NCBI GenBank assembly: GCA_016235155.1
Contig: JACRLW010000025.1
Coordinates: 2,504-66,503 of the forward strand
Source: Planctomycetota bacterium
GTDB taxonomy: Bacteria > Planctomycetota > UBA1135 > UBA2386
Length of the DNA: 64,000 bases
Direction: 5' to 3'
Both the position numbers and the translations under genes were made by a program. The first letter of the stretch is position 1; each line of letters opens with the position of its first letter. The notes under the pieces are model-generated. The model worked only from the letters and a program-made list of their open reading frames with translations. It was not told where the DNA came from and did no database searches. Positions 1 through 64,000 of this stretch are shown piece by piece.

Positions 1-993
1 ACGCTCGGCGCCGACGACGACCGCGGCGTTGCCCTGTGCGCGGCGTTGGGCGCGGACTTGTTCGCCGCACTGCTCGCGGAACTCGCGACCATGTGCGAGC
101 GACGCAGCGAACGATCCCGCGAGTTCGCGGTCGTGCGCCGAGTCGCGGCGGCGCTTGGTGCTTCTGCGGATCCGGGCCTCGACTCCGCCGCACGAGGGAT
201 GCACGCCGCACTCCGCGAACTGGCCCTCGACGCCGCGATCGAGGGCGGCGACGCGACAGGTCTCGCACGTCGCGCGCACGCAGCGAGTCCGGGCGAGTTG
301 CGGCGGGCGGTGGCGCGCGCGCGACCGGAGTTCCTCGCCCGGATCGTCGCGGCGCCGGACTGCGACTCGCTCGTGCTCGCGGCGATACTCGACGATCCTC
401 GGCCGACGCTGTGGCGCGCACTCGTCGACGTGCAGGCCGCGGGTTCCGCATCCGCGCTGCTCTCGGCAGCCTTGCGGCGTGACACGACACTCGCGGTCCT
501 CGCACCGCAACTCGCCGCGGAGCTCGACGCCGCGACGCCGTCGTCCGTTCTGGAACTCGTCGCGGCCGCCGGCAACGGCGCCGCCGATGCGCTGGCGTTG
601 CGTGCGACGGATCCGTCGCTGAGGCCCGCCGATCGCGCGCCGTCGCTCGACCTGCTCGCGGCATGCGGTGCCGCGGCGGTGGGCGCTCTCGGGCGCACCG
701 TGGGGGATGCCCCGTCGCCGACCGATCGGTACGTCGTGGCCGCCTGGGTCGCGCTCGGCGCGGACGCCGTCTTGCCGCTGCGAGCGTTCCTCGACGGCGT
801 ACTGCGTATCGCCGAGTCGGCAAGGAGAGACCACCGGGGGCGACTCGCGATCGAAGCCTTGGCGGCGATCGGAACCAGCAGCGCGAAGCGGGTCCTCGAC
901 GCGCTGCGCCGGCAGGCGATCGCGCCCGAGCTCGCCGCGGCGGCAACCGACGCACTCGCCGCGCACGCGCGATCCAGGAGGACGCCGTCGTGA
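1..993 (+). CDS. Ala/Leu-rich helical-repeat (HEAT-like) protein, 5' end outside window
   Basis: Frame is open from base 1; helical repeat-like text (LAIEALAAIGTSSAKRVL); TGA overlaps next GTG. Confidence 0.6.
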   Translation, partial: TLGADDDRGVALCAALGADLFAALLAELATMCERRSERSREFAVVRRVAAALGASADPGLDSAARGMHAALRELALDAAIEGGDATGLARRAHAASPGELRRAVARARPEFLARIVAAPDCDSLVLAAILDDPRPTLWRALVDVQAAGSASALLSAALRRDTTLAVLAPQLAAELDAATPSSVLELVAAAGNGAADALALRATDPSLRPADRAPSLDLLAACGAAAVGALGRTVGDAPSPTDRYVVAAWVALGADAVLPLRAFLDGVLRIAESARRDHRGRLAIEALAAIGTSSAKRVLDALRRQAIAPELAAAATDALAAHARSRRTPS

Positions 994-2174
994 CGCCGCC
1001 GCGACCACGTTCGACGGCGAGAGCCGTGGGTGCTTTCCTGCTGCCGCGATCGCGGCGTGCGCGGCTCGCCGTCTACCTCATCCTCGCGCTGGTCGTCGTC
1101 GGGCTTCTCGCACCGCTGTTCGGTCTGCTCGGCCGGACCTTCGACGTCGCCGCGTGGCTCGTCGGACCGGTGCTCGGCACACCGTTCGGCCGGCTCGCCG
1201 TCGTGAACCTCGTGGTGCTCGCAGCGCTGCTTGCGTCGCGCACCCGCCTGCACGCGCACTTCGCAGCGCGGCGGCGCGACGAACTCGGGGCTGCGCAACT
1301 CGAGCTCCTCGATCGGCTGGTGGACGAACCGTCGACCGCGCTTGCCGGCGCGCGACGCGTCCTCCGCGTGGCGAGACTGCCGCACGGCGCGGCGCCATGG
1401 ATCCGGACGCAGGCCGAGATCGCACTCGCGCGCGCTCACCTGGCCCACGGCGAGGCGGCGGCAGCGGCAGCCGTGTTGCGCACGCTCGATCTGGAGCGCA
1501 CCCCGATCGAACTCCAGCGCAGCGCCGCGCAACTCGACGCGCGGCTCGCGGCGGACGACGGGGATACCGCACGCCTCGCGGCGGCGATCGAGCGCTTCCC
1601 TCACGACGCGGTGATCCTCCGGGAGCAGCGCCGCCTCGCGCACAAGAGCGGCGATCTGCTCGCGGTCTGCGCGGCGCAGGCCCGGGTCGTCGAGGCCGCC
1701 CATCCCGCGGAGCGGGTGACCGAACGCAGGCAACTCGCGGCCGACTGGGCCGATGCCGGCACACGTTCCCTCGCATCCGGCGAAGCCGGTCTCGTGCAGG
1801 CGACAGCGTGCGTCGCGCGTGCGCGCGATGCCGACCCATCGAGCCCCCCTGCCGCGGTCCTCGCCGGCGATCTCGCCGTGCGCGACGGACGCGACACGCT
1901 CGCCATGCAGGAGTGGTCACGCGCCGGCACCGAGGATGCCTGGCGGCGCGTGATCGCCCGACTCGACGCCGCGAGCAGCCCGTTCACTCCGGCGGAACTG
2001 GTCGACGCGGTCCGGCGCGATGCCGTGCTCGTCCTGATCGCGAGGGACGCCCTCTTGCGCGGCGATCCGGCTCTCGCCGAGCGGGCGGGTCGCGTGCTGC
2101 TGCGCCGCAGCGGCGGGTCGCCGGCGGCAAACGCCCTGCTCGAGTGCGTGGCGCGCGCGGCGCGTGAGCGCTAA
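990..2174 (+). CDS. Membrane-anchored TPR-like protein (HemY/LapB-like architecture)
   Basis: GTGA overlap with upstream gene; two N-terminal hydrophobic helices then TPR-like helices. Confidence 0.6.
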   Translation: MTPPRPRSTARAVGAFLLPRSRRARLAVYLILALVVVGLLAPLFGLLGRTFDVAAWLVGPVLGTPFGRLAVVNLVVLAALLASRTRLHAHFAARRRDELGAAQLELLDRLVDEPSTALAGARRVLRVARLPHGAAPWIRTQAEIALARAHLAHGEAAAAAAVLRTLDLERTPIELQRSAAQLDARLAADDGDTARLAAAIERFPHDAVILREQRRLAHKSGDLLAVCAAQARVVEAAHPAERVTERRQLAADWADAGTRSLASGEAGLVQATACVARARDADPSSPPAAVLAGDLAVRDGRDTLAMQEWSRAGTEDAWRRVIARLDAASSPFTPAELVDAVRRDAVLVLIARDALLRGDPALAERAGRVLLRRSGGSPAANALLECVARAARER

Positions 2175-2187
2175 CCTCCCCGCCCGC

Positions 2188-2270
<83 letters not shown>

Positions 2271-2289
2271 TCGCGGCCCGCGCCGCAAC

Positions 2290-3105
2290 TCAACGCGGCG
2301 GAGGCACGAGTTCGTCGCGGAGGCGTGCGGTGGCGAGGCACGTGTTCGGATTGACGTCGAGGCGCCAGTACCCCACGGGCAGGCTCGGCGTGACCTTCTC
2401 GCCGAGACGCTCCCGTTCCGCGCGCGCGATGATCTCGCGTCGCTCCTCGTAGCTCAGCCGGTTGAAGGCCGCGGCCCGTTCGCGCCTCAGTTCGTTCTCC
2501 AGCGAGAGCACCGCTTCGTACGGAACGCGGAGCTCTGGCTGCGTGAGGTCGATCGGCACGAAGACGTCGATGCGCGCGCCGTCGGGCGTCGTCTCGTTGG
2601 TCGTCATCGCGTAGTACGACCAGCTTTCCGGCAGCTTCGGGTGCGAGTTGGCGCGCACGGTCCAGTAGTGGCCGTCGGCGAGCAGGCCGGCCGCGACCAG
2701 TGCCTTCTGACCGTTGAGCAGATCGGACGCCTGGAGCCTCGCGCTCGCGACATCCTCCACGTGCGCCGACTCGGCTGCCGCGATCTGCTGCGCGCCGGAG
2801 TTGCGGAGCATGCTCACCAGGCCCTGGGCGGTCCTCTCGGGCAGCGGGCCGAAGGTCTCGAGGACGCCGACGTCGATCACGTCCGGCGCAGGTGCTCCGG
2901 TCTTCGTCTCGATCGCCGTGCGTTCCGCGTCGCACGGGATGCGGCGGTAGCGGACCGCCGCTCCCCGCTCGAGGGCGGGCGACCAGGTCGAGACCTCCGC
3001 GAGCGTCGTCGCGGGGACGGCGGGCGACTCCCCGGCGTCGCCGGCGAGGTGGACGGCGACCAAGATGCCGACGAGTCCGAGGACGATCAGATGGGCGCGG
3101 TTCAT
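2290..3105 (-). CDS. Hypothetical exported/membrane-anchored protein
   Basis: ATG preceded by AAGGA; N-terminal hydrophobic segment MNRAHLIVLGLVGILVAV; normal codon usage. Confidence 0.7.
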   Translation of the reverse strand: MNRAHLIVLGLVGILVAVHLAGDAGESPAVPATTLAEVSTWSPALERGAAVRYRRIPCDAERTAIETKTGAPAPDVIDVGVLETFGPLPERTAQGLVSMLRNSGAQQIAAAESAHVEDVASARLQASDLLNGQKALVAAGLLADGHYWTVRANSHPKLPESWSYYAMTTNETTPDGARIDVFVPIDLTQPELRVPYEAVLSLENELRRERAAAFNRLSYEERREIIARAERERLGEKVTPSLPVGYWRLDVNPNTCLATARLRDELVPPPR

Positions 3106-3257
3106 GGCGATTCGGTTCCTTCTCACCTGGATGCGAACGAACGCACCGAGGCTGCAAGTCCCCGGTGGTCCACCGGAAGCAAGGGTACGACATCGCGCGG
3201 AACCTGGTCCGCGCGTCGAGGGCCAAGGGGCCGGCCAAGCGTCGCGCAACGAGACGC

Positions 3258-3851
3258 TCAGTGGAGCGGCGGCGGACCTTCGCAGCCGACGCAGACTTCG
3301 CGAAGGATGAACTTGCGCGAGAAGTTCAGGCCCTGAGCGTCGCCGCAGTTCACGGCGATCTGCGAGGTCGTCGAGTCACCTTCGCGCGCGGTGCCATCGC
3401 CGCCGTTCTCAGACTTCTTGCGGCACGGGACCTTGGTCTTGCCGACGTGTCGAACGTCGCACACCGGGCTCACGAGCGACAGCTCACCGACGCGCTTGGG
3501 GCCGGTGTCCGACTCCGATTGGTAGTCGACGTAGGCGTTCGTCGCGCACGGCGGCGCCGGGATGATGGGCGGGGTGAAGCCGACGGTGACCTTGAAGTCG
3601 CCGTCGCAAGGGCGCGGCGTGAAGATCAGTGCGCAATAGCCTTCGGCGCAGATGCCGACCTCGTTCGCGTCATCGGTGGTCCAGGACAAGGTCCAGGCAC
3701 CGTTGCCCTCGGGCGCCTCGATCTCGAGCTTGGGCTCGCAGCGGCACTCGACGTAGACGTCGAATGCGATCGGCGGCGTGGGCCGCGGCGTCGCCGAGGC
3801 GAAGAGGAAGGGAAGGGTGAGAGCGGTCGTCAGCGAGAAGAGGGTTCGCAT
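3258..3851 (-). CDS. Cys-rich secreted hypothetical protein
   Basis: Signal-peptide-like MRTLFSLTTALTLPFLFASA; 11 Cys including CRC and CVGC. Confidence 0.7.
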   Translation of the reverse strand: MRTLFSLTTALTLPFLFASATPRPTPPIAFDVYVECRCEPKLEIEAPEGNGAWTLSWTTDDANEVGICAEGYCALIFTPRPCDGDFKVTVGFTPPIIPAPPCATNAYVDYQSESDTGPKRVGELSLVSPVCDVRHVGKTKVPCRKKSENGGDGTAREGDSTTSQIAVNCGDAQGLNFSRKFILREVCVGCEGPPPLH

Positions 3852-4038
3852 CCTCAACGGCTACCACCCGTCTGCGACCGCGGACGACCGCGCCCGATCC
3901 TCGTCTCAGTGCTGGACGAGGACGACGCCGAGGGACCGACCGCAGCGACGGGATCGCGCCGGCGCCCGCGCATGGCGGCGCGCGGCGAGCGGAGAGCAGT
4001 AGCGGGCACCACGACGCACCCGATGGTCGCGGAGCGTC

Positions 4039-5316
4039 ATGCACGACCGAACCCTCGCCACGCTGCGCGGTGATCGCGCCGACCCATGGCACGGCCTGCT
4101 GCGCGTCGGCGTCAACGCCGCGGCGCGCGTCGGTCTTGGGATCGGAGTCGCGAGGACCGCGGGCACGGAGTCGTTCGCGATCTGGGTGGCTTTGGTCACC
4201 GTCGAGGTCCTGCTCTCGACCCTGCTGATGGCCGGCTGGTTGACGGCGCTCGGTTCGATCGCCCCGCGCCTGCCGGTGGCCGACGCGGAGAACCTGCTCG
4301 CGCACGGGTGCCGGCGCGGCCTCGTCCTCGCGACCGGGACGACGCTGGCGCTCGTCCTGGCGACGCCGCTGGCCACTCTCTGCGGCGTGCCGGTCGCGGT
4401 CCACCTCGCGTTCGTCGCGGCGACGGGTGCCTGGCTCGCCTCGCAAGTGCACGCGACGGTGCTCGTCGCCGCGTACCGCAGCGCGTCCGCGGTGCGAGCC
4501 CAGGCCCTCGCGTACCTGCCGCCGCTCGCCGGGATCGGGGCTTCGGCACTCACCGGAGCCGATCCCCTGGTTGCGGTGTTCCTCGCGAGTGCCGGGGGTC
4601 AACTCGGCGCGGCCCTGTGGATGCGGCGCGCGATCCCGCGCGCGACGACGCCGACCCTTCCGACTCGTGTCGCCGAGGAGGTGGCGGCCGTCGGTCGCGC
4701 CGCGCTCCTCGGCTCGGTCGCGAATTCGGTGTGCACGCGCGTGCAACCGTTCGCGCTCGCCTGGCTCGGCGGTCCGATCGCCGTGGCCTTGTTCGGGGCC
4801 GCGAACACGCTGGCGGGACCGCTGCGCGTCCTGGCGGGCGCCGCCGGCGACGTGCTGCGTCCGCGGCTCGCACGCCACCAAGGGCCGCTCGGCGACCCGG
4901 CGGTTGCGCGACGTCTGCTCGCCTTCTCTTTCGCCGCCGTCGCGGCGGGAGGCATCGCGCTCGTCGCGGGATGCGTGCTGTTCGGCGAAGGGATCGGGAC
5001 GCGGATCTTCGGCGGGCGCTTCCTCGGCATCGGCGAGGTGATGCCGGCCGCGGCGATCTTCGTGACGATGGCCGCCGTCGTGCACGTGCTGGTCGTCGCC
5101 CTGCAGACCCGTTCGCTCGAGGGCACGCAGTTGGCGACACGGGCGCGGTCGATCGCTGCGGCGGCGACCCTCGTGCTCGTCGGGCCGAGTTGCGCTCTCG
5201 ACGGCGCGCGAGGCGCCTTCGTCTCGATGATCGCCGGCGAGGTGACGTTCCTCTCGATCGTCGCACGTTCCCTGTGGCGTTCGGCCGACGGCGCGATCGA
5301 GCCGGCCCGACCATGA
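4039..5316 (+). CDS. Wzx/MOP-type polysaccharide flippase-like membrane protein
   Basis: Many TM helices; flippase-like motif WLGGPIAVALFGAANTLAGP. Confidence 0.65.
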   Translation: MHDRTLATLRGDRADPWHGLLRVGVNAAARVGLGIGVARTAGTESFAIWVALVTVEVLLSTLLMAGWLTALGSIAPRLPVADAENLLAHGCRRGLVLATGTTLALVLATPLATLCGVPVAVHLAFVAATGAWLASQVHATVLVAAYRSASAVRAQALAYLPPLAGIGASALTGADPLVAVFLASAGGQLGAALWMRRAIPRATTPTLPTRVAEEVAAVGRAALLGSVANSVCTRVQPFALAWLGGPIAVALFGAANTLAGPLRVLAGAAGDVLRPRLARHQGPLGDPAVARRLLAFSFAAVAAGGIALVAGCVLFGEGIGTRIFGGRFLGIGEVMPAAAIFVTMAAVVHVLVVALQTRSLEGTQLATRARSIAAAATLVLVGPSCALDGARGAFVSMIAGEVTFLSIVARSLWRSADGAIEPARP

Positions 5317-5936
5317 CCGCGACCTTTGGTGCTCTCTGGCGCGTCACGCCGCGAGTCTGGCCGTCGCCGCCAGGCCGGCTGCACGATCCCGGCGGGGACG
5401 TGCACGTGTTCCGCGCCGACCTCGACGACCCACGGCGGAACGTCGACCTCTATCGCCTGATGCTCGCCGACGCCGAACTGCGCCGCGTCGACGACGTCGG
5501 GCACCCGCACACGCGACGTCGCCTCTCGATCGCGTTCGGCCTGGCACGCATCACGCACGCGGCGCACGTGCTCGCACCCGGCGAGGCGGCGCTCGACGTC
5601 GTCAGCGCGCGGCTCGGATCCGTCGCGGTGTTCGCGGCTTCGCGGGGACCACGGGTCGGAATGGCGCTGGTGCCGGCGGCCGCGGGAACGCGCGGCGTCG
5701 CCCTCGCCGCTCTCGAGGCGATCGGGCACGCAAAGGGTCGCGCCACTGACCCGGACGCGGTCGACACGGCGGGCGTGGGGCAGACCCTGGCGCGCGGACG
5801 GGCCGCGCTCCTCCGCGTCGAGGTCGGCGGCAGCGCGTGGAACGTGCAGGTCCTCGGCCTCGCGCCCGACGTCTGCCTCGTGATCGCCGGGCCCGGACCA
5901 CTCCGCACGCTGCGCTGCTGGGCGCTCGGAGCGTAG
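5313..5936 (+). CDS. Degenerate Sfp-type 4'-phosphopantetheinyl transferase-like protein
   Basis: ATGA coupling; N-terminus DVHVFRADLD...LADAELRR resembles Sfp/AASDHPPT; GxD(I/V)E and WxxKEA motifs degenerate. Confidence 0.5.
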   Translation: MTATFGALWRVTPRVWPSPPGRLHDPGGDVHVFRADLDDPRRNVDLYRLMLADAELRRVDDVGHPHTRRRLSIAFGLARITHAAHVLAPGEAALDVVSARLGSVAVFAASRGPRVGMALVPAAAGTRGVALAALEAIGHAKGRATDPDAVDTAGVGQTLARGRAALLRVEVGGSAWNVQVLGLAPDVCLVIAGPGPLRTLRCWALGA

Positions 5937-5945
5937 CGGCCGTCG

Positions 5946-6293
5946 TCAGCCTTCTGGTACGAGCGCGACGACGCCGTCACGCTCGACGACGCGGCCGGCA
6001 CTGCGCGCACGTTCGAGTACCTGGGCCGAGAGCAAGAGCGATGCGGCGGTCCGCTCGGCGAACCAATTCAGCAGGTCCTCGCGCGTCGTCGCCCCGCCGA
6101 GTCCGGCGAGGACCGCGACCAACGCATCGATGTCCGCCGACTCGCCCCCGCGCGAGAGCGCGTCGAACTCCTCACCAGCGCCGCCGCAGCACGGTTCGAA
6201 GTTGGAACCGCAGATGCTGCACTGCTCGTGACCGTGCACGCGCACGGTGGTGCTCAGCCGGTGGCACGCGGAGCAGCGGACGCGGCGCGCCAT
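5946..6293 (-). CDS. Small Cys/His-rich metal-binding protein with helical C-terminal domain
   Basis: CSAC...VHGHEQCSIC...PCCGG; starts 8 bp after the Nfu gene stop. Confidence 0.7.
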   Translation of the reverse strand: MARRVRCSACHRLSTTVRVHGHEQCSICGSNFEPCCGGAGEEFDALSRGGESADIDALVAVLAGLGGATTREDLLNWFAERTAASLLLSAQVLERARSAGRVVERDGVVALVPEG

Positions 6294-6301
6294 CGCCCGG
6301 C

Positions 6302-6874
6302 TCACGCCGAGACGACGGCGAGCTCCTCGTCGACTTCTGCCTGGAGGAGATTCTGGATCGCCATCAGCGTCCCGCCGATCGAACTCGGACACGACCCGCA
6401 GGCGCCCTGATAGCGGATGAGCAGCGTCTTGCCGTCGAGACCGAGCACTTCGAGTCCGCCGCCGTCGCCCGCGAGCGCCGGACGGATGCGGTCGTCGAGC
6501 ACCGCGTTGATCCGATCCAGCAGCGCCTGCTCGCCGGGGGACAGCGAAACCGTCGTCGGAACGGCTGCGGACACGCCGGGCGCCGCTTGGGCCGCCGCGT
6601 TGCCGTAGGGCGACTCGAAGTCCTCGAGAGCGCGGGTCGTCGCTTCGTGGACGGCGCGCCAGTCGGCGCTCGGCTTCATGCTCACGGTGACGAATCGATC
6701 GCAGAAGAACAACGTGTCGACACCGTCGATCGCGAACAGCTGCTCGGCGATCGAGAACCCCTTCGCGTCGCTGGACCTGGTGACGCTCTTCGTGCCGGGC
6801 CACAAGAGGGCGTCGACGACGAACTTGAAGGCGTTGGGATTCGGCGTGGGCTGGATGCTGAGGACTGAGACCAT
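6302..6874 (-). CDS. NifU/Nfu family Fe-S cluster carrier (Nfu_N plus NifU C-terminal domain)
   Basis: QPTPNPNAFKF; IRPALAGDGGGLE; YQGACGSCPSS. Confidence 0.92.
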   Translation of the reverse strand: MVSVLSIQPTPNPNAFKFVVDALLWPGTKSVTRSSDAKGFSIAEQLFAIDGVDTLFFCDRFVTVSMKPSADWRAVHEATTRALEDFESPYGNAAAQAAPGVSAAVPTTVSLSPGEQALLDRINAVLDDRIRPALAGDGGGLEVLGLDGKTLLIRYQGACGSCPSSIGGTLMAIQNLLQAEVDEELAVVSA

Positions 6875-6933
6875 GGCGGCGTGTGGCGAACCCGCTCGAT
6901 TAGGGCTCGCGCGGCTCCTCGGCAAGCCGCGGA

Positions 6934-9900
6934 TCAGTGGAGCAGTTCACCGCGCGGGTCGACGGGTCCCGTCGTGAGCCGTGCCGGCTTGTGCATCCCG
7001 CCCGCGCCGACATGGTCGACGACGCGCAGGACGAGCCGATGCCGCCGGCCGGCGGTGAGGTGCGGTCCTAGATCGCAGGTCGTACGGATCAACCAGACCG
7101 TCTCGCCGGTCGCCGGATCGCCGAAGCGCCCACGCTCTTCGCCATCGGCGTAGAGACGGTAGGAATCGTCGACGCCCTCGAACACGGCGGTGATCGGCTT
7201 GCCGGCCCAGTCCACGGGGACGTCCACGTCGATGCGGTACCACGCGACGCCGTCGTAGTGCGGCACCCCCTGCGCCTCCCAGTGGGCCCCGGCGCGGATC
7301 GGGCGCCACTCTGCCCCGTCGCCTTCGCCGTCCGACCAGCCGTTCGCGAGTCCGATGTCCTTCGGATCGAGCGCGAGCTGCCACTCCGCGAGGTCGAGCA
7401 CGCGCGTGTCGAGTTCGCCCGAGAGTCGCGCGATCGTCGCGGCGGAGAGCGCCCGCCGCGGCGCTTCCCCTTCGACCAAGCACCGCGCCAACTCTTGTTC
7501 GACGTAGCGACCACCCGGCGAATCGCCGGCGAGAGTCGTCGCGGCGAGCCGGCCCTTGCCGACGCGCGTCGTGAATGCGAGCAGCCAGCGGTTCACACGA
7601 TCGACGTCGTGGGTGTCCCAGAAGGCAAGCACGGGATCGACCTCCTCGATGAGTTGGTCGCCGCGCATCGCACGTCCGGTCTCGAGGTCGAAGCTTTGCA
7701 GCTCGAGCAGCATCGCGGCGGGAACGCCGGCGTGGATCGCGTGGGAGGGTGCGATCGGGGCGCCCTTCAGGAACCAGAGTCCGTCGGTGCGCAGGCACTG
7801 CTTGCGGGCGTCGGCGTGCAGGAGCACGCGTCCCCCGGCTTGGAGGAAGTCGAGCGTGGCGACATCGAGAGTGTCGACGACACGGAGATCGGTCGGTGCC
7901 GTCCACGGCCGGTCCGCGCCGACCCAGAGGTCCCAGGCGTTCGACGCCGGGTGTGAGCCCGTCAGTTCCGCGCGGACGTGGATGCGGTGGGGGAGAGCGC
8001 AAGTGGCGCGAGAGATGTCGATCGCCACTTCGATCCCGTCGGAGACGCCGCACGGATCGCAGCGAACGCCGCCGACGACCGCGGTCGAGGGTGTCGGTTC
8101 GAGTCCCTCGACCGTGACCGTGAGGGTCCGGGCGAGCGGACCGTGTCCGGCGTGCGTCACGCGGAAGCGGAGGGCGCGTGTCGTCGCGTCGAGCAGGCGC
8201 CGGTCGCCGTCGAGGTCGAGGCCGATCAGCGTGTCGCGATGCCAACGCCAGTCGTCGGGGCTCCACTTGGCCTGGCCGAAGTCGTCGAAGACGCCCATGC
8301 GCGCGGTCGTGAAGTCGCGGACGACCGACAACGTGTAGCCGGCGTCCGGGAGCGTCATGCGCAGGCGCTCGACCTGGTACTTGCGGTTGCGGAGCGCATA
8401 GGCGCGCGAGTTCGGCACCAAAGCCGCGCGCTCCGCCGCGCCGTACTCCAGTTCGACGAAGTCCGCGAACGCACGCTGCGCCGGCAGGCCGAGCGGCGCC
8501 CACCACGACGCGTCGTCCGTCCCGCGGCGGTCCCACTCCGCGAGGTCGAGCCAGGTGTCCGCCGCGATGCACTCGCCGAGGATCAGCGGCAACGCGCGGC
8601 GTTCGGCGACGAAGCGCCGCAGCTCGTTCAGCTTGCCCGGCCACCACGAGTTGTTGCCGTAGGGATGGTCGTCCCAGAAGTCGTGGATGCGGTGCCACGA
8701 GATCCACGCGCTGTCGTCGACCAGCAGCGTGTTCGGCACGAGCTCCTTGCAGCGGTCGAAGAGCGCACGCACGACGTCGAGATCCGCCGAGTGGCCGGTC
8801 TCGCAGGTGAGGCTGCGCACGGCGACCGACGGGTGCCCGCGGTCGTAGCGGTGGAGTTCCTCGTACTCCGCGCGCAAGTCGGGAAGGAACTCGGCGGTGA
8901 GCTTCGGATGCCAGGTCGGGTACTCCTGCCAGACGACGAGTCCGATTTCGTCCGCGAGGTCGTAGACGCAGCGCGGCGGCATCCACAGGCAGGCCTTCAC
9001 CAGGTTGCAGCCGAGCGCGCGGATCGCTTCGAGCTCCTTCCGCCATCGCACCGGGTCGTCCGACGGCGCGAAGCGCGGCGCGTCGTAGCCCCAATGGAGC
9101 ATGCCGCGCAGTTGGAGCGGTTCGCCGTTCCAGAGCAGAGTGGTGCCGCGCTGTCCCACGGAGCGGAAGCCGGTACGAAGATCGAGTTCGTCGAGCAGCG
9201 CGCCGTCGGTGACGTCGAGCAACTCGCAGACGACGCGGTAGAGGTTGGGATGGCCCGGGGACCACGGACGGATGTCGGCTGGGGCGAGGAGTTCGAGCTT
9301 CGGCGTGAGCACCGACTCGCCGCTCGCGACGCGAAGTTCGCCACGGACGAGTTCGCGCGCACCGTCGCGGAGCGACACGCGCAAGCGGACGTCCCGCGGC
9401 GACGGACCGGGCAGGATGGGGAGTTCCACGCGGAGCACGGGCCCGCGATCGGTGAGCTCGCCGAACGCGAACGCGAGCTCGGCATCGAGGACGGGCGCGA
9501 CGTCGCTCGTCAGTTCGACGGGCCGCCACAACCCGCCGAAGTGGGGTTGGATGACCGGCAGGAATCCCTGCGTGTTGTGGCCCACGCGTTCGTCGACCCG
9601 GATCTCGAGGCGGTGCTCGGCGTCGTCAGACAGTGGCAGCTCGACGCGGAACGGGGTCCAGGCTCCGAGGTGACGGCCGAGTTCCACGCCGTCCAGGAAG
9701 ACCGTTGCCGCCGTCGCCGCGGCGTGCGCGAGCAGGCGGTGACGTCCCGGCCCGGGAGCCTGCACGGTGCGCCGGTACCAGGCGACGCCGTCGAAACGCG
9801 GCCCGAGTTCGTCCTCGAAGGTGTGGGGGACTCGCACCTTGCGCCACCCTTCGGTCGGCCGCTCGCCCGCGATCGTCTCGGGAGCGAACTCCCAGTCGTC

Positions 9901-9978
9901 GGCGAGCGGCGTGCGCGATTGCGCGGCGAGCGTCGTGCTCAGCGCGAGCACGCTCCATGCGAGGCGACGGAAGATCAT
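6934..9978 (-). CDS. Secreted glycoside hydrolase family 2-like protein with a second C-terminal sugar-binding domain
   Basis: Signal peptide; FDGVAWYRR, RTGFRSV, YDLADEIGLVVWQEYP, HPSVAVRSLTCE; C-terminal YDGVAWYR...FEGVDD. Confidence 0.85.
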   Translation of the reverse strand: MIFRRLAWSVLALSTTLAAQSRTPLADDWEFAPETIAGERPTEGWRKVRVPHTFEDELGPRFDGVAWYRRTVQAPGPGRHRLLAHAAATAATVFLDGVELGRHLGAWTPFRVELPLSDDAEHRLEIRVDERVGHNTQGFLPVIQPHFGGLWRPVELTSDVAPVLDAELAFAFGELTDRGPVLRVELPILPGPSPRDVRLRVSLRDGARELVRGELRVASGESVLTPKLELLAPADIRPWSPGHPNLYRVVCELLDVTDGALLDELDLRTGFRSVGQRGTTLLWNGEPLQLRGMLHWGYDAPRFAPSDDPVRWRKELEAIRALGCNLVKACLWMPPRCVYDLADEIGLVVWQEYPTWHPKLTAEFLPDLRAEYEELHRYDRGHPSVAVRSLTCETGHSADLDVVRALFDRCKELVPNTLLVDDSAWISWHRIHDFWDDHPYGNNSWWPGKLNELRRFVAERRALPLILGECIAADTWLDLAEWDRRGTDDASWWAPLGLPAQRAFADFVELEYGAAERAALVPNSRAYALRNRKYQVERLRMTLPDAGYTLSVVRDFTTARMGVFDDFGQAKWSPDDWRWHRDTLIGLDLDGDRRLLDATTRALRFRVTHAGHGPLARTLTVTVEGLEPTPSTAVVGGVRCDPCGVSDGIEVAIDISRATCALPHRIHVRAELTGSHPASNAWDLWVGADRPWTAPTDLRVVDTLDVATLDFLQAGGRVLLHADARKQCLRTDGLWFLKGAPIAPSHAIHAGVPAAMLLELQSFDLETGRAMRGDQLIEEVDPVLAFWDTHDVDRVNRWLLAFTTRVGKGRLAATTLAGDSPGGRYVEQELARCLVEGEAPRRALSAATIARLSGELDTRVLDLAEWQLALDPKDIGLANGWSDGEGDGAEWRPIRAGAHWEAQGVPHYDGVAWYRIDVDVPVDWAGKPITAVFEGVDDSYRLYADGEERGRFGDPATGETVWLIRTTCDLGPHLTAGRRHRLVLRVVDHVGAGGMHKPARLTTGPVDPRGELLH

Positions 9979-10016
9979 CGCCCCGCATGGTAGCGGTCAC
10001 CCGGTCGTGCTCGGTC

Positions 10017-12371
10017 CTACCGGTTGTGCGGATAGAGGAACGGCGCCACGTAGTACCACTTGTTCCAACGGAGATCGTCGGACACCGGTTGCGGGTAGAG
10101 CTTGGCGAGCTGCCACGCGATGCGATCGCGGGTCGCCGCAGTTCGCGCGTAGTCGCCCATCAGAGAGAGCCCCGCGACGAACATGGAGTTGACGCTGCCC
10201 AACGGCTCGCCAGGGAGCACTGCGCCGTATGCCGGGTCGGCGTCGCGGTAGTTGGCGGGAACGTGCTGCCCGTCGACACGCAAGGGCGTCGCATAGCGGA
10301 TCGAGTCGACGGTGTACTGCCCGGTGCGCGGATTGGTGTAGTTGCTGACCCAGGAGTAATCGATGGCAACCACGACGTCCTCCGCGATGTCGAGCGCCTC
10401 CGTGGATCCGAACCAGCGATAGGCCCCGAGATAACCGAGCATCACCGAGCCCATCTGCCAGGCCGCGCAGGTGGTCGTGTTCGGCCCGACCCCATTGCGG
10501 GGGTCATAGCTCTGCTCGAACAGCGGGCGGCCGGGATGATCACGCCAGCGCTGCGTGTTGACGATCTCGCGGATGCGGCGGTTGGCGTAGTCCTTCGTCG
10601 CGGCGTCGCCGGTTGCGAGGTAGGCCTGCACGAAGCCGACCATTGCCCAACCCTCGGCTCGTGCCGGCTGCACGTAGGCGCTCCAGTAGCCGGTGAGGCG
10701 CATGGCACTCTTGAGGCTCTGACCGATCTGACGGAGTTCCTCGCGCGCCCAATGGTCACCGGACACGGTCCAGTAATCGAAGAGCAGGTCGGTGGTCCAG
10801 TGCTCCATGTCGTACCCGTAGAAGCCGTGGTTCCGGAAGTCGACGCGCGTCCGGAGTTGCGGGTACGGGTCGTTGCGATACAGAGCGCGCCGGCCGAGGC
10901 TCTCCCTCGAGATGTCCGAGGTGTTCGGGTTCATCACCATCGGGATCCACAGGCAGAGATCCTGTTCGGCACCCACCGTGAGTCCGTAGAGGTGGTACGG
11001 GCGGACGGCTTGGACCCAGCCCTTGCACTCCAGGACGACCATGAGGTCGCGGGAGCGGGCCTGGACCGCATGCGCGAGGTCCGCGCCGAGGGGTCCATTG
11101 CGTGGCGTGCCCGTCGTGTGGGTGTCGGGAACGTCGCCGAAGTCGCCCCAGGTGCCGAAGTGCCCGCCGTTCAGCCAGCGGTCGTACTCTTCCGCAGCGC
11201 GAGTCGCCGCGTCGGCCGGACCGTCGATCGGACCGCCATGAAGTCCGAGGCCCGCCGACTTCTGGCAGGTCGGCAGGTCGCAGATCGGATAGAGGGGCGC
11301 CGTGACGCGCGCCGTGAAGCTCGTCTGCCAGCGTCGCTTGACCTCATCCGTGGCACCCGGGTGCTGGACGCGCAGATGGAAGCGGTACCGACGGGTCTGG
11401 CAGTCGTCGAAGTGGGTGTCCGTCATCGTACGAAACCGGACCCACTCGCCCTCGACGACCGGCGCCTGGATCTCGTTCCACTCCGGACGGTATGCCCTCA
11501 CCTCGTCCGCGCCTTTCACGAGCAACGACGCCTCGTTCACGTCGACGCCGCCCAACACGTAGAGGTTCGGGTCCGTGCTGCCGGCCGGGTTGTCGGCGCC
11601 GTGGTAGTCGTCGCCGAGGATCCAGTCGACGGTCACAGAGGGGATGTCGCGGAACTCGTACACGTAGAACGTCGACGTGAGGAAGTCGCGCGTGATGCCG
11701 CCCGTGCCCGTCTTGTAGTGATAGAGCCGCTTCCGCGTGACCCGGACGAGCGGAGTCTCGCTGAGGACCGCGCCGCCCAGGACCGTGGTCTGGGCCTCAT
11801 AGGCGTTGTTGTTGATGTCGCGCACACGGGGTCGCACGAACAGCCGATCGCCGAATTGCGCGAGCCACTCGTTCGGCGTGAACGATCCCACCAGCGGCGT
11901 GACGTCACGGACGACGTCGTACGACTTCGTCTCGCTCGGCGCGAAGTCGTCGGTGAACTGGGCTTGCGCGACGCGCACCGTTCCGTCCGGCCAGGTCTGC
12001 ATCGGCATCCAGGCGGTCGCACGACCGCTGACGCCGACGTTGTCCAGGTTCGCGATCATGCCGATCGGGAACAGGACACTGGCAAGCACGGTGTCGGTGC
12101 GAGTGTCGGTCGACACGCTCTGCACGTCGAAACGCGGCGTGATCACGAGGCGCTGGCCCGTGCCGCCCCCGCCACCACCACCGCCACCGCCGCCACCACC
12201 ACCACCCCCGCCACCGCCCCCCGTGCCGCCGCCCGACGGACTCGAGCCGCCGCCGCAGGCCGAGAGGCACGCAAGCGCGACGCCGATCGCGGCGCGCAGC
12301 GCGCCCGAACGATGAGAATGGCCGTCGAATCGCGACGCCCTGGTCGAGCCTTGCTGTGTGCAGTCTTGCAT
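10017..12371 (-). CDS. Lipoprotein with poly-Gly linker, PcRGLX/YetA-like (putative polysaccharide lyase-like alpha/alpha toroid)
   Basis: AGGAGG RBS 6 nt before ATG; lipobox LSAC; TVLASVLFPIG...QTWPDGTVRVA; C-terminal RAEGWAMV..AYLATGD. Confidence 0.6.
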   Translation of the reverse strand: MQDCTQQGSTRASRFDGHSHRSGALRAAIGVALACLSACGGGSSPSGGGTGGGGGGGGGGGGGGGGGGGGTGQRLVITPRFDVQSVSTDTRTDTVLASVLFPIGMIANLDNVGVSGRATAWMPMQTWPDGTVRVAQAQFTDDFAPSETKSYDVVRDVTPLVGSFTPNEWLAQFGDRLFVRPRVRDINNNAYEAQTTVLGGAVLSETPLVRVTRKRLYHYKTGTGGITRDFLTSTFYVYEFRDIPSVTVDWILGDDYHGADNPAGSTDPNLYVLGGVDVNEASLLVKGADEVRAYRPEWNEIQAPVVEGEWVRFRTMTDTHFDDCQTRRYRFHLRVQHPGATDEVKRRWQTSFTARVTAPLYPICDLPTCQKSAGLGLHGGPIDGPADAATRAAEEYDRWLNGGHFGTWGDFGDVPDTHTTGTPRNGPLGADLAHAVQARSRDLMVVLECKGWVQAVRPYHLYGLTVGAEQDLCLWIPMVMNPNTSDISRESLGRRALYRNDPYPQLRTRVDFRNHGFYGYDMEHWTTDLLFDYWTVSGDHWAREELRQIGQSLKSAMRLTGYWSAYVQPARAEGWAMVGFVQAYLATGDAATKDYANRRIREIVNTQRWRDHPGRPLFEQSYDPRNGVGPNTTTCAAWQMGSVMLGYLGAYRWFGSTEALDIAEDVVVAIDYSWVSNYTNPRTGQYTVDSIRYATPLRVDGQHVPANYRDADPAYGAVLPGEPLGSVNSMFVAGLSLMGDYARTAATRDRIAWQLAKLYPQPVSDDLRWNKWYYVAPFLYPHNR
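12162..12221 (-). repeat. GGN codon run encoding 20 consecutive glycines
   Basis: gcc/acc/ccc triplets on + strand, 60 nt. Confidence 0.9.
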
Positions 12372-12514
12372 CGTCATCCTCCTGGTTTCGTCGAAGTCCC
12401 GGGCACTGTTTCGGCAGACGCGGTCGGTTGCTGGATGACGGCACGACAGGTCGGTTGGAATCGCGTCCTCGATCGGGAGTCGCTCCACGAGCGGGCGGTG
12501 CCACGGTCCGCCGG

Positions 12515-14053
12515 TCACTCGCGCCTTCCGTCCCGATCCAAGCCATGCGCCGGGAGGAGCTGGGCTTGCAAGTGCTCGAGGAATGCCTCCGTCCCCAGTT
12601 CTCGGCCGGTGCCCGCGATCAGGAGTTCACGGGGCGTGAGGGTCGCGCCCGGTGAATGCACACGCCGTCGCAACCAGGAGAGCAGCGGCCCGAACTCGCC
12701 GGCCGCGAACGCGGCGTCGAGGTCGCCGAGTTCGGCGCGCGCGCTCGCCATCCACTGCGCGGCGGCGAGGTTGCCGAGGGTGTAGGTCGGGAAGTAGCCG
12801 AACAGGCCAGCCGACCAATGGACGTCCTGTAGGCAGCCGGAGCGGTCGTCGGGCACGAGGACACCGAGCACCTCCTTGTAGAGCGCGTTCCAACGCCCGG
12901 GCAGGTCGGCGACGGACAGGCTGCCGTCGAGCAATTCCTGCTCGATCGCAAAGCGGATCGCGACGTGCAGATCGTAGGTCGCCTCGTCGGCGTCGACGCG
13001 GATCAACGACGGTTCGACGCGCCATGCGGCATGCGCGAGCGCTGCCGCCGAGTGCACGCGCTCGCTCGTGCCCGCGTGGCGGCGCAAGCGCGGCGCACAC
13101 CATTCCCAGAACGCGGCGCTGCGGCCGACGTGGTTCTCCCACAGTCGACTCTGGCTCTCGTGGATGCCGAGCGACGCGGCCTGTCCCGCGGGCAGCCCGG
13201 CCGCCGTGACGGACAGTCCCTGTTCGTAGAGCCCGTGACCGACTTCGTGGATGGTCGAGTAGAGCGCGTCGAAGAGATCGCACTCGTGAAAGCGCGTCGT
13301 GATGCGTACGTCGTTCGCGTGAGTCCCGCTCGTGAACGGGTGCGAAGAACGGTCGAGACGTCCCCGCGCGAAATCGAAACCGAGCGCTCTCGCGACTTCG
13401 TTCACGAACGCCTCCTGCGCGGCGATCGGCACGGGCACGCGGCGAGCCGAGTCGTCGGGTCGTCGCGGTGACGCGACGCAGCGCCGGACGAGTGCCGTCT
13501 GCCGCGGCACGAGATCCGCGAACAACGCACGGAGCTCGCGTGCGCGGACCCCGGGTTCGAAGTCCTCGGCGAGTGCGTCCCAGGTCTCGCCGCCTGCCGG
13601 CGTTCCGAATGCGGCAGCTTTCGCGCGCGCAAGTCCGACCAGCCGTTCGAGCCAGGGCCGGAACGCCGGGAAGTCGTTCGCGGCGCGTGCGGCCGCCCAG
13701 TGCGACTGCGCGTTCGCCTCGACGAACGCGCACTCCGCCACGAGGGCGGAAGGGAGCTTCCGCTTGCGATCGATTCGCCGCCGTAACTCCCTGAGGCTCG
13801 CGCGCTGCACCTCGGTCGCACCGCCCGCCCGCGCGATCTCCTCGCTCGCCGTCAGGTCATCGTCGAGGGCCGGGTCGATGCTGCGTTCGTGGCTCAACCG
13901 TGCGAGCAGCGCCTGGGCGTCGGCCCGTTGCGCGAGTCCTTGCTCGGGCATGCCGACCTCGCGATCCCAGGCGAGAAGGTCCGAGGACGCGTCCAGGAGG
14001 TGGATCTCGCGCAGTCGGGCGACGAGGCGAGCCCAGGCGGTGTCGAACGTCAT
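12515..14053 (-). CDS. Carboxypeptidase M32 (Taq-like)
   Basis: HPF, DVRITTR, HEVGH (HExxH), HESQS, IRVDADE, GCLQDVHWS, GYFPTYTLGN. Confidence 0.95.
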   Translation of the reverse strand: MTFDTAWARLVARLREIHLLDASSDLLAWDREVGMPEQGLAQRADAQALLARLSHERSIDPALDDDLTASEEIARAGGATEVQRASLRELRRRIDRKRKLPSALVAECAFVEANAQSHWAAARAANDFPAFRPWLERLVGLARAKAAAFGTPAGGETWDALAEDFEPGVRARELRALFADLVPRQTALVRRCVASPRRPDDSARRVPVPIAAQEAFVNEVARALGFDFARGRLDRSSHPFTSGTHANDVRITTRFHECDLFDALYSTIHEVGHGLYEQGLSVTAAGLPAGQAASLGIHESQSRLWENHVGRSAAFWEWCAPRLRRHAGTSERVHSAAALAHAAWRVEPSLIRVDADEATYDLHVAIRFAIEQELLDGSLSVADLPGRWNALYKEVLGVLVPDDRSGCLQDVHWSAGLFGYFPTYTLGNLAAAQWMASARAELGDLDAAFAAGEFGPLLSWLRRRVHSPGATLTPRELLIAGTGRELGTEAFLEHLQAQLLPAHGLDRDGRRE

Positions 14054-14117
14054 CGGGTGGGTGGGCGGCGGCGAACGGCGTCGATACGCGGTGCGCCTCG
14101 ACGGAGGGCGGACCACT

Positions 14118-15263
14118 ATGCCGGGAGCGGATGTCCCCGGCGCGAGTCGGTCGATAGAGTGCGCGCTCGTGCGTCCGGCTCGTCCAGCCTGGCTTGCGTG
14201 GTTCACGCTCGGTCCGCTCTTCGTGGCGACGGGTGCCGCGTGCGGTTTCCTTCTCCGCCCGATGGCCGTGCCCGCCCCGAGCCCGGTCCAGGAGACCGCG
14301 CGGATCACCGGCGTGCCGAGCCTCGCGCCGATCGTCGAGCGAGTGCGAGATGCGGTGGTCGGAATCCGCGCGGTCCAGATTCCCGGCGCGGGCGCGCCGG
14401 CGGCGGATGCGCACGAGGTGCAGGACGGCGAGACCCGCGGCACCGGATTCCTCTTCGATCCCGCCGGCCTGGTGCTCACGGCCCACCATCTCGTCGTCGC
14501 AGCTCAGCGGATCGAGGTCGAGGTCGCCGGCGCGGGAACGCTCGCCGCGACGCTGGTGGGCGACGATGCCTCGACCGATCTCGCGGTTCTGCGCATCGAC
14601 GCGCCGCCGGGTCCGCTGCCGTGTGTCGCCATCGCGACGACCGACGACGTGCAGCAGGGTGATTGGATCTTCACCATCGGCAACCCGCTGAGCTTCAAGC
14701 GCACCGTCGGCGCGGGGGTCGTCGGCTACGTCGGTCGCCACCTGCTGCACGACGGCCTACCGGTCACCAACGAGTACCTCCAATACAGCGCTCCCGTACA
14801 CGCCGGTTCGTCGGGCAGCCCGGTCTTCGATCTCCATGGGCGCGTGATCGGCGTCACGACGCGCGCTGCGGTCGACGGTGACGGCCTCGGGTTCGCCGTC
14901 GGCGGTCGCACGATCCGCAACGTGCTCTCGGCGATGGAACGCGACGCGGGTCGTGTGCGCCGGGCGCGCCTCGGCATCGCATTTCGCGAGCGGGTTCCCG
15001 AGCGTGGTTCTGTCCTGATCGAAGTGACCCAGGTCGCGAAGGGACAGCCGGCCGAGCGAGCAGGGCTGCGCGTCGGAGACGTCATCCGCTCGCTCGATTC
15101 GCAGCCGCTGGCGAGCGCGTTCGACTTCTATGACCGCGTGACCTGGTCGGAACCGGGCCGCGAGGTCCTCCTCGGCGTCGAACGGGAGGGTCGAGTGCTC
15201 GGGCCTCTCGCCGTCGCCCTCGGCGAACTCGGTCCGCGCGACCCCGGCTCGCAGCCGCAATGA
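14118..15263 (+). CDS. HtrA/DegP-like S1C serine protease with one PDZ domain
   Basis: GTGFLFD, LTAHHLV, TDLAVL, GNPLS, AGSSGSP; PDZ PAERAGLRVGDVI; start uncertain. Confidence 0.88.
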   Translation: MPGADVPGASRSIECALVRPARPAWLAWFTLGPLFVATGAACGFLLRPMAVPAPSPVQETARITGVPSLAPIVERVRDAVVGIRAVQIPGAGAPAADAHEVQDGETRGTGFLFDPAGLVLTAHHLVVAAQRIEVEVAGAGTLAATLVGDDASTDLAVLRIDAPPGPLPCVAIATTDDVQQGDWIFTIGNPLSFKRTVGAGVVGYVGRHLLHDGLPVTNEYLQYSAPVHAGSSGSPVFDLHGRVIGVTTRAAVDGDGLGFAVGGRTIRNVLSAMERDAGRVRRARLGIAFRERVPERGSVLIEVTQVAKGQPAERAGLRVGDVIRSLDSQPLASAFDFYDRVTWSEPGREVLLGVEREGRVLGPLAVALGELGPRDPGSQPQ

Positions 15264-15946
15264 CGCCCCAAGGCGGCGCGATGAACCTCGAAACCAGCCC
15301 ACCTCCCGCGCCGCCTCCCTCCCAGTTCGCCGACGCCTTGCTGCTCGACTTCGTCGCACCGGGACTGTTGCACTCCCTCGGCAACCAGCTCTTCGCGATC
15401 CAGGGCAGCGCGCACGTGCTCGGCGCGAGCAAGCAGACCGGCCGCTTCCGCGAGACCATCCTGGAAGCCTGCGGCAAGGCCGAACATGCGCTCGAGGTCC
15501 TGCGACACGCCGGTCCGGCGACGGCAGATCCGCCGCGAGTCGAGCAGGCGGGCATCTTGCTGGTTCGCCTCGCCGACGTCTGCCGGGTGCCGTTGCGCGA
15601 ACGCGGCGTGCGACTCGAACTCGCTCACAGTTCGAAGGACTCACCGCGCCGTGTCGACGCGCGGACTTTCGTGCGCGCCCTGTGCGAGATCCTCCGCTGT
15701 GTCGCCCTCGAGGTGCCGGCTTGCTACGCGGGGGAACTCCGCCTGGATCTCAGCGACCAGCGCGGGGCCGGCGTCGCCGTCGACCTCGCGCTCCGCGCCG
15801 ATCCGGGCTGCCTACCCTTCCGGATCGGGATGACCGCCGCCCGCGCGGGTTCCGCAGGCGTACTCGACTCGCTCGCCGTCGGCGTGGACGAACTCGCGGT
15901 CGATTGCCTGCGCCTGCGCATCCCCGCGACGGGTGCCACGGCCTGA
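15260..15946 (+). CDS. Histidine-kinase-like protein with H-box but degenerate ATPase domain
   Basis: GLLHSLGNQLFAIQG resembles a HisKA H-box; no N/G1/G2 boxes; ATGA-coupled to the protease. Confidence 0.55.
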   Translation: MTPQGGAMNLETSPPPAPPPSQFADALLLDFVAPGLLHSLGNQLFAIQGSAHVLGASKQTGRFRETILEACGKAEHALEVLRHAGPATADPPRVEQAGILLVRLADVCRVPLRERGVRLELAHSSKDSPRRVDARTFVRALCEILRCVALEVPACYAGELRLDLSDQRGAGVAVDLALRADPGCLPFRIGMTAARAGSAGVLDSLAVGVDELAVDCLRLRIPATGATA

Positions 15947-16004
15947 TCGGCGCTCAAGCCTTCGCTGTCATCGGCCGATCAGGAGGGGGGACATTCGCTC
16001 CCCG

Positions 16005-17357
16005 ATGACGCTCGCCGCCACGACCCGAGTCCCCGCGCCCAAGGCGCTCCGCGCGGCGTCCAGCACGGCGATCCCCACGGCGCCGCGGGCTCTTGACGCC
16101 GGGTCGCTCGGCGTCGCGTTGCGGGTCGCCGCGCTGGGACTGACGACGGTGCTCGGGTTCGTCCTGGCGCGCTGGCTCGGGCCGGCCGAACTCGGTCGCT
16201 ACGAAGCGGCGATGGGCTGGTCCGCGCTGCTCGCGGTGCTGATCGTCGCGGGAACGGATCGACTGCTCGTCCGCGAGACGGCCGCTGGAATCGCGCGCGA
16301 GGACCACGCACGGGTCCGCCGCGTACGAGCGTGGAGCGCCCTGCGGCTGCGCAACGGGACGCTTCTGGCGATCGGCGCGGGAGGAGTCGCCGCCGCGTTC
16401 GCCGGCGACGTGGCGAGCGCGTCGCTGGTCCTCTCCGGTGCGATCCTCGCCGCGGGAACCGCCGGGACGCGCCGGCGCGCCGCGATCCTGCAGGGCCTCG
16501 GCCGGGTCGGTGCGTCGCAGTTCGTCGAACTCGTCCTGGTGCCCGGGCTCGCTCTGGTCGCGATCGCCGGTGCGGTGCTTGCCGGTGCCGTCGCACGCTC
16601 GGCGTCGGCCGCCCTCGCCTGCCAGGCCTTCGCCGCGGTCACGGCGTTCCTCGTCGCCCGGGCGTGGCTCGTCCGGAGCACGACGGACGAGGGCGGTCGC
16701 GCGCTAGCGGACGGTGAGCTCCGCGCCTGGCGCACGACGTCGTTCGCGCTCCTGGCGATGGGCGTCCTGTCGGTGCTGCAGGGCAAGGCGGACATCGTGC
16801 TCTGCGCCGCCCTGACCGGCGACGCGGAGATCGGCCGGTTGGGAGTCGCGACGCGGATCGGGAACCTCGTCGCCGTGCCCTTGCTGGTCGCGAACGCGGT
16901 GATCGCTCCGCAACTCGCGCGCGCGCACGCGCAGGGCGACGCAACCGGATTGGCGCGGATCGCGGTCGGGTCGGCGCGCCGTGCGTCGGGATTCGCCGCG
17001 GTCCTCGCCGCGGGGGCGCTGCTCTTCGCCGATCCCCTCCTCGCCCTGTTCGGCACCGGCTACGGCGACGCGAGACCGGCCCTCTTCGCGGTCGTCGTCG
17101 CGCAACTCGTGAACGTGGCGATGGGGTCCGTTGGGCTCGCGTTGCTGATGACCGGACACGAACGCAGCGCTCTCGTCGGACTGGTCGCGGGCGTCCTCGT
17201 GGATCTCGTCGGAATCGTGTGGCTCGTGCCGCAGCACGGCGCGTTCGGCGCCGCCCTCGCGCGTGGGGCGGGCCTCGTCGTCTGGAACGTGCTGCTCGCG
17301 ATCGCCGTGCGGCGACGGCTCGGCGTCGCGATCGAGGCCTGGACGGTGATCCGATGA
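16005..17357 (+). CDS. Wzx-type oligosaccharide flippase
   Basis: LARWLGPAELGRY; ADIVL; LLMTGHER; LVPQHGAFGAALA. Confidence 0.88.
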   Translation: MTLAATTRVPAPKALRAASSTAIPTAPRALDAGSLGVALRVAALGLTTVLGFVLARWLGPAELGRYEAAMGWSALLAVLIVAGTDRLLVRETAAGIAREDHARVRRVRAWSALRLRNGTLLAIGAGGVAAAFAGDVASASLVLSGAILAAGTAGTRRRAAILQGLGRVGASQFVELVLVPGLALVAIAGAVLAGAVARSASAALACQAFAAVTAFLVARAWLVRSTTDEGGRALADGELRAWRTTSFALLAMGVLSVLQGKADIVLCAALTGDAEIGRLGVATRIGNLVAVPLLVANAVIAPQLARAHAQGDATGLARIAVGSARRASGFAAVLAAGALLFADPLLALFGTGYGDARPALFAVVVAQLVNVAMGSVGLALLMTGHERSALVGLVAGVLVDLVGIVWLVPQHGAFGAALARGAGLVVWNVLLAIAVRRRLGVAIEAWTVIR

Positions 17358-18280
17358 GCTCGACGCGCGGTCCCTCGTTCTTCGTCGTCGGCGCGCCGAA
17401 GTGCGGCACGACCGCGCTGCAGGACTACCTCGGGCAGTCGCCGGCGGTCTTCTTCCCGCAGGGGAAGGAGTTCCATCACTTCGCCGACGACCTGCTTCGA
17501 CCCGACGATCCGCTTCTCGATCGCGATCGCTATCTCGCGCTGTTCGCGGGCGCATCGGCGTCGCAGGTGATCGGCGAAGTCTCGGCGTTCCATCTGTTCT
17601 CGACCGCCGCGGCGACCAATCTCCGCGCCTACCGGCACGACGCTCGCATCCTCCTGATGCTGCGCAACCCCCTCGACGTGGTCCCCGCGCTGCACGCCCA
17701 ACTGGTCTTCAACGGCGAGGAACCGCTCACGTCCCTCGAAGCCGCGCTCGACGCCGAGCCCGCGCGTCGCCGCGGCCAGGCGATCCCGCCGCGCGCCCGA
17801 TTCGGCCGCAAGCTGTGCTATGTCGACGTTGCGCGCTTCACCGACCAGGTGCGACGATTCCTCGACGCGTTCCAGCACGTCCACGTGATCTGGCACGACG
17901 ACTTCCGGCGCGACACCGGCGGAGAAGTCGCGCGTGCCGCGGCGTTCCTCGGCGTCGATCCCTCGTTCCCCGTGACCCTTCCGGTGGTCAACGCCAACCA
18001 ACGGGTGCGGAGCCGCGCCGTGCAGGAACTCCTGCTCGCTCCACCGGCCCCGCTCGTCGCGCTCGGGCGACGGCTGGTCCCCAAGCGGCTGCTGCTGGCC
18101 GCGCGCCGCGTGTTGATGCGCGTCAACGCCGTGGAACAACCCCGCGAACCGTTGCCCGCACGCCTGAGGGAGCGGCTCCTCGGTGAGCTCGCGCCGGACG
18201 TCGAACGCCTCGGTCGCCTGCTCGGCCGGGATCTCTCCGCATGGATCGCGACGCCGCAGAGCGCGCGCGCGAACCGATGA
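17354..18280 (+). CDS. Sulfotransferase
   Basis: 5'-PSB FFVVGAPKCGTTAL; KEFHHF; ILLMLRNP. Confidence 0.92.
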   Translation: MSSTRGPSFFVVGAPKCGTTALQDYLGQSPAVFFPQGKEFHHFADDLLRPDDPLLDRDRYLALFAGASASQVIGEVSAFHLFSTAAATNLRAYRHDARILLMLRNPLDVVPALHAQLVFNGEEPLTSLEAALDAEPARRRGQAIPPRARFGRKLCYVDVARFTDQVRRFLDAFQHVHVIWHDDFRRDTGGEVARAAAFLGVDPSFPVTLPVVNANQRVRSRAVQELLLAPPAPLVALGRRLVPKRLLLAARRVLMRVNAVEQPREPLPARLRERLLGELAPDVERLGRLLGRDLSAWIATPQSARANR

Positions 18281-19107
18281 CCATGGACCTCGAACGGATC
18301 ACGACCGAGCCCGTCGACCACCACGACCCGTTCGGGCGCGGCGACTACCTCTCGATCGAGCACGTCGAACGCTATCGCTTCGCGACCGCACGGCTCGCGC
18401 CCGGTACACGCGTCCTCGACCTCGCGTGCGGAGCGGGCTACGGCACCGCGCTGCTTGCCGTCCACGGCTGCACCGTGACCGGCGTCGATTGCGATCCGCG
18501 CACCGTGTCGATCGCGCGCGAGGCCTTCCCGGCCGGCGACTTCCAGTGCGCCGATGCGCGCGAACTGCCCTTTGCCGACGCGAGCTTCGATGCGGTCGTG
18601 AGCTTCGAGACGATCGAACACGTCCGCGACGGCGAGCGTTTCCTGCGCGAGTTGCGCCGCGTCCTGCGACCGGGCGGCAGGTTGATCGCGTCGACTCCGA
18701 ACGTCGCGTACACCGCCCACCCGGTCTTCCACGTGCGCGAGTACTGCCCCGCCGAGTTCTTCATGCTGGTCGAGCGGGTCTTCGGCGCGACCGAGCGGCT
18801 CGGGCAGTACGTGCGCCTCGACGATCGGCTGACCGACCTCTACCGCTGGCACGTGAAGCCGGCGCTGCTCGCGGCGGCGCAGGCGATGGGGGTCCGGCAA
18901 CTCGTGCGCCGCATGAAGAGCCGGCCGGACACGCCGGGCACGCCGGGCACGCCGGGCACGCCGGCGCCCGACTCGCGCATCGCCGCGCTGCGCACGCTGC
19001 TCGCCGAACCGCCGCATCGCGAGCACGGCGTTCGCGCCTGGTCCGGCGATCGGCTGCTGCGGATCATGGTCGCGGTCGCGTCGCACCACGCCGGAGGACG
19101 GGAATGA
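18277..19107 (+). CDS. Class I SAM-dependent methyltransferase (glycan-modifying type)
   Basis: EHVERYRFA, VLDLACGAGYG, FDAVVSFETIEHV, HVREY. Confidence 0.92.
   Translation: MTMDLERITTEPVDHHDPFGRGDYLSIEHVERYRFATARLAPGTRVLDLACGAGYGTALLAVHGCTVTGVDCDPRTVSIAREAFPAGDFQCADARELPFADASFDAVVSFETIEHVRDGERFLRELRRVLRPGGRLIASTPNVAYTAHPVFHVREYCPAEFFMLVERVFGATERLGQYVRLDDRLTDLYRWHVKPALLAAAQAMGVRQLVRRMKSRPDTPGTPGTPGTPAPDSRIAALRTLLAEPPHREHGVRAWSGDRLLRIMVAVASHHAGGRE
18930..18964 (+). repeat. 9-bp tandem repeat (CACGCCGGG, about 4 copies) encoding TPG repeats
   Basis: cacgccggg cacgccggg cacgccggg cacgccgg. Confidence 0.85.
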
Positions 19108-20126
19108 GGGTCGGAGTCGTCCTTCGCGAGCGCGAGCCGATGAGCATCGCCACCTACCGTGCCCGGGTCGTCGCCGGACTCGGCGAACAGGGGGTCGCGG
19201 TCTGCGACGTGCCCGCGGCGCAACGCGGCACGCCGGACGTCGATCTGCTCTGGGATCCCGGGCTCGGCATGCGCCGGGTCGCACCGGTGATCGCGCGGGC
19301 GTCGTTGCCGCTCGCGGTGACGGTGCACGGGCTGCTGGGCTTCGTGCTGAGCGACCAGGAGGCGGGCGATGGCGGATTCGACGTCGCGCGCCGACTCGTG
19401 CAACGCATGCGCATTCGCGCGAGTTGGCGGTCGATCCGCGGGCGAGTCGGCGCGGTGATCACGCCGTCGGCCTACGGCGCGCGCGAGGTGCAGGAGGTGC
19501 TCGGCATCGACGCTTCGCGCGTGCACGCCATCCACCACGGCGTCGACCACGAGACGTTCCGCCCCCTCGGTGCGCGCGACGTGCCCTCGCGGCCGTACTT
19601 CGTCGTCGTCGCGCAGCACCAACCCAAGAAGAACGTCGAGAGGATCCTCGCCGCGCACGCGGCCCTGCCCGCCGAAGGTAGGCCCGCCCTCGTCGCCGTC
19701 GTGCCGGGTCTGCCCGCGACCGTGAACCCGCACGACGGCGTCGAACTGCGTCGCGCGGCGGCGTCACCGTCCGAACTCGCCGCGCTGTTCCGCGGTGCGC
19801 TGGCGCTCGTGCTGCCCTCCCTGCACGAAACCTTCGGCATGCCCCTGCTCGAGGCGATGGCCTGCGGCTGCCCGGTGCTCACGTCGAACACGACGGCCTG
19901 TCCCGAGGTCGTCGGTGACGCCGGCCTCGTCGTGGATCCACGCGACGTCGTGGCGATCCGCGACGCGATGGTGCGGCTCGCGACCGATGCGGGATTGCGT
20001 GCGCGCTTGCACGACCACGCCGTCGCGCGCGCGGCGTCCTTCACGTGGGAGCGCTGTGCGAGCGGGCACGCGGCAGTCCTCGCCGGCGTGGCCGCGGCCC
20101 ATGCCGGAACGGGGGTTGCGCGATGA
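19104..20126 (+). CDS. Glycosyltransferase family 4
   Basis: PKKNVERI, PSLHETFGMPLLEAMACGCPV, FTWERCA. Confidence 0.92.
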   Translation: MRVGVVLREREPMSIATYRARVVAGLGEQGVAVCDVPAAQRGTPDVDLLWDPGLGMRRVAPVIARASLPLAVTVHGLLGFVLSDQEAGDGGFDVARRLVQRMRIRASWRSIRGRVGAVITPSAYGAREVQEVLGIDASRVHAIHHGVDHETFRPLGARDVPSRPYFVVVAQHQPKKNVERILAAHAALPAEGRPALVAVVPGLPATVNPHDGVELRRAAASPSELAALFRGALALVLPSLHETFGMPLLEAMACGCPVLTSNTTACPEVVGDAGLVVDPRDVVAIRDAMVRLATDAGLRARLHDHAVARAASFTWERCASGHAAVLAGVAAAHAGTGVAR

Positions 20127-21028
20127 GTCCGCGGCCGCCGATCGTCGTGCTGGGCGCGCATCGATCCGGAACGAGCGCTGTCGCGCGCGTCCTCGAACAG
20201 CTCGGCGTGTTCGTCGGCGCGCGGCTCGATCCCAACCACGAGGCGCGGTTCTTCCTCCGACTCGACGAATGGCTGCTCGCCCAGAGCGGCGCGCGCTGGG
20301 ATCAGCCGACGGGGATCTCTGCCCTGATCGCCGACGAACGGCAGAGCGCGCTCGCGGCCGAGTACCTGGCGCTGTGCCTGCGGACCCCGCGAGCGATCGG
20401 CTACCTCGGCTTGCGCCGCTGGCTGGCCACGCCGCGCATCGATCGCCTCGCGACGCCCTGGGGCTTCAAGGACCCGCGCGCGACGTTCACGTTGCCGATC
20501 TGGTTGCGACTGTTCCCCGAGCTGCGCGTCGTGCACGTTCACCGGCACGGCGTCGACGTGGCGCAGAGCCTGTGCAAGCGTCACCGTGATCACTTCGCGC
20601 GCAGCGCGGACGCGTTCGCGCGCAACCGCGGACTGCTCGGCATCCTCCGCAAGCGCGCCGGCTTCGGCGACTCACCGCGCCTGTCGACGTTGCTCGGCGG
20701 CTTCACGCTGTGGGAGGAGTACGTGCGCGAGGCGCGGCGACAGGTGGCGGTGGCCGGCACGCGCGCGGTCGAGATCCGCTACGAGGAACTCGCCGCGCAG
20801 CCTGACCTCGTCGTGCGGGACCTCGCGCGCGCCTGCGAACTCACGCCGGACGATGCTTCGATCGCGCGCGCGGCCGCGTCGATCGCGCCCGATCGCGCGA
20901 GCGCGCATCGCAACGATCCGGAGTTGCGCGCGTTCGCTGCCGAAGTCGAGGAGCGCGTGCGCGCGCTGCGCGACGTCCACGCCTCAACGATCGCGTCCGA
21001 GCCACGCATCCGCGCCGGCACGGCGTAG
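20123..21028 (+). CDS. Sulfotransferase family protein
   Basis: PIVVLGAHRSGTSAV, WGFKDPR, IRYEEL. Confidence 0.88.
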   Translation: MSPRPPIVVLGAHRSGTSAVARVLEQLGVFVGARLDPNHEARFFLRLDEWLLAQSGARWDQPTGISALIADERQSALAAEYLALCLRTPRAIGYLGLRRWLATPRIDRLATPWGFKDPRATFTLPIWLRLFPELRVVHVHRHGVDVAQSLCKRHRDHFARSADAFARNRGLLGILRKRAGFGDSPRLSTLLGGFTLWEEYVREARRQVAVAGTRAVEIRYEELAAQPDLVVRDLARACELTPDDASIARAAASIAPDRASAHRNDPELRAFAAEVEERVRALRDVHASTIASEPRIRAGTA

Positions 21029-21988
21029 ACCGGCGCGAAGCGCGGAGCGTTCGGCGAGGGCGCGGCGCCACAGCGGCAGGCAGGTCTTCGGCGCATGAGT
21101 CCGCGCGAGGAACAGCGCTTCGATCGCGCGGACGGCGAGCACCGGCAACCCGAGCAGCACGCGATGGAGCGGCCAGTGGCGCAGTGCGAGCGCGATCGTG
21201 TTGCGCTGCACCCAGGTCCTGCGCCTGGCGCGCGCGACCGACGCCTTCCGTCCGGCAGCCGCCGACACGCCGCGCCGGTGGGGGAGCAAGAGGTCGGGCA
21301 ACAGCAGCGCCTCGTGGCCGCGGGAGCGCAGACGGAACGCGAGGTCGACGTCCTCGAACAGGACGAAGAGCTCGTCGTCGTAGAGCCCGACCTCCGCGAG
21401 CGCAGCGCTGCGCAGGAGGGCTGCGGCACCGCACGCGCCGAAGATCGGACGCGGCGATCCCGCGACCGCGCGCGCCGGCTCGCCGGCGAAACGGTCGTGC
21501 GCACCCGGCAGGGCGCGGGGCGCGAGCCCAGCTGAGTCGATCCGATCCGGGTCGTCCGCGGCAACGAGCAGCGGCTGGAGCGCGGCCACCTGCGGCGGCG
21601 CGGCGGCCGCGGCCAAGCGCAGGCACGCGAGGAAGTCGGCGGGGGGCTCCGTGTCGGCGTTGAGGACGAGACACCACGTTGCGCCGCGCGACAGTGCGAC
21701 TCGGAGCCCGGCGTTCACGCCGCCGGCGAAGCCGAGGTTCTCGCCGTTCTGCACGACGATCGCCTCGGGATGCGCCGCGCGCACCGCAGCTTCGGTGCCG
21801 TCCTCCGAGCCGTTGTCCGCGACGACGAGCAGGTCGGCCTGCGTGAGTTGCGGAGCGATCCGCTGGAGGCAGCCGAGCGTGTCGGCCCGCGAGTTCCAGG
21901 TCAGGACGACGACGGCGATCGCCGGCGACCCCGGCCGCGCTTCGTCGCGCGCCGGCGCGGTCGCTGCTGCAGCGTCGAGCGTCGTCAT
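20984..21988 (-). CDS. Glycosyltransferase family 2
   Basis: VVVLTWNS, VADNGSEDGT, NLGFAGGVN, LNADT, FEDVDLAFR. Confidence 0.92.
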   Translation of the reverse strand: MTTLDAAAATAPARDEARPGSPAIAVVVLTWNSRADTLGCLQRIAPQLTQADLLVVADNGSEDGTEAAVRAAHPEAIVVQNGENLGFAGGVNAGLRVALSRGATWCLVLNADTEPPADFLACLRLAAAAAPPQVAALQPLLVAADDPDRIDSAGLAPRALPGAHDRFAGEPARAVAGSPRPIFGACGAAALLRSAALAEVGLYDDELFVLFEDVDLAFRLRSRGHEALLLPDLLLPHRRGVSAAAGRKASVARARRRTWVQRNTIALALRHWPLHRVLLGLPVLAVRAIEALFLARTHAPKTCLPLWRRALAERSALRAGLRRAGADAWLGRDR

Positions 21989-22047
21989 CCGCCCGTTCCT
22001 ATCGGCAAGACCGTCCTCCGGACCCGACCCGCCCGTGCCGATCGGGA

Positions 22048-24439
<2,392 letters not shown>

Positions 24440-24530
24440 GGCGCACCTGGAACGAACGGCGCGCACGTTATCCTGCGCGGCCCGACGCGGCCCGGATCCT
24501 GACGGACCGCCCCGCGGCCGGCAAGTCACC

Positions 24531-26222
24531 GTGAACGACTCCGCCCCCCTTGCGGACGCCGCCGGCGTCCATCGCCGCCTCGCCGCATTGCTCGCAAGGG
24601 TCGAAGCCAACGACCGGTTGTGCGCCGAGTTGGATCGCGCACGCCGCGAGTTCTTCGGCCAAGACCGATCCGATCCCGCCGACGGGCTGGATCCCACGGC
24701 GCGCGCTGCCGCGGCCCAACGCTTCGTCGAGTGGTTCGTCATCGAGAGGCAAAGCGACGTCCTCGGCGGGACCGTCGTCGACTCGTTCGGCGACCCGGAC
24801 GACAACGACGCCCCGCTGGCCCACAGTCGCGCCGGCCTGTTCCTGGTCGAGACGGGCGGCGCCGACCCGACCGTTCGCGATCTCGACGGCGGCGAAGCGC
24901 TCCAACTCGTCGATGCGAGTCCGACCCTCCGCCCGGGCGATGTGCTCGCCGGCCGCTTGTTCCCGCTCGACGACGGCGCCTACGCGCCCTCGATCGCGAC
25001 CGGGCTCTTCGCCGAATCACCGGGGCTCGCCGTCGCGTTCCAACGCGACGGCCGGCGGCTCGCGTTGGGGCGCCGCCTGTCGCAGGCGGAACTCGAACGC
25101 CTCGTGTTCCAGCAGTGGGCCGCGGCGGCGGGGGCGCGGCAGGGTGCCGCCGACGATGCGCCGCCGCTCGAGAGGATCGAGGCCGACCTGCAGCGCCTTC
25201 TCGAGACCGCCGGGCTCGACGACCTCCACTCGGCGACGTCGCTCGGCGCCGCGATGAAGGCCGCGATCGATCGACCCGGCGCGGTGATCGGCCCCATCCT
25301 CGACGAACTCGCGTTCCAGACCGAAGCCGATCTCGACGCCGCGCGCGTCCTGCTCCTGCAGCTCTGGAACGCGCACCGACGGCGCGCCACCGGCGAACGG
25401 ACGACCAGGTCGGCACCGTTCGAGCCGCCCCAGGCGCCGCCGCAGTTCCAGGAGCAGACCGGTGAGCACCTCGGGCAGCGGCTCGCGCGTCGCATCGAGG
25501 AGGGACTCGGCAACCACGAGGACATCGAATCGCTGTTCGCCGACGTCGAGCGACTGCTCGGCGAACCGCTGGACGACGAGTCCGAGCCCGAGTCTGCCGG
25601 AGAAGGGATCGAAGACGGCGACCTCGCCGCGCTGCTGCGCGAGTTCGCGTGGGAGACTGGTCTGGCCGCCGCGGAGGAACAACAACTCGACGAACTGCTG
25701 CGCGCGCAGCAGCAGGCGCCGGTGCCGCGATTGAACGTCGAATACCTGCAAGCCGACGACTGGCTGCGCTGGCTCTGCCAGATCTGGTTGGGCGCGAAGC
25801 CCGCGCGGCGAGCGGAAGCCGTGCGCGGCGCCTTCGACCTCGCGACGCGCTTCTGCGAGTGGCTCGCCGACACGCAGGCGATCGATTGCCGCGACCGGCT
25901 CGTGGCGCCGCGTCGCGTGCTGCTCGACGCCGCCGACCGCCTGCAACGCGCCGGATCGTCGTTGGGGGACGACGCGCTCCCACCTGGTGGTCCCTTCGGC
26001 GTGCGCCTGCTGCGCGTGCTCGGCCGTCGCGAGGACGCGTTCGAGGTCGAGTCCATCGACGACGGCAACACGACCTGGGTCGCGGCGCCGGCCAACGCAC
26101 TCGCGGCGCTGGAGATCGGCGACCTGCTGTTCGCCGCGGTGGATGCGGCCGGGGACTCGACGGCGCGGCTGAAAGGTCCCGTCGCACTGTTGCCCGCGGG
26201 CACCGAGTCCCTGCTCGGCTGA
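24531..26222 (+). CDS. Hypothetical protein with two OB-like segments and a central helical region
   Basis: Long ORF with typical codon usage; SRAGLFLVE...VRDLDGGE...LRPGDVLAGRL and LEIGDLLF; GTG start inferred. Confidence 0.75.
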   Translation: MNDSAPLADAAGVHRRLAALLARVEANDRLCAELDRARREFFGQDRSDPADGLDPTARAAAAQRFVEWFVIERQSDVLGGTVVDSFGDPDDNDAPLAHSRAGLFLVETGGADPTVRDLDGGEALQLVDASPTLRPGDVLAGRLFPLDDGAYAPSIATGLFAESPGLAVAFQRDGRRLALGRRLSQAELERLVFQQWAAAAGARQGAADDAPPLERIEADLQRLLETAGLDDLHSATSLGAAMKAAIDRPGAVIGPILDELAFQTEADLDAARVLLLQLWNAHRRRATGERTTRSAPFEPPQAPPQFQEQTGEHLGQRLARRIEEGLGNHEDIESLFADVERLLGEPLDDESEPESAGEGIEDGDLAALLREFAWETGLAAAEEQQLDELLRAQQQAPVPRLNVEYLQADDWLRWLCQIWLGAKPARRAEAVRGAFDLATRFCEWLADTQAIDCRDRLVAPRRVLLDAADRLQRAGSSLGDDALPPGGPFGVRLLRVLGRREDAFEVESIDDGNTTWVAAPANALAALEIGDLLFAAVDAAGDSTARLKGPVALLPAGTESLLG

Positions 26223-26339
26223 ACTCGCGCGGTGGGTGAGCGACCGATGCGATCGGCGCTCCCCGCCGTCGCGGCGACGGGGTGAGGCGGACTGCCGATA
26301 GCGTCGTCCGGCGCCAGTCGGTGCCGACGCGTACGCACC

Positions 26340-28232
26340 ATGGGCTGGGAGACTGCACTCGATCGACTCGTCACCCGACAGATCCACCTCGCGGAGCGCG
26401 GCGAACTGCCGCACGAGGATGCGATCGCGATCGTGCGCGAGGTCCACGCGCTCCAGCCGGGGCGTGCGGAGACCGCGTTCCATCTTGGACATGCGCGCGC
26501 GTTGCTCGGCGCGGACCTGAAGGAACCCGACGCGCGCGACCACGCCGCGCGCCGCTGGTACCTCTTCGGGCGGCTGCGAGGTCACGAGCGCCGCGGCGAC
26601 CAGGACCGCGCGGACAGCACGCTCGGGATCCTCCAGAAGTGCGTCCGGCTCGGGTGCTTTGCGCAACTGCCGGACGGCGTCCGCGCCGGCTATCACGCCG
26701 AACTCGGCACACGTCTCCTCGCAGCGAGCGAATTCGACGAGGCACGCCAGCACTTCACCATCGCCGGTCCGATCGCCGGGACGGAACGCTGTCTTCGCAG
26801 CCGCACCGCGGTGGGTGAGGCGCTGGCCTGTCTGCGCGTCCATCGGATCGAGGAGTTGCGTCCGCAGCCCGAGCGAGCCGACCGCGCCGCGGCCATGGCG
26901 TATCTCGACGCCGGCGGCGACGGCGACGAGGGCACGGTTCCCGAGGCGCATTTCCTGCGCGGGCTCTTCGCCTACGAGACCGGGAACTGGCAGGAAGCCG
27001 CGACGCGCTTCGATCTGTGCAAGCGTCGTTTCCGGCGCGTCGGCGGGCGGGACGACCGCGTGCTCGCGCGCACCGACTTCCTGTTGGCGGCGTCGCTGCT
27101 CGCGAGCGGCAACGCGGACGAGAGCGCGCGCGCCCTGCGCCTGATGGACGAGTCGCTGGGAACGGTGCGGCCCGACCTCGAGACCTTCTATGCGGTGCAC
27201 GAGGAACTCAAGGCTCGCGATCGCAGGCTCGCGCTGCGATTCCTCGACGCGGTCGACGTCGGCCGGGGAACCGCGCCGGACCAGTTGCTCTTCGTCGCGC
27301 TCGAGTACCTCGCCCTCGGGGAGGCGCAGCCGGCATCCGCGGCCGCGGAGCGCGTACTCGAAGTCGCGGTCGATCTCGACCAGCGCGTCGAGGCGATGCG
27401 CGTGCTGCTGACGGTGCACAACATGCGCGGTGATCGCGCGGCGGCACGAACGACGTATCAGGACATCCGCGAGCTCCTGATGCAGCGCGGCAAGTTCGCC
27501 GAGATCGAACGCCTGTTGAAGGACGAGGACTTCGTCGGTCAGGCGCTCGACCACGTCGAGACCAAGGTCGAACTCGTGGGCGTCTACGAGGAGATGGAGG
27601 GCAAGGAGATCGACAAGGCGCAGCTCCAGATCGCGATCGCCCGATCGCTGCGGGCACGCAAGGACGAGTCCTCGCTGCGCGACGCCTTCGCCCTGCTGCG
27701 CGAGGTCGACGCCGCCTTCCCCGAACTCGCTCAGGACGAACTGCGCGCCCTCGGCAAGCTGATCGAACTCGCCGACGAGAGCCAGCCGGACCTCGGCGCC
27801 GGGGCTCAGCGCTGCAAGGACCTGTCCGCTTCGCTCGGCCGCCGGGCGCGCGTGCTGGTCGTCGGCGGGAACGAACGACAACGGCGGCACCATCCGAAGC
27901 TCGAGGCGCTCGCCGCCGAGTGGGGCTTCGACGGCGAGTGGTTGATGGCGAACTACTGCTCCCCGCAGAAAGTCGTGTCGGCGATCGCGGACCGGCTCCA
28001 ACACGGCGTCGACGTCGTGGTGCTGTTGCACTGGAATCGCCACGAGACGACCGAACCGGCGCTCGAGCTGGCGCGGCGTGCGAGCGTGCCGGCACGGACC
28101 GTGCACTACGCAGGCTTCACGAGCCTCCAGGTCTGCCTGCTCGAGATGCTCGAGCGGGCGATCGGTCAGGGTGCGGCGGAGCAGGAACTCGCGGGATCGG
28201 CGAAGGGCGGCCGCGGCAAGGGCCGGCGCTGA
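26340..28232 (+). CDS. TPR-like protein with C-terminal DUF2325-like domain
   Basis: TPR-like helices (AHFLRGLFAYETGNWQEAATRF); C-terminal RVLVVGG...DVVVLLHWNRHE...ARRASVP. Confidence 0.75.
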   Translation: MGWETALDRLVTRQIHLAERGELPHEDAIAIVREVHALQPGRAETAFHLGHARALLGADLKEPDARDHAARRWYLFGRLRGHERRGDQDRADSTLGILQKCVRLGCFAQLPDGVRAGYHAELGTRLLAASEFDEARQHFTIAGPIAGTERCLRSRTAVGEALACLRVHRIEELRPQPERADRAAAMAYLDAGGDGDEGTVPEAHFLRGLFAYETGNWQEAATRFDLCKRRFRRVGGRDDRVLARTDFLLAASLLASGNADESARALRLMDESLGTVRPDLETFYAVHEELKARDRRLALRFLDAVDVGRGTAPDQLLFVALEYLALGEAQPASAAAERVLEVAVDLDQRVEAMRVLLTVHNMRGDRAAARTTYQDIRELLMQRGKFAEIERLLKDEDFVGQALDHVETKVELVGVYEEMEGKEIDKAQLQIAIARSLRARKDESSLRDAFALLREVDAAFPELAQDELRALGKLIELADESQPDLGAGAQRCKDLSASLGRRARVLVVGGNERQRRHHPKLEALAAEWGFDGEWLMANYCSPQKVVSAIADRLQHGVDVVVLLHWNRHETTEPALELARRASVPARTVHYAGFTSLQVCLLEMLERAIGQGAAEQELAGSAKGGRGKGRR

Positions 28233-28454
28233 AGCCTGGGTCGGAGTCGGGAATCGAAGCGACGGCTCGACCCTCACCACTTCCGATAATGTGCCTTATG
28301 CCAAGTGGCGGGTGCCTTCCAACCAGCCATCCGAGCGGTTTGCCGACCAGCCCCGGCTTCCCCCAGACAAGCTCGGTACGAGCTTCCCGTGTTGCAGTGT
28401 GGCGCAGTGCCGTACCCGGGCGACCTTTGGCAAAGCCGCGGAGCGGACCGAAGC

Positions 28455-30572
28455 ATGACATCAGGATCGATGAACCTCGCCGTCGCACTCAGCTTCCTGC
28501 TCGCCGCCGCCGCCAACGCGCAGGAGTCCAGCCCGACCAGACAGTCGCCTGACCCCGAGCGGATCCGCGCCGCGGCCGCCGAACTCGACCGTCTCCTCGA
28601 CGAGGAACTGCGCGCTCGCGGCGTCCAGCCGAGCGAACGCATCGACGACGCGGAGTTCTGCCGGCGCGCGTGGCTCGTGATCGCGGGACGCATCCCGACC
28701 ACCGGGGAACTCGCGTCGTTCGTCGCGGACCGTTCGAAGGGCAAGCGCGACGTCCTCGTCGATCGACTCCTCGCAGCGCCGGCGCACGTCAGCCACTCGT
28801 TCAACCGCTGGGCCGACGTCCTGCGCATCCAGTCGCGCGGCATGCGCGGCACGTCGGGCGAGCCCTACGCGCACTGGCTCAAGCAGGCTCTCGCCGACGA
28901 TCGCCCGTACGACGAACTCGTGCGCGAGCTGCTGACGGCGCAAGGACCCGCGCACGCTCGCGGCAACGGCGCGACCGGTTGGTATCTGCGGGACCTGGGA
29001 ATGCCGCTCGACAACCTGTCGAACGCGATGCGGACCTTTCTCGGCACGCGCATGGAGTGCGCGCAGTGCCACGACCATCCCTTCGACACCTGGACCCAGA
29101 AGCAGTTCTACGAACTCGCGGCGTTCACCGGCGGGATGCGCTACGCGGCCGAGGGCACCGGCATGGACCCGCGGCGACTCCAGACGCAGACCCGCGAACT
29201 GCGGCAGAAGTACGGCGAGGATGCCCAGCGTGTCCTGCAGCAGTTGCGCCGCCAGGTCGCAACCGGCATCGCGGGCAGCGGCACCGGCGCCCTCGCCCTT
29301 CCCAAGGACTACAAGTACGACGACGCTCGGCCCGGGCAGGTCGTCCGGGCCAGGGTCCCCTTCGGCGAGCAGCCCCGACTCCGCGAACCGGAGCGCGTCA
29401 ACGAACGGCGGCCCCTGCGCCCCGCTCGCGGCGATCGCGCCGGCGGCGCCGCCGGCCTGGCCGAGATCGACTCGCGCGCGGCATTTGCGTCCTGGGTCAC
29501 CTCCGAAGCGAACCCGCGCTTCACGAAGGTGATCGTCAACCGGCTGTGGAAGGAGGCCTTCGGCCGCGCGTTGCACGAACCCGTCGACGACTTCCGGGAA
29601 GAGCAGGCGCTCGAACACACCGGGTTGTTCGCGTTCCTCGAGCGCACGATGCGGGAGTTCCGCTACGACCTGCGCGCGTTCGAGGCGGTGCTGTTCAAGA
29701 GCGCCCTGTTCGAGCGTCGGGCCGTCGTCGCCGAGGCCGAGTCGGAAGCGTCGTTCGCGTTCGCAGGCCCTGCCCTGCGCCGACTCACGGCCGAGCAACT
29801 CTGGGACTCGGTGCTCACCCTCGGCATCGGCGATCCCGACGCCACGCTCGCGGCGCCGGGCGCCAAGGCCGAGCCGGTCTACCGCGAGTACGACTCGCTC
29901 CTCGCCAAGGCCAGCGACGACCTCGACGCGCTCGTCCAGCGGGAACGCCTGCGAACGACCGATCCCGCGGAGTACCGCAGGCTGCGCGCACAGGACATGG
30001 CCGCGATGACGACCGATGCCCCGATGGGTGTCGGTGAGAACCGGCGCGACGGTGAAGACCTGCGAGCCAAAGGACAGGAACTCGCGCGCCAGTTGAAGGC
30101 GGCGCGCGAAGCCCGCGATCGCGCGAAGATCGAGGCGCTCGGGAAGGAGATCGCCGCGCTTCGCGACCGCACGACCCGCGACGCCCAGGCGCGCAACCGC
30201 GATCTCGTGCGCGCGTCGGAACTGGCGCAGCCGACGCGTCCCGGACACTTCCTTCGCGAGTTCGGACAGAGCGACCGCGAGCAGATCGACGCGTCGAGCA
30301 GCGAGGCCAACGTGCCGCAGGCCTTGCGCCTGATGAACGGCGTGGTCGACGACCAGTTGCTCGCGAAGGGCTCGCTCTTGGTCCGCACGCTCGAGAATGC
30401 CGCCGATTCGAACGACCGGATCCGTGCCGCGTACCGCGCCGTCCTCTCGCGGGAACCGCGCCGCGACGAACTCGCGCTGTGGCGGAAGGACATCGACGTC
30501 GATCCCAGCACCGGCGCGCGCGATCTGGTGTGGACCCTCGTGAATTGCCAGGAGTTCCGCTTCGTCCCATGA
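28455..30572 (+). CDS. DUF1549/DUF1553 (PSD1) planctomycete protein
   Basis: Signal peptide; DDAEFCRR, FLGTRMECAQCHDHPF, NPRFTKVIVNRLW, RRLTAEQLWDS, QALRLMN. Confidence 0.9.
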   Translation: MTSGSMNLAVALSFLLAAAANAQESSPTRQSPDPERIRAAAAELDRLLDEELRARGVQPSERIDDAEFCRRAWLVIAGRIPTTGELASFVADRSKGKRDVLVDRLLAAPAHVSHSFNRWADVLRIQSRGMRGTSGEPYAHWLKQALADDRPYDELVRELLTAQGPAHARGNGATGWYLRDLGMPLDNLSNAMRTFLGTRMECAQCHDHPFDTWTQKQFYELAAFTGGMRYAAEGTGMDPRRLQTQTRELRQKYGEDAQRVLQQLRRQVATGIAGSGTGALALPKDYKYDDARPGQVVRARVPFGEQPRLREPERVNERRPLRPARGDRAGGAAGLAEIDSRAAFASWVTSEANPRFTKVIVNRLWKEAFGRALHEPVDDFREEQALEHTGLFAFLERTMREFRYDLRAFEAVLFKSALFERRAVVAEAESEASFAFAGPALRRLTAEQLWDSVLTLGIGDPDATLAAPGAKAEPVYREYDSLLAKASDDLDALVQRERLRTTDPAEYRRLRAQDMAAMTTDAPMGVGENRRDGEDLRAKGQELARQLKAAREARDRAKIEALGKEIAALRDRTTRDAQARNRDLVRASELAQPTRPGHFLREFGQSDREQIDASSSEANVPQALRLMNGVVDDQLLAKGSLLVRTLENAADSNDRIRAAYRAVLSREPRRDELALWRKDIDVDPSTGARDLVWTLVNCQEFRFVP

Positions 30573-31882
30573 CCCGATCCAAGGACCTCGCCTCCCACCT
30601 CGACGAGCCGACGCGCCGCGCGTTCCTGTCCCGCATCGCCGCGGGCTGCCTCGGCGTGACGACGATGCCCTGGTTGTGCGGCGCGGCGAGCGCCGCGACT
30701 GCCGCGGGCACGCTGCGGCGCGGCAGTGCCAGCCGCGTGATCTACCTGTTCATGAGCGGCGGGATGTCGCACCTCGACTCCTTCGACCCGAAGGCTCCGG
30801 GCAGCGACGTGATGGGACCGACCGAAGTGCTCGCGACGAACGTCGACGGCATCCGCGTCGGACAGCACTTCGCGCACCTCGCCAGGCAGATGGACAAGGT
30901 CGCGGTGCTGAACTCGCTCTGGTCGAACCAGGGCGCGCATGCGCAGGGCCGCTACTACATGCACACCGGCTACACGCTGCGCGGCACGATCCGCCACCCG
31001 AGTCTCGGCGCGTGGACGAGCAAGCTGCTCGGCCCCGCGAACCCGACGCTCCCGGCGCACGTCTCGGTCGGCGACAACGACGTGTACGGACCCTCGGGCG
31101 GCTTCTTCGAGAGCCGCCACTTCCCGCTGCCGGTCGGCGATCCGGAGGACGGACTCCGCAATGCGCGCCTGCCGCGCACGGTGACCGAGGAGCGGTTCCA
31201 CGACCGGCTCGAGAAGCTCGCGGCGATGGACCGCGCGTTTCAGGAGCGCTTCCAGGCCGAGAAAGCGGTGCACGCCTATGCCGAGGCCTACGAGCAGGCC
31301 GTCCAGTTGATGCGCAGTCGCGACTTGGCCGCGTTCGACCTCGACTCGGAGGACGCCGCCCTGCGTGACGCGTACGGCCGCAACGACTTCGGCCAGGGCG
31401 TCCTGCTCGCGCGCCGGCTCGTCGAGCACGGCGTGCGCTTCGTCGAGGTGAACAGCGGCGGCTGGGACACCCACAACGAGAACTTCGAGACGCTGGAAGA
31501 CCGCATCCCGCCGGTCGACCGCGCGCTCGCGGCGCTGCTCGCCGATCTCGACGCGCGCGGCATGCTCGAGGACACGCTCGTCGTGTTGACCACCGAGTTC
31601 GGCCGCACACCCGAGATCACGCGCGATCGCAACGGCCGCAACCACCACGCGAAGGCGTTCTCGAGCCTCCTCGCGGGCGGCGGCATCCGCGGCGGCGTCG
31701 TGCACGGCCGCACCGACGAGCGTGGCGACGAGATCGTCGAGGGCAAGGTCCGCGTCACCGACTTCAACGCGACGATTGCGCACGCGCTCGGCATCCCGAT
31801 CGACTTCGTCCTGCACTCGCCGTCGGGCCGTCCCTTCAAGGTCGCCGACGACGGCCAGCCGGTCCTGTCGCTGTTCGCGTGA
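30569..31882 (+). CDS. DUF1501 family protein (Tat-exported)
   Basis: TRRAFL Tat motif; IYLFMSGGMSHLDSFDPK; GGWDTH; TEFGRTP; GRNHH. Confidence 0.93.
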   Translation: MTRSKDLASHLDEPTRRAFLSRIAAGCLGVTTMPWLCGAASAATAAGTLRRGSASRVIYLFMSGGMSHLDSFDPKAPGSDVMGPTEVLATNVDGIRVGQHFAHLARQMDKVAVLNSLWSNQGAHAQGRYYMHTGYTLRGTIRHPSLGAWTSKLLGPANPTLPAHVSVGDNDVYGPSGGFFESRHFPLPVGDPEDGLRNARLPRTVTEERFHDRLEKLAAMDRAFQERFQAEKAVHAYAEAYEQAVQLMRSRDLAAFDLDSEDAALRDAYGRNDFGQGVLLARRLVEHGVRFVEVNSGGWDTHNENFETLEDRIPPVDRALAALLADLDARGMLEDTLVVLTTEFGRTPEITRDRNGRNHHAKAFSSLLAGGGIRGGVVHGRTDERGDEIVEGKVRVTDFNATIAHALGIPIDFVLHSPSGRPFKVADDGQPVLSLFA

Positions 31883-31886
31883 ACCG

Positions 31887-32936
31887 ATGAGCGAGTCCAT
31901 CACGCCGCTCCGCGCACTCACCCTGTTCGCGGTGGTCACCGTCTTCTCCCCCGCCGCACGCTCTCAGGAGCCGGTGTCGTTCCGGACCGACGTCCTGCCG
32001 ATCCTCGAGGAGCGTTGCTTCGACTGCCACCAGGCCACGCGCACCGACGCACGCGGCCGCACGAAGAAGCACAAGGGCGGACTGCGCCTCGACGGCAACG
32101 CCTGGATCCTCCGCGGCGGCGACGGTGGCGACGTCGTGGTCGCGGGCAAGCCCGACGACAGTCCCCTGCTGACGCGCGCCGAACTCGACGAGGACGACCC
32201 CGATCACATGCCCGATCGCGGCGATCCGCTGACCGTCGCGCAGCTCGAGGTGATTCGCCGCTGGATCGCCTCGGGAGCGTCCTTCGGCGACTGGACCGGT
32301 GCCCCACTCGACGCATCCGCCGCGTCGGTCCCCGTCGCGCAGGCGGGCGCGACGGTCCCGGCCGGAGCGCGCGCGGCCCGTCTGCTCGCACTCGCGGACG
32401 GTCTCGCGCCGCTGAGCGAGGCGGAGCGCAAGGCGTTGGGCGAGGCCGGTGCCCACGTCGAAGACCTCCTCGGCGATCGCCGGTTGTTCCGCATCGGTTT
32501 TCCCGGCCGCCAGGCGTCGATCGACGACGCCGCGCTGCGTGTGCTCGACCGGGTGAAGGAACACGTCGTCGAACTCGATCTCGCGCGAACCCCCATCGAC
32601 GACTCCGCACTCGACTCGCTCGCGCGCCTGCCCCGTCTCTCGCGCCTCGACCTCTCGGACACGCGCATCTCGGCCGCGGGCCTGCGCAAGCTCACGCGTG
32701 CGGCGTCGCTCCGCACGCTCGTGCTGGTCGGGACGACCTTGCACGAGGACGCCGTCGGCGTGCTCGCCGGGATGCCGCATCTGGAGACCGTGCACCTCTG
32801 GCGCAGCGGACTCGGCGACGGCGAACTCGCCGCGCTGCGCGACGCGTCGCCGCAACTCCGCGTCGTCGGCCCACCTTCGCTGCCGCCTCCCGAAGCTCCG
32901 AGCGCGGGACGCGACGGCCCCCGCCGCCGTCGCTGA
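31887..32936 (+). CDS. Planctomycete cytochrome c (PSCyt1) fused to leucine-rich repeats
   Basis: VSFRTDVLPILEERCFDCH...KGGLRLD...HMP...IRRWIASGA; LRR LDLARTPIDD, LDLSDTRIS. Confidence 0.88.
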   Translation: MSESITPLRALTLFAVVTVFSPAARSQEPVSFRTDVLPILEERCFDCHQATRTDARGRTKKHKGGLRLDGNAWILRGGDGGDVVVAGKPDDSPLLTRAELDEDDPDHMPDRGDPLTVAQLEVIRRWIASGASFGDWTGAPLDASAASVPVAQAGATVPAGARAARLLALADGLAPLSEAERKALGEAGAHVEDLLGDRRLFRIGFPGRQASIDDAALRVLDRVKEHVVELDLARTPIDDSALDSLARLPRLSRLDLSDTRISAAGLRKLTRAASLRTLVLVGTTLHEDAVGVLAGMPHLETVHLWRSGLGDGELAALRDASPQLRVVGPPSLPPPEAPSAGRDGPRRRR

Positions 32937-32949
32937 GGAGTCGGGCCGC

Positions 32950-33948
32950 TCAGTGCGGTCCGACGTCCATCGTGACGCTCAGCCACGCACTGAAGTCCGG
33001 AGCGATGTAACCCGACAGGTCCTCGCCAAGACCCCATTCGAGTCGCGTCCCGTCGCTCAGGCGGTGTCGCAATGCGATCCAGAGCAGCCATTGGTCGTCG
33101 GCGGCGCGCCCGAAGCCGAGACCCCGCAACGTCGACGACTCGTACTGCGTCTGCACGAGGAACGAGCACGAATCCGCGAGCGCGACCTCGGCGCCGAGAT
33201 CGAACGAACTGACGTCGCCGAAGGCGAGTCCTGCCGCGCGCGCGCGATCCGGCGTGCGCGCGAAGCTGTGCGCGGCCTGTGCGGTCCACGCGATCGGACC
33301 CGTCCGCAACTCGCAGACGACGCCGAGTGCCGCGTCGATCCCGCCGTTGCCGAAGCCGGCGTCTTCGTCCCCCGCCGGAAGTTCCACGCCGCCGCGCAAT
33401 GCGACGCCGACGCGATGCTCGGCGTCGATCGACCACGGCGCGAACGTCAGCACGATCGGCACGTCGCCCAGGTGGAGACCGTTCGGCTCGACCTCGAACA
33501 CCGTGGCGCCGTCGCGCACCGCGCGGATCGCGACCGCGTCGGACGGCGCGGCGTCGCGCCCCTGATCCGGAAAGCCGAACCAGTCGTGCCAGTCGACGAC
33601 GAAGTCGTCGAGGAAGCCGCCGGACGCGTGCAACACCGGGAGTTCCGCCGCGACATCGAAGCCGCCGCCGAGTCCCACGCGCACCGCGGCGGCGGTGCGC
33701 AACAGTTCACCGTCCATGATGAACGAACCGCGGGAGTCGGAGCCGCTGAGGAAGTAGCTCGAGTACGCCGTCGACAGGTCGACTCGCGCGGTGCTCGCAT
33801 CGAGCACCTCGGCGGAACGAGGCGACAGGCGTTGCACGGTGAGTTGCGCCGGATGCTGGTTGCGGACCGCGAGCGGACCGTCGAAGCGGGGGACCGACGC
33901 GCAGGACGCACACGCGACGAGCGCGCCGACAGCCGCTCGCCGCTTCAT
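32950..33948 (-). CDS. DUF3187-like outer-membrane protein
   Basis: PLAVRNQHP, MDGELLR, SGGFLDDFVVDWHDWFGFPDQGR, GLGEDL, APDFS. Confidence 0.75.
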   Translation of the reverse strand: MKRRAAVGALVACASCASVPRFDGPLAVRNQHPAQLTVQRLSPRSAEVLDASTARVDLSTAYSSYFLSGSDSRGSFIMDGELLRTAAAVRVGLGGGFDVAAELPVLHASGGFLDDFVVDWHDWFGFPDQGRDAAPSDAVAIRAVRDGATVFEVEPNGLHLGDVPIVLTFAPWSIDAEHRVGVALRGGVELPAGDEDAGFGNGGIDAALGVVCELRTGPIAWTAQAAHSFARTPDRARAAGLAFGDVSSFDLGAEVALADSCSFLVQTQYESSTLRGLGFGRAADDQWLLWIALRHRLSDGTRLEWGLGEDLSGYIAPDFSAWLSVTMDVGPH

Positions 33949-34063
33949 CCAAGACTGCCTCTGCGTCCGATCGCCGCGCGTCACCGGGAGCCCTTCTAGC
34001 ACCGCGGTCGGTCGCGGCCAATCGCGGGCCGCACTCACGGAGATCCGTACCGACGCGCTTGCT

Positions 34064-35284
34064 ATGCTGCGCCGCTCCGTCGCGGTGCCCGCCTTGCAAC
34101 ACGCCTCCCCCACTGCCGCGCTCGCCGTCGTTTCGGTTGCAGCGTTCTTCCTCCCGGCCTGCTCGAGCGGCGGCAAGCAGAACGGCCTGAACGGCCAGAT
34201 CAAGCTCGCGGCCAACCACTACCTGTTCGGCATGGTGGCACGGCCGAGCTTCGGCCACTTCCCGACCGTCGCGGCGGACGTGGAGACCGTCGACGGCCGC
34301 TTCTTCGTGAAGGACACCGGCCGCTACGAGCTGCGCCTCGCTTCCGGCACCCTGCTGTCCGAGAGCGAGTACGCGCTCGACCCCGACGGCACGTTCTCGA
34401 TCGCGGTGCCGACCAGCACGCAAACCGTGGTCTACCGCGGCGCGTACGGGCTCGAGGGTAAGAGCGGCGACGTCGTCCTCACCGACCACATCGGTTCGGG
34501 AATCGGGCTCTACGTCGGCGCGGCGCTCGTGCAGGGCAATCCCGCCCTGCCGGCGATGGTCGGCAACTGGCATGTGTTCACGCTGCACGCGGTGCTCGCC
34601 CCCGCCGGTTCGGTACCCGACGAGGACTCGGTCGGCCTCGCCTTCGGCGGCACGCTCGCACTCGCGGCCGACGGCTCGTTCACCGGCACCGGCGTCGAGT
34701 CCGAGAACGGCAACATCTCCCTGCGCGGTGACCCGAACGACTTCCAGGCCTTCGCCGACGGTCGCTTCGCGCTCGAGATGCTCTACGACCCGCCGACGCG
34801 ACCCGACTACCAGCGCGGCTTCGTCGCGGGTGGCACGACCCGCTTCGTCGCGGGCGTCGACGAGGACAGCGGCGGCACCGACGGCGCGGCCGGCACGATC
34901 CTCCTGATGCGGCACCGCACGGCGGCATATGCGGCCGCCGATCTCGCCGGCAAGTACCGACTGGGCATGCAGACCCTGTTCATCCGCTCCGACGCCTCGG
35001 GTTCCGACGCGGCGCTCGGTGAACTCGAGCTGACGGCGACCGGCGACTTCCGCATCGACGCGACCAACAACCAGGGCCAGGACTTCTCCTACACCGGGAC
35101 CTGGGTCGCCGCCGCGGACGGCACCTTGACCTTCACCGTGTCGGGCACCAACGAGACCTGGCGCGGCGCGTTCGACGACGGCTACGACACCGTGGTCTTC
35201 GTCGACCCATTCAAGGAAGTCCGCGCCAACCTCCAGAAGGAACTGAACCTCGGCGTCGCCCTGCGGCCCAAGCCCGTGCCCTGA
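34064..35284 (+). CDS. Beta-rich lipoprotein with internal repeats
   Basis: Lipobox LPAC; recurring xDG(T/S/R)F motifs. Confidence 0.75.
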   Translation: MLRRSVAVPALQHASPTAALAVVSVAAFFLPACSSGGKQNGLNGQIKLAANHYLFGMVARPSFGHFPTVAADVETVDGRFFVKDTGRYELRLASGTLLSESEYALDPDGTFSIAVPTSTQTVVYRGAYGLEGKSGDVVLTDHIGSGIGLYVGAALVQGNPALPAMVGNWHVFTLHAVLAPAGSVPDEDSVGLAFGGTLALAADGSFTGTGVESENGNISLRGDPNDFQAFADGRFALEMLYDPPTRPDYQRGFVAGGTTRFVAGVDEDSGGTDGAAGTILLMRHRTAAYAAADLAGKYRLGMQTLFIRSDASGSDAALGELELTATGDFRIDATNNQGQDFSYTGTWVAAADGTLTFTVSGTNETWRGAFDDGYDTVVFVDPFKEVRANLQKELNLGVALRPKPVP

Positions 35285-35293
35285 GGAACCGCG

Positions 35294-36199
35294 ATGAGCC
35301 TCGAGACGCTCGACGACGTCGTCCTGACCACCGACCTGCCGTTCTGCAGGAAGCTCGGCGCCGGCAAGGTCCGCGACCTCTACGAACTCGGCGGCGATCT
35401 CCTGCTGGTCGCCACCGACCGCGTCTCCGCCTTCGACGTCGTGATGCGCGAGGGCATCCCGGGCAAAGGGCGCGTGCTCACCGCCGTCTCGGCCTTCTGG
35501 TTCCGCAAGCTCGCGGACGTCGCGCCGAACCATCTGATCTCGACCGACGTCGACGCGTGGCTCGACGTGCCCGCCGCGCACCGTGCCGTGCTGCGCGGCC
35601 GCACCATGCGTTGCCGCCGCGTGCAGCCCTTGCCGGTCGAGTGGGTCGTGCGCGGCCATCTCGCCGGCTCCGGCTGGACCGACTACCAGAAGTGCGGGGT
35701 CGTCTCCGGCGTCGCCCTGCCCGCCGGCCTGCTCCACGCGAGCCGCATCGAGCCGCCGGTCCTCACGCCGTCGACCAAGGCGGAGTCGGGCCACGACCAA
35801 CCGATCTCGTTCGCGCGCGCGGCGGATCTCGTCGGTCGCCGCGTCGCCGAGACCGCGCGCGACGCCGCGCTCGCGCTGTACGACCGGGGTCGCAGTTTCG
35901 CGGCGACGCGCGGCATCGTGATCGCCGACACCAAGTTCGAGTTCGGAGTCGATGGCGACCGTGTGGTCCTCATCGACGAGTGCCTCACCCCGGATTCCTC
36001 CCGCTTCTGGCCGGCGGACGAGGTCGTCCCCGGCGGCAAGCCGACGAGCTACGACAAACAGGTGCTCCGCGACTGGCTCACCGCGAGCGGTTGGAACAAG
36101 GAGCCGCCGCCGCCCGCTCTGCCGCGCGAAGTCGTCGAGCGCACGGCCCGCACCTATCGCGAACTCGCCGAGCGCCTGACCGGCACGAAGGGTGCCTGA
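35294..36199 (+). CDS. purC: Phosphoribosylaminoimidazolesuccinocarboxamide synthase
   Basis: GKVRDLY, TDRVSAFD, ADTKFEFG, DECLTPDSSRFW, SYDKQ. Confidence 0.97.
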   Translation: MSLETLDDVVLTTDLPFCRKLGAGKVRDLYELGGDLLLVATDRVSAFDVVMREGIPGKGRVLTAVSAFWFRKLADVAPNHLISTDVDAWLDVPAAHRAVLRGRTMRCRRVQPLPVEWVVRGHLAGSGWTDYQKCGVVSGVALPAGLLHASRIEPPVLTPSTKAESGHDQPISFARAADLVGRRVAETARDAALALYDRGRSFAATRGIVIADTKFEFGVDGDRVVLIDECLTPDSSRFWPADEVVPGGKPTSYDKQVLRDWLTASGWNKEPPPPALPREVVERTARTYRELAERLTGTKGA

Positions 36200-36203
36200 C
36201 GCC

Positions 36204-36707
36204 ATGCAGAAGCCCATCGCCTTCCTCCTCGGTTCCGACTCCGATCTGCCGCAACTCGAGGGCGCGTTCGACGCGCTGCGTCAGCTCGAGGTCGGCTTCC
36301 ACGTCCGCGTGTTGTCCGCGCACCGCTCACCCGACGAAGCCTGCGCGTTCGCGCGTGATGCGGCGAAGAACGGCGTGAAGGTCCTGATCGGAGTCGCAGG
36401 CATGGCGGCGCACCTCGCCGGGACGCTCGCCGCGCACACGACCTTGCCCGTGCTCGGCGTTCCCGCCGAAGCCGGCCCCCTCCGCGGCGCGGACGCCCTG
36501 CTCTCGACCGTGATGATGCCGCCCGGCATCCCGGTCGGAACGCTCGGGATCGGCTCCGCCGGTGCACGCAATGCGGCGTTGCTCGCCGCGCGGATCGTCG
36601 CGCTGGGCGACGAGAAGCTCGCCGAACGCCTGCGCGCGGCACGCGAGTCCGACCGCAAGAAGACGCTCGAGAAGGACAACAAGGTCCGCCAGCAGTTCGA
36701 CTGCTGA
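36204..36707 (+). CDS. purE: N5-carboxyaminoimidazole ribonucleotide mutase
   Basis: LGSDSD, SAHRSP, AGMAAHLAG, MPPGIPV. Confidence 0.96.
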   Translation: MQKPIAFLLGSDSDLPQLEGAFDALRQLEVGFHVRVLSAHRSPDEACAFARDAAKNGVKVLIGVAGMAAHLAGTLAAHTTLPVLGVPAEAGPLRGADALLSTVMMPPGIPVGTLGIGSAGARNAALLAARIVALGDEKLAERLRAARESDRKKTLEKDNKVRQQFDC

Positions 36708-36716
36708 TCGGCGAGG

Positions 36717-37913
36717 ATGCCGATGCAGCCCGCGATCCGTTGGGTCGGCGACGAGGACGGCCGGCTCGAGGTCCTCGACCAGACCTTGCTCCCCGACGTC
36801 GAGCGCGTGCTCCGCATCGACGACGAAGACGCGGCGATCGATGCCATCTCCCGACTCGCGGTCCGCGGTGCTCCGGCCCTCGGAGTCGTCGCCGCGTTCG
36901 CGACGGTGCTCGGCGTGCGCGCGCGACGCCCGTCCGACGCGACGTCCTTCACGGCGGCGCTCGCCGCATCGTGTGAGCGCCTCGCCGCGTCGCGACCCAC
37001 CGCGGTCAACCTCGCCGCGGCGCTCGCGCGCGTTCGCGACGCGGCCGCGCGCGAACCGACGCTCGCCGCGCTCCTGCGCGTCGCGCGATCGCTCGCCGAC
37101 GACGACGCGCGGTGCTGCGCGGCGCTCGCGCAACACGGCGTCGGGCTCGTGCGCGACGGCGCCACGGTGCTCACCCACTGCAACACCGGCCGCCTCGCGA
37201 CCGCCGGCGACGGCACCGCGCTCGGCTTGCTGCTCGAAGCCCATCGCCGCGGCGTCCGCTTCGCCGTCCTCGCCGGCGAGACCCGCCCGCTGCTGCAGGG
37301 CAGTCGACTCACGGCGCTGGAATTGTCCAAGGCCGGGATCGCGGTCGAACTGATCGTCGACTCCGCCGCCGCGGGGATCATCGCCCGCGGCGGGATCGAC
37401 CTCGTCCTGTGCGGCGCGGACCGGATCGCGCGCAACGGAGACGTCGCCAACAAGGTGGGCACCTATGGGCTGGCCCTCGCTGCCGCGACCCACGACATCC
37501 CGTTCTGGATCGTCGCGCCGACCGGCACCTTCGACCTCGCGACCCCGTCGGGTGACGGGATTCCCATCGAGGAGCGCGACCCGCGCGAGGTCCTCGAGTT
37601 CGCCGGGCGTCGCGTGGCGGCACGAGGCGTCTCCGCACGCAACCCGGCCTTCGACGTGACGCCCGCCCGTCTGCTGACCGGGATCGTGACCGAGCACGGC
37701 CGGATCAGCCCGGTCGATCGGGACAGCGTCGAGGCGCACTTCCAGTCGCGGGCACCTCTGATCCGATCCGGGCTCCATGAGTCCCGGGGGCAGTCAGACA
37801 AAGACGGCGCACAAGCAAGCGGCGGCGCGCAAGCCGACCGCACGCGCGCGCAAGACGGCGGACAAGCCGGCCCCTCGAAGCGCTCGACGCACGACGCCTC
37901 GCACGGAACGTGA
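36717..37913 (+). CDS. mtnA: S-methyl-5-thioribose-1-phosphate isomerase (with C-terminal extension)
   Basis: LDQTLLP, VRGAPALG, RPTAVNL, THCNTGRLAT, ETRPLLQGSRLTA, GADRIARNGDVANKVGTY, NPAFDVTP. Confidence 0.94.
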   Translation: MPMQPAIRWVGDEDGRLEVLDQTLLPDVERVLRIDDEDAAIDAISRLAVRGAPALGVVAAFATVLGVRARRPSDATSFTAALAASCERLAASRPTAVNLAAALARVRDAAAREPTLAALLRVARSLADDDARCCAALAQHGVGLVRDGATVLTHCNTGRLATAGDGTALGLLLEAHRRGVRFAVLAGETRPLLQGSRLTALELSKAGIAVELIVDSAAAGIIARGGIDLVLCGADRIARNGDVANKVGTYGLALAAATHDIPFWIVAPTGTFDLATPSGDGIPIEERDPREVLEFAGRRVAARGVSARNPAFDVTPARLLTGIVTEHGRISPVDRDSVEAHFQSRAPLIRSGLHESRGQSDKDGAQASGGAQADRTRAQDGGQAGPSKRSTHDASHGT

Positions 37914-38106
37914 CGAGTTGCAGAAGGAACGGAACGGCGACGTCGCCGGGCCCGCGCGTTCCGCGCCGATGGAGCAGGAGATCGGTCCCGACGAACTCGA
38001 GTTCATCGCGGCCCTCGACCTCTTCAAGAAGCAGAACGGCCGGCCGTTCCCCTCGTGGAGCGAAGTGCTCTTCGTGCTGCGCGGTCTCGGCTACCGCAAG
38101 GCCTGA
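37777..38106 (+). CDS. Small basic hypothetical protein (planctomycete-type C-terminus)
   Basis: EFIAALDLFKKQNGRPFPSWSEVLFVLRGLGYRK; K/R/A-rich N-terminus; start uncertain. Confidence 0.75.
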   Translation: MSPGGSQTKTAHKQAAARKPTARARKTADKPAPRSARRTTPRTERDELQKERNGDVAGPARSAPMEQEIGPDELEFIAALDLFKKQNGRPFPSWSEVLFVLRGLGYRKA

Positions 38107-38122
38107 CCGCAAGACCTGAACG

Positions 38123-38917
38123 TCAGCGGTCGAAGACGCCGGCCGCGCACATCCAAGCGAGCGCGAGCCCCGCCGCGATCCGATACCACGCGAAGGGAGC
38201 GAACGTGTGCTTCTGCAGGAAGCGCACGAAGGGCACGACGACGACGATCGCGGTGAAAAAACTCGCCGCCGCCCCGATCGAGAGGTCCGCGAGGTACTCG
38301 CCGCCGAGTCGGTCGCGCTCCTTCCACAGCTTGAGCAGGCACGCTCCGTAGAGGATCGGCAGACCGACGAGGAACGAGAACTCGGCGGCCGCCGTCCGCG
38401 AGAGCCCGGCCAGCAGTCCGCCGGCGATCGTCGCCGCCGAACGGCTCGTGCCCGGGACCAGCGCGAGGCACTGCAAGGCGCCGACGAACACGGCGTCGCG
38501 CGGGGTCATCTGCGTGGAATCGCGCCGCGTCGCCTGCGGCGTCCGGCGGAGCCAGCGCTCGAGCAGCAACAAGAGCACGCCGCCCGCGATGGTCGTTCCG
38601 GCGACCACTCCGGGGCGGAACAGGTGCGCGTCGAGGAAGTCGTCGAAGAGCAGGCCGAGCACCGTCGCGGGCAGCGCCGCGACCACGATCAAGGTGAGGA
38701 GGTTCGAACCGATTCCGCCGCCTGATCGCAGGATCCCGGCCGCCGCGTGCAGCAGCCGCTTCCGGTACAGCACGGCGATCGCGCTGATCGCGCCGGCCTG
38801 GATCGCGACCAGAAAGGTCGGGTCGTCGTGTCCGAGCAACCGGTTCGCGACGACGAGATGGCCGGTGCTGCTGACCGGCAGGAACTCCGTGAGACCCTCG
38901 ACGAGGCCGAGGATCAC
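38123..38917 (-). CDS. uppP: Undecaprenyl-diphosphatase (BacA); start may be CTG at 38977
   Basis: GLVEGLTEFLPVSSTGH, PGTSRSAATI, AAEFSFL, FAWYRI. Confidence 0.93.
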   Translation of the reverse strand: MILGLVEGLTEFLPVSSTGHLVVANRLLGHDDPTFLVAIQAGAISAIAVLYRKRLLHAAAGILRSGGGIGSNLLTLIVVAALPATVLGLLFDDFLDAHLFRPGVVAGTTIAGGVLLLLLERWLRRTPQATRRDSTQMTPRDAVFVGALQCLALVPGTSRSAATIAGGLLAGLSRTAAAEFSFLVGLPILYGACLLKLWKERDRLGGEYLADLSIGAAASFFTAIVVVVPFVRFLQKHTFAPFAWYRIAAGLALAWMCAAGVFDR

Positions 38918-38973
38918 CGCCGCGATCAGGCCGGGCCCGATCAGGTCCGCGTCGTCGAGCGACGGCTCGCCGC

Positions 38974-40083
38974 TCAGAGCGCCTTCTCCGGGGCGACGTA
39001 CTCGTAGCCGAAGGCCTCGGCGACGCCCGGATGCGTGACCTTGCCGTCGATCGCGTTCGCCGCCGTGCGCAGGCCAGGTTCCTGCAGCGCCGCGCGTGCA
39101 CCGAGCTTCGCGAGACGGATCGCCCAGGGCGCCGTCGCGTTGGCGAGCGCGAACGTCGACGTGCGCGGCACGGCGCCGGGCATGTTCGCGACGCAGTAGT
39201 GGATGACGCCGTCGATCGTGAAGGTCGGTTTCTCGTGCGTGGTCGGCTTGCAGGTCTCGACGCAGCCGCCCTGGTCGACGGCGACGTCGACGATCACCGG
39301 TCCGTCGTCCTTCATGATCTTCAGGTCTTCGCGGCGCACGAGCCGCGGCGCCCTCGCGCCATGCACCAGCACGGCGCCGACGACGAGGTCCGCGTGCGGG
39401 AGCTGCTCGCGGATCGCGAAGGGGTTGCTGTGCAGCAGGTGCACATTCGCGGGCATGACGTCGGCCAGGTAGCGCAGGCGCTCGAGGTCGATGTCCATCA
39501 GGATCACGTTCGCGCCCATCCCGGCGGCCATCTTCGCCGCGTGCGTGCCGACGATGCCGCCGCCGAGCACGAGGACCGTCGCCGGTTCCACGCCGGGCAC
39601 GCCGCCGAGCAGGATGCCGCGGCCGCCGTTGTGCATCTCGAGGCACGCCGCGCCGACTTGGATCGCCATGCGTCCGGCGACCTCGCTCATCGGCGTGAGC
39701 AAAGGCAGCCGGCGCTGCACTTCGAGCGTCTCGTAGGCGAAGCAGTGCGCTCCCGACTTCAACATCGCATCGGTGAGTTCCTGGCTCGCCGCGAAATGGA
39801 AGTAGGTGAACAACACCTGCCCGCGACGGATCAGCGGGTACTCGCCCGGCAGCGGCTCCTTCACCTTCACGACCATGTCCGCGCGGCCGTAGACCTCTGC
39901 CGCCGTCGCGACGAGCTTCGCGCCCGCGCCCTCGAACGCCGCATCCGAGATGCCGGCGCCGAGTCCGCCGCCCTTCTGGACGAGGACGGTGTGCCCGGCC
40001 TCGACGAGCCCGTGCACCATCGCCGGCACGGCGCCGATGCGGTTCTCCTGCGGTTTGATCTCCTTGGGGACGCCGATGATCAT
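38974..40083 (-). CDS. ald: Alanine dehydrogenase
   Basis: MIIGVPKEIK, KVKEP, LPLLTPMSEVAGR, DVAVDQGGC, HYCVANMPGAVPRTST. Confidence 0.97.
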   Translation of the reverse strand: MIIGVPKEIKPQENRIGAVPAMVHGLVEAGHTVLVQKGGGLGAGISDAAFEGAGAKLVATAAEVYGRADMVVKVKEPLPGEYPLIRRGQVLFTYFHFAASQELTDAMLKSGAHCFAYETLEVQRRLPLLTPMSEVAGRMAIQVGAACLEMHNGGRGILLGGVPGVEPATVLVLGGGIVGTHAAKMAAGMGANVILMDIDLERLRYLADVMPANVHLLHSNPFAIREQLPHADLVVGAVLVHGARAPRLVRREDLKIMKDDGPVIVDVAVDQGGCVETCKPTTHEKPTFTIDGVIHYCVANMPGAVPRTSTFALANATAPWAIRLAKLGARAALQEPGLRTAANAIDGKVTHPGVAEAFGYEYVAPEKAL

Positions 40084-40242
40084 CGCGGTCGCTTCAGCCT
40101 TTCACGGGACAGGGTCGTCGCGCGCGTGCGCGGCGCGGAAGCATCGCCGTGCGGAGCGACGCTGGCAAACACGGCCTCGCGCCGCGAAACGGCCGGCGCT
40201 CTTGATCCCGTTCCCCCCGATCGCTACGACACCCGCCCTCGC

Positions 40243-40316
40243 GGGCGTTTAGCTCAGTTGGCTAGAGCACCAGCTCGACAAGCTGGGGGTCACTGGTTCG
40301 AGCCCAGTAACGCCCA
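40243..40316 (+). tRNA. tRNA-Val(GAC)
   Basis: GGGCGTT/AACGCCC acceptor; CCAGC-TCGACAA-GCTGG anticodon arm; ACTGG-TTCGAGC-CCAGT; CCA not encoded. Confidence 0.93.
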
Positions 40317-40356
40317 TTCCCGCAGCCGGCAGGGTCGCGGCTAGGATCCGCGGCCC

Positions 40357-42654
40357 GTGCGGCTCGCCTCGTCGATCCTCTTCGCTGCCCTCGCAACGAC
40401 GTTCGCGTCGCGCGCTCAGGACCTCCGCGGCGCACCGGCGGAACTCGCGGCCTTCGTCCGGGAGCACTGCGCGCGCTGCCACGGCGAGGAGGAGACCGAG
40501 GCGGACCTCGACCTGGTGCGTCTCGTGCGCGCCGCGCCGGACGCCGCGGACGCGGCGGAACGCGCCGCAGACTGGCTGGACGTCCGCGACGTCCTTTCGG
40601 ACTGCGCGATGCCGCCCGAGGAGGAGCCGCAGCCCGAGCCCGCTGCGCGCGCGAACGCGATCGAGCAGGTCAGAACGCTGCTCGCGGCGCTGAAGACCGG
40701 TCTCGGCGACGACCCGGGCCGGGTCACGATGCGCCGACTCAGCCGCGTCGAGCTCGCGAATTCGATCCGCGACCTCTGCGGCGTCGCGATCGATCCGGGC
40801 GAGTTGCCGGCCGACGACCTCGCCTACGGCTTCGACAACGTCGGCGACGCGCTGACCCTCTCGCCGCTCCACCTCGAGAAGCTCGCCGCGATCGCCGAGC
40901 GCGTGGCCGCGACGGCGCTGCCCGAGCCCGATCCCGCGACTCCGGGGGCGCTGCGGTTCCTGGCCGATCAACTCACGAGTTCGCTCGACGGCGGCGCACG
41001 CGGCGAGAGCCTCGGGCTCTACACGAACGGCGTCGCATCGTGTCGCGCCGCACTGCCGCGCGCGGGTCGCTACCGCGTCGCGGTCACCGCGTGGGCGACC
41101 CAGGCCGGCGACGAACTCGCGCGCCTCGTGGTGCGGGCCGACGACCGCGCGGTCGATCGCTTCGAGGTCGCCGCGACGCGCCAGGAACCCGGCGTGTTCA
41201 CCGTCGAGGTCGATCTGCCGGCGGTGGTCACCCTCGGCGCCGCGTTCGTCAACGATCACTGGGACCCGCAGAATCAGGACGCCTCGCGGCGCGACCGCAA
41301 TCTCTACGTGCAGGGCATCGAGATCGCCGGCCCTCTCGACCCGCGCGAACCGACGATTGCCGAGCGCTGGCTCGCGCCCTTCGAACCGTCGCGGGGCACG
41401 CCCTTCGCCCGCGCGCGGCCGGTCGTCCGCGAGCTGCTGCGTCGCGCGTGGCGACGACCGGGGAAGGCCAAGGAGGTCGATCGCCTCGCGCGGCTCGCCG
41501 CGGACACGACGAGCTCGGGCGACACCTTCCGCGGCGGACTCCGCGCGGCGCTCGCCGCGGCGCTGGTCTCGCCGTCCTTTCTGTTCCGCGTCGAACCGCA
41601 GGCCCGACCCGCGAGCGCACCGGTCGACCTCGACGGCTGGGCTCTCGCGACGCGCTTGTCCTATTACCTGTGGAGCTCGCTGCCCGACGACGCGCTGCTC
41701 GCGCGCGCGAAGGGCGACGCGCTGCGCGATCCCGCCGCGCTGCTCGCCGAGTCGCGCCGGATGCTCCTCGACCCGCGCGCCGACGCCCTGGCGACGAACT
41801 TCGCCGCGCAGTGGCTCGAGCTGCGCAAGCTCGACAACCTCGCACCCGACCCCGACCGCTTCCCCGGCTACACGAAGGAGCTCGGCCACGCGATGCGCCG
41901 CGAGACGGAACTGCTCGTGCGCGACGTCCTGCGCACCCGTCGGCCGGTGCGCGATCTCCTGCTCGCCGATCACGCCTTCGTCGACGCGACGCTCGCGCGT
42001 CACTACGGACTCGACGACGTCGCGCCCGACGCGACGAACGGGGACTTCGTCCGCGTCGAACTGAGCGGCCGTCGCCTCGGCGGCCTCCTCGGTCAGGGCA
42101 GCATTCTCGCGATCACTTCGCATCCGACGCGCACGTCGCCGGTGCGCCGGGGTCGCTGGATCCTCGACGCGATGCTCGCCGATCCCCCGCCGCCGCCCGC
42201 GCCGGGCGCGGACAGCTTCCCGCCGCAGGCGCGACTCGACACTCCGGCCGACATGCGCGCGCAACTCGCGCGACACCGCGAGGACGCGGCCTGCGCGGTC
42301 TGCCACGACCGCATCGACCCGCTCGGTCTCGCGCTCGAGGGTTACGACCCGCTCGGCCGGACGCGCGTGGGAGACATCGACGTCGCCGGGCGCCTGCCCG
42401 ACGGCCGCAGCGTCGACGGACCGGAGATGCTGTGCCAGGTCCTCGCGCAAGGCCGTGCCTTCCCGCGCGCGGTCCTGCACAAGCTGTTCGTGTTCGCGCT
42501 CGGACGCGAGCCGCGCCCCGCCGACGCGATCGCGCTCGACGACGCGCTCGCCGCGCTGCCCGACCCACCGACGCTCGAGGATCTCGTGCTCGCCGTCCCC
42601 AAGCTCTCGGCGTTCCGTCGCCGCGGTCCCGCTTCGAACCAGGAGTCGCGATGA
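40357..42654 (+). CDS. DUF1592/DUF1588/DUF1587/DUF1595/DUF1585 protein with two CxxCH motifs and a CBM-like insert
   Basis: CARCH, RRLSRVELANSIRDL, GFDNVGDAL, LATRLSYYLWSSLPD, TSPVRRGRWI, CAVCH; AFVND...DRNLYV. Confidence 0.9.
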   Translation: MRLASSILFAALATTFASRAQDLRGAPAELAAFVREHCARCHGEEETEADLDLVRLVRAAPDAADAAERAADWLDVRDVLSDCAMPPEEEPQPEPAARANAIEQVRTLLAALKTGLGDDPGRVTMRRLSRVELANSIRDLCGVAIDPGELPADDLAYGFDNVGDALTLSPLHLEKLAAIAERVAATALPEPDPATPGALRFLADQLTSSLDGGARGESLGLYTNGVASCRAALPRAGRYRVAVTAWATQAGDELARLVVRADDRAVDRFEVAATRQEPGVFTVEVDLPAVVTLGAAFVNDHWDPQNQDASRRDRNLYVQGIEIAGPLDPREPTIAERWLAPFEPSRGTPFARARPVVRELLRRAWRRPGKAKEVDRLARLAADTTSSGDTFRGGLRAALAAALVSPSFLFRVEPQARPASAPVDLDGWALATRLSYYLWSSLPDDALLARAKGDALRDPAALLAESRRMLLDPRADALATNFAAQWLELRKLDNLAPDPDRFPGYTKELGHAMRRETELLVRDVLRTRRPVRDLLLADHAFVDATLARHYGLDDVAPDATNGDFVRVELSGRRLGGLLGQGSILAITSHPTRTSPVRRGRWILDAMLADPPPPPAPGADSFPPQARLDTPADMRAQLARHREDAACAVCHDRIDPLGLALEGYDPLGRTRVGDIDVAGRLPDGRSVDGPEMLCQVLAQGRAFPRAVLHKLFVFALGREPRPADAIALDDALAALPDPPTLEDLVLAVPKLSAFRRRGPASNQESR

Positions 42655-44006
42655 CAGGTGTTCTCGACCGTTGCGCCCTCTCCCGCCGCCGCTTCCTTCG
42701 GGGCGCGGGAGCGTGCGTCGCGCTGCCCTGGCTCGACGCGATGCAGCCCGCTCTCACGCGGAGCGAACGCCCGTCGCCGCGCGCCCTGTTCGTGTTCGCG
42801 CCCAACGGCAAGAAGCTCGACGAGTGGCGCCCGCGTGGCGAGGGTGCGTCAGCCGAACTCCCGTACCTGCTCGAGCCGCTGCGTGACGTCTGGTCCGAGC
42901 TCAGCGTGTTCTCGGGACTCGCGATCGACGGCGGCCGCGGTCACGGCGACGGACCCGGCGACCATGCGCGCGCCGCGGCGTCGTTCCTCACCTGCGCGCA
43001 TCCGAAGAAGACCGGCGGCGCGGACCTGCGCGCGGGCGTCTCGGTCGACCAGGTCCTCGCGCAGGCGATCGGCGGCGCGAGCGTCCTGCCGAGCCTCGAA
43101 CTCGGCATGGAGCCCGGCGCGGCGGCAGGCGTGTGCGACTCCGGCTACTCGTGCGCGTACTCGAACAACGTGTCCTGGCGCTCGGTCGGCACACCCGCGG
43201 CGAAGGAGACCGACCCGCGCGCGATGTTCGTGCGGCTGTTCGGCGATCCCGACGAGCAACTCGACTTCGCGGCGCGGTCGCGCGCCCGCCGGCGCACGCG
43301 CAGCATCCTCGAAGCAGCGCTGGCCGACGCGCGCGACCTCGAGCGTGAGCTCGGCCCCGGCGACCGCGGCAAGCTCGCCGAGTACCTCGACGCGGTGCGC
43401 GACGTCGAGACGCGCATCGAACGGCTCGAGAGCGAGTCCGCCGCGGCGACTGCGGACCGCGTCGATCCCGCCTTCCTCGTCGACGCGGTCGGCGACGGAT
43501 TCCGCGGTCGCTTGCGGATCGTCTACGAACTCGTCGCGCTCGCGATGCAGACCGGACGCACGCGCGTGATCACCCTCATGCTCGGCAACGCCGGCAGCGA
43601 CCGCAGCTACCGCTTTCTCGGCGTTCCCGACGGACACCATTCCATCTCGCACCACGGCAAGGACCCGAACAAGCTCGCCGCGATCCGGAAGATCAACCGC
43701 TTCCACGTCGAGGAGTTCGCGCGCTTCCTGTCGCGCTTGCAGTCGACGACGGAGCAGGACGGCGACCTGCTGCGCCACGCCGCGATCGTCTACGGCTGCG
43801 GCATCGGCGACGGCGACCGTCACAACCACGACGACCTGCCGATGCTGCTCGCCGGTCGAGCCGCCGGGGCGCTGACACCGCGCGGCCACGTGCGCTTCGC
43901 GACGGAGACGCCGGCCGCGAACCTCTACCTCACGATCCTGCGGGCGCTCGGCGTCGAACACGCTGCCTTCGCGGACAGCACGGGCACGCTGGGCGAGATC
44001 GCGTGA
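42651..44006 (+). CDS. DUF1552 (HXXSHH) family protein, Tat-exported
   Basis: LSRRRFLRG, ALPWLDAM, CDSGYSCAYSNNVSW, HHSISHH, HNHDDLP. Confidence 0.93.
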   Translation: MTGVLDRCALSRRRFLRGAGACVALPWLDAMQPALTRSERPSPRALFVFAPNGKKLDEWRPRGEGASAELPYLLEPLRDVWSELSVFSGLAIDGGRGHGDGPGDHARAAASFLTCAHPKKTGGADLRAGVSVDQVLAQAIGGASVLPSLELGMEPGAAAGVCDSGYSCAYSNNVSWRSVGTPAAKETDPRAMFVRLFGDPDEQLDFAARSRARRRTRSILEAALADARDLERELGPGDRGKLAEYLDAVRDVETRIERLESESAAATADRVDPAFLVDAVGDGFRGRLRIVYELVALAMQTGRTRVITLMLGNAGSDRSYRFLGVPDGHHSISHHGKDPNKLAAIRKINRFHVEEFARFLSRLQSTTEQDGDLLRHAAIVYGCGIGDGDRHNHDDLPMLLAGRAAGALTPRGHVRFATETPAANLYLTILRALGVEHAAFADSTGTLGEIA

Positions 44007-44019
44007 CGCACCGGCGCCG

Positions 44020-44700
44020 ATGAGCACGATCGCGATCCTGGTCGGTCCCCTCGCCGGGTACTTCGGGGACGGCGTGCGCGCCGCGGCGCGCGAGAACGGT
44101 GAGGCCCCGCCCGACGACGACGCGCTGCGCGCGAGCGTCGTCGCCTGGCGCGAGTGGATCAGCGAGGGGCTCGAACGCGAAGGACTCCTGCTGCGCCCGC
44201 TCGTCTGGGACGAGAGCACGCCGCCCGATCCCGGCCACGCGCTCCTGCTCCCTGCGCTGCAGGCGCTCAAGCTCTTCCTCTCTCACGGCGGTTCGGCGTC
44301 GTGTCCCCCCGAACTCCCTCCCGACCCCGAACTCGATCCGGCCTGGGTGGCCCTGGCGGAATCCGACTTCGCCGACACGTCCTACGACCAGCTCCTCGTT
44401 CCCGAGTTGTGGTTGCCGGCCGCGTTCGACTTCACGTTCGCGTGTCCGTTGCCCGACGGCCACGAAGTGCAAGCCGGTTCCGTCGACGCCCTGCTCGCCC
44501 AGTGCGCGGCGTTGCGCGAACGCTTGTTCGCGGCGACGCCGATCGACGCGGCGATGTGGGCGGAGGCGCCGCCGTCGGGTGCCGGGGTGCGCGCCCTTGC
44601 ACGGCACGCGGCAGGTCGCATCGAGCGTGCCGCGTCGAGCGCGGCGGCGTCACGCGTGCCGATGCTCCTGTGCGCGGCGCCGATCAGCCGGCTTTCTTGA
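44020..44700 (+). CDS. Hypothetical protein
   Basis: ORF with normal codon usage; ELWLPAAFDFTF...GSVDALL. Confidence 0.65.
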   Translation: MSTIAILVGPLAGYFGDGVRAAARENGEAPPDDDALRASVVAWREWISEGLEREGLLLRPLVWDESTPPDPGHALLLPALQALKLFLSHGGSASCPPELPPDPELDPAWVALAESDFADTSYDQLLVPELWLPAAFDFTFACPLPDGHEVQAGSVDALLAQCAALRERLFAATPIDAAMWAEAPPSGAGVRALARHAAGRIERAASSAAASRVPMLLCAAPISRLS

Positions 44701-45718
44701 AGCTCGCGCGCCGAGCGCGAAGCGCGTCGATCCGCTCCTGTAGCGACTTCACCTCGCTCTCGAGCGTCTCGATCTCCTCGTCGAGGTTGGCGGGACTCTC
44801 GGGGACGCGGGTCACCGCAAAGCCCTGCTCGCGCAGCAGCTTGACCAGGCCGGTGTTGCCGAACGCGTGCGCGGCGCCGACGGCGAAGAACCAGCAACGT
44901 TGCGGTTGCTCGCGCAGCTTCACCGCGATGCGGTCCGCCATGCGGTGGTTGCGATCGTGGAGCAAGGCCTTCTCGATGCGCTTGCTCAGCTCGCTGTCGT
45001 CGTCGGCCTCGTTCATCAGCGCCTCGAGCTGCGCACCGGAGCCGTCTACGTACGACTTGATCAACTCCTCGTAGAGGTCGCGGCCCTTCGCCTTGAAGTC
45101 CTCCACCTGGTCGATCGCCTTGCGCAGCATCTCGCCCTGCTCGAGGTCGGTCAGGCCGTCGAAGACGCCCATCTGCTCCTCGATCGTCTCGAGTCCGCCG
45201 ACCTCCTTGTCGTCGTCCTCTGCGCGCTGGTAGAGCTGCAGGTCGAGCGCCTTGCCCATGGCGATCTCCGTGAGGTGGTCGAACAACGCGACCTGCGACG
45301 CGATGACCCACGGCTTCATCCGCTCCATCGGCGCGAGCGGCATCTCGCGCGCGGCGAAGAAGGCCTCGAGCTTCGCATGCACCTCTTCGGGAAGGACCGT
45401 CTTCAGCGTCTTGCCGCGCGGCAGCATCATCCCCTTGGTCGCGGCACTGAGCAGTTTCATGTCCATCGCGAGCTCGGTGTAGAGCGCGTCGCAGCGCTCG
45501 ATCGCGGCCTCGACCTCGGCGTGCAGCGTGGTCACCCGCTCGTCGGGCAGGTGGATCGTGCCGAACAGGAACGACGGGGTCTCGCCGTCGATCCGCCACA
45601 GGAAGGGTCGCTCGGGGGGCTTGGGCTCGACGTCCTGTGCGCGCGGGGGAATGACGAGCAGCGCGAGCGCGGCGATCGTCGTTGCGATGAGCTGGGCGAA
45701 GCGTGAGGAGCGGTTCAT
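44684..45718 (-). CDS. TraB/GumN (Tiki-like) family protein with C-terminal coiled coil
   Basis: FLWRI...SFLFGTIHL, GLETIEEQ, DRNHRMA, FAVGAAH. Confidence 0.9.
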   Translation of the reverse strand: MNRSSRFAQLIATTIAALALLVIPPRAQDVEPKPPERPFLWRIDGETPSFLFGTIHLPDERVTTLHAEVEAAIERCDALYTELAMDMKLLSAATKGMMLPRGKTLKTVLPEEVHAKLEAFFAAREMPLAPMERMKPWVIASQVALFDHLTEIAMGKALDLQLYQRAEDDDKEVGGLETIEEQMGVFDGLTDLEQGEMLRKAIDQVEDFKAKGRDLYEELIKSYVDGSGAQLEALMNEADDDSELSKRIEKALLHDRNHRMADRIAVKLREQPQRCWFFAVGAAHAFGNTGLVKLLREQGFAVTRVPESPANLDEEIETLESEVKSLQERIDALRARRASFKKAG

Positions 45719-45790
45719 GGCGGATGTGGGCGCGGACCCTACGCGCCTGCGAGCGTGCGCGCGAGGGCACCGCTATCCTCCGCCGCGCGG

Positions 45791-47437
45791 ATGACCGGCC
45801 AACCCAGCGACGACGCGACGACGCGTGGTGATCTCACGCTGGGCCCGAAGGCCGGAGAATCGTCGCGGGACGCGACGATTCGGGAGGCCGGAGGGCCCCA
45901 GCAAGAAGAGCGGGCGAGGCCGTCTTGGTCGTCGCGTCAGCGACGACGCATGCAACCCGGATGGGTTGCGGCCTCGGCCGCGATGGATTGGCAAGGAGCG
46001 CCGCACGCGTTGGCGCCCCTGTCGAAGCTGCGCCTTGGAAAGGACCTGGGCGTCCTGCGCTGGATCTTCGAGTTCGGCCGACATGCCGTCTTCCGCCTGC
46101 TGGACGGGATCGCTCGCGCGGCGCTGGCGATGCTCGGTTCGGGTGCTTCGCCGCGGCCGCCGGGCAAGGAGCCGCGTGCCGGCGGGCCGATCGCCTTCGT
46201 GCTCCCGGTGCTCCCCGATCTCTCGCACACCTTCGTCTACCGCGAAGTCGAGGCGATCCTCGCCCTCGCTCCCGACGCGCTCGTCGTCGTCCTCGAGCAC
46301 GGGACGACGCGCGTCGTGCATCCCGAGGCGGCACGCCTCCTGCCGCGCGCGCGCTACGTGCCGGCGCGCGGCGTGGTCGCGCGCGCGTGCGGGTTGTTCG
46401 TCCGGTTCGCGACGTCGCCACGCCGCGTGCGCGCGCTCGCCGCGCTCTATCGCGACGGACCCGGCGGCGCCGCCGCGGCCCTGCTCGGCAAGCTGCCCCT
46501 GCGCGAGGCCCGCCATCCCGGCCGCGCCTTCGAACTCGCCGCGCTGCTCGCCCCGTTGAGGCCCGCGCAGATCCACGTCTACGGGTCCACCTGGTCCGCG
46601 AACGTCGCACTCGGCGCCGCCGTCCTGCTCGACGTGCCGCTGAGCATCTCGAGCTACGTCGACTTCGAGTTCGACTACGCGCACAAGCTGCTCGCGACCA
46701 AGTTCGAACACGCCCGCTTCTTCCGCGTCTGCACGCGCGACTGCCGCAGGCGCCTCGCACGGATGCTCGCGCGCGAGGACCTCGCGACAAACGACATCCG
46801 CGTGCCGATCCTGCACTGGGGCATCGACGCGGCGCGCCTGCGCGCACGATCGCCGGCGCCGCCGCCTCGTCTCGCGCGCGAGAACCTCCGCTTGATCAGT
46901 GCTTGCCGCGTCGTGCGGAAGAAGGGCCTCCACCTCGTCCCGCCGCTGCTCGCCGCGCTCGTGCGCGACGGAATCGACGCGCGCTGGACGCTCGCCGGCG
47001 ACGGTCCCGAACTCGCGCGCGTGAAGTCGCTCGCCCACGAGCACGGCGTCGAAGCGCGCTGCACGTTTGCAGGCCCGTTGCCCAACGACGCGCTTCTCGC
47101 AGCCATCGAGTCGAACGACATCGCGCTGCTCCCCTGCGTCGAGACCGACGACGGCGAACGCGACGGCATCCCCGTCTTTCTGATCGAGGCGATGGCGCTC
47201 GGCCGCTGCGTCGTGAGCACCTGCGTCTCGGGCATTCCCGAGCTGATCGAGGACGGCGCGAACGGCTGGCTCGCGTCCGCCGAGCCCGGCGCTCTCGCCG
47301 CGCGCATCGGCTCGATCCTCGCCGACCCCGTCGCCGCGCGCGCGATCGCCGAACACGGACGCGATTCCGCGCTCGCGACGGAGGACAGCGCGGCGAGCGC
47401 TGCGGCCCTGCTCACGCGCCTGCGTGCCGCGCCATGA
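45791..47437 (+). CDS. Glycosyltransferase family 4 (WcaL-like) with N-terminal extension
   Basis: SHTFVYREV, RVVRKKG, DGERDGIPVFLIEAMALG, SGIPELI; start uncertain. Confidence 0.88.
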   Translation: MTGQPSDDATTRGDLTLGPKAGESSRDATIREAGGPQQEERARPSWSSRQRRRMQPGWVAASAAMDWQGAPHALAPLSKLRLGKDLGVLRWIFEFGRHAVFRLLDGIARAALAMLGSGASPRPPGKEPRAGGPIAFVLPVLPDLSHTFVYREVEAILALAPDALVVVLEHGTTRVVHPEAARLLPRARYVPARGVVARACGLFVRFATSPRRVRALAALYRDGPGGAAAALLGKLPLREARHPGRAFELAALLAPLRPAQIHVYGSTWSANVALGAAVLLDVPLSISSYVDFEFDYAHKLLATKFEHARFFRVCTRDCRRRLARMLAREDLATNDIRVPILHWGIDAARLRARSPAPPPRLARENLRLISACRVVRKKGLHLVPPLLAALVRDGIDARWTLAGDGPELARVKSLAHEHGVEARCTFAGPLPNDALLAAIESNDIALLPCVETDDGERDGIPVFLIEAMALGRCVVSTCVSGIPELIEDGANGWLASAEPGALAARIGSILADPVAARAIAEHGRDSALATEDSAASAAALLTRLRAAP

Positions 47438-48744
47438 AACTCGTCTTCGTCATCCACCAGTACTTCCCCCAGTGCCACTCCGGCACCGAGCAGTACTGCC
47501 GTGCGGTCGCGCGCGAGGCGACGCGGCGCGGTCACGAGGTGACCATCCTCGCGCTCGATCCGTGGGTCTGGCGCGACGACCCGCCGCTCTGGCTGCGCGA
47601 CGAACCCTACGAGGGACTGAGCACTCTGCGCCTGCGGCACTGGGAGGGGCTGTCCGCGAACGACGTGCTCCTCGACGGCCACAACCCGATCGTCGCGCAC
47701 AAGGTCGCGGACGTGCTCGCGGACGTGCGCCCCGACGCGGTGCACGTGTTCCACCTGCGACGGCTCGGCGCGGACCTGATCGACGCGGCGCGCGCTCATG
47801 CGAGGCGCGTGGTGGTGAGCCTCACCGACTTCTGGTTCCTCTGCCCGCGCTTCACGCTGCAGAAGCGCGACGGTTCGCTCTGCGAGGGTCCGCCCGACGG
47901 CGGGCTCGGTTGCCTCCGCTGCGAGTTCGAGGACCTGGCACCGATGGCCGACGACCCGGCGATCGCGGGAGCGCTGCGCGCCGTCGCTGCGGGCGTCGAT
48001 CACAGCCCACATCGACGCGATCCCGCCGCGCGCGCGATCGCGGTGTTGCGTCGCAAGAACGAACTGCTCGCGCGCCTCCTGCGCGCACACGCCGTGATCG
48101 CTCCGTCGCGCTTCCTCGCCGCGATGTTCCAGAAGAACGGCTTCCCCGCCGAGCGCCTGCAGGTCCTCCCCTACGGCCTCGAACCCGGCCGCGTGCAGCG
48201 CTTGCCCGTCACGCGCCCGCGCCGTCCCTTGTCCGTCGGCTTCGCCGGCGTGCTCTCGCCGTGGAAGGCGCCGCACGTGCTCGTGCGCGCCGCGCTGCGC
48301 GTGCGCGGTGAGTTGCGCGTCGCGATCCACGGCCGCACCGAGGAGGGCATGTTCCAGGCCTACATCGACGCGATGCGGCGCGACGCCGCCTCCGATCCGC
48401 GCATCAGCTTCCCCGGCGCCTTCGACCAGACGCGCGTGAGCGAAGTGATGGCCGGGCTCGACCTGCTGGTCGTGCCCTCGCTCTGGTACGAGAACACGCC
48501 CTTCGTCGTGCTCGAGGCCTTCGCGGCCGGCGTGCCCGTCGCGGTCTCCGCGCTCGGCGGCCTGACCGAGGTCGTCGATCCCGGAGTCAACGGTTTCACG
48601 TTCCCGGCCGGCGACGTCGATGCGCTCGCCGCCTTGCTGCAGCGCCTCGTCGACGACGCGTCGCCGCTCGCGGGCCTGCACCCCACGACCGTGAGTTCGA
48701 TCGCGAGCAACGTCGAGGTCTTCGAGCCGCTGTGGCGGGGCTGA
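47434..48744 (+). CDS. Glycosyltransferase family 4
   Basis: HQYFPQCHSGTE, TDFWFLCPR, PSLWYENTPFVVLEA. Confidence 0.92.
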   Translation: MKLVFVIHQYFPQCHSGTEQYCRAVAREATRRGHEVTILALDPWVWRDDPPLWLRDEPYEGLSTLRLRHWEGLSANDVLLDGHNPIVAHKVADVLADVRPDAVHVFHLRRLGADLIDAARAHARRVVVSLTDFWFLCPRFTLQKRDGSLCEGPPDGGLGCLRCEFEDLAPMADDPAIAGALRAVAAGVDHSPHRRDPAARAIAVLRRKNELLARLLRAHAVIAPSRFLAAMFQKNGFPAERLQVLPYGLEPGRVQRLPVTRPRRPLSVGFAGVLSPWKAPHVLVRAALRVRGELRVAIHGRTEEGMFQAYIDAMRRDAASDPRISFPGAFDQTRVSEVMAGLDLLVVPSLWYENTPFVVLEAFAAGVPVAVSALGGLTEVVDPGVNGFTFPAGDVDALAALLQRLVDDASPLAGLHPTTVSSIASNVEVFEPLWRG

Positions 48745-48749
48745 AGGCG

Positions 48750-49346
48750 TCAGCGCGACCCGACTTCGATCACAGCCCCCGCCGCGACGAACTCGCTCTC
48801 GGGTTCGCCGGCCGCGGTCGCCCGCACGACCGTGACGCCGCCGGCTCCGAGGACGCGACCGCCGATCATCACGCGGCTCTGGATCGCGGCGCCCGCCGAG
48901 GTCCCGCCGACGGCGCCGCCGCGGGCGAGCAGTGCCTTGATCTCCGTCTCGACGCGCGTGCCGGCGTAGACCTCGGCGAGGCGCTTCTGGTCGCCGCCGC
49001 CGAACCAGACCGCGGTGGCGGAACGCAGGGGCGCGACGAAGTCCGCCGCGTCGGCCTCCGCGCGATCACGCGAATGGAGAACGACGACCTCGGCGACGCC
49101 CCGCTCGCGCCAGCGCGCGACCTGGCGCTCGAGCGCCTCGGGCTCCTCCGCCGTGCGGCTCGCGCCGGGGATCAGCACGAGTCTTGCGTCCCCGCCTCCG
49201 GCGTCCCGCACGAACTCGGCGAGCAACTCGGGCGCGAGCGTGCCTCCGCCGCAGACCCACAACACGCCGGGTCGCGGATCCGGACTGCTCGCCGGCGGCG
49301 ACGCGCACCCGAAAAGAAGCAACAAGGCGACGAGGGGCCTTCGCAT
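48750..49346 (-). pseudogene. Cyanophycinase/peptidase S51-like gene with an apparent in-frame internal deletion
   Basis: Lipobox LFGC; VCGGG, IPGAS, VWFGGGDQ, GGTSAGAA present; DxHF and GIDE segments missing (MIGG joined directly to RVLG). Confidence 0.65.
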
Positions 49347-49460
49347 GGCGATCTCCGGGATCGTGCTCACGGGGTCTCGAACCAGGCCGCGCACAGTAGC
49401 GAGCTCCAAGCGCGGGAGGCTCGCCGCCCGTTCTTCGTTTCGCGACACTCCGCTCCAGCG

Positions 49461-50876
49461 ATGACCGCCCACCGATCCGTCCCCCTCGCGATCTGCCTCG
49501 CCCTCGGCGCTCCGCTCACAGCGCAGGGCCTCAAGCCGCCGACGCTCCTCGAGAACGCACCGGCCGAGGCCGACGAGCTCGACATCCGCACGACTCCGGT
49601 CGTGCGCGCCGTGCAACGCGCCGCGGACTCCGTCGTGAGCATCTACGTGCTCGACGCCAACGCGCCGCGCGACGACCAGGCGGTCGAGGGTCAAGGTTCG
49701 GGCGTGATCGTCGACGAGTCCGGCCTCGCGATCACCAACTGGCACGTCATCGGTCCGGTCGTCCTGCAACCCGGCCGTCACCGCGTGCAGGTGAGGCTCC
49801 GCGACGAGCGCCGCTTTGCCGCGGCGGTGTTGAGCAGTTCCGCCGAGCATGACCTGGCACTGCTCCAACTCGAACTCGGCGGCCAGAAGGTGAAGCCCGT
49901 CACCGCGGGACGCTCCGAGGGCCTGATGATCGGCGAGACGGTGGTCGCGATCGGCAACCCCGAGGGTCAGGCCAACACGGTGACCACGGGCGTGCTCTCG
50001 GCGATCGACCGCTTCATCTCCGTGCGCGCACCCGACGGCCAGGTGCGCCGCTACACGGGACTGCTGCAGACCGACGCGGCGATCAACCGCGGCAACAGCG
50101 GCGGTGCCCTCCTCGACATCACCGGCAAGCTGGTCGGCATCAACAACGCGATGGCGGTCGGCGTCGAGAACATCGGCTTCGCCATCCCGGTCGACACCGT
50201 CAAGCGCGTGTTCCAGGACGTGCTGTTGAGCGCCGACAACCTCGCGAGCGTGTGGCTCGGCGCGCGCGTCGAGGACGTGAACGGCGTCGCCGTGATCACC
50301 GCGGTCGCGCCGGCGAGCCCCGCCGACCGCGCCGGTCTGCGGCGCGGCGATCGTCTGAGCAAGGTGCGCGGGCAGGACGTCCGCAGCGCCCTCGACTACG
50401 CGCGCGCCCTCGCCAGCGTGCGGCCGGGGCAGGACGTGTCGTTGAGCGTGACTCGCGACGGCGAACGCGCGCTCGAACTCAGCGCCCGTGCGATGAGCAA
50501 CGCCGAGCGCGAGATCCTCGCGCGCACCGGCCTCGAACTCGAGACGGTCGACGAAGCGACCGACAAGGAGATCGTCCGCAAGGCGACGCTGCTCTTCTAC
50601 CAGGGTGCACGCCGCGGCCGCGTGCCGAGCCTCGGCACCGTGTTGCGCGTGCGCGAGGCGCACCAGGACAGCCCGGCGCAGGACCTCGGCTTCCAATCCG
50701 GCGACGTGATCGTCGCGGCGCGCGTGCCCGACTACTTCGGCTCGCGCAACGTCGCGCTGCGCAGCCTCGAGGAGTTCGCCGACGCCTCGCGCCAACTCGC
50801 CGGCAGCCGCTTGTTCCTCGTCGTCATGCGCGACGGCGAAGCGCTCGAGGGCGAGCTCGACGTCAAGCGGCTCTGA
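49461..50876 (+). CDS. HtrA/DegQ-like serine protease with two PDZ domains
   Basis: GSGVIVD, ITNWHVI, HDLALL, QTDAAINRGNSGG. Confidence 0.94.
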   Translation: MTAHRSVPLAICLALGAPLTAQGLKPPTLLENAPAEADELDIRTTPVVRAVQRAADSVVSIYVLDANAPRDDQAVEGQGSGVIVDESGLAITNWHVIGPVVLQPGRHRVQVRLRDERRFAAAVLSSSAEHDLALLQLELGGQKVKPVTAGRSEGLMIGETVVAIGNPEGQANTVTTGVLSAIDRFISVRAPDGQVRRYTGLLQTDAAINRGNSGGALLDITGKLVGINNAMAVGVENIGFAIPVDTVKRVFQDVLLSADNLASVWLGARVEDVNGVAVITAVAPASPADRAGLRRGDRLSKVRGQDVRSALDYARALASVRPGQDVSLSVTRDGERALELSARAMSNAEREILARTGLELETVDEATDKEIVRKATLLFYQGARRGRVPSLGTVLRVREAHQDSPAQDLGFQSGDVIVAARVPDYFGSRNVALRSLEEFADASRQLAGSRLFLVVMRDGEALEGELDVKRL

Positions 50877-50889
50877 GTCGCCGACTCGT

Positions 50890-52401
50890 TCAGCGAATCA
50901 CCCACGCACAGCGGCCGACGATCGAGAAGCGCGTCGCGAGATCGTCCTGTTCCTGGTCGAGCACTCCGTCGAGCGCGCGACGCAAGCCGGTCCGCGCGAG
51001 CACGCGACGGCGCGCGGGGTCGCTCAGGCCGTCGAGCAGCAGCACCGCTTCCGCCGCGCCTTCGACGCGCACGGGGTCGAAGCTCCCCCGCGCGCTGCGC
51101 ATCACCGAGAGCGCGAGTCCGTCGCGGCCGTCGAGCAGGATCTCGAGCGCCGCGGACTCGACGCGGTCGAGGACGTCTGCGAGTCCGCGCGACGGCCGCC
51201 GCTCGAGATGCAGGCGCAGGGCCGGCAGGAGGATCCCCGCCGTGAGCCAGAGCCGGTCGCGCACGACCTCGCCGCTGCGCGTCGCGCCCTCCCCGTAGCG
51301 GAAGGTCCGCATCGCCGGATCGAAACGCCGGACGATCTCCTCGGCGAGCGCGTCGCACGCCGCGCGCACCGGCGCGTGATCGACGTAGCGCAGCGAGGAC
51401 TCGAGCTCGAAGAGCGGCCAGGCGTCGTCGCGAAGGCGGTCCTCGGTCCCCCGCCTCGGTTCGCGCGCCCGCACGCGCGCGGCGAGCGACTGCACGATCG
51501 TGAGGACTTCGAGGAGCAGGTCGCGGTCGGCACAGGTCGCCGCGACGAGCAACGCACCGCTGGTCCACACGTGTCCGAGCTCGGGCAAGGCGTCGCGGTG
51601 GTCGCGCCCATGGCGGAAGGGCAGTCCACTGCGACGGTCGAGGTCGACGTCGACCAGGTGCCACGCGCACTCGCGCGCGCGCTCGAGCAGATCCTGGTCC
51701 CCGGTCGCGAGCGCGAGGCGAACGAAGGCCAGCGTGGTGTCGAACTCCTGGTTGGTCACGACGACCGGTTCCTTGCCGCGGAGGTAGTCGCCCCGGCCGC
51801 GCGATCCCGGTGCGCGCGGGAGCCTCGGCACGGTCGCAAGCAGTTCTTCGCGCAGGGCGCGCCCGCTGCCGTCGGCACGCGGCAGGACACCCTGCTCGCG
51901 CCAGACGCTCGCGGGGACGTCGACGCGCGCGCGCCGCGACGCGAGACCGGCCGACTCCGTCCGCAGCACCTCGCCCGCCTCGCGCGGCTCCGAACTCGTG
52001 GGTTCGGGCGCGAGCAGGAGTCGCCGCTCGCGCCGGTCGACCGTGCCGTCCGCCCAGGTCCAGACGCTGAGCGTGAGTTCGGCCGCGTCGTCGCCCGTGC
52101 GTTCGACGGCGAAGCGGCACAGCGGACCCTGCCCCGGATCCGCGGCGCGCACCCCGCCGAGCAGCAATCGGGTCGACCCGCTCGCACCGGTGAGCACGAC
52201 CTCGATCCAGATCCGCTCGCCGATGCACGGCGCGTCGGGCGCGAGCAGGGACCACTGGAGCGAGGCGCCGCGGGCGCCGTCGACGCGCAGACCCCGCTCC
52301 AACACGCGCGCTTCGACCGGCAACCCGAAGCGCACCGGTCCCTGGCCCTCGACGACGACCGTCGCGACGAGCTGCGCGACGCACAAAGCGGTGGCGATCA
52401 C
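50890..52401 (-). CDS. Exported hypothetical protein, PcRGLX-like N-terminus plus alpha/alpha toroid
   Basis: PVRFGLPV...LQWSLL; TNQEFD, LATGD, HLVDVD, GHVWTSG, RDDAWPL; start uncertain. Confidence 0.55.
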   Translation of the reverse strand: MIATALCVAQLVATVVVEGQGPVRFGLPVEARVLERGLRVDGARGASLQWSLLAPDAPCIGERIWIEVVLTGASGSTRLLLGGVRAADPGQGPLCRFAVERTGDDAAELTLSVWTWADGTVDRRERRLLLAPEPTSSEPREAGEVLRTESAGLASRRARVDVPASVWREQGVLPRADGSGRALREELLATVPRLPRAPGSRGRGDYLRGKEPVVVTNQEFDTTLAFVRLALATGDQDLLERARECAWHLVDVDLDRRSGLPFRHGRDHRDALPELGHVWTSGALLVAATCADRDLLLEVLTIVQSLAARVRAREPRRGTEDRLRDDAWPLFELESSLRYVDHAPVRAACDALAEEIVRRFDPAMRTFRYGEGATRSGEVVRDRLWLTAGILLPALRLHLERRPSRGLADVLDRVESAALEILLDGRDGLALSVMRSARGSFDPVRVEGAAEAVLLLDGLSDPARRRVLARTGLRRALDGVLDQEQDDLATRFSIVGRCAWVIR

Positions 52402-52432
52402 GGCGCGCTGGTGTGCGCGCGTGCCCCGGCGG

Positions 52433-52897
52433 TCACGCCGGATCGTCGTCCCAACGGGAACGGAACCAACGACCGCCCTCTGCCAGCCACGACAAGAAAC
52501 TGTCGTGGTAGGGCGCACGCAGCCGATCACGCAGCTCCGCGGGAGTCAGCCACGCGACGGCGAGGATCTCGCTGCCCGCCCGTGGTTCGCCGTCGTACTC
52601 CGCCACCGCGAAGAAGAACGAGCGCCACGCATGGTGCCGCGCCCCGGCCGCGATCCGTTCGCCCTCCTGCACGAACAGGAACTCCGGCGCGCCGCGCATC
52701 GCGATGCCGAGTTCCTCGTCGAGTTCGCGCGCGAGCGCTTCGAGCACGAACTCGCCGGGCTCGACTTGTCCGCCGGGCAGGTCCCAGGTCGTCGTGCGGA
52801 CGCCGCGCACGACGCGGTCGTTCTCGACCATGAGGATGCGATCGCCGCGGCGGAGCACCGCGAAGGCGCCGAGGAAGTCGGATGCTGGTCGGGTCAC
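52433..52897 (-). CDS. NUDIX hydrolase
   Basis: WDLPGGQVEPGEFVLEALARELDEELGI Nudix box; GTGA coupling. Confidence 0.9.
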   Translation of the reverse strand: MTRPASDFLGAFAVLRRGDRILMVENDRVVRGVRTTTWDLPGGQVEPGEFVLEALARELDEELGIAMRGAPEFLFVQEGERIAAGARHHAWRSFFFAVAEYDGEPRAGSEILAVAWLTPAELRDRLRAPYHDSFLSWLAEGGRWFRSRWDDDPA

Positions 52898-54054
52898 GTC
52901 GATCGGCCGAGCGCGGCTTCGTACGCCTCGAGCAGCGCTTCGGCAACGCGCGCGGGCTCGCAGGCCCTGACGAGTTCCGCCGCACGGTCCGCGAGGCGCG
53001 GCCGGCCCGCGGCGTCGAACGCGCGCACGCGAACCGCCAGGCCAGGGACCCCCTCGCTCTCCGGCGCGGGATCGGGTCCGCCGCAGGCGGCCGCGAGATC
53101 GCGTACGCCGGGGACGTCGAATCCGAGCGTGGGCACGCCTGCGGCCGCCGCCTCGACGCCGACGATCGGAAAGCCCTCGCGACGGCTCGGGATCACCAGC
53201 AGGTCGATCGCCGCGACGATCGCGGCCGGATCCGGAGTCGTGGGCAGGATGCGCAGGCGACCGCCGAGTTGCGCGGCGGCGGCGCGCAGGGTCGCGCGCT
53301 CGGGGCCGTCGCCCAGCGCGACCCCGATCGCGGTCGGCACGCGCGTGAGGAGTTCGGCGAAGAGCGCGGGACGCTTGATCCCGACCATGCGCCCGATGCA
53401 GCCGAGCACCAACGCATCGGGAGGTAGATCGAGGGCGCGCCGCGCGGCGATCTTGTCCGCGCGCGCGAAGGCGGCGGTCGCGACCGCGGGCGGGATCACG
53501 CGCACGTCGCGCGCGACGCGCAGGGTCGCGAGTTCGGCACGGCAGGACTCGCTGACCGCGACCAGCAGGTCGCTGCGCGCCGCGAACCAGCGCTCGATCC
53601 GACGCAGAGTCCACGAGCGGAAGGGACCGGCGTAGTCGGACAGCACGAGGCCGTGGAAGGTGTGCGCGATCACGGGAACGCGCCGGCGATGCGCCGCGAG
53701 ACGGCCGAGCCAACCCGCCTTGCTCGTGTGGGTGTGCACCACGTCGGGGGCGAAGGACGCGATCAACCGGGCCAACGCACGCAGCGCCGCGACGTCGCGG
53801 AGCGGAGCCACGCGCCGCCGCAGTGCGTCGAGCACGCAGATCCCGTCCGCGTCGCGTCCGGCGCGGAGCGCAGCATCGAGCTCGAGGAGGGGCGGTCCGC
53901 CGCCCGCGAGCGGCAGCGCGCTCTCGTCGTCGTCGCAGACCCCGACGACGAGGAGCGTCCGCACGCCGAGCGCGCGATGCGCGTGCCACAGCGCCAGCGC
54001 CTGCCGCATCGGCCCGCCGACGTTCGGCCGCGTCACGACGCGCAGGATCCTCAC
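52894..54054 (-). CDS. Glycosyltransferase family 4
   Basis: VTRPNVGGP, VHTHTSKAGWLGR, HTFHG, PSRREGFP. Confidence 0.9.
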   Translation of the reverse strand: MRILRVVTRPNVGGPMRQALALWHAHRALGVRTLLVVGVCDDDESALPLAGGGPPLLELDAALRAGRDADGICVLDALRRRVAPLRDVAALRALARLIASFAPDVVHTHTSKAGWLGRLAAHRRRVPVIAHTFHGLVLSDYAGPFRSWTLRRIERWFAARSDLLVAVSESCRAELATLRVARDVRVIPPAVATAAFARADKIAARRALDLPPDALVLGCIGRMVGIKRPALFAELLTRVPTAIGVALGDGPERATLRAAAAQLGGRLRILPTTPDPAAIVAAIDLLVIPSRREGFPIVGVEAAAAGVPTLGFDVPGVRDLAAACGGPDPAPESEGVPGLAVRVRAFDAAGRPRLADRAAELVRACEPARVAEALLEAYEAALGRST

Positions 54055-55796
54055 CGCACCGCCTCGCGCGCACGGTGCCAGAGCTCGTCGGCGACGAGCA
54101 GCCACAGCGCGTGGCCGAGCATCAGCGTTCCCTTGCGTTGGGCGTCGACCATGCGCCGCACGCCGCCGGGGTCGAGTGCGCCACGCTCGAGCGTGCGCTT
54201 GTCGAGCAGCAGGTCGGGCAGCGCATCGTCGCTCCGCCACCACCGATCGAGCGGGACGGCGAAGCCGCGCTTCTTCTGCGCGAAGTGACCGCGCGGCAGT
54301 TCCGCGGCGAAGCGCACGCGCAGGGGACGCTTGCCGAAGACGGCCAGCGGATCGCCGGCGACCTCGTCGCAGGCGAGGACGGCCGGGTCGAGGAAGGGAC
54401 AGCGGCCTTCGATCTGCGCGGCGAGCGTCGCGACGTCGAGCTTGGGAAGCAGATCGCCGCGGAGGTACTGCGTGATCTCGCGTTCGCGCACGCCGTGCCA
54501 GCCGGGCGCCCGCGGCGCGGGCAGGTCCGCGTGGTGCAGTTCCGGCACGAGCACTGCGCGACGGAACGCCGCCGGCGACGCTTCGAGCAGAGCCTCGTGC
54601 GCGTCGTCCGCCCGCGCGGCGCGCAGGAAGCGTGCGCCCCGCGTCATCGACAGGCCGTCGCCTGCGGGCGCGAACCGGCGCAGGGCGCGCGGCACGCGCA
54701 AGAGGACGCGCAAGGCGCGATGGCGTGGATAGCCGAGCAGCACTTCGTCGGCGCCCTCGCCCGAGAGCAGCACGCGCGCTCCGCTCGCGGCGACAGCACG
54801 CGCGAGGGCGAACACCGCGAGCACCGACGGATCGCCGAGCGGCAGGCTGGACCAGGCCGCGAGTTGGGGAGCGCGCGCGAGGACCGAAGCGTCGAGGTCG
54901 ACCGGCACGAGTTCGAGCCCGAGCCGCGCCGCGACCGTGCTCGCCTGCGCGCGCTCGGCAGGATCCTCGCCGTCGGCACGGAGCTGGAACGCGCGCGGAC
55001 GATGTCCTTGCGCGACGAGTTCGGCCGCGACGCACGCGCTGTCGATCCCGCCCGAGAGCGCGAGCGCCACGGGTTGCTCCGCCGACGCACAGCGCGCGAC
55101 GCCGTCGCGGAACGCGTGAGAGAAGCGCTGCGGTGTGCGCGTGACACCGCCGCGGTCCGTCTGCTCGAGCAGGGCGCCGCGAGCGCGGTCGACGAAGACC
55201 CCGCTCGGCACGTCGACGAGCTCGAGCCCCCCCACCGCGCGCGGTGCGCTTTGCGCGAAGCCGAAGCGCAGGAGTCGGGCGCGCTCGGCGTCGGGCAGCG
55301 TGATCGACAGGCCGAGCGCTTCCAGCGCCGGCACGGTCGACGCGAAGGCGACGACCCGCGTCCCGTCGTGCACCAGCCAGAGCGGCTTCTCACCGCAAGG
55401 ATCACGTCCCAGCCAGAGTTCGTCGCGGATCGGATCGACCAGCGCGAAGGCGTAGGGTCCGGTGAGCGCGAGCAGGCCGGCCGCGCCGTCCGCCGCGAAG
55501 CGCAGCAGCAGCAACTCGGCGTCGTTGCGCGTCCGCGCCTGCGGGAAGCGGGGCCATTGGCTCGCGGCGTCGGTCAGGGCACCGTTGAGGACGGCGACGC
55601 GGCCGCTCGCTTCGCAGCGGATCGGCTGGTCGTGTCCCCGGTCGGTGATCGCAAGGCGCGCGACGCCGAGGGACCAGTCGCCCGCTTCCGCACGGCACAG
55701 CGCGTCGCGCCCGCGCCAGCGGAGGGACTCCAGCGCTGCATCGAAGCGCGCGAAGAGGAGCCGCGAAGATCGCCGGACGCCGAGGATGCCGCACAC
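54051..55796 (-). CDS. asnB: Asparagine synthase-like glutamine amidotransferase (glycan-modifying AsnB type)
   Basis: MCGI N-terminus, RLAITD, RDPCGEKPL, LSGGIDS, LSGEGADEVLLGY, RCPFLD, KKRGF. Confidence 0.85.
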   Translation of the reverse strand: MCGILGVRRSSRLLFARFDAALESLRWRGRDALCRAEAGDWSLGVARLAITDRGHDQPIRCEASGRVAVLNGALTDAASQWPRFPQARTRNDAELLLLRFAADGAAGLLALTGPYAFALVDPIRDELWLGRDPCGEKPLWLVHDGTRVVAFASTVPALEALGLSITLPDAERARLLRFGFAQSAPRAVGGLELVDVPSGVFVDRARGALLEQTDRGGVTRTPQRFSHAFRDGVARCASAEQPVALALSGGIDSACVAAELVAQGHRPRAFQLRADGEDPAERAQASTVAARLGLELVPVDLDASVLARAPQLAAWSSLPLGDPSVLAVFALARAVAASGARVLLSGEGADEVLLGYPRHRALRVLLRVPRALRRFAPAGDGLSMTRGARFLRAARADDAHEALLEASPAAFRRAVLVPELHHADLPAPRAPGWHGVREREITQYLRGDLLPKLDVATLAAQIEGRCPFLDPAVLACDEVAGDPLAVFGKRPLRVRFAAELPRGHFAQKKRGFAVPLDRWWRSDDALPDLLLDKRTLERGALDPGGVRRMVDAQRKGTLMLGHALWLLVADELWHRAREAVR

Positions 55797-55854
55797 GCGC
55801 AAGAGACGTTAGCCGCCGCGCCCGCCTTCCGCGCGCGCGGCCGTCACGCGACTC

Positions 55855-56364
55855 TCAGCCGACCTGCGCGAACAACCAGAGGTGCCAACCAAGGAGCACG
55901 GAGTAGCCGCCGAGGATCACGGCAAGGCCGAGCTTCGCGAAGCGGAAGTTCTTGGCCACGGTGAGCACCGCGACGCAGACCCCGATGCCGAGGCTCTTGA
56001 GCGCGATGAACGGCCAGGTGCCGACGCGCAGCACGGCGTCGACGAGCGGGTTGAGCTCCGTGCCGCCGTGCGAGAGGAAGAAGATCGTGAAGAACGCGTC
56101 GAGGAAGTTGAGGGCGACGATCGCGACGACGACGAGGAAGAGGCGCGAGCCGTGCACGTCGACGAAGGCTTCGCGATCATCGAACGCGCGGCGGCCGGCG
56201 AGTTGGCGCCGGCCGCCGAAGAACGTGTAGCGGGAGAGCAGGGGAGTCGGTCGGAGACGGCGATCGGGCCCGCGGTAGGGCGCGGCGGAGTCCTCGAGCA
56301 GAACGGCGACGAGCTGCGGGGCGGGCGCGGTCACGAGGTGAGCGTACGACACGCTCGGGCGCAT
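55855..56364 (-). CDS. DUF5658-like membrane protein
   Basis: DRR...GGRR...GRR...FVD; LNFLDAFFT; GTELNPL; FIALK. Confidence 0.75.
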   Translation of the reverse strand: MRPSVSYAHLVTAPAPQLVAVLLEDSAAPYRGPDRRLRPTPLLSRYTFFGGRRQLAGRRAFDDREAFVDVHGSRLFLVVVAIVALNFLDAFFTIFFLSHGGTELNPLVDAVLRVGTWPFIALKSLGIGVCVAVLTVAKNFRFAKLGLAVILGGYSVLLGWHLWLFAQVG

Positions 56365-56437
56365 GGCGGATGCGCGGGACGGGGCTGGCGGCGTCGGGCC
56401 GGTGCCAGCGGCCTTACGTGCGCGAGATTTCCGCGGC

Positions 56438-56872
56438 TCACCCGCGGCGCGGGGTCCAGGTCACCGCGATCGCCCGGCCGTCGAGCTCGGCCGCGTAGCC
56501 GCCGTCCCAGCGTTTCGTCCCGGCGCCGTCGGGCAGCTGGCCGCGGACGACCGACCAGAGCAGTGCGAAGTCGGCTTCGTCCTTCAGCGCGAGCGCGGCT
56601 GCTCGACCGTCGACGAGCTTCTTCACGGTGCCGCCGCCTTCGCGCACGAACTCCGTGTGCGTGCCGTCGGCGTGGCTCGACCAGCGGAAGCGCGAAGCGT
56701 CGAACTCGAGTTCGCCCGCGAGCGTGCGTTGTCCGCCCGCGTCGCGGATCTCGATGCGCACGTCGCCGCGGAGCGCCGCCATCTCGGCGAGCAGCGGCGC
56801 CTCGCCTCCGCAGCCGGCGAGGAGGAGCGCCGTCGCGAATGGTGCCGGTGGAGAGCCGATGCGGGTGCGCAT
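56438..56872 (-). CDS. Hypothetical lipoprotein
   Basis: Lipobox LAGC; start uncertain. Confidence 0.55.
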   Translation of the reverse strand: MRTRIGSPPAPFATALLLAGCGGEAPLLAEMAALRGDVRIEIRDAGGQRTLAGELEFDASRFRWSSHADGTHTEFVREGGGTVKKLVDGRAAALALKDEADFALLWSVVRGQLPDGAGTKRWDGGYAAELDGRAIAVTWTPRRG

Positions 56873-56943
56873 GGTGAGGGCGCGGATCAGAACGTGCGAA
56901 CGGCGGAGCGACAAGCGGTGCCTTCGGCTCTACAACGCGCGCC

Positions 56944-58016
56944 GTGCTGCCGGAGCTGCGCCTGAAGATCCGGGTCCACGGCCGCCATCCGTGGTTCTTC
57001 CGCAAGATGATCGTGCGGCCGGAGCGGGTCGTGCCTGCGGGTTCGTTCGTGCGCGTCGCCGACCGCGACGGCCGGGCGGTCGGAGTCGGCTTCTACAACC
57101 CCCGCACCGATCTCGCGCTGCGGATGCTCGGGCGAGCGGGTGATGCAAACGCGAGCGAGGACGCGGATGCGATGCTCGCGGCCCTGCTCGACTCCGCGAT
57201 CGCGCTGCGCGACGACGTCCTGCAGTCGTGGCGCAGGTCTTCGCCCTCGGCGTGCAGAAGCGCATCGAGCGCATCGGCGAGCGACTGCTCGCACGGTGGC
57301 CGAAGGCGCGCCTGGTCCTCACGCTCGATGCGACGGCGAAGGAGCGCGAGGGGCTCGAGCCGCTGCCGCCGCCGGGGCGCGTCGAGGTGAACGTCGTCGA
57401 ACACGGCGTGCGCTATGCGGTGCGCGCGGGCCACGGCCACAAGACCGGCTTCTTCGCCGACCAGCGCGACAACCGCCAGCTCGTGCGGCGCCTGAGCAAG
57501 GGTCGCAAGGTGCTCGATCTCTGCTGCAATGCCGGCGGCTTCGCCATCAACGCGGTGCGCGGCGGCGCGCGCGAGGTCGTCGCCGTCGACCTCGACGAAG
57601 AGAGCGTCGCGCGGACCCGCGAGAACGCGGCGCGCAACGATGCGAAACTCGAGGTCCGTCACGGCGACGCGTTCGACGCCTTGCGCGAGCTGAAGTCCGG
57701 CTCGTTCGACCTGCTGGTCCTCGATCCGCCGAAGTGGGCCAACGGCAAGGACGAGGTCGAAGCCGGCGTGCGGCGCTACTTCGACTTCAACCGTCTCGCG
57801 TTCGACCGCGCCGGTCGCGGCGCGCTGGTGCTGACGTGTTCGTGTTCGGGCGCGGTCAGCGAGTCGCGCTTCCTCGCCGTCCTCCGTGACGCCGCCACCG
57901 AAGCCGGCCGCGACGTGCGCCTGCTCGACGTGAGCGGCGCGGGGCCTGACCACCCGATCGCGCTCGAATGCCAGGAGACCCGCTACCTGAAGGCCGTGCT
58001 CCTGGAGCTGCGATGA
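56944..58016 (+). pseudogene. rlmI: RlmI-like class I SAM rRNA methyltransferase, split by a deletion/frameshift near 57225
   Basis: PUA part (HPWFF..GFYNP) in one frame; GHKTGFFADQRDNR, VLDLCCNAGGF, LDPPK, PDHP, ETRYLK in another; linker EGDGLxGLxVD missing. Confidence 0.8.
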
Positions 58017-58024
58017 TCGACGAC
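57956..58024 (+). repeat. Direct repeat copy 1 (69 bp; rlmI 3' end plus ATGATCGACGAC)
   Basis: 60/69 identical to 58476-58544 by manual alignment. Confidence 0.9.
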
Positions 58025-58104
58025 AAGCCTTGGCCCGCTGTGCCGGCGCGGATCGCTTCCCCGAGGCATCACCGCGTGGTCCTGAAGCCGGGGCTGCTGC
58101 CGAG

Positions 58105-58536
58105 ATGAGTTCCCAAGACGCTTTCCCCGGCGGCGAAGTCATCGTCTATCGAGCGCCGGAAGGGCAGGTGCGGGTCGACGTGCGCCTCGAACGGGAGACC
58201 GTCTGGTTGACCCAGCAGCAGATGGCTGAGTTGTTCGGACGCGAGCGCTCGGTCATCACCAAGCCTGTCCGCAACCTGTTCAAGGAAGGGGAGCTTGGCG
58301 AGGAGAGCAATGTGCACTTCTTGCACGTTGCCGGGTCCGACAAGCCGGTCGGCTTCTACAGCCTCGACGTCATCATCTCGGTCGGCTACCGCGTCAAGTC
58401 GCTCCGCGGCACGCAGTTCCGCATCTGGGCGACGACCACGCTCCGCGAGCATCTGCTGAGCGACTGGACCAAGAAGATCGCGCTCGATTGCAAGGAGACC
58501 CGCAATCGGAAGGCGGCACTCCTGGGGCTGCGATGA
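58105..58536 (+). pseudogene. RhuM-family N-terminal fragment fused to a duplicated RlmI C-terminus
   Basis: ETVWLTQQQMAELFG, YSLDVIISVGYRVKSLRGTQFRIWAT; ends IALDCKETRNRKAALLGLR (RlmI: IALECQETRYLKAVLLELR). Confidence 0.8.
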
Positions 58537-58544
58537 TCGACGAC
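58476..58544 (+). repeat. Direct repeat copy 2 (69 bp), 520 bp downstream of copy 1
   Basis: gatcgcgctcgattgcaaggagacccgcaatcggaaggcggcactcctggggctgcgatgatcgacgac. Confidence 0.9.
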
Positions 58545-59102
58545 GCGGCGCTGCGCGCGGTCCTCGACCCCGTGCCCTCGGCCTTCGACCTGCGCGCGGA
58601 CCTGCGCCTCGCCGCGGTCCTCGTGCCGTGGATCGTCCAGGACGGTGCGGATCACCTGCTGCTGACCCGCCGCCGCGAGGATCTCCCCCAGCATCCCGGC
58701 CAGATCTCCTTTCCCGGCGGTGCGCGCGAAGGCGACGAGGACCCGGTGAGCTGCGCCTTGCGCGAGAGCGAGGAGGAGATCGGGATCGATGCGCGCCGCG
58801 TCGTCGTGCTCGGGTCCCTGCCGCCGCGCGTGAGCATCGGAGGCTTCTGGGTGCACGTGATCGTCGGTCGCGTTCCGGCCGACGTGGTGCTGCGACCCGA
58901 TCCGCGAGAAGTGGCGAGCGTGCGGGCCTGGCCGCTCGCCGTGCTGCGTGATCCGACGCGCTGGCAGGAGCGCGCGCCGGCGATCGATCCGGCGCGGCGG
59001 CCGATGCCGCACCTCGATTGGGAGGGCGAGACCTTGTGGGGACTGACGGCGAGGTTCGTGCTCGACCTGTGCGGGCGTTGCTACCCTCGCGCGCCCAGGT
59101 GA
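58533..59102 (+). CDS. CoA pyrophosphatase (NUDIX, NudL-like)
   Basis: AAVLVP, LLTRR, HPGQISFPGG, ALRESEEEIGI, LWGLTA. Confidence 0.92.
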   Translation: MIDDAALRAVLDPVPSAFDLRADLRLAAVLVPWIVQDGADHLLLTRRREDLPQHPGQISFPGGAREGDEDPVSCALRESEEEIGIDARRVVVLGSLPPRVSIGGFWVHVIVGRVPADVVLRPDPREVASVRAWPLAVLRDPTRWQERAPAIDPARRPMPHLDWEGETLWGLTARFVLDLCGRCYPRAPR

Positions 59103-59133
59103 TGGACCGAAGGTCAACGACGCGTCGTGCCGC

Positions 59134-59325
59134 GTGACGGTCGAAGATCACCCTGCGCCCTTGAAGGATCTGGAGCTCTTCCGTCGGTTTCGCCTCGACG
59201 AGGAACTCAACGCGATCACGTGGCCGTCCGGCGCCGACCTCGCGCCCGAGTTCCTCTACGAGCAGGCATCCCGAGGAGCGGATTCCGGCGGCAGTCCGCG
59301 CAGGCGAAGCAATCGGCCGGCATGA
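59134..59325 (+). pseudogene. DUF2442-family C-terminal fragment
   Basis: PLKDLELFRRFRLDEELNAITWPSGADLAPEFLY; N-terminal half absent. Confidence 0.7.
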
Positions 59326-59412
59326 CCCGACCTGGACTCACTCGCTGCGGCCGCCCGAGGCAGCAGGGAGCGACGTCGAAGACGGGGCCACGGTGACGGG
59401 TCCAGCCCGGCC

Positions 59413-61821
59413 CTACCCCCTCAGCACCGCACCCAGTTCCCCACACCTCGCGCGCACCCGCCCGAGATACCGCTCCTCGTCCTTGCTCGTGAGCGTGCGC
59501 GACGACGACCCGAGCGTCACGGTGAAGTTGAGGCTCTTCTGCCCGGCCGGGATGCCCTCGCCGACGTAGGTCTCGAAGAGCTTCACGTCCTGCACGAGGT
59601 CTTCGCCGCCGTCCTTGCCCAGCGTGCGGAGGAACGCCGCCAGTTCCGCGACGCGGCGTTCGGCGGCGACGACCAGCGCGACGTCGATGGGTTGGCTCGG
59701 ATAGGCGGGGATCGGCCGGTAGCGCGCGGCCGCGGGATCGGCGGTGAGCAGGGCCCGCACGTCGAGGTTGGCGATGGCGACTTCGGCGTCGAGACCGAGC
59801 GCCCGCGCGACCTGCGGATGGAGCAGACCGACGTACCCGACACCCACTCCGCCGCGATCGAGCCGGGCCGTGCGGCCGGGGTGGTTCCACGGCGCCGGCG
59901 AGTCGAGTTCGTGCTCGGTCGTCACCGGATACCCGACGCGCGCGAGGATCGTCTCGAGTCCCGCGCGCAGCTCGGCATACGGACTCACCCCGCCCTTGCG
60001 CGCCCACGCGAACGCGAGCTCGCGGACCTCGTGGGGCAGGCCGTGTCCGTCGCGGTGCTCGACGTGGTAGCCCTTGCCGTCTTCGAAGAGCAGGACCTCG
60101 GGGGCTCGCCGCAGATTCGACGCGAGGTTGCCGAGCAGGCTCGGCATCACGTGACGGCGCATGCGCGCCGCCTCGGGTGCCACCGGGTTGCTGACCCGCG
60201 CGTAGCGGTGTGCGCCCGCGCCGCAGGCTTCCAGCAGCGCATCGGGCACGAACGAGTAGTCGTAGACCTCGTGCGCGCCGATCTCGGTCGCGGCGAGACG
60301 GCACAGCGCCCGGCACAGCCAGGGCTCTTCCTCGCGATGAGGCGCCGCGATCACGCTGCGCAGCGGCTGTTCCTGGATGTTGTCGTAGCGGAACATGCGA
60401 CCGACCTCCTCGATGAGGTCGTCCTCGATCGCGATGTCCTTCGTCGCACGGAACGACGGCACGCCGACCTGCAGGTCCTCGTCCGCGTCGCGCACGTCGA
60501 ACTGCAGGCTGCGCAGGATGCCGGCGACCCGGTCTCGCGGCAGCGTCACGCCGAGTTTGAGGTCGAGCCGGGCCTTGCGCAGCCGGATCGTCCGCGGCGA
60601 GAAGCGCCACGCCGCCGGATCCGCGATCGGTCCGACGGCGCGCGCACCCGGCAACGCCGCGGCGAGCATCGTCAGGAAGCGGTGGACGGCGAGTTCGGTG
60701 AGCGCCGGGTCGAGCGACTTCTCGAAGCGCGCGCTGGCGTCGCTGCGCAGACCGAGACGCGTGCTCGTGCGCCGGATCGTCGCAGCGTGGAAGGTCGCCG
60801 ACTCGAGCAGGATCGAGCGCGTGCTCGCGTCGACCTTGCTGCCCTCGCCGCCCATCACGCCGGCCAGCGCGACGGGCTGGTCCCCCGCCGTGATCAAAAG
60901 GTCCTTCTCGACGAGTTCGCGGCAAGCACCGTCGAGCGTGGTCATGCGTTCGCCGCGCCGCGCGAAGCGCACCCCGATCGCTGCGCCGCCGAGCCTTTGC
61001 GCATCGAACGCGTGCAACGGCTGACCGAGATCGAACATCACCCAGTTGGTGAGGTCGACGAGCAGGTCGATGCTGCGCGCACCGACCGACGCCAAGGCCC
61101 ACCGCAGCCAGTTGGGCGACCGCGCGTGCTGCACGCCCTCGACGTAGACGCCGAGATAGCGCGGGCAGGCGCTCTGGTCTTCGATCGCGATGCGCGGGCT
61201 CGCTCCGGAGGCCGGCAGATCCGCGCGCGGACCAAACGGCTTCAACGGGCGGCCCCAGATCGCCGCGAGCTCGCGCGCGATGCCGTAGTGCCCCCATAGA
61301 TCCGGGCGGTGGTTGATCGACTTGTTGTCGATCTCGAGCACGTGGTCCGCCACTCCCAGCGCTTCCGCGAAGGGCTTGCCGAGCTGCGCCGCCGCGGCCG
61401 CCTCGTCGAGCACGAGGATGCCGTCGCCACCTTCGCCGATGCCGAGTTCCGCTTCCGAGCAGATCATCCCCGCACTCTCGACGCCGCGGATCTTCGCCTG
61501 CTTGATGACGAGCCCGCCCGGCAGCTTCGCACCGACCAGCGCCACCGCGACGTACTGCCCCGCCGCCACGTTGGGCGCGCCGCAGACGATCTGCAGCGGC
61601 GCACCCGCGCCGACGTCGACCTTCGTGACCGACAGCTTGTCCGCGCCCTCGTGCTTCTTGCGCTCGAGCACCCGGCCGACGACGACCGCGTCGAGCCCCT
61701 GCGCGAAGCCCTCGATCCCGTCGATCTCCGCCGTCGACATCGTGAGGTCGGCGAGCACCTGCTGCGGCGTCTTGTCCGTCAGGTCGACGTAGCGCCCGAG
61801 CCAGTTGAGCGAGACCTTCAT
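59413..61821 (-). CDS. pheT: Phenylalanine--tRNA ligase beta subunit
   Basis: MKVSLNWL, IVCGAPN, GMICSEAELG, GQPLHAFD, DLIEEVGR, FDX-ACB tail. Confidence 0.97.
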   Translation of the reverse strand: MKVSLNWLGRYVDLTDKTPQQVLADLTMSTAEIDGIEGFAQGLDAVVVGRVLERKKHEGADKLSVTKVDVGAGAPLQIVCGAPNVAAGQYVAVALVGAKLPGGLVIKQAKIRGVESAGMICSEAELGIGEGGDGILVLDEAAAAAQLGKPFAEALGVADHVLEIDNKSINHRPDLWGHYGIARELAAIWGRPLKPFGPRADLPASGASPRIAIEDQSACPRYLGVYVEGVQHARSPNWLRWALASVGARSIDLLVDLTNWVMFDLGQPLHAFDAQRLGGAAIGVRFARRGERMTTLDGACRELVEKDLLITAGDQPVALAGVMGGEGSKVDASTRSILLESATFHAATIRRTSTRLGLRSDASARFEKSLDPALTELAVHRFLTMLAAALPGARAVGPIADPAAWRFSPRTIRLRKARLDLKLGVTLPRDRVAGILRSLQFDVRDADEDLQVGVPSFRATKDIAIEDDLIEEVGRMFRYDNIQEQPLRSVIAAPHREEEPWLCRALCRLAATEIGAHEVYDYSFVPDALLEACGAGAHRYARVSNPVAPEAARMRRHVMPSLLGNLASNLRRAPEVLLFEDGKGYHVEHRDGHGLPHEVRELAFAWARKGGVSPYAELRAGLETILARVGYPVTTEHELDSPAPWNHPGRTARLDRGGVGVGYVGLLHPQVARALGLDAEVAIANLDVRALLTADPAAARYRPIPAYPSQPIDVALVVAAERRVAELAAFLRTLGKDGGEDLVQDVKLFETYVGEGIPAGQKSLNFTVTLGSSSRTLTSKDEERYLGRVRARCGELGAVLRG

Positions 61822-62906
61822 CGCGCGACCCCGTCGAACTGGCTGAGGAAACGGAGGTCGCCGCCCATGAAGAGGCGGATGTCGTCGATGCCGTAGCGGA
61901 GCATCACGACGCGCTGCAGCCCCATGCCGAACGCGAAGCCGGTGAAACGCTCGGGGTCGATGCCGCCCGCGCGCAACACGTTCGGATGGACCATCCCGCA
62001 GGGCAGGATCTCGATCCAACCGGAGTGCTTGCACACCGAGCAGCCCTGCCCGGCGCAGAACGGACAGTTCACGTCGAGCTCGAAGCCCGGCTCCACGAAG
62101 GGGAAGAAGCCCGGCCGCAGGCGTACGGTCACGTCGCGCTCGAGGATGACGCGCAGACAGGTCTTCATCGTGTGGATGAGGTTGGCGGTCGACACGCCCT
62201 CGTCCACGACGAGTCCCTCCATCTGGTAGAAGCTGTGCTCGTGGCTCGCGTCGACGGTCTCGGCGCGGAAGCAGCGCCCGGGGACGATCACCTTGAGCGG
62301 CGGCGGGAAGCGCAGCATGCTCCGGATCTGCACCGGCGACGTGTGCGTGCGGAGAAGGTTGCCGTCGTCGAGCCAGAAGGTGTCCTGCGTGTCGCGCGCG
62401 GGATGGTCCGCCGGGATGTTGAGCGCCTCGAAGTTGAACCAGTCGGTCTCGATCTCCGGCCCGTCCTGCCAGGTGAAGCCCATCGACGTGAACAGGTCGA
62501 CGAGTTCGTCGCGCACGATCGTGATCGGGTGCAGCGTGCCGCGCGGACGCCGCAACGGGATCCGCACGCCGGGCTGAGGACCGTCGACCAAGGGCGGCTC
62601 CGAGGGATCGAAGCCGGTCGACGACAGGGCCGCGTCCAAGGCGGATCGTTCGAGCACGGCGCGGCGAGCCGCGACGGCGGTTTCGAGCGCGACCTTCAGC
62701 TCGTTCGCCGCGCGACCCGCCGCGGGGCGCTCCTCTCTGGGAAGGCGCGCGACGCCCCGCACCAGTTCGGTGACCTCGCCGGTCTTGCCGAGCAGCGCGA
62801 CGTCGAGCGCGCCGAGCGCGGCGAGGTCAGCAGCCGAATCGATCGCCGCCAGCCAATCGCGACGACGACTGTCCGGGGAGCGGTTCTCTGGGGGGCGGTC
62901 CTGCAA
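61818..62906 (-). CDS. pheS: Phenylalanine--tRNA ligase alpha subunit
   Basis: HPARDTQDTF, LRTHTSPVQ, FFPFVEPG, GFAFGMG; TTG start inferred. Confidence 0.96.
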   Translation of the reverse strand: MQDRPPENRSPDSRRRDWLAAIDSAADLAALGALDVALLGKTGEVTELVRGVARLPREERPAAGRAANELKVALETAVAARRAVLERSALDAALSSTGFDPSEPPLVDGPQPGVRIPLRRPRGTLHPITIVRDELVDLFTSMGFTWQDGPEIETDWFNFEALNIPADHPARDTQDTFWLDDGNLLRTHTSPVQIRSMLRFPPPLKVIVPGRCFRAETVDASHEHSFYQMEGLVVDEGVSTANLIHTMKTCLRVILERDVTVRLRPGFFPFVEPGFELDVNCPFCAGQGCSVCKHSGWIEILPCGMVHPNVLRAGGIDPERFTGFAFGMGLQRVVMLRYGIDDIRLFMGGDLRFLSQFDGVAR

Positions 62907-62975
62907 GGTGGCTCCGCGCGCGCCTGGGAATCGACCCGGGCCGCGGAGCGCGCCGCCGCGGCGCCGGACGCGCGC

Positions 62976-63329
62976 TCAGGCGATTGCGGCGCGCGCCTGG
63001 TCGACGATCTGCGCGAACGCCGCGGCGTCGTGGATCGCGAGCTCGGAGAGCTCTTTGCGGTTCAGGCTGATCTGCGCCTTGTGCACGCCGAAGATGAAGC
63101 GGCTGTATTGCATGCCCAAGGCTTCGACGGCGGCGGTGAGGCGGGTGATCCAGAGGCGACGGTAGTCGCGCTTCTTGAGGCGACGGCCGACGAGGCGGAA
63201 GCGGTCCGCCCGCATCGTCGACTCCTTGGCCATCCGGAACAGGGTGCTCCGGGCGCCGCGGAAGCCCTTGGCGCGCTTGAGAACGCGGTTGCGGCGCTGG
63301 CGGGTGGCGGGTCCGTTGGTGACGCGCAT
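62976..63329 (-). CDS. rplT: 50S ribosomal protein L20
   Basis: AKGFRGARS, KKRDYRRLWITR, YSRFI, LNRKELSELA. Confidence 0.97.
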   Translation of the reverse strand: MRVTNGPATRQRRNRVLKRAKGFRGARSTLFRMAKESTMRADRFRLVGRRLKKRDYRRLWITRLTAAVEALGMQYSRFIFGVHKAQISLNRKELSELAIHDAAAFAQIVDQARAAIA

Positions 63330-63389
63330 GGGAAGACGGCTCGATCGTGTCGGAGAAAGGTCGGGAGGAGAGGCGGGAGCTGCGTGCTC

Positions 63390-63587
63390 TCAGCAGCCGC
63401 GCAGCGCCTGGGCCATGGTCTTGGCGAAGCGACCGGGCAGGCACGCGGCGCGGCGCAGCGCGCGCTTGCGCTTGCGGCTGCGACGCACCAGCAGGTGCGA
63501 GGTGTAGGCGTGATGACGCTTCACCTTGCCCGACTTGGTCAGCTTCATCCGCTTGACGATGGACTTCCGTGTCTTCAGCTTGGGCAT
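63390..63587 (-). CDS. rpmI: 50S ribosomal protein L35
   Basis: [22 protein letters not shown]...HLL...KRKRALR. Confidence 0.95.
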
Positions 63588-63769
63588 GGGCTCGGACCGC
63601 GCGAAAGGGCGAGGACCGTAGCGAGAGGGCGGGCTGCGGGCAAGGGTGCGCTGGACCGGGTTCTCGATCCGACCGGCACGCGCGGTTGCCTTCACCCCCG
63701 TCCGCCGTTCCGATCCGCGTTTCCCGCGCAGCCCGCGGATCGATCGCCTCCCCCCGCCGCAACGCCCTC

Positions 63770-64000
63770 GTGATGCTCGACATCGTCCTTGCCCTCGCCG
63801 AGTTGGCCGCGTTCGTCGCGATCGCCGCGGCCCTCGTGCGACCGTCGTTGCGGCGACGGGTCGCCTGGTCGCTGCTCGGTGCCGCGGGGCTGGCGCTGTG
63901 CGCGGGGATCGTGTCGGGCGGTGCGCGACGCCTCGCCGTCGAGGCCGGCTTCGCGCGCTTCCGCGACAACCAGATCGAGTTCGGCGCCTTTCCGATCGAG
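63770..64000 (+). CDS. Membrane protein, runs off window end
   Basis: GTG/ATG then two hydrophobic helices ([22 protein letters not shown]...). Confidence 0.55.

Follow-up and report, generated by a model that had tools for sequence, protein, structure and literature searches.

A 451-bp insert with a fragment of a RhuM-family gene separates an rlmI-like rRNA methyltransferase gene from a NUDIX hydrolase gene in a Planctomycetota bacterium, and it is bracketed by an imperfect 69-bp duplication of the very junction that it entered. We read this arrangement, including the history and the joining proposed below, as the scar of an "insertion with long target duplication," and we put the probability of this reading at roughly two in three. 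The locus lies in a stretch of 64,000 nucleotides (here called the window) of contig JACRLW010000025.1, and all coordinates are positions within the window. The features are as follows.

56944..58016, + strand: rlmI-like 23S rRNA m5C methyltransferase gene with PUA and SAM-methyltransferase domains (Pfam PUA_3, Methyltrans_SAM)
57956..58024, + strand: repeat copy 1, spanning the final 19 codons of rlmI, the ATGA stop/start overlap, and the first four NUDIX codons
58013..58108, + strand: 31-codon open reading frame (ORF) of 4 duplicated NUDIX codons and 27 orphan insert codons; no family match
58025..58475, + strand: 451-bp insert, missing from three same-genus genomes and lower in G+C than its flanks
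58105..58536, + strand: 143-codon ORF of the RhuM N-terminal domain, 17 orphan bases, and a decayed RlmI tail (Pfam Virulence_RhuM)
58476..58544, + strand: repeat copy 2, in which the second rlmI tail is decayed and the ATGA and NUDIX start are intact
58533..59102, + strand: NUDIX hydrolase gene, closest to CoA pyrophosphatase (Pfam NUDIX)

Alignment of the two repeat copies, which lie 520 bp apart, gave 60 identical bases of 69; no mismatch falls within the first 12 bases or the last 18. The runner-up direct repeat in the surrounding 2.5 kb was 32 nt long and 75% identical. Local alignments of the flanks to the left and right of the 69 bp scored no higher than shuffled controls, and the repeat edges are therefore sharp. 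The rlmI stop (TGA, 58014 to 58016) overlaps the ATG at 58013. The 31-codon ORF that begins there terminates at an ATGA shared with the RhuM start at 58105, and the 143-codon fusion ORF runs in frame into the duplicated RlmI tail and ends at the ATGA that also starts the NUDIX gene at 58533. The preliminary description of this DNA had reported the repeats with their spacing, nine mismatches, and content, the 31-residue peptide, and the truncated RhuM ORF, and realignment and the reading frames bore out all of these. The top NCBIfam matches of the rlmI-like gene were 23S rRNA C1962-type methyltransferases (below the cutoff, with a partial query), and the NUDIX gene reached 107.9 bits with NF007980, below the cutoff of 134.

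The genome is a metagenome bin of 152 contigs (85.5% complete), and its rlmI gene is frameshifted at 57225/57226. Contigs of two metagenome runs hold 88 extra letters at exactly this point, and relatives have about 88 more bases there than the window; the frameshift is an 88-base assembly omission and not a broken gene. This omission, only 730 bp upstream on the same contig, and the nature of the bin would both favor the view that the metagenome assembler produced repeat and insert by a chimeric join. Against that view, separately built Logan contigs bridged the left junction in four of four runs and the right junction in three of the four, and one 17.3-kb contig matched positions 57226 to 59400 without any difference. 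No joint that skips the insert was found among the contigs of the four runs, a result of little weight since contigs drop rare variants. The four runs belong to one study, and one may be the source sample. An artefact is extremely improbable.

The empty site, with a single copy, was present in three of three same-genus genomes, where rlmI directly overlaps the NUDIX start; both window copies align to the same 65 to 70 bp in L033, L034, and L035. NUDIX orthologues lie directly 3′ of rlmI in relatives. The two genes occur without any insert between them in 10 of the 11 relatives that have both on the fetched locus, and the eleventh (L013) has an unrelated reverse-strand gene there. The rlmI tail of copy 1 keeps a motif conserved in the 11 relatives and is, judged by this conservation, the functional one; copy 2 carries substitutions at conserved residues of the tail (Y to N, L to R). 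At seven of the nine differing positions, copy 1 has the base of the relatives and copy 2 a unique base. The reverse pattern was seen at no position, and two positions were ambiguous. At three further positions the copies agree with each other, yet differ from all three same-genus relatives. On this pattern of bases, both copies are shown to derive from the junction of this lineage itself, and copy 2 from a copy-1-like sequence. The earlier suggestion that a small cargo gene entered an operon by a junction-duplicating route is supported by the empty site in these genomes and by the retention of rlmI through copy 1 and of the NUDIX start, with its upstream context, through copy 2.

The insert has a G+C content of 60 to 63%, versus 70 to 74% in the flanks. 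No RhuM homologue was found in the three same-genus genomes at an E value of ≤1e-10, and the best protein relatives were 73 to 77% identical in the fetched loci and 81 to 87% identical in the protein database. By these comparisons, the insert is shown to be foreign. Scans of metagenome contigs and of genome contigs with the RhuM fragment (80 loci each) yielded no source above 77% identity. Neither the first 99 nor the last 10 to 17 insert bases matched any of 109 RhuM loci or this genome, and the 31-codon ORF had no homologue in the same 109 loci or the rest of the genome.

The RhuM fragment comprises approximately 118 to 121 N-terminal codons, and its homology ends at the motif REHLL. It matched Pfam Virulence_RhuM (PF13310) with 55.1 bits (cutoff, 33.7) over profile positions 18 to 60 of 252, scored 53.9 bits in the genome-wide Pfam scan, and was a PADLOC candidate (PDC-S05, PDC-S23). 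Full-length RhuM proteins continue beyond the N-domain into a C-terminal part; among the full-length relatives closest to the fragment, this part is a Fic/DOC domain. Here, only the N-domain is present. To our knowledge, no nuclease activity is known for the RhuM family. In the N-domain, 28 of 29 columns conserved at ≥85% in 104 homologues are retained; the exception, H54P, replaces a 99%-conserved histidine, and the fragment may already be inactive. The dN to the nearest homologues was 0.085 to 0.14 with a dN/dS of 0.10 to 0.15, and pairs of intact RhuM homologues gave a dN/dS of 0.08 to 0.31. A first structure model of the 143-residue product, from 18 sequences, was unusable (pLDDT 46). A second, from 120 sequences, reached a pLDDT of 77 with a confident core (residues 30 to 100) and a long C-terminal helix; Foldseek against the PDB returned no match at an E value of ≤0.001, and winged-helix regulators were weakly similar (TM, ∼0.3).

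We looked for mobility machinery at and around the insert. In the Pfam scan the RhuM fragment was its sole content, and a recombinase scan located nine tyrosine-recombinase matches in the genome, none of them on the contig of the window or on contig C52, which carries a second RhuM gene. The absence of an integrase or transposase, stated in the preliminary description, was confirmed by these scans. An insertion sequence or transposon was rejected, as there was no transposase, no terminal inverted repeats were found in the insert, and the duplication is 69 bp long. A tRNA attachment site or a known RNA was likewise rejected, since the insert contains no tRNA and no Rfam family. A diversity-generating retroelement also has a gene 3′ end repeated a short distance downstream with mismatches; here, there is no reverse transcriptase (no RVT domain in the scanned ORFs), and the nine mismatches are of mixed kinds and not adenine specific, so this candidate was rejected too. 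Classical end joining is without support, as a Ku gene was not found, although in an 85.5%-complete genome this does not show its absence.

According to our model, foreign DNA with a RhuM-family gene would have joined the chromosome at NUDIX codon 4/5, and at least 69 bp of target would have been duplicated, namely the final 19 codons of rlmI with the ATGA overlap and the first four codons of the NUDIX gene. The left copy preserves rlmI, and the right copy gives the NUDIX gene its start codon and upstream context, so that neither host gene was broken; the second rlmI tail, redundant in the right copy, would have decayed afterwards. The insertion probably brought a whole RhuM cassette, with about 80 bp of upstream sequence and about 340 codons, as at other bracketed loci, and selection would have held this cassette for long. 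A later internal deletion, running from RhuM codon ∼119 to 121 up to where the right copy now begins, would have produced the in-frame 143-codon fusion ORF. The joining itself was presumably independent of a recombinase, with the ends of a linear fragment joined at staggered target positions by illegitimate (break-repair) recombination, and would be neither transposition nor site-specific integration. The ATGA chain from rlmI through the 31-codon ORF and the RhuM fusion ORF to the NUDIX gene would permit coupled translation; judging from these overlaps, the insertion would allow translational coupling and be nonpolar, as had been proposed. Insertion of the whole cassette followed by deletion is favored because decay has gone much further in the duplicated tail, with nine changes in 51 nonselected bases, than in the RhuM N-domain; this comparison uses a small 51-base clock and assumes neutral evolution of the copy 2 tail. 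We infer the deletion step, since no full-length RhuM gene was found at this junction in any relative or strain. Capture of a gene fragment in a single step, with selection keeping the N-domain, would fit the same data.

Insertion with long target duplication was reportedly described for restriction-modification genes by Nobusato et al. in 2000 (Gene 259:99). Furuta et al. (2010; NAR 38:2428, PMC2853133) describe it for the same class of genes, with duplications ranging from >30 bp up to roughly 400 bp, fusions of genes at the joints, and an absence of mobility genes, and suggest a dependence on DNA breakage by the inserted restriction enzymes. They define it by an empty site in a relative, repeats of >30 bp, no mobile-element genes, and an insert of <20 kb. 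At our locus, we found the empty site in three of three genomes, 69-bp repeats on a single target, and a 451-bp insert without mobility genes. Their operational screen demands homologues of R and M genes in the insert, and the cargo here is a RhuM fragment. Another paper (PMC3457768) recognizes the pattern for "other DNAs" too. The idea of an undescribed mobilization mechanism, raised in the preliminary description, gives way to this match with the route presented in PMC2853133. What is already described is the route; its molecular mechanism remains unexplained in the literature, and we found no paper linking "target duplication" with "homology-facilitated illegitimate recombination."

Our locus shares with the restriction-modification inserts direct repeats of >30 bp that align to one empty-site sequence, the lack of mobility genes, repeats that overlap gene ends, and fusions at the joints. 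It differs in its cargo, a RhuM-family fragment and not a restriction or modification gene, in its size of only 451 bp, and in its older repeats, 87% identical compared to mostly 94 to 100% in the published tables. RhuM is a candidate defense gene often embedded in type I restriction-modification operons. Known accessory genes of such operons are PrrC and, between hsd genes, RhuM and Fic/DOC genes, according to the accessible parts of PMC9881135 and PMC12707154. The gene family is the same, and elsewhere RhuM adjoins duplicated hsdR or hsdM starts; however, the host operon here pairs two housekeeping genes, for an rRNA methyltransferase and a NUDIX hydrolase, and is no defense locus, and flanking duplications go unmentioned in those parts of the two papers.

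Both Pfam RhuM matches of this genome, at the window locus and on C52, are bracketed by repeats; the C52 paralogue has 342 residues and a Fic domain. Among RhuM loci from genomes of the same order, 6 of 29 were bracketed, compared to 1 weak case in 29 NUDIX control loci. For RhuM loci from metagenomes and genomes the count was 16 of 91, versus 4 of 88 and 7 of 84 neighboring control intervals; in this genome, the background was 3.6% of 1-kb intervals. The bracketed fraction is thus about one RhuM gene in six. These locus counts are not independent, because many of the duplications of hsdR starts may go back to a small number of ancestral events and have spread with the whole operon. The duplicated targets vary by locus (hsdR starts, an hsdM start, a histidine-kinase 3′ end, and tRNA 3′ ends), and at many loci RhuM stands alone between repeats of unrelated sequence, 37 to 170 bp long. 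The cargo at other bracketed loci is a full-length RhuM gene, with copy 2 beginning 0 to 15 bp past the stop codon. The RhuM codon at the joint differs between loci, and some joints are in-frame fusions to a borrowed start codon, as in L167 and L153, where RhuM is fused to the first 15 to 17 hsdR codons. An ATGA is duplicated at the RhuM locus L169, and in Thermithiobacillus tepidarius the duplicated target is an ATGA junction; for the latter, the empty-site search gave fragmentary matches in relatives, and a multicopy element adjoins the locus. At two loci (L048, L050) RhuM is bracketed by tRNA 3′-end repeats, which are a hallmark of integrases. The bracketed RhuM genes need not all have taken a common route.

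Among the other local repeats of this genome, the architecture seen at our junction recurred only at C52 (RhuM) and at C138, which holds a HicB-like cassette. Those on C6, C35, C118, and C141 were set aside as tandem paralogues or partial gene copies. C80 carries a true diversity-generating retroelement, a 134-bp repeat with a reverse transcriptase. The expectation of further junction duplications thus held for the second RhuM gene here, for RhuM in many genomes, and for the HicB-like cassette, and failed for the downstream DUF2442 fragment, for which no flanking repeat marking a second scar was found. What is new is that RhuM genes are repeatedly bracketed by long target duplications, which are undescribed in the parts available to us of the literature on RhuM with type I restriction, direct repeats, and integrases.

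The locus could alternatively be the eroded remnant of a tyrosine-integrase island that had RhuM as end-proximal cargo and entered at the rlmI 3′ end. The attP of such an island would have an rlmI-tail-like arm, attL and attR would be the 69-bp imperfect repeats, and later deletion of the integrase and most of the cargo would leave an att-flanked element without its own recombinase. Integrase-less, att-flanked remnants of islands exist, such islands typically show long imperfect repeats at the 3′ ends of genes, and the nine tyrosine-recombinase matches of the genome could act in trans. The tRNA 3′-end repeats at two RhuM loci point the same way. Moreover, islands of the MGIVchHai6/SGI1 family, integrated at the trmE 3′ end, often carry rhuM (PMC7449626); like our locus, they have an RNA-modification gene with direct repeats at its 3′ end, carry RhuM as cargo, and leave the end of the host gene preserved. 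However, our insert has no integrase, its repeat is target derived, and its cargo is cut off right at the repeat. Among the 11 relatives with both genes on the locus, none had an integrase-bearing element at this junction; this is a small sample, in which 10 lack an insert and L013 has its unrelated gene. Copy 2 shares three lineage-specific bases with copy 1 and otherwise has unique, nonconservative differences, which points to a copy of the target that has decayed and not to an arm of an element. The unrelated repeats and varied RhuM joining codons elsewhere also speak against fixed element ends. We regard an eroded island as unlikely.

Tandem duplication followed by deletion or substitution is a published alternative to insertion with long target duplication (PMC3457768). 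In this scenario, a segment from the rlmI tail through the NUDIX gene to a then-downstream RhuM gene would have been duplicated, the new joint placing RhuM codon ∼120 beside the rlmI tail; the first NUDIX copy would then have been deleted and the downstream RhuM lost. The spacer between the NUDIX gene and pheT is indeed variable, with the DUF2442 fragment here, ∼100 bp in G001, 3.6 kb in G002, and >6 kb in G003. Yet at least three independent events are required, no RhuM remnant lies 3′ of the NUDIX gene, no RhuM was found in the three genus relatives, and further repeats were not found around the spacer. This course of events is highly improbable, and insertion with long target duplication remains our preferred reading.

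The non-restriction cargo of this locus and the bracketing of about one in six RhuM genes suggest that insertion with long target duplication extends beyond restriction-modification genes. RhuM-family genes could even be a class of recombinase-less cassettes that enter gene junctions and the first codons of genes and spread by means of long target duplication, a speculative idea that we consider decidedly doubtful. The host start codon may then often be borrowed, with the duplicate rebuilding the downstream gene, and the bias toward RhuM would stem from something that the cassette or its protein (DNA-binding N-domain, Fic/DOC domain) does to promote or stabilize insertion, not from the survival of rare accidents. 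If so, the mechanism would be independent of a cargo-encoded nuclease and open to study with a one-gene cassette. The practical yield is modest: natural junctions for the study of joints, and a reminder that such repeats need not mark integrase sites. The present locus is a clean example with an empty site, a one-gene, non-restriction cassette in a housekeeping operon, and it shows that operons can acquire defense genes while the neighboring genes survive.

Realignment of the junction between the rlmI-like 23S rRNA methyltransferase gene and the NUDIX hydrolase gene bore out the 69-bp direct repeat (9 mismatches) that the preliminary description had placed at an ATGA junction. The two copies are spaced by 520 bp and are identical over the first 12 and the last 18 bases. 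Each holds the last 19 codons of the rlmI-like gene, the ATGA stop/start overlap, and 4 further codons (MIDD). The runner-up direct repeat within the surrounding 2.5 kb measured only 32 nt (75%), and no homology was detected outside the repeat edges, where alignment was no better than with shuffled sequence. The reading frames recovered were the same as those first described:

56944-58016, + strand, rlmI-like gene
57956-58024, copy 1 of the repeat
from 58013, + strand, 31-codon ORF whose TGA overlaps the ATG at 58105
58105-58536, + strand, 143-codon RhuM ORF, its terminal ATGA also starting the NUDIX gene
58476-58544, copy 2 of the repeat
58533-59102, + strand, NUDIX hydrolase gene

Judging from the sequence, it is plausible that the three ATGA overlaps could give coupled translation across rlmI, the insert, and the NUDIX gene.

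The source genome is a bin of 5.34 Mb in 152 contigs (85.5% complete). The stretch is present in five groundwater runs, and we compared the contigs of four of them; all come from one study, and one run may be the source sample. The left junction was bridged by contigs in 4/4 runs and the right junction in 3/4, a 17.3-kb contig was identical to the window over 57226-59400, and no joint skipping the insert was reported among the contigs of the four runs. A misassembly that made both repeat and insert is thus given hardly any weight. The frameshift seen in rlmI falls exactly at 57225/57226. Since contigs from two runs carry 88 extra letters between these positions and the relatives are approximately 88 bases longer there, the apparent frameshift is an assembly omission of 88 bp, and the rlmI gene is probably intact.

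Within the 451-bp insert (58025-58475), G+C content is 60 to 63%, compared with 70 to 74% around it. RhuM homology covers insert bases 100 to 441; bases 1 to 99 and the last 10 to 17 had no match in 109 RhuM loci or in the source genome. The 143-codon ORF matched Pfam Virulence_RhuM above threshold, at profile positions 18 to 60 of 252 only, and also two candidate defence families of PADLOC, PDC-S05 and PDC-S23. Its homology to relatives ends at residue 118 to 121, and full-length RhuM relatives have about 330 to 345 residues. The closest proteins in the protein database were 81 to 87% identical to the fragment, and none of the fetched loci exceeded 77%. A RhuM homologue was found in 36/301 genomes of the same order and in none of the three genus relatives. 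Searches of the insert for terminal inverted repeats, tRNAs, known RNA families, and promoter-like or terminator-like sites found none, and none of the 9 tyrosine-recombinase matches in the source genome lies on the window's contig.

The empty site that the earlier description had proposed to look for is present in the genus. In 3/3 other genus genomes, the rlmI end overlaps the NUDIX start by ATGA or GTGA in a single junction copy, and both copies from the window align to the same 65 to 70 bases in each of these three relatives. Copy 1 retains the RlmI tail motif that is conserved among the 11 relatives examined; the tail in copy 2 carries nonconservative replacements (Y to N and L to R), and its last 18 bases, comprising the NUDIX start and its upstream context, are unchanged. 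Compared site by site, the two copies share 3 positions at which they differ from all three genus relatives. Among the 9 differences between the copies, 7 have the relatives' base in copy 1 and a unique base in copy 2, 0 show the reverse, and 2 are ambiguous. Because of this pattern, copy 2 is a decayed duplicate of the lineage's own junction and not a foreign look-alike. The insert is foreign, the target is duplicated, both host genes are preserved, and a recombinase is absent.

Copy 2 differs from copy 1 by 17.6% over 51 nonselected bases, and 38.6% of the four-fold degenerate sites of rlmI differ from the nearest genome (dS 0.58). If the divergence of copy 2 is neutral, the duplication would be old, dating back over much of the interval since the two species split. 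By comparison with these 51 bases of the copy 2 tail, the RhuM N-domain seems less decayed. Of the 29 columns with a conservation of 85% or more among 104 homologues, it retains 28, the exception being H54P (H54 is at least 90% conserved among 120 sequences); by our own estimate, equal neutral decay would change about 10 of the 29. Against its nearest homologues, dN was 0.085 to 0.14 and dN/dS 0.10 to 0.15, and dN/dS between pairs of intact RhuM homologues was 0.08 to 0.31. This unequal decay is most simply reconciled by insertion of a whole RhuM gene that remained long under selection, and by a later deletion that joined RhuM codon ~119-121 to the decayed rlmI tail. Alternatively, selection may have acted on a stand-alone RhuM N-domain. 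Short RhuM ORFs are common (7764 database matches of 78 to 251 aa, many on short contigs); their C termini are ordinary RhuM sequence, unrelated to the tail of the window ORF.

Whole-genome self-comparison of the source genome for local direct repeats, a scan also suggested by the preliminary description, yielded similar duplications around the only other RhuM gene and around a HicB-like gene. The loci with repeat-flanked ("bracketed") genes referred to below are as follows:

contig C52, 10591-11960 (fetched locus L036, 5592-6961), full-length RhuM of 342 aa with a Fic/DOC domain, bracketed by a 79-bp repeat, 86% identity
contig C138, 86854-88004 (L074, 1555-2705), opposite strand, cassette of a HicB-like antitoxin gene between 104-bp copies, 90% identical
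Thermithiobacillus tepidarius DSM 3134 (L169), 3948-5076, 57-bp repeat, 86% identity, around RhuM
Prochlorococcaceae genome bin (L167), 3956-5960, in-frame RhuM fusion
L153, 1103-2242, in-frame RhuM fusion

In the C52 repeat, an upstream ORF ends, an ATGA follows, and an HsdR-like ORF begins (weak REase_I match). The left copy extends into an HsdR-like N-terminal fragment of 89 codons, and the frame of the right copy is closed by a stop codon. This block apparently splits an AAA_21 ATPase gene, whose N-terminal piece lies before it and whose C-terminal piece is at L036 6969-7613. What is duplicated at C138 is a 3' gene end (transglutaminase-like), and the distal copy is decayed; the architecture is that of the window's insert, but the cargo is not RhuM. 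Other repeats in the source genome were also observed. On C80 (10607-12771; L073), in a diversity-generating retroelement, the last 134 bp of an FGE-sulfatase-domain gene reappear (87% identity) after the reverse-transcriptase gene, and on C141 (10903-12093; L072) the first 129 bp of a YhgA/Rpn-like (Transposase_31) gene are repeated (90%) just past its end. In the window itself, a 63-codon ORF at 59134-59325, in the NUDIX-pheT spacer, matches DUF2442 over the C-terminal half only (profile positions 38 to 70 of 72), and no flanking repeat was found around it. This spacer is a variable spot, measuring ~100 bp, 3.6 kb, and >6 kb in three other genomes.

Bracketed RhuM genes were seen in 6/29 loci of the same order, versus 1 weak case in 29 NUDIX control loci, and in 7/47 metagenome loci with enough flank. 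With one rule and matched windows, 16/91 RhuM loci were bracketed, versus 4/88 and 7/84 neighbouring control intervals; these RhuM loci are not independent: hsdR-start repeats are common to several, which may trace back to the same events. The background in the source genome was 3.6% of 1-kb intervals. The duplicated target was the start of hsdR in L041, L087, L114, and L190, the start of hsdM in L056, the first 26 codons of another gene in L165, the final 18 codons of a histidine kinase gene in L158, the 3' end of another gene in L043, and tRNA 3' ends in L048 and L050. The T. tepidarius locus parallels the window junction: its repeat pairs the 18 final codons of the preceding gene with an ATGA, and the two ATGAs are the starts of RhuM (first copy) and of an hsdS-like gene (second copy). 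Directly downstream is a multi-copy element. In L167 and L153, the duplicated first 15 to 17 codons of the downstream hsdR are fused in frame to RhuM and lend it a start codon, and hsdR proper begins at the second copy. In L114 (3654-6707), three diverged hsdR starts follow one another; RhuM separates the first from the second, and ~1.5 kb of other sequence separates the second from the third. The arrangement resembles multiple insertions arrayed at a single site. Copy 2 at bracketed RhuM loci usually starts 0 to 15 bp past the RhuM stop codon.

Because the loci differ in target, repeat length (37 to 170 bp), and cargo end-point, we infer that joining would have occurred by recombinase-independent illegitimate recombination at staggered target positions. 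A Ku gene was not found in the source genome (85.5% complete). An eroded integrase islet at the rlmI/NUDIX junction draws some support from the tRNA-bracketed RhuM loci, but copy 2 is target derived and the relatives carry no element at this junction, which makes such an islet unlikely. Tandem duplication followed by deletions, akin to the tandem duplication and recombination given as an alternative route in passages of PMC3457768, appears less probable still.

Insertion with long target duplication was reportedly treated already by Nobusato et al. in 2000. The preliminary description was right in proposing a route that duplicates the junction and spares the genes; its suggestion that the mechanism is undescribed did not hold, as the pattern had been published by Furuta et al. 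(2010; PMC2853133). That study describes restriction-modification genes of types I to IV inserted with target duplications of >30 bp up to ~400 bp, without mobility genes and with empty sites in related genomes; repeats overlap gene 3' ends, and genes are fused at the joints. Its authors state that the mechanism is not known and propose a property such as double-strand breakage. Passages elsewhere report RhuM as enriched beside inverting type I specificity genes and also between hsd genes (PMC9881135), and as often carried by islands integrated at trmE (PMC7449626). No report of target duplications around RhuM was found in the literature searched, mostly listings and passages. The window case is an added example of this published kind of insertion, differing from those of Furuta et al. 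by its RhuM cargo in a housekeeping operon. [quoted passage not shown]
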